A stretch of 8,793 bases of DNA from an uncultured archaeon (GCA_964510585.1 CAZECW010000165.1:1-8793), one strand, 5' to 3'; counted from the stretch's first letter, positions 1-8,793 are shown. Program-made: numbers and translations. Notes: generated by a model not told the origin, from the sequence alone.

Positions 1-61
1 TGATTATCAGGGTGATCAGGAGAAAGATTATTATACCTTGGAGGAGAAGTATTTCTATCAT
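1..61 (-). CDS. Possible N-terminus of a membrane or secreted protein running off the window (MIEILLLQGIIIFLLITLII...)
   Basis: ATG at 61 followed by 20 almost entirely hydrophobic codons, co-directional with the SDR. The plus-strand frame 2..144 is also open, so this is ambiguous. Confidence 0.3.
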   Translation of the reverse strand, partial: MIEILLLQGIIIFLLITLII

Positions 62-73
62 GTTTTCCACCAC

Positions 74-120
74 GGGGGTAAGAATACCCTTCCCTCCACT
101 ATAAGGGTATCCCTACCCCC
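74..120 (-). other. 18-bp imperfect inverted repeat / RNA hairpin with 11-nt loop
   Basis: 74-91 GGGGGTAAGAATACCCTT and 103-120 AAGGGTATCCCTACCCCC. The two mismatches are G-U pairs on the minus strand and A-C on the plus strand. Confidence 0.75.
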
Positions 121-131
121 AAAACTCATTT

Positions 132-230
132 TCAAATACTGGTGAAGGCGGTAAATTTCTTAAAGGATTCAGGGAAGTCTTCTGAGAATTTCAGGAAAGC
201 TTTCAGAGCTTCTTCTCCCTTGGAACCCAT
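132..230 (-). CDS. Small 32-aa ORF MGSKGEEALKAFLKFSEDFPESFKKFTAFTSI (small protein or truncated gene)
   Basis: Perfect SD GGAGGTGA (235-242) 4 nt before the ATG and abutting the SDR stop codon; amphipathic composition. Below the ORF-track size cut-off. Confidence 0.5.
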   Translation of the reverse strand: MGSKGEEALKAFLKFSEDFPESFKKFTAFTSI

Positions 231-242
231 AATTTCACCTCC

Positions 243-1034
243 CTAAAGGCTTTTTTCTTCGCCTCTGCGGCGTCCACCGGCTGCCAGCAGTCCCCCATCC
301 ACAACTAAGGTTATACCGGTAACGTAGGAGGCCTCCTCAGAAGCAAGGTAAAGTGCGGCGTAGGCGGTGTCCCAAGCCGTCCCTATTCTTCCAAGTGGTA
401 TAGATTGCCTTAAAAGGGCACGCCTCTCCTCCGTCATTATTGGGGCGACCATTGGTGTGTCAAGGAATCCCGGTGCAATACAGTTAACCCTTATCCCATA
501 CCTTGCCAAGTCGACGGCCATACATCTTGTCATGTTTATTATTGCGGCTTTTGTTGTGCCGTAGGTTAGGCTGGGGTGAGCCACAAAGCCCGCTGCGGAG
601 GAAATGTTAATTATAGCTCCTCCACCGCCCTTGATCATTACTGGCACGGCGTGCTTTGACATGAGGAGGATGCTTTTCAAATTCGTGGCAATTACTCTGT
701 CCCACTCCTCCTCGCTTACTTCGAGAACCCCCAGGCCGCTTGCTATGCCGACAACGTTGACGAGTACGTCCAGTTTACCGTACTTCTCCACGGCGAAGTC
801 GACCATGCGTTTTGCATCCTCACTCTTCGTGGCATCTCCTTGAATGGCGGCAGCATTACCGCCCTCCTTACGTATCATGCTTACGGTTTCCTCAGCTGAG
901 GATAGGTTTATGTCAGCGCACACCACCTTGGCTCCCTCCCGAGCGAAGAGGATCGAAATAGCCCTTCCGTTCCCCACACCCGGACCGATGGAGCCAGCAC
1001 CAACAACCAGCGCCACCTTGCCATCAAGCCTCAA
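243..1034 (-). CDS. Short-chain dehydrogenase/reductase (classical SDR, NAD(P)-dependent oxidoreductase)
   Basis: Gly-rich VVGAGSIGPGVGNG nucleotide-binding loop, D-x-LVNVVG, catalytic S...YGTTK, VNCIAPG, and VTGITLVVDGG tail. TTG start with GGAGGGAG SD at 1041-1048. Confidence 0.95.
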   Translation of the reverse strand: MRLDGKVALVVGAGSIGPGVGNGRAISILFAREGAKVVCADINLSSAEETVSMIRKEGGNAAAIQGDATKSEDAKRMVDFAVEKYGKLDVLVNVVGIASGLGVLEVSEEEWDRVIATNLKSILLMSKHAVPVMIKGGGGAIINISSAAGFVAHPSLTYGTTKAAIINMTRCMAVDLARYGIRVNCIAPGFLDTPMVAPIMTEERRALLRQSIPLGRIGTAWDTAYAALYLASEEASYVTGITLVVDGGLLAAGGRRRGEEKSL

Positions 1035-1071
1035 AACACACTCCCTCCAAAAACTCTTTTACAAGTTTTAA

Positions 1072-1086
1072 CCCCCTTATAGGGGG
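1072..1086. promoter_or_regulatory. Palindrome CCCCCT-TAT-AGGGGG upstream of the SDR; possible operator
   Basis: 6-bp arms about 40 nt upstream of the SDR start and just downstream of a TATA-like TTTAATAT (minus strand, 1101-1108). Confidence 0.3.
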
Positions 1087-1345
1087 CTTCAAGCTCGACA
1101 ATATTAAATCGATTCAGTACGGTTTTTTAAGTGTTTCAATCTTATAGGCACGCTTTAAAGATAGGAACCTTTTTGATATTTAAATTTATTCAAGTTTTTG
1201 CTTGCTAAAAATACTCAGTGGAGTGGAGAAGCTCTCACCTCTACTCCAGATTTTGCTTAAAAAATGAAAAAGTTCAATAGTGTGATAGGCCGGGAACACT
1301 ATTGTATTTTCATATTCCAGATTTGAGAATGAAATGCATGTTTAA

Positions 1346-1522
1346 ACCCATTTTTCGCAGATTCTGCGAAGTTCTCTGCGGCGCTGAACTCCTCCCAGAG
1401 CAGAGGCGAACCATGTGGAGGCCTTCCAACTTGTAATTGTGAGTCTATGGATTTAGCGCGGCTCAATCTTAGAAAAGCCCGCAAACACCACCGTAGGATT
1501 CACAAATGTGCGAAAAATGGGT
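1346..1522. mobile_element. MITE 1 (177 bp), ACCC...GGGT termini, possibly IS982-like
   Basis: Perfect 14-bp TIR ACCCATTTTTCGCA (1346-1359 / 1509-1522), extending to 17/18; 5-bp direct repeat TTTAA on both flanks (1341-1345, 1523-1527); no transposase. Confidence 0.8.
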
Positions 1523-1553
1523 TTTAAAAGTAAATCTTAGTAAGTTGAGAGTC

Positions 1554-1967
1554 CTAGGTCAGAATCTTTAAACCAAACTCTGAAAGCCTTTCGAAATGCT
1601 TTAAATTCAAAGTATATAGAATTAGGTCTTTTGAGATTGCAATTGACGCGATCAGTAAATCTGCGTCTTCTATAGGTTCACCCCTTTCTTTTAACGTGGT
1701 GTAAAACTTGCAATAAGTCAATATGACATCGTTATCTATACCAACAATTTGAAAAATATCCTCTAGTAAGGTTTTTAATCTTCGTCTTCTCTCTTCAACT
1801 CTATAATACCTTAGGAACTCGATTAGGGAGATTGCGGAGAGGTAGCTATCTTCCAATAACTCGAGCTTTTTTGTTCTTGAGTATTCCACAAGAACGGAAG
1901 TATCAACAAGTACTCTCTCTGAACTTGAAGGACTTCCTGAAGCCTTCGGCTTCCTTTTTGAGTTCAT
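1554..1967 (-). CDS. vapC: VapC-type PIN-domain ribonuclease toxin (start uncertain)
   Basis: VLVDTSVLVE, LIEFLRY, PIEDADLLIASIA and YTLNLKHF PIN motifs; lies downstream of and overlaps a small antitoxin. The nearest in-frame start codon is ATG 1967 (others at 1979 and 2006). Confidence 0.88.
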   Translation of the reverse strand: MNSKRKPKASGSPSSSERVLVDTSVLVEYSRTKKLELLEDSYLSAISLIEFLRYYRVEERRRRLKTLLEDIFQIVGIDNDVILTYCKFYTTLKERGEPIEDADLLIASIAISKDLILYTLNLKHFERLSEFGLKILT

Positions 1968-2094
1968 CCCAATCGACATCCTCCACAAGCTTGTAGAATT
2001 CTTCAAACTTCTTCTTTTTCTTTAGGTAATTCCTGATTAATTCTTTAATCTCTTCCTCGGTAACGCCTTCGGGGACATCAATAACTATTTTCAT
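1903..2094 (-). CDS. vapB: Antitoxin (VapB-like), 63 aa MKIVIDVPEGVTEEEIKELIRNYL...
   Basis: Small charged protein directly upstream of and overlapping the PIN gene; N-terminal beta-strand plus helix pattern; SD-like GAGTGTGA before ATG 2094. Confidence 0.75.
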   Translation of the reverse strand: MKIVIDVPEGVTEEEIKELIRNYLKKKKKFEEFYKLVEDVDWDELKKEAEGFRKSFKFRESTC

Positions 2095-2142
2095 CCGATT
2101 CACACTCATCATATAAATTTTCAATCCTCGTTACTGAGGAAT

Positions 2143-2156
2143 ATTTTAATTAAAAT
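2143..2156. promoter_or_regulatory. Perfect palindrome ATTTTAATTAAAAT upstream of vapBC (TATA or operator candidate)
   Basis: 14-bp self-complementary sequence about 50 nt upstream of the antitoxin start. It is AT-only, so it could be chance. Confidence 0.3.
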
Positions 2157-2339
2157 TACCGATAAGCAGTGTTTAAAGATTGCATTCCCTTTTACAAGAT
2201 TTTTATCGTCTCATTTTTTTACTAATTCAATCTCCCGAAAAGAGATTGCTTTACACAATTTCTTATTTTGGAGGTTTATAAAGACTTTCAGAGGATTTCA
2301 TTCGAAAAATAGTAAAAAAATTAGCTTCCATGTGTGTAT

Positions 2340-2526
2340 TTATCTTTTTGTCCATGCGGGGGTTGGGCTCTCTGCCATTTTTTGGGCCGGGTTGAATCCA
2401 CGCGGTTCCCATGTGGCCAGCAAAGCCATGATTGTCTCATAGATTCAGGTTCCTTTCCCGTTTCTGAAGATCCCGATGATTTTCCGCTGGACAACAGGTT
2501 CCTTCAACACCCTCTCGGCCCTATTG
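2340..2526 (-). pseudogene. IS66-family transposase C-terminal fragment
   Basis: Minus frame reads NRAERVLKEPVVQRKIIGIFRNGKGT*IYETIMALLATWEPRGFNP...AWTKR*. This matches the IS66 (T)NNxAERxLRxxVxxRK..G..R motif, with an internal TGA and the 5' part missing. Confidence 0.85.
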
Positions 2527-3035
2527 TAATACTGTTGAAAAATTTCTCTGTTTTGTAGAGGTGGGGTGGTTTAGATTGTGGATGAATGGTTGGTGTTTGA
2601 GTAAGGGCTAGGGAGAAATCTGTTTGTATAGGTCACCTGAGTTTCTTCATTGCCTGCTTTGAATTATCTTCTTTGAGTGCGTTTATTAGTTTTTCTGGAA
2701 GTTTTTCCAATTTTCTACAAATTCTTAACATGGTTTGCTGGAACAGGTATAATGGGGTATTCCCTCCCTGGTTTCACCGAGGTAGAACCCTTCGAGGTTT
2801 TTCTCTTATTTGCTTGGCAGATATTCCCCCCCATCACACTTTAGCATCATTTTTACCACAATTAGTTGTTTAGTGGTAAAATAAAATTTTTCCACCAATC
2901 ATCTTCGGTGAAGTGAATTGTTTGATTTCACTATTTTTTGAGACTAATCGGGAAATTAGCTTTATTTGAGTCTCCTTCCAGAGGCGGAGGCGAGTTAATC
3001 TATGCCACCTGATAGCATATTTGGTTATTTTTATT

Positions 3036-3048
3036 TTTGTATTACAAA
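3036..3048. promoter_or_regulatory. Palindrome TTTGTA-T-TACAAA, candidate RHH autoregulatory operator
   Basis: Lies 20 nt upstream of the RHH/UPF0175 gene start. Confidence 0.35.
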
Positions 3049-3067
3049 TATTATAGTTGGTGATAGA

Positions 3068-3391
3068 ATGTCGGAGATTCCGCCCAAGAGGATGATTTCA
3101 ATAAGGTTGGATGAGAATCTTCATAAACAGATTCAACAGTATAGTAAAGAGAGGGGAGAGTCGAAAACAAGGGCGATGATTGAACTGATAAAGCTAGGGT
3201 TGGAAAAGTGGAGGATGGAGAAAGCTCTTGAGATGTACCGGAATAGAAAGGTTTCACTGTGGAAGGCTGCAAGCATAGCTAATGTTTCACTATGGGAGAT
3301 AATAGACAAAATCAAGGAGTACGGCATCTACATTGACTACACTGAAGACGAGTTAGCGGAAGACCTTAAAGCTCTGAGTGAGAAAAAATGA
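3068..3391 (+). CDS. UPF0175-family antitoxin with N-terminal ribbon-helix-helix domain (107 aa)
   Basis: MISIRLDENL RHH strand-helix; ALEMYRNRKVSLWKAASIANVSLWEIIDKI...YTEDELAEDL UPF0175 pattern; GGTGA SD before ATG 3068; ATGA overlap with a following PIN start. Confidence 0.88.
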   Translation: MSEIPPKRMISIRLDENLHKQIQQYSKERGESKTRAMIELIKLGLEKWRMEKALEMYRNRKVSLWKAASIANVSLWEIIDKIKEYGIYIDYTEDELAEDLKALSEKK

Positions 3392-3443
3392 AAGCTGTCA
3401 GCAACGCCTCTCCTCTAATACACTAGCGAAAATAAACAAATAA
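3388..3443 (+). pseudogene. 5' stub of a DUF3368-type PIN toxin
   Basis: MKAVSNASPLIH, then a 1-nt deletion (CAC TAG); the shifted frame continues LAKINK and stops at 3441-3443. Confidence 0.75.
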
Positions 3444-3450
3444 GACTTCA

Positions 3451-3561
3451 CTTGCACTAAAGTTAAACTGTCCAATTTGGTCGAATGACGGGACGTTAAG
3501 GGAACAGAATGCTGTTAGAGTTTACACGACGCAGGAAATAATACAAATACTTAGAATTTGA
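3451..3561 (+). pseudogene. 3' fragment of a different PIN-domain family gene (COG5378-like)
   Basis: LALKLNCPIWSNDGTLREQNAVRVYTTQEIIQILRI* matches the ALxLxCPIWSND..L..Q..V.VYTT.E.I C-terminus of archaeal PIN proteins; no start codon or N-terminal half. Confidence 0.7.
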
Positions 3562-3726
3562 GATTTTGCTCTTTCGTAACTAGAATGGCGAATTGGTGAA
3601 GAGGATGAAAAGAGGATAAAAACTGATACCCACGGAAAAATTATTTTGTCGCTTGAGTCTTCCTTTACGGCTTTTTTGAGAAATGTTTGATTTCTAGTGT
3701 TTTGTTGTAGGTTTATTTTGATTTCA

Positions 3727-4146
3727 TTATTTTTGGTCTGAAACTCTTTTGACGCCTTTTAGCTTGTCGAAGTCTCTGTCAAATGAGTATATCTCTTTTA
3801 CTTCGTTATTCATCATGATTACCTAGGCTATTGCATCATTTAACCCGACTTCATCTTCTTTAGCAGTGTTGAATTCTCTTAGACAGCCCTTCCTATTAAC
3901 GTTGAAAATTTTAACGTTTTTTGCGAATAACAAAAATTCTTCGACTTTGCATCTTTTAAGGGTAGATAGCTTTCCAGTAAATTTGCTATTTCCGACAGCT
4001 GCACCACAGTGGTGCCGACCTCTTCCCCCTGACTTATTCTGCTGACAATTCTTTTCGCTACTTTTATGTCTACTTCATGGGGCTTAAGTTCCCCTCTTTG
4101 GTTTTATAAAAGCGTGGACAAAAACGCTTGCGTCAACGAACCTCAA
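3727..4146 (-). pseudogene. vapC: VapC PIN toxin pseudogene (2 frameshifts, 1 nonsense)
   Basis: Reconstructs as MRFVDASVFVHAFIKPKR/ELKPHEVDIKVAKRIVSRISQGEEVGTTVVQLSEIANLLESYLPLKDA/KVEEFLLFAKNVKIFNV...GLNDAIA*VIMMNNEVKEIYSFDRDFDKLKGVKRV. Lesions at the G4 run (4091-4094), around 3950, and TAG 3823-3825. Confidence 0.88.
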
Positions 4147-4379
4147 GCAGCTCCCTCTTTAAGGATTTCCAGTTGGAGAGATCGGTTTTCACATCGACTT
4201 CCATTTTGTCAAAGAATTCTCTGAGATCAGCCAAACTGTAGGGCTTTATAGTGATGACGTCACCCTTTATTTGCATAGATACCTTCCCATCCTTGGCGTA
4301 CTTTTTTTCTCCAATTTTTAGGCAACACCAATCTTCCCTGTTCATCCAATTTTTTAACTATAACCATATCTGATAACAT
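4133..4379 (-). pseudogene. AbrB/MazE-type antitoxin, frameshifted
   Basis: MLSDMVIVKKLDEQGRLVLPKNWRKK (AbrB DxxGRxVLPK motif) joins KYAKDGKVSMQIKGDVITIKPY...LKRELLEVR only if one A is removed from the A7 run (4302-4308); overlaps the toxin TTG. Confidence 0.82.
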
Positions 4380-4401
4380 ACCAAAAAAATAAAATTGGAA
4401 C

Positions 4402-4415
4402 TATTTAAACTTCTC
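4402..4415 (-). promoter_or_regulatory. BRE + TATA box of the AbrB-VapC operon (leaderless geometry)
   Basis: Minus strand GAGAAG-TTTAAATA; the first T of the TATA box is 30 nt from ATG 4379. Confidence 0.55.
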
Positions 4416-4426
4416 CAGATTAGTTT

Positions 4427-4592
4427 GAGACCTTGCTTTGATTATGTGGTTTGCCTTTTTCCAGGCAGTTTAGGGTAACCTGCGCCCCTGTCCTTATAGG
4501 CTCTAAATTTGGAAAAGAAACATTATGAGGCTTTTTTTGAGAACGCCAAACAACCACACAAGCACCCAGCCACATAATCAATACAAGGTCTC
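4427..4592. mobile_element. MITE 2 (166 bp) with GAGACCTTG termini
   Basis: 23-bp TIRs, 21/23 identical (4427-4449 / 4570-4592); flanked by a 9-bp near-duplication GATTAGTTT (4418-4426) / GATCAGTTT (4593-4601). Confidence 0.8.
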
Positions 4593-4648
4593 GATCAGTT
4601 TGGCGCAATGTTCCTCGTTAGTGAATTTTTGTAAAAAATGGGGGGTTA

Positions 4649-5012
4649 ATGAAAAAAATTTGTACGGGAGGGAGGTACCGTTATACCAAAAAGGTGATAA
4701 ACTGTATGACGCAAAACAACAGTACCTCCCACAGATTACGGCTTCATCCCTGTCGGTTCTCTGCCCAACATCATCCTACATGGAGAATACTCGCGAGAAG
4801 AAGAAATAAGGCTTGCGGCTGAAACCCTAGTTAAGAAGCTCAGCCTCCCAACCGGAGGAGACCTGCCACCAAGACTCTACCACATACTGACAACAACCTT
4901 CGGCGCCCCAGACGACCAGTCCAACATGCTAAAAGGCCTGGAGGAATCCCCCCAGGAGGTGAGAGATACAGGAGGGGCAATACTGTTCGAAAGATTTTTT
5001 TGGCCATTTTAG
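4649..5012 (+). pseudogene. Frameshifted hypothetical protein (~110-120 aa), family unrecognised
   Basis: LYGREVPLYQKGDKLYDAKQQYL joins, by restoring one C near 4730, a 100-codon open frame (4710-5012) PTDYGFIPVGSLPNIILHGEYSREEEIRLAAETLVKKL...ERFFWPF* that is absent from the ORF track because it lacks an early start codon. Confidence 0.45.
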
Positions 5013-5127
5013 TGAAGGAAAATTTTGTGATTTGTGACTGTTTTTGATGAGAAAACCGAGTTAAAGTACGCAAACAGGCCTCCAGACACGCCCACTTAGC
5101 CCCCTCAACTCAATCTTTCGAACAGCA

Positions 5128-5373
5128 TTGGAGTTCAGGGCAGGAGATTGCGTAGGGGGAGTCCTCATCTTCCGCAGCTTTAGGGAGGGGGAAAGGTACA
5201 GAATCGAGTACAATACCCGCGGAGTCGCCACAACCCGGAAAATTAAGTTTCTCAAAATCCACAGATTCGGCAGAAGACGTATGGAACAGTACGTTGAAGC
5301 CTACTGCTACCTGAGGAAGAGGAAGCGAACCTTCAGGCTAGACCGCATAACCTTAATCACTCCCATTCACTAA
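5128..5373 (+). CDS. Stand-alone WYL-domain protein (true start uncertain; 5' end probably lesioned)
   Basis: YRIEYNTRGVATTRKI...QYVEAYCYLRKRKRTFRLDRI is the WYL signature. The frame is open from 5065. Upstream candidates are ATG 5047 (with in-frame TAA 5062) or GTG 5034 (with a frameshift near 5094). Confidence 0.8.
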   Translation: MEFRAGDCVGGVLIFRSFREGERYRIEYNTRGVATTRKIKFLKIHRFGRRRMEQYVEAYCYLRKRKRTFRLDRITLITPIH

Positions 5374-5566
5374 CGAGGAACATAGTGTCTGCGCCGCCCC
5401 ACAAAAAATTTTTAAATAATTGTTACGTGTACTTTCATATACTACTGATAAAGCACGTGAGGGTGAAAATTCGAAAAATAGTTGTTCTCATCCATCTTTC
5501 TTTGAGCATCCGGATAGATCGGAAGGGAGGCGTGGCCCCCTAAAACCGTGGAGCCGCGCTCTTCTT

Positions 5567-5586
5567 GTAGAAACTTTAGTTTCTAC
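5567..5586. promoter_or_regulatory. Palindrome GTAGAAAC-TTTA-GTTTCTAC, candidate operator of the surface-protein gene
   Basis: Perfect 8-bp arms, 40 nt upstream of the start codon. Confidence 0.4.
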
Positions 5587-5626
5587 TCGAAAAAATCAAT
5601 AGAAAAAATATAATTGAGGAAAGAAC

Positions 5627-7837
5627 GTGAAATGCATTATGAAAAATAAAACCCTAAGAGTGACAGTAGTTTTAACAGCCTTGCTCCTTACAGCTTTTGC
5701 GGTTGCCACAATTCAGAGCCAAAACCAACAGAACCAAAACATAGTCCCATTCATCAACCTATATCTTCAGGGCGCCTCAAGCACCAACACAGTCACTCAA
5801 CCAAAATTGGATATCGGGTCGGACTACGAATTCAGCGGAGATATCTATGAAGCGATAGTTGTGACGGCGGACAACATAGTAATAGATGGAAAAGGATACT
5901 CCCTAATAGGATCCGGATCCGGTTCTGGCCCCGGCTTCACCCTAGATGGCAGGCAAAACGTAACCATAAGAAACGTTAATGTCAAAGGTTGGGATATCGG
6001 CTTTTACCTAGTTTCTAGCAGTAATAATAATCTTTCTGGTAACAATGCCACAAACAACGGCCAATACGGCTTCTACCTAGAGTCTAGCGGTAATAATACT
6101 CTTTCTGGTAACATTGCCACAGACAGCACTGAGGTCTTATATGGTTTCGGCTTCTACCTAAATTCTAGCAGTAATAATATTCTTTCTGGTAACATTGCCA
6201 CAGACAACAACCATGGCTTCTGGTTAAATTCTAGCAGTAATAATAATATTCTTTCTGGTAATACTGCCGCAAACAACAGCCAAGTCGGCTTCTGGTTGAA
6301 TTCTACCAGTAATAATACTCTTTCTGGCAACAATGCCACAAAGAACGACCGATGCAATTTTGTCATAGGGAGTAGCAGTAATAATACTCTTTCCGGGAAC
6401 ACTGCCACAAACAGCACTGCGCCCGGATTTGGTAATGGCTTCCTTCTAGTTTCTAGCAGTAATAATACTCTTTCTGGTAACACTGCCACAGACAACAACC
6501 ATGGCTTCTGGTTGCTGGGCAGCAGTAATAATACTCTTTCTGGTAATACTGCCACAAACAACGGTCAAGCCTTCTACGTAGCGTCTAGCAGTACAGAGTT
6601 TAGCAGGAATAATACTTTTTCGGGTAACATTGCCACAGATAACACCTTTGGCTTCCTAATTACTTATTTAAGCGATAATAATACTTTTTCTGGTAACACT
6701 GTCGCAAACAATACCGAATATGGTTTCTTCTTGGAGCATATTTTGTACAGTAATCTTACAGGTAACACTGCCATAAACAACGGCCAATACGGCTTCTGCC
6801 TAAATTCTAGTAGTAGTAATAATATTCTTTCGGGCAACATTGCCACGAACAACAACTACGGCTTCTACCTAAATTCTAGCAGTAATAATAATATTCTCTC
6901 TGGTAATACTGCCGCAAACAACACCGAATATGGTTTCTACCTATATTCTAGTTCGTATAATAATCTTACGGGTAACACGGCAAACAGTAACGGCAACATG
7001 GGCTTCGCTCTATACTCCGGCTCGAACAACAATAATCTTACAGATAACGATGCCATAGGCAACAACAACTACGGTTTCTACCTGCATTCTAGTTCGTACA
7101 ATAATCTTACGGGTAACAATGCCACAGGCAGCGCCCAAGCTGGCTTCGGCCAAGTTTCTAGTAGTAATAATACTCTTTCTGGTAACGCTGCTACAAACAA
7201 CTACTATGGCTTCAGCCTATCGGGTAGCAACAATAATAACCTTACGAATAACGCTGCTACAAACAACAACTATGGCTTCTTCCTGTACACCTCCCATAAT
7301 AACACTTTGCATTTTGACATAGCTATTAATTCTACAGTCCAAGCATACTACACGGGGTCAAGTACAGGTAATGATTTCACGGGAAGTGTTGAGGCGAACT
7401 ATCTTCGAATAATGGTTCTGGGCGCATTTGGTGGCGCTTTACAGGGTGCGAATGTTCTGGTTGAGGTCGACGGGAATATTGTTTACGCCTCTCCAGGCTT
7501 CAATGGAAGCGATCCCACCACTGATGAAAGTGGGTTAACCCCCTGGATAATCGTTCCATATAAAACCTGCGTGGATGGAACAAACTGGGTGGAGAACACC
7601 ACAAAAGTTACTGTGAAATACGCATGGTTAACTTTCACTAATAACTCCAGAACAGTTGATATGAGTAGTAGCCATACTGAAACATTCCAAGCGGAAGTGA
7701 TGACGCTTCTTGGTCTTCTGTTGGCTATAGCTGGTCTGCAGGGTGGTGTTAATCCCATGGTTTACATTGTAGCTGTCGTTGCTGCAATCGGTGCGGTGGC
7801 TTCGGCTCTGTTTTACTATTTCCGATTCCGAAGGTGA
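5627..7837 (+). CDS. Secreted, membrane-anchored parallel beta-helix repeat (NosD/CASH-like) surface glycoprotein
   Basis: Basic plus hydrophobic signal peptide; about 19 GFxLxSSxNNxLSGNxA repeats; Ig-like stalk; C-terminal TM helix ending in RFRR; many N-x-S/T sequons. Start is GTG 5627 (GAGGA SD) or ATG 5639. Confidence 0.92.
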   Translation: MKCIMKNKTLRVTVVLTALLLTAFAVATIQSQNQQNQNIVPFINLYLQGASSTNTVTQPKLDIGSDYEFSGDIYEAIVVTADNIVIDGKGYSLIGSGSGSGPGFTLDGRQNVTIRNVNVKGWDIGFYLVSSSNNNLSGNNATNNGQYGFYLESSGNNTLSGNIATDSTEVLYGFGFYLNSSSNNILSGNIATDNNHGFWLNSSSNNNILSGNTAANNSQVGFWLNSTSNNTLSGNNATKNDRCNFVIGSSSNNTLSGNTATNSTAPGFGNGFLLVSSSNNTLSGNTATDNNHGFWLLGSSNNTLSGNTATNNGQAFYVASSSTEFSRNNTFSGNIATDNTFGFLITYLSDNNTFSGNTVANNTEYGFFLEHILYSNLTGNTAINNGQYGFCLNSSSSNNILSGNIATNNNYGFYLNSSSNNNILSGNTAANNTEYGFYLYSSSYNNLTGNTANSNGNMGFALYSGSNNNNLTDNDAIGNNNYGFYLHSSSYNNLTGNNATGSAQAGFGQVSSSNNTLSGNAATNNYYGFSLSGSNNNNLTNNAATNNNYGFFLYTSHNNTLHFDIAINSTVQAYYTGSSTGNDFTGSVEANYLRIMVLGAFGGALQGANVLVEVDGNIVYASPGFNGSDPTTDESGLTPWIIVPYKTCVDGTNWVENTTKVTVKYAWLTFTNNSRTVDMSSSHTETFQAEVMTLLGLLLAIAGLQGGVNPMVYIVAVVAAIGAVASALFYYFRFRR
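5999..7320 (+). repeat. Intragenic tandem repeats of 66-81 nt encoding beta-helix coils
   Basis: For example 6225-6278 vs 6870-6923 are 53/54 identical, and 6196-6225 vs 6484-6513 are 30/30 identical. Confidence 0.9.
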
Positions 7838-7900
7838 AGCCTTGAATTAGACACGGTTGAGGAGCAATTGCGACCTTTGAAATAAGGCTGGTGTTTTAAG

Positions 7901-7957
7901 GTTTCTGCCTTTCTCTTCTCTCTTATTTTTTGTAGTTTTTATTGTTTTTTTTGTTTG
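7901..7957 (+). terminator. Pyrimidine/oligo-T tract, likely archaeal terminator
   Basis: Several T5-T8 runs 65-120 nt after the stop codon of the surface-protein gene. Confidence 0.45.
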
Positions 7958-8229
7958 CTATAAAAACATGTTTTCGTTCTTTGTCTAAGAAGCGCAGCTT
8001 ATGTACGTTTTTACCGTTGTGTTCTATTTTTAGAATTAGAGATAGTATAGGGGAAGCTGGAGGCAGTGGTTTGGAATTTTGTTTTATTTTTTGTGACGAT
8101 ATGAAAAACTTTTGTCCAAGTTGTGTTAGTGGAGGTGTGTATCGGCAAGCCCGCCAAAAAACATGACCCGTATGAGGCCGATTATGTGACTGGGCATGGG
8201 GTTTAAGCGGCTATCCAAGTGCCCCCGGG

Positions 8230-8625
8230 ATGAGGGCGAATAGATGCCGTAAAGGAGCCGACACACAGGAGGTAATCCTCCGTGATGTATATGGGGAAAA
8301 GAAAAAAGGAGGGGATGCAATTAACACCATTATTGATAGCTTAAGTTTGGAAGATTTGAAGGAATTCTTAAGAAGGGAGTTCAAAGAAGACCCTAAGCTA
8401 AAAATACGGCTTAAAATTTACTTCGCTGACAGGGTAGGAGGGAGAAGCATTGAGGATTATAGGAAGGAGATAAACCTGTTATGCGGGGGGACCGCTGGTG
8501 AGTACGAATTTACCAAGCATGGCGACGCAGAAGCTGACTTCACCCAAATTCAAGATTTGGCGGAACACCTTATCCAAAAGGGAAACTTGCGGGAAGCGGC
8601 GAAAATCTATCAAGCCTTATCCGAA
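8230..8625 (+). pseudogene. Truncated gene resembling the helical C-terminal part of archaeal SWIM zinc-finger proteins
   Basis: AINTIIDSLSLEDLKEFLRREF...SIEDYRKEINLL...ADFTQIQDLAEHLIQKGNLREAAKIYQALSE matches my recollection of that family (not searched). No SWIM CxC...CxH motif is present. The ORF tail 8626-8787 is read-through into an IS end. Confidence 0.55.
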
Positions 8626-8775
8626 TTGACACTCTCCGCGACTAAAGCCGGGAGATTCTTGCTTCTGGCTCATCGGGAGCCTTCGAAGCAATGGGTGTGC
8701 CATCACCCAGTTAACACGCCCTTCCCTCAAGGGAACGGCGTCTATGTTGGCACCCTCATGGGGGCTGCGTCTTGT
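8606..8775 (-). ncRNA. Putative TnpB omegaRNA (reRNA): ~150-nt scaffold plus flanking guide
   Basis: Contiguous hairpins at 8716-8741, 8693-8708, 8659-8691 and 8633-8655. The guide would be the 3' flank TTCGGATAAGGCTTGATAGA. Confidence 0.6.
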
Positions 8776-8793
8776 TTAGCCTCTTAAGCCCAA
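8626..8793 (-). mobile_element. Right end of an IS200/IS605-family (TnpB-type) element continuing beyond the window
   Basis: Minus strand GAAT-CTCCCGGC-TTTA-GTCG(C)GGAG-AGTG-TCAA, i.e. a GAAT guide tetranucleotide, a bulged subterminal hairpin and a terminal TCAA. It coincides with the loss of host-protein homology. Confidence 0.82.

Follow-up and report, generated by a model that had tools for sequence, protein, structure and literature searches.

The right end of the window (the whole stretch of DNA analyzed, 8,793 nucleotides, which is the complete contig C165 of a 3.8-Mb genome in 217 contigs) lies within a high-copy, protein-free repeat of a hot-spring Asgard (Jordarchaeia) archaeon. The last 168 bases, positions 8626 to 8793 on the minus strand, are the right-side piece of this repeat and, judged by sequence, are the right end of an approximately 279-bp IS200/IS605 PATE of the IS608 type. 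The best overall explanation, which we consider likely, is that this PATE right end would be moved by TnpA and would specify an omegaRNA serving a TnpB supplied in trans. The earlier note had described a TnpB-type locus; the copy belongs instead to a 279-bp protein-free element. The kind is one already described, as PATEs with omegaRNAs are present in the literature, and the site points to no new mechanism.

A BLAST search of the genome with the repeat returned 120 hits, and the element is present in about 70 copies. These include 29 complete internal copies of 275 to 283 bp that are 90 to 98% identical (mostly 95 to 98%), together with 39 right-side and 51 left-side pieces at contig ends. The complete copies are too short for a transposase or nuclease gene and thus match the definition of PATEs established in Haloquadratum walsbyi, namely, protein-free derivatives of IS200/IS605 (PMC3119063). 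Over its full 168 nt, the window copy shows 99.4% identity to the PATE consensus, including positions 8749 to 8793, which are PATE specific in that they are not common to the full-length elements of the same genome. The copy ends at 168 nt with the contig, and its assigned length of 275 to 283 bp follows from the 99.4% family identity. Most contigs break off about 140 nt into the repeat, which looks like the k-1 overlap of a k=141 assembly; the PATE repeat is a main reason for the fragmentation of the assembly into 217 contigs. In three hot-spring DNA runs, the junction at 8625/8626 was confirmed and the repeat was found at high depth. Neither joints nor the empty-site allele were seen in these runs or in a single RNA run.

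The ends of the element are uniform across the genome. TTAC precedes 65 of 65 left ends, and 66 of 66 right ends finish with AGTGTCAA. The same hairpin and TCAA recur in many other copies, and the 66 right flanks are all different. These 66 insertion sites, compared as sequences, testify to past movement of the element and to no more than that. No terminal inverted repeats were found at the PATE ends, and there is no target-site duplication, with no matching tetranucleotide at the right flanks. We treated the initial TTAC of the consensus as the retained target tetranucleotide, with the element proper starting after it. In the element sense (slashes mark the element boundary), the left end reads TTAC/AAAACCTTGGCGAGAAAG-CCCCCGAC-TTTA-GTCG-t-GGGG... 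and the right-end consensus reads ...GAAT-CTCCCGAC-TTTA-GTCG-c-GGAG-AGTG-TCAA/. Complete copies thus carry subterminal imperfect palindromes at both ends, nearly identical to each other, the left hairpin having AAAG at its foot and the right one GAAT; the window holds the right palindrome only. In the PATE, a left end of about 90 nt is joined to some 190 nt of right-side sequence. The left part matches the left end of a full-length element of the same genome, IS-A, including a TATA-like region upstream of tnpA, and no other part of the PATE varies as much among copies as the TATA-like box.

The assignment to an IS608-type right end, already made in the earlier note, agrees with all of these features: the element shares with IS608 the TTAC target, the TCAA end, AAAG and GAAT at the feet of the hairpins, imperfect palindromes in which one base is extrahelical, and a transposase of the Y1 HUH type. 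GAAT is the right guide, G_R, of IS608. The left hairpin foot lies 18 nt from the cleavage point at TTAC here, against 19 nt in IS608, and the corresponding right spacing is 8 nt compared with 10 nt. Further differences from IS608 are the archaeal host, a palindrome of unrelated sequence, and the lack of genes in the window copy. For IS608 of Helicobacter pylori itself, the TTAC target, right cleavage at TCAA, and AAAG (G_L) at the left-hairpin foot have been reported (PMC3201880).

The element is inserted on the minus strand, 3' of TTAC, inside the remnant of a SWIM zinc-finger/TPR gene. This remnant (8293 to 8625, plus strand) corresponds to approximately residues 94 to 191 of a 387-amino-acid orthologue carrying the Pfam SWIM domain (PF04434), and its frame has 67 to 70% amino-acid identity to the orthologues in two genomes of the same genus. 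Homology stops exactly at 8625 (...AKIYQALSE) and does not continue through 8626 to 8787. The boundary at 8625/8626 is therefore doubly marked, by the start of the genome-wide repeat and by the end of orthologue homology. Both congeners have uninterrupted DNA at this point, ...CTATCCGAA/GTAATAGCCGAAAAC..., encoding ...SE/VIAEN; their empty site can be written CCGAA/GTAATAGCC, and in both, GTAA (TTAC on the element strand) lies exactly at the junction. The continuation SE-V-I, which the earlier note had proposed for the ancestral protein, is encoded in precisely this form by the two congeners. Its proposal of an interrupted SWIM-like gene holds for the abrupt end of homology at 8625, but what is present is only a fragment. 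The N-terminal SWIM part was found neither upstream of the remnant nor elsewhere in the assembly, and the C-terminal half was missing from the assembly when blastn and tblastn were run with the full protein and the downstream sequence of the congeners and when the flanks of all 145 candidate left ends were inspected. Synteny is not conserved, with the congener's neighbor genes located on C52 and C44 here. A complete PATE copy on C21 was considered as a second empty site and was uninformative because the sequences on either side of it lie on separate contigs in relatives.

As read on the minus strand, all the motifs listed in the earlier note (stacked hairpins, GAAT, a bulged stem, and TCAA ending at 8626) are present: positions 8626 to 8747 form four consecutive hairpins, counting the bulged one, with GAAT before the bulged hairpin and AGTG-TCAA after it. 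The order begins with AACATAG from 8748 downwards, followed by hairpin A (8716 to 8741; ACGCC-g-TTCCC/GGGAA-g-GGCGT, with an internal G/G mismatch), GTTAAC, hairpin B (8692 to 8709; (T)GGGTG/CACCC(A)), and hairpin C (8659 to 8691; TTGCTTC..GGCTC/GAGCC..GAAGCAA), the three hairpins being those obtained with RNAfold. GAAT (8655 to 8658) forms the 5' foot of the right-end hairpin, in the position of the IS608 G_R guide. The subterminal imperfect palindrome, CTCCCGGC-TTTA-GTCG-c-GGAG (8634 to 8654), has an extrahelical C and one copy-specific G-U pair, and it is followed by AGTG (8630 to 8633) and by TCAA (8626 to 8629). The last of these coincides with the repeat boundary and represents the right-end cleavage site, C_R, and the last bases of the element, as does TCAA in IS608 (PMC3201880). 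The 20 nt past TCAA, TTCGGATAAGGCTTGATAGA (8606 to 8625, minus strand), are host-gene sequence, in agreement with the earlier reading. RNAfold gives the same four-hairpin fold on the minus strand at -60.2 kcal/mol (z -5.07; none of 200 shuffles folded as well), compared with -51.4 kcal/mol (z -3.69) on the plus strand. The G-U pair had been taken as a strand-specific sign and was rejected as such: it reflects a single A-to-G change relative to the family consensus, CTCCCGAC, found in the window copy only, and a change private to one copy is by itself without strand information.

Comparison across archaea indicates that this scaffold truly belongs to a TnpB omegaRNA-type family, a conclusion drawn from a covariance-model match and from compensatory changes. 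When the complete set of right ends was aligned with MAFFT, hairpins A and C of different subfamilies were not brought into register, and a covariance model was therefore used instead. The seed of this model, R1, was made up of eight right ends from other archaea, each linked to tnpB, with PATEs left out, and its structure, from RNAalifold, consists of hairpins A, B, and C plus the right-end hairpin. R1 matches the window at 8626 to 8747 on the minus strand as a complete tnpB-3'/right-end scaffold (81.1 bits, E ~4e-18, model positions 1 to 165), with the long interior of hairpin C replaced by 19 nt. The same model finds 83 scaffolds in the genome of the window and 53 sites in the collected loci, each of the latter overlapping the end of a TnpB match. 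The right 122 nt of the PATE are thus part of a structure family whose counterparts in full-length relatives overlap both the right end and the 3' end of tnpB. A search with RNA models had been proposed in the earlier note; R1 yields this match, whereas Rfam gave none, either for the window at gathering scores or for the complete PATE and two tnpB right ends at E values up to 1.

Among 48 distinct aligned sequences, 91.2% of cells are paired, compared with 72.5% after shuffling and about 48% when partners are slid, and compensatory changes on both sides occur in 37 of 45 pairs. The observed values, not attained in any of 500 shuffles, are somewhat inflated because the alignment was fitted to the model. 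The closing helix of hairpin C shows compensatory changes in all 13 of its pairs, and the right-end hairpin (helix 8) covaries as well. The omegaRNA-type structure suggested in the earlier note is accordingly conserved and covarying. The stem at the place of hairpin A is built from different sequences in IS-A, in a second full-length element (IS-B), and in their relatives, and inspection by eye shows stems in matching positions throughout IS-A, IS-B, and the PATE despite their divergent sequences. Among related right ends, the majority keep GAAT; those of the Wukong/Hodarch type carry GAAC or AGAA instead. The loop of hairpin B, AUGGCA, can pair with UGUCA at 8627 to 8631 and is a candidate for a pseudoknot beside the guide. 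Loop:tail variants occur in a few sequences (UGGCA:UGUCA, UGACA:UGUCA, UGGCA:UGCCA, GGCG:ACGUC, and GACC:GGUC), with changes that are compensatory or resolve a wobble and are compatible with a pseudoknot, and most sequences are invariant there.

Two observations from PATEs themselves suggest that hairpins A to C have been kept for a reason. Independent, shorter PATEs in a congener consist of about 95 nt of left end joined directly to the same 111- to 114-nt scaffold. Among the PATE copies of the window's genome, substitutions per site-copy amount to 0.54% in stems, 1.84% in the unpaired scaffold, and 2.3% in the upstream segment, a difference that is a hint and not a test, since the copies share ancestry. 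In IS608, TnpA requires only about 45 nt of the right end, from G_R to C_R (PMC3201880), and by analogy, hairpins A to C would not be expected to serve transposition.

The proteins that could act on the PATE in trans are encoded elsewhere in the genome. IS-A is represented on C169, C7, and C162 by TTAC, a left end 92 to 95% identical to that of the PATE, tnpA, and the start of tnpB, and there are about ten IS-A-type left ends in total. The adjoining tnpA matches PF01797, and its product (P0002) has both the HUH motif (PDHLHLF, with HLH) and the catalytic Y in SYLFST intact. The 3' end of IS-A tnpB with the right end is found on C8 and at the ends of C54, C152, and C45, and this right end is about 80% identical to that of the PATE over the last 97 nt. 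Fragments of IS-A tnpB lie on C169, C7, and C8, and the middle of the gene is missing from the assembly. IS-B is complete on C81 (C81:5075-6787), with a decayed tnpA that has lost the HUH motif and an intact tnpB of 424 amino acids. Its TnpB (P0001) matches PF01385 and PF07282 and has the RuvC-I D, the RuvC-III D, and the zinc finger. A check of the RuvC D-E-D residues, as the earlier note advised, finds both Asp residues and the zinc finger in both TnpB types, but a Gly at the RuvC-II Glu position of each (IVLGRL and IVVGNL). The label of a catalytically dead TnpB was dropped because this replacement is typical of large, partly archaeal clades in which a relocated glutamate is predicted to keep activity (PMC10691335). 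The PATE scaffold differs from those of both resident elements, being about 80% identical to that of IS-A and without the long insert of IS-B, so that its compatibility with a resident TnpB is an assumption.

Several further features of these elements were observed. In the IS-B copy on C81, the decayed tnpA (HUH to GYIQLF) shares an open frame with the intact tnpB, giving a stop-to-stop frame of 571 codons (L014), and the left-end palindrome, CCTACGG/CCGTGGG, differs from the right-end palindrome. In the TnpB family that includes L014, L043, and L068 to L077, the frame continues through the entire scaffold and on through the right-end hairpin (...SRGECQ); with the stop codon at or beyond the transposon end, the last residues can vary with the insertion site. 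Relatives of the C81 TnpB were collected from 185,579 species genomes. Proteins 70 to 83% identical to it occur in metagenome-assembled genomes of Thermoproteota, Bathyarchaeia, Nitrososphaeria, and Methanomethylicia (L068 to L077, L107, and L111), and more distant relatives occur in several Asgard lineages, a distribution that points to the IS having spread recently from one archaeal phylum to another in hot environments. Full-length 165-nt scaffolds of the IS-B type are also found outside tnpB matches (C107:7069-7233, C21:234-398, C58:28394-28557, C61:1744-1907, and C32:13043-13211) and may represent a second PATE family.

For the window copy, the predicted guide is the 16 to 20 nt of host DNA directly 3' of the right end, UUCGGAUAAGGCUUGAUAGA, running from 8625 down to 8606 on the minus strand, by analogy with the omegaRNAs of TnpB (PMC10097598). 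The predicted TAM is TTAC, as the SE-V-I continuation in the two congeners implies. The TNAC-like TAM of the earlier note is supported by TTAC at the congener junction and at 65 of 65 left ends, with cleavage itself being inferred. The predicted target of the guide is the donor joint recreated by excision, 5'-TTAC/TTCGGATAAGG...; the intact genes of the congeners differ from the guide by one mismatch (G004) and by two (G001). In an off-target search, no target consisting of TTAC plus the guide was found elsewhere in the genome. An archaeal TnpB with a definable guide and TAM had been singled out as the point of interest, but this site is one of about 66 such sites in the genome.

In the mechanism that we favor, the Y1 TnpA of full-length IS-A copies would move the PATE by single-strand peel-and-paste. 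Transcription would start from the former tnpA promoter region in the left part and run through the scaffold into the flank, and the product would be an omegaRNA with the guide UUCGGAUAAGGCUUGAUAGA. After excision, a TnpB acting in trans would use this omegaRNA to cut the TTAC-flanked empty site, and recombination would restore the copy. A stronger version, which we regard as possible but on balance doubtful, holds that the roughly 70 PATEs are a working library of self-promoted omegaRNAs that use the retained tnpA promoter and load a TnpB with the rearranged active site, each defending its own site. If that were true, homing by TnpB, not TnpA alone, would explain the burst of the element in an Asgard archaeon, and the lower stem polymorphism would be the footprint of selection.

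The most serious competitor, which we think unlikely, is that hairpins A to C are inert leftovers of the tnpB 3' end, retained simply because the founding deletion stopped there, with TnpA acting through the terminal 45 nt or so and no guide RNA made or used. The one metatranscriptome offers no direct RNA evidence against it: two low-depth contigs derive from other copies, with DNA carry-over possible and neither ends nor strand readable. An inert relic would also sit well with the polymorphic candidate promoter and with a scaffold unlike those of both resident TnpB elements, and because the copies are young, at 95 to 98% identity, conservation of the scaffold alone is weak evidence. What speaks against an inert relic is that stems are 3 to 4 times less polymorphic than unpaired or upstream positions, that the independently derived congener PATEs retain the scaffold and little else, and that R1 recognizes the scaffold over its entire length as belonging to a covarying family.

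Two other readings concern the identity of the window end. That it belongs to a full-length IS with tnpB just past 8793 is very improbable, although the contig stops inside the element, so that the continuation is unseen directly, and a remnant frame (8617 to 8775; ...EGRVNWVMAHPL...) resembles TnpB C-termini. The internal segment from 8748 to 8793 (minus strand), within which the contig stops, is, from this resemblance, a decayed relic of the RuvC-III/C-terminal coding region of tnpB. The window copy, this segment included, matches the PATE consensus at 99.4% identity, and all 29 copies that continue past this PATE-specific segment reach a left end about 110 bp farther on. Moreover, no contig joins a right end of the window type to tnpB, the right ends of the full-length elements are clearly different, and contigs from another sample run on past 8781 to 8783 as PATE sequence. 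The identity to the consensus therefore leads us to expect that the PATE continues for about 110 bp past 8793 and includes a non-autonomous left end, terminating in ...CCAAGGTTTTGTAA on the plus strand. Of the continuations envisaged in the earlier note (tnpB, a dead derivative, or a non-autonomous left end), the last is thus favored, and tnpB is not. Still less credible, to the point of being negligible, is that the hairpins are a chance structure or the host gene's own coding or regulatory sequence. A plus-strand open frame of 185 codons does span 8230 to 8787 and runs off the contig end, but it is an artifact that arises because the frame of the host gene reads on into the PATE: homology to the host gene ends at 8625, the rest of the frame is a repeat present about 70 times, and the fold has a z-score of about -5.

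The favored reading, an IS608-type PATE with an omegaRNA-type scaffold, can be compared with two known systems. Like the PATEs described previously, the element is too short for a protein, has near-terminal palindromes, lacks inverted repeats and target duplication, forms a homogeneous high-copy family, and apparently originated as a full element minus its core. PATE-like elements encoding omegaRNAs used in trans are known from Geobacillus stearothermophilus (PMC10055086), and the present element resembles them in its omegaRNA-type scaffold, which would need TnpB in trans. It differs from known PATEs in its Jordarchaeia host, in its left end of about 90 nt with a presumed tnpA promoter, and in its abundance of about 70 copies per 3.8 Mb. 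The TnpB omegaRNA of ISDra2 from Deinococcus radiodurans has a scaffold, a pseudoknot, and a guide taken from the flank (PMC10097598). As in ISDra2, the RNA region covers the tnpB 3' end and the right end, with four stems and a scaffold of about 116 to 123 nt; a pseudoknot, here a candidate, engages the nucleotides that immediately precede the guide; and the guide and TAM, both predicted here, are supplied by the flank and by the transposon's target motif. However, there is no detectable sequence similarity to ISDra2, the predicted TAM is TTAC rather than TTGAT, the partner in the candidate pseudoknot is a hairpin loop, and the associated TnpBs have Gly at the RuvC-II Glu position.

The locus provides a cleanly defined set of scaffold, predicted guide, and predicted TAM from a thermophilic Asgard archaeon for which the ancestral empty site is kept in sister species. 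The approximately 66 putative natural guides on one scaffold offer material with which to test a trans-acting TnpB with a Gly-substituted RuvC-II.

Other features of the window were noted. The contig also starts inside a repeat: positions 1 to 141 are 100% identical to C80:30198-30338 and 95 to 96% identical to the ends of C73 and C104, an overlap of about 140 nt as at other repeat-bounded contig ends. Several segments within 4401 to 5390 (4401 to 4592, 4608 to 4947, and 5184 to 5390) are repeated on many contigs at 76 to 96% identity, often at contig ends, and probably represent a further family of mobile elements. At 7943 to 8013, just upstream of the SWIM-gene remnant, lies a short repeat (about 60 to 70 bp) with at least 14 copies at 92 to 100% identity on C140, C156, C20, C54, C196, C194, and other contigs. 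A PIN-domain protein (1554 to 2006, minus strand) and a UPF0175-family protein (3002 to 3391, plus strand) are typical toxin-antitoxin components and are nonadjacent in the window. Positions 5627 to 7837 (plus strand) encode a 736-amino-acid NosD/right-handed beta-helix protein (PF05048 and PF13229) with long Asn-rich repeats of the SGNTATNN type, a signal-like segment at the N terminus, and a hydrophobic segment at the C terminus.
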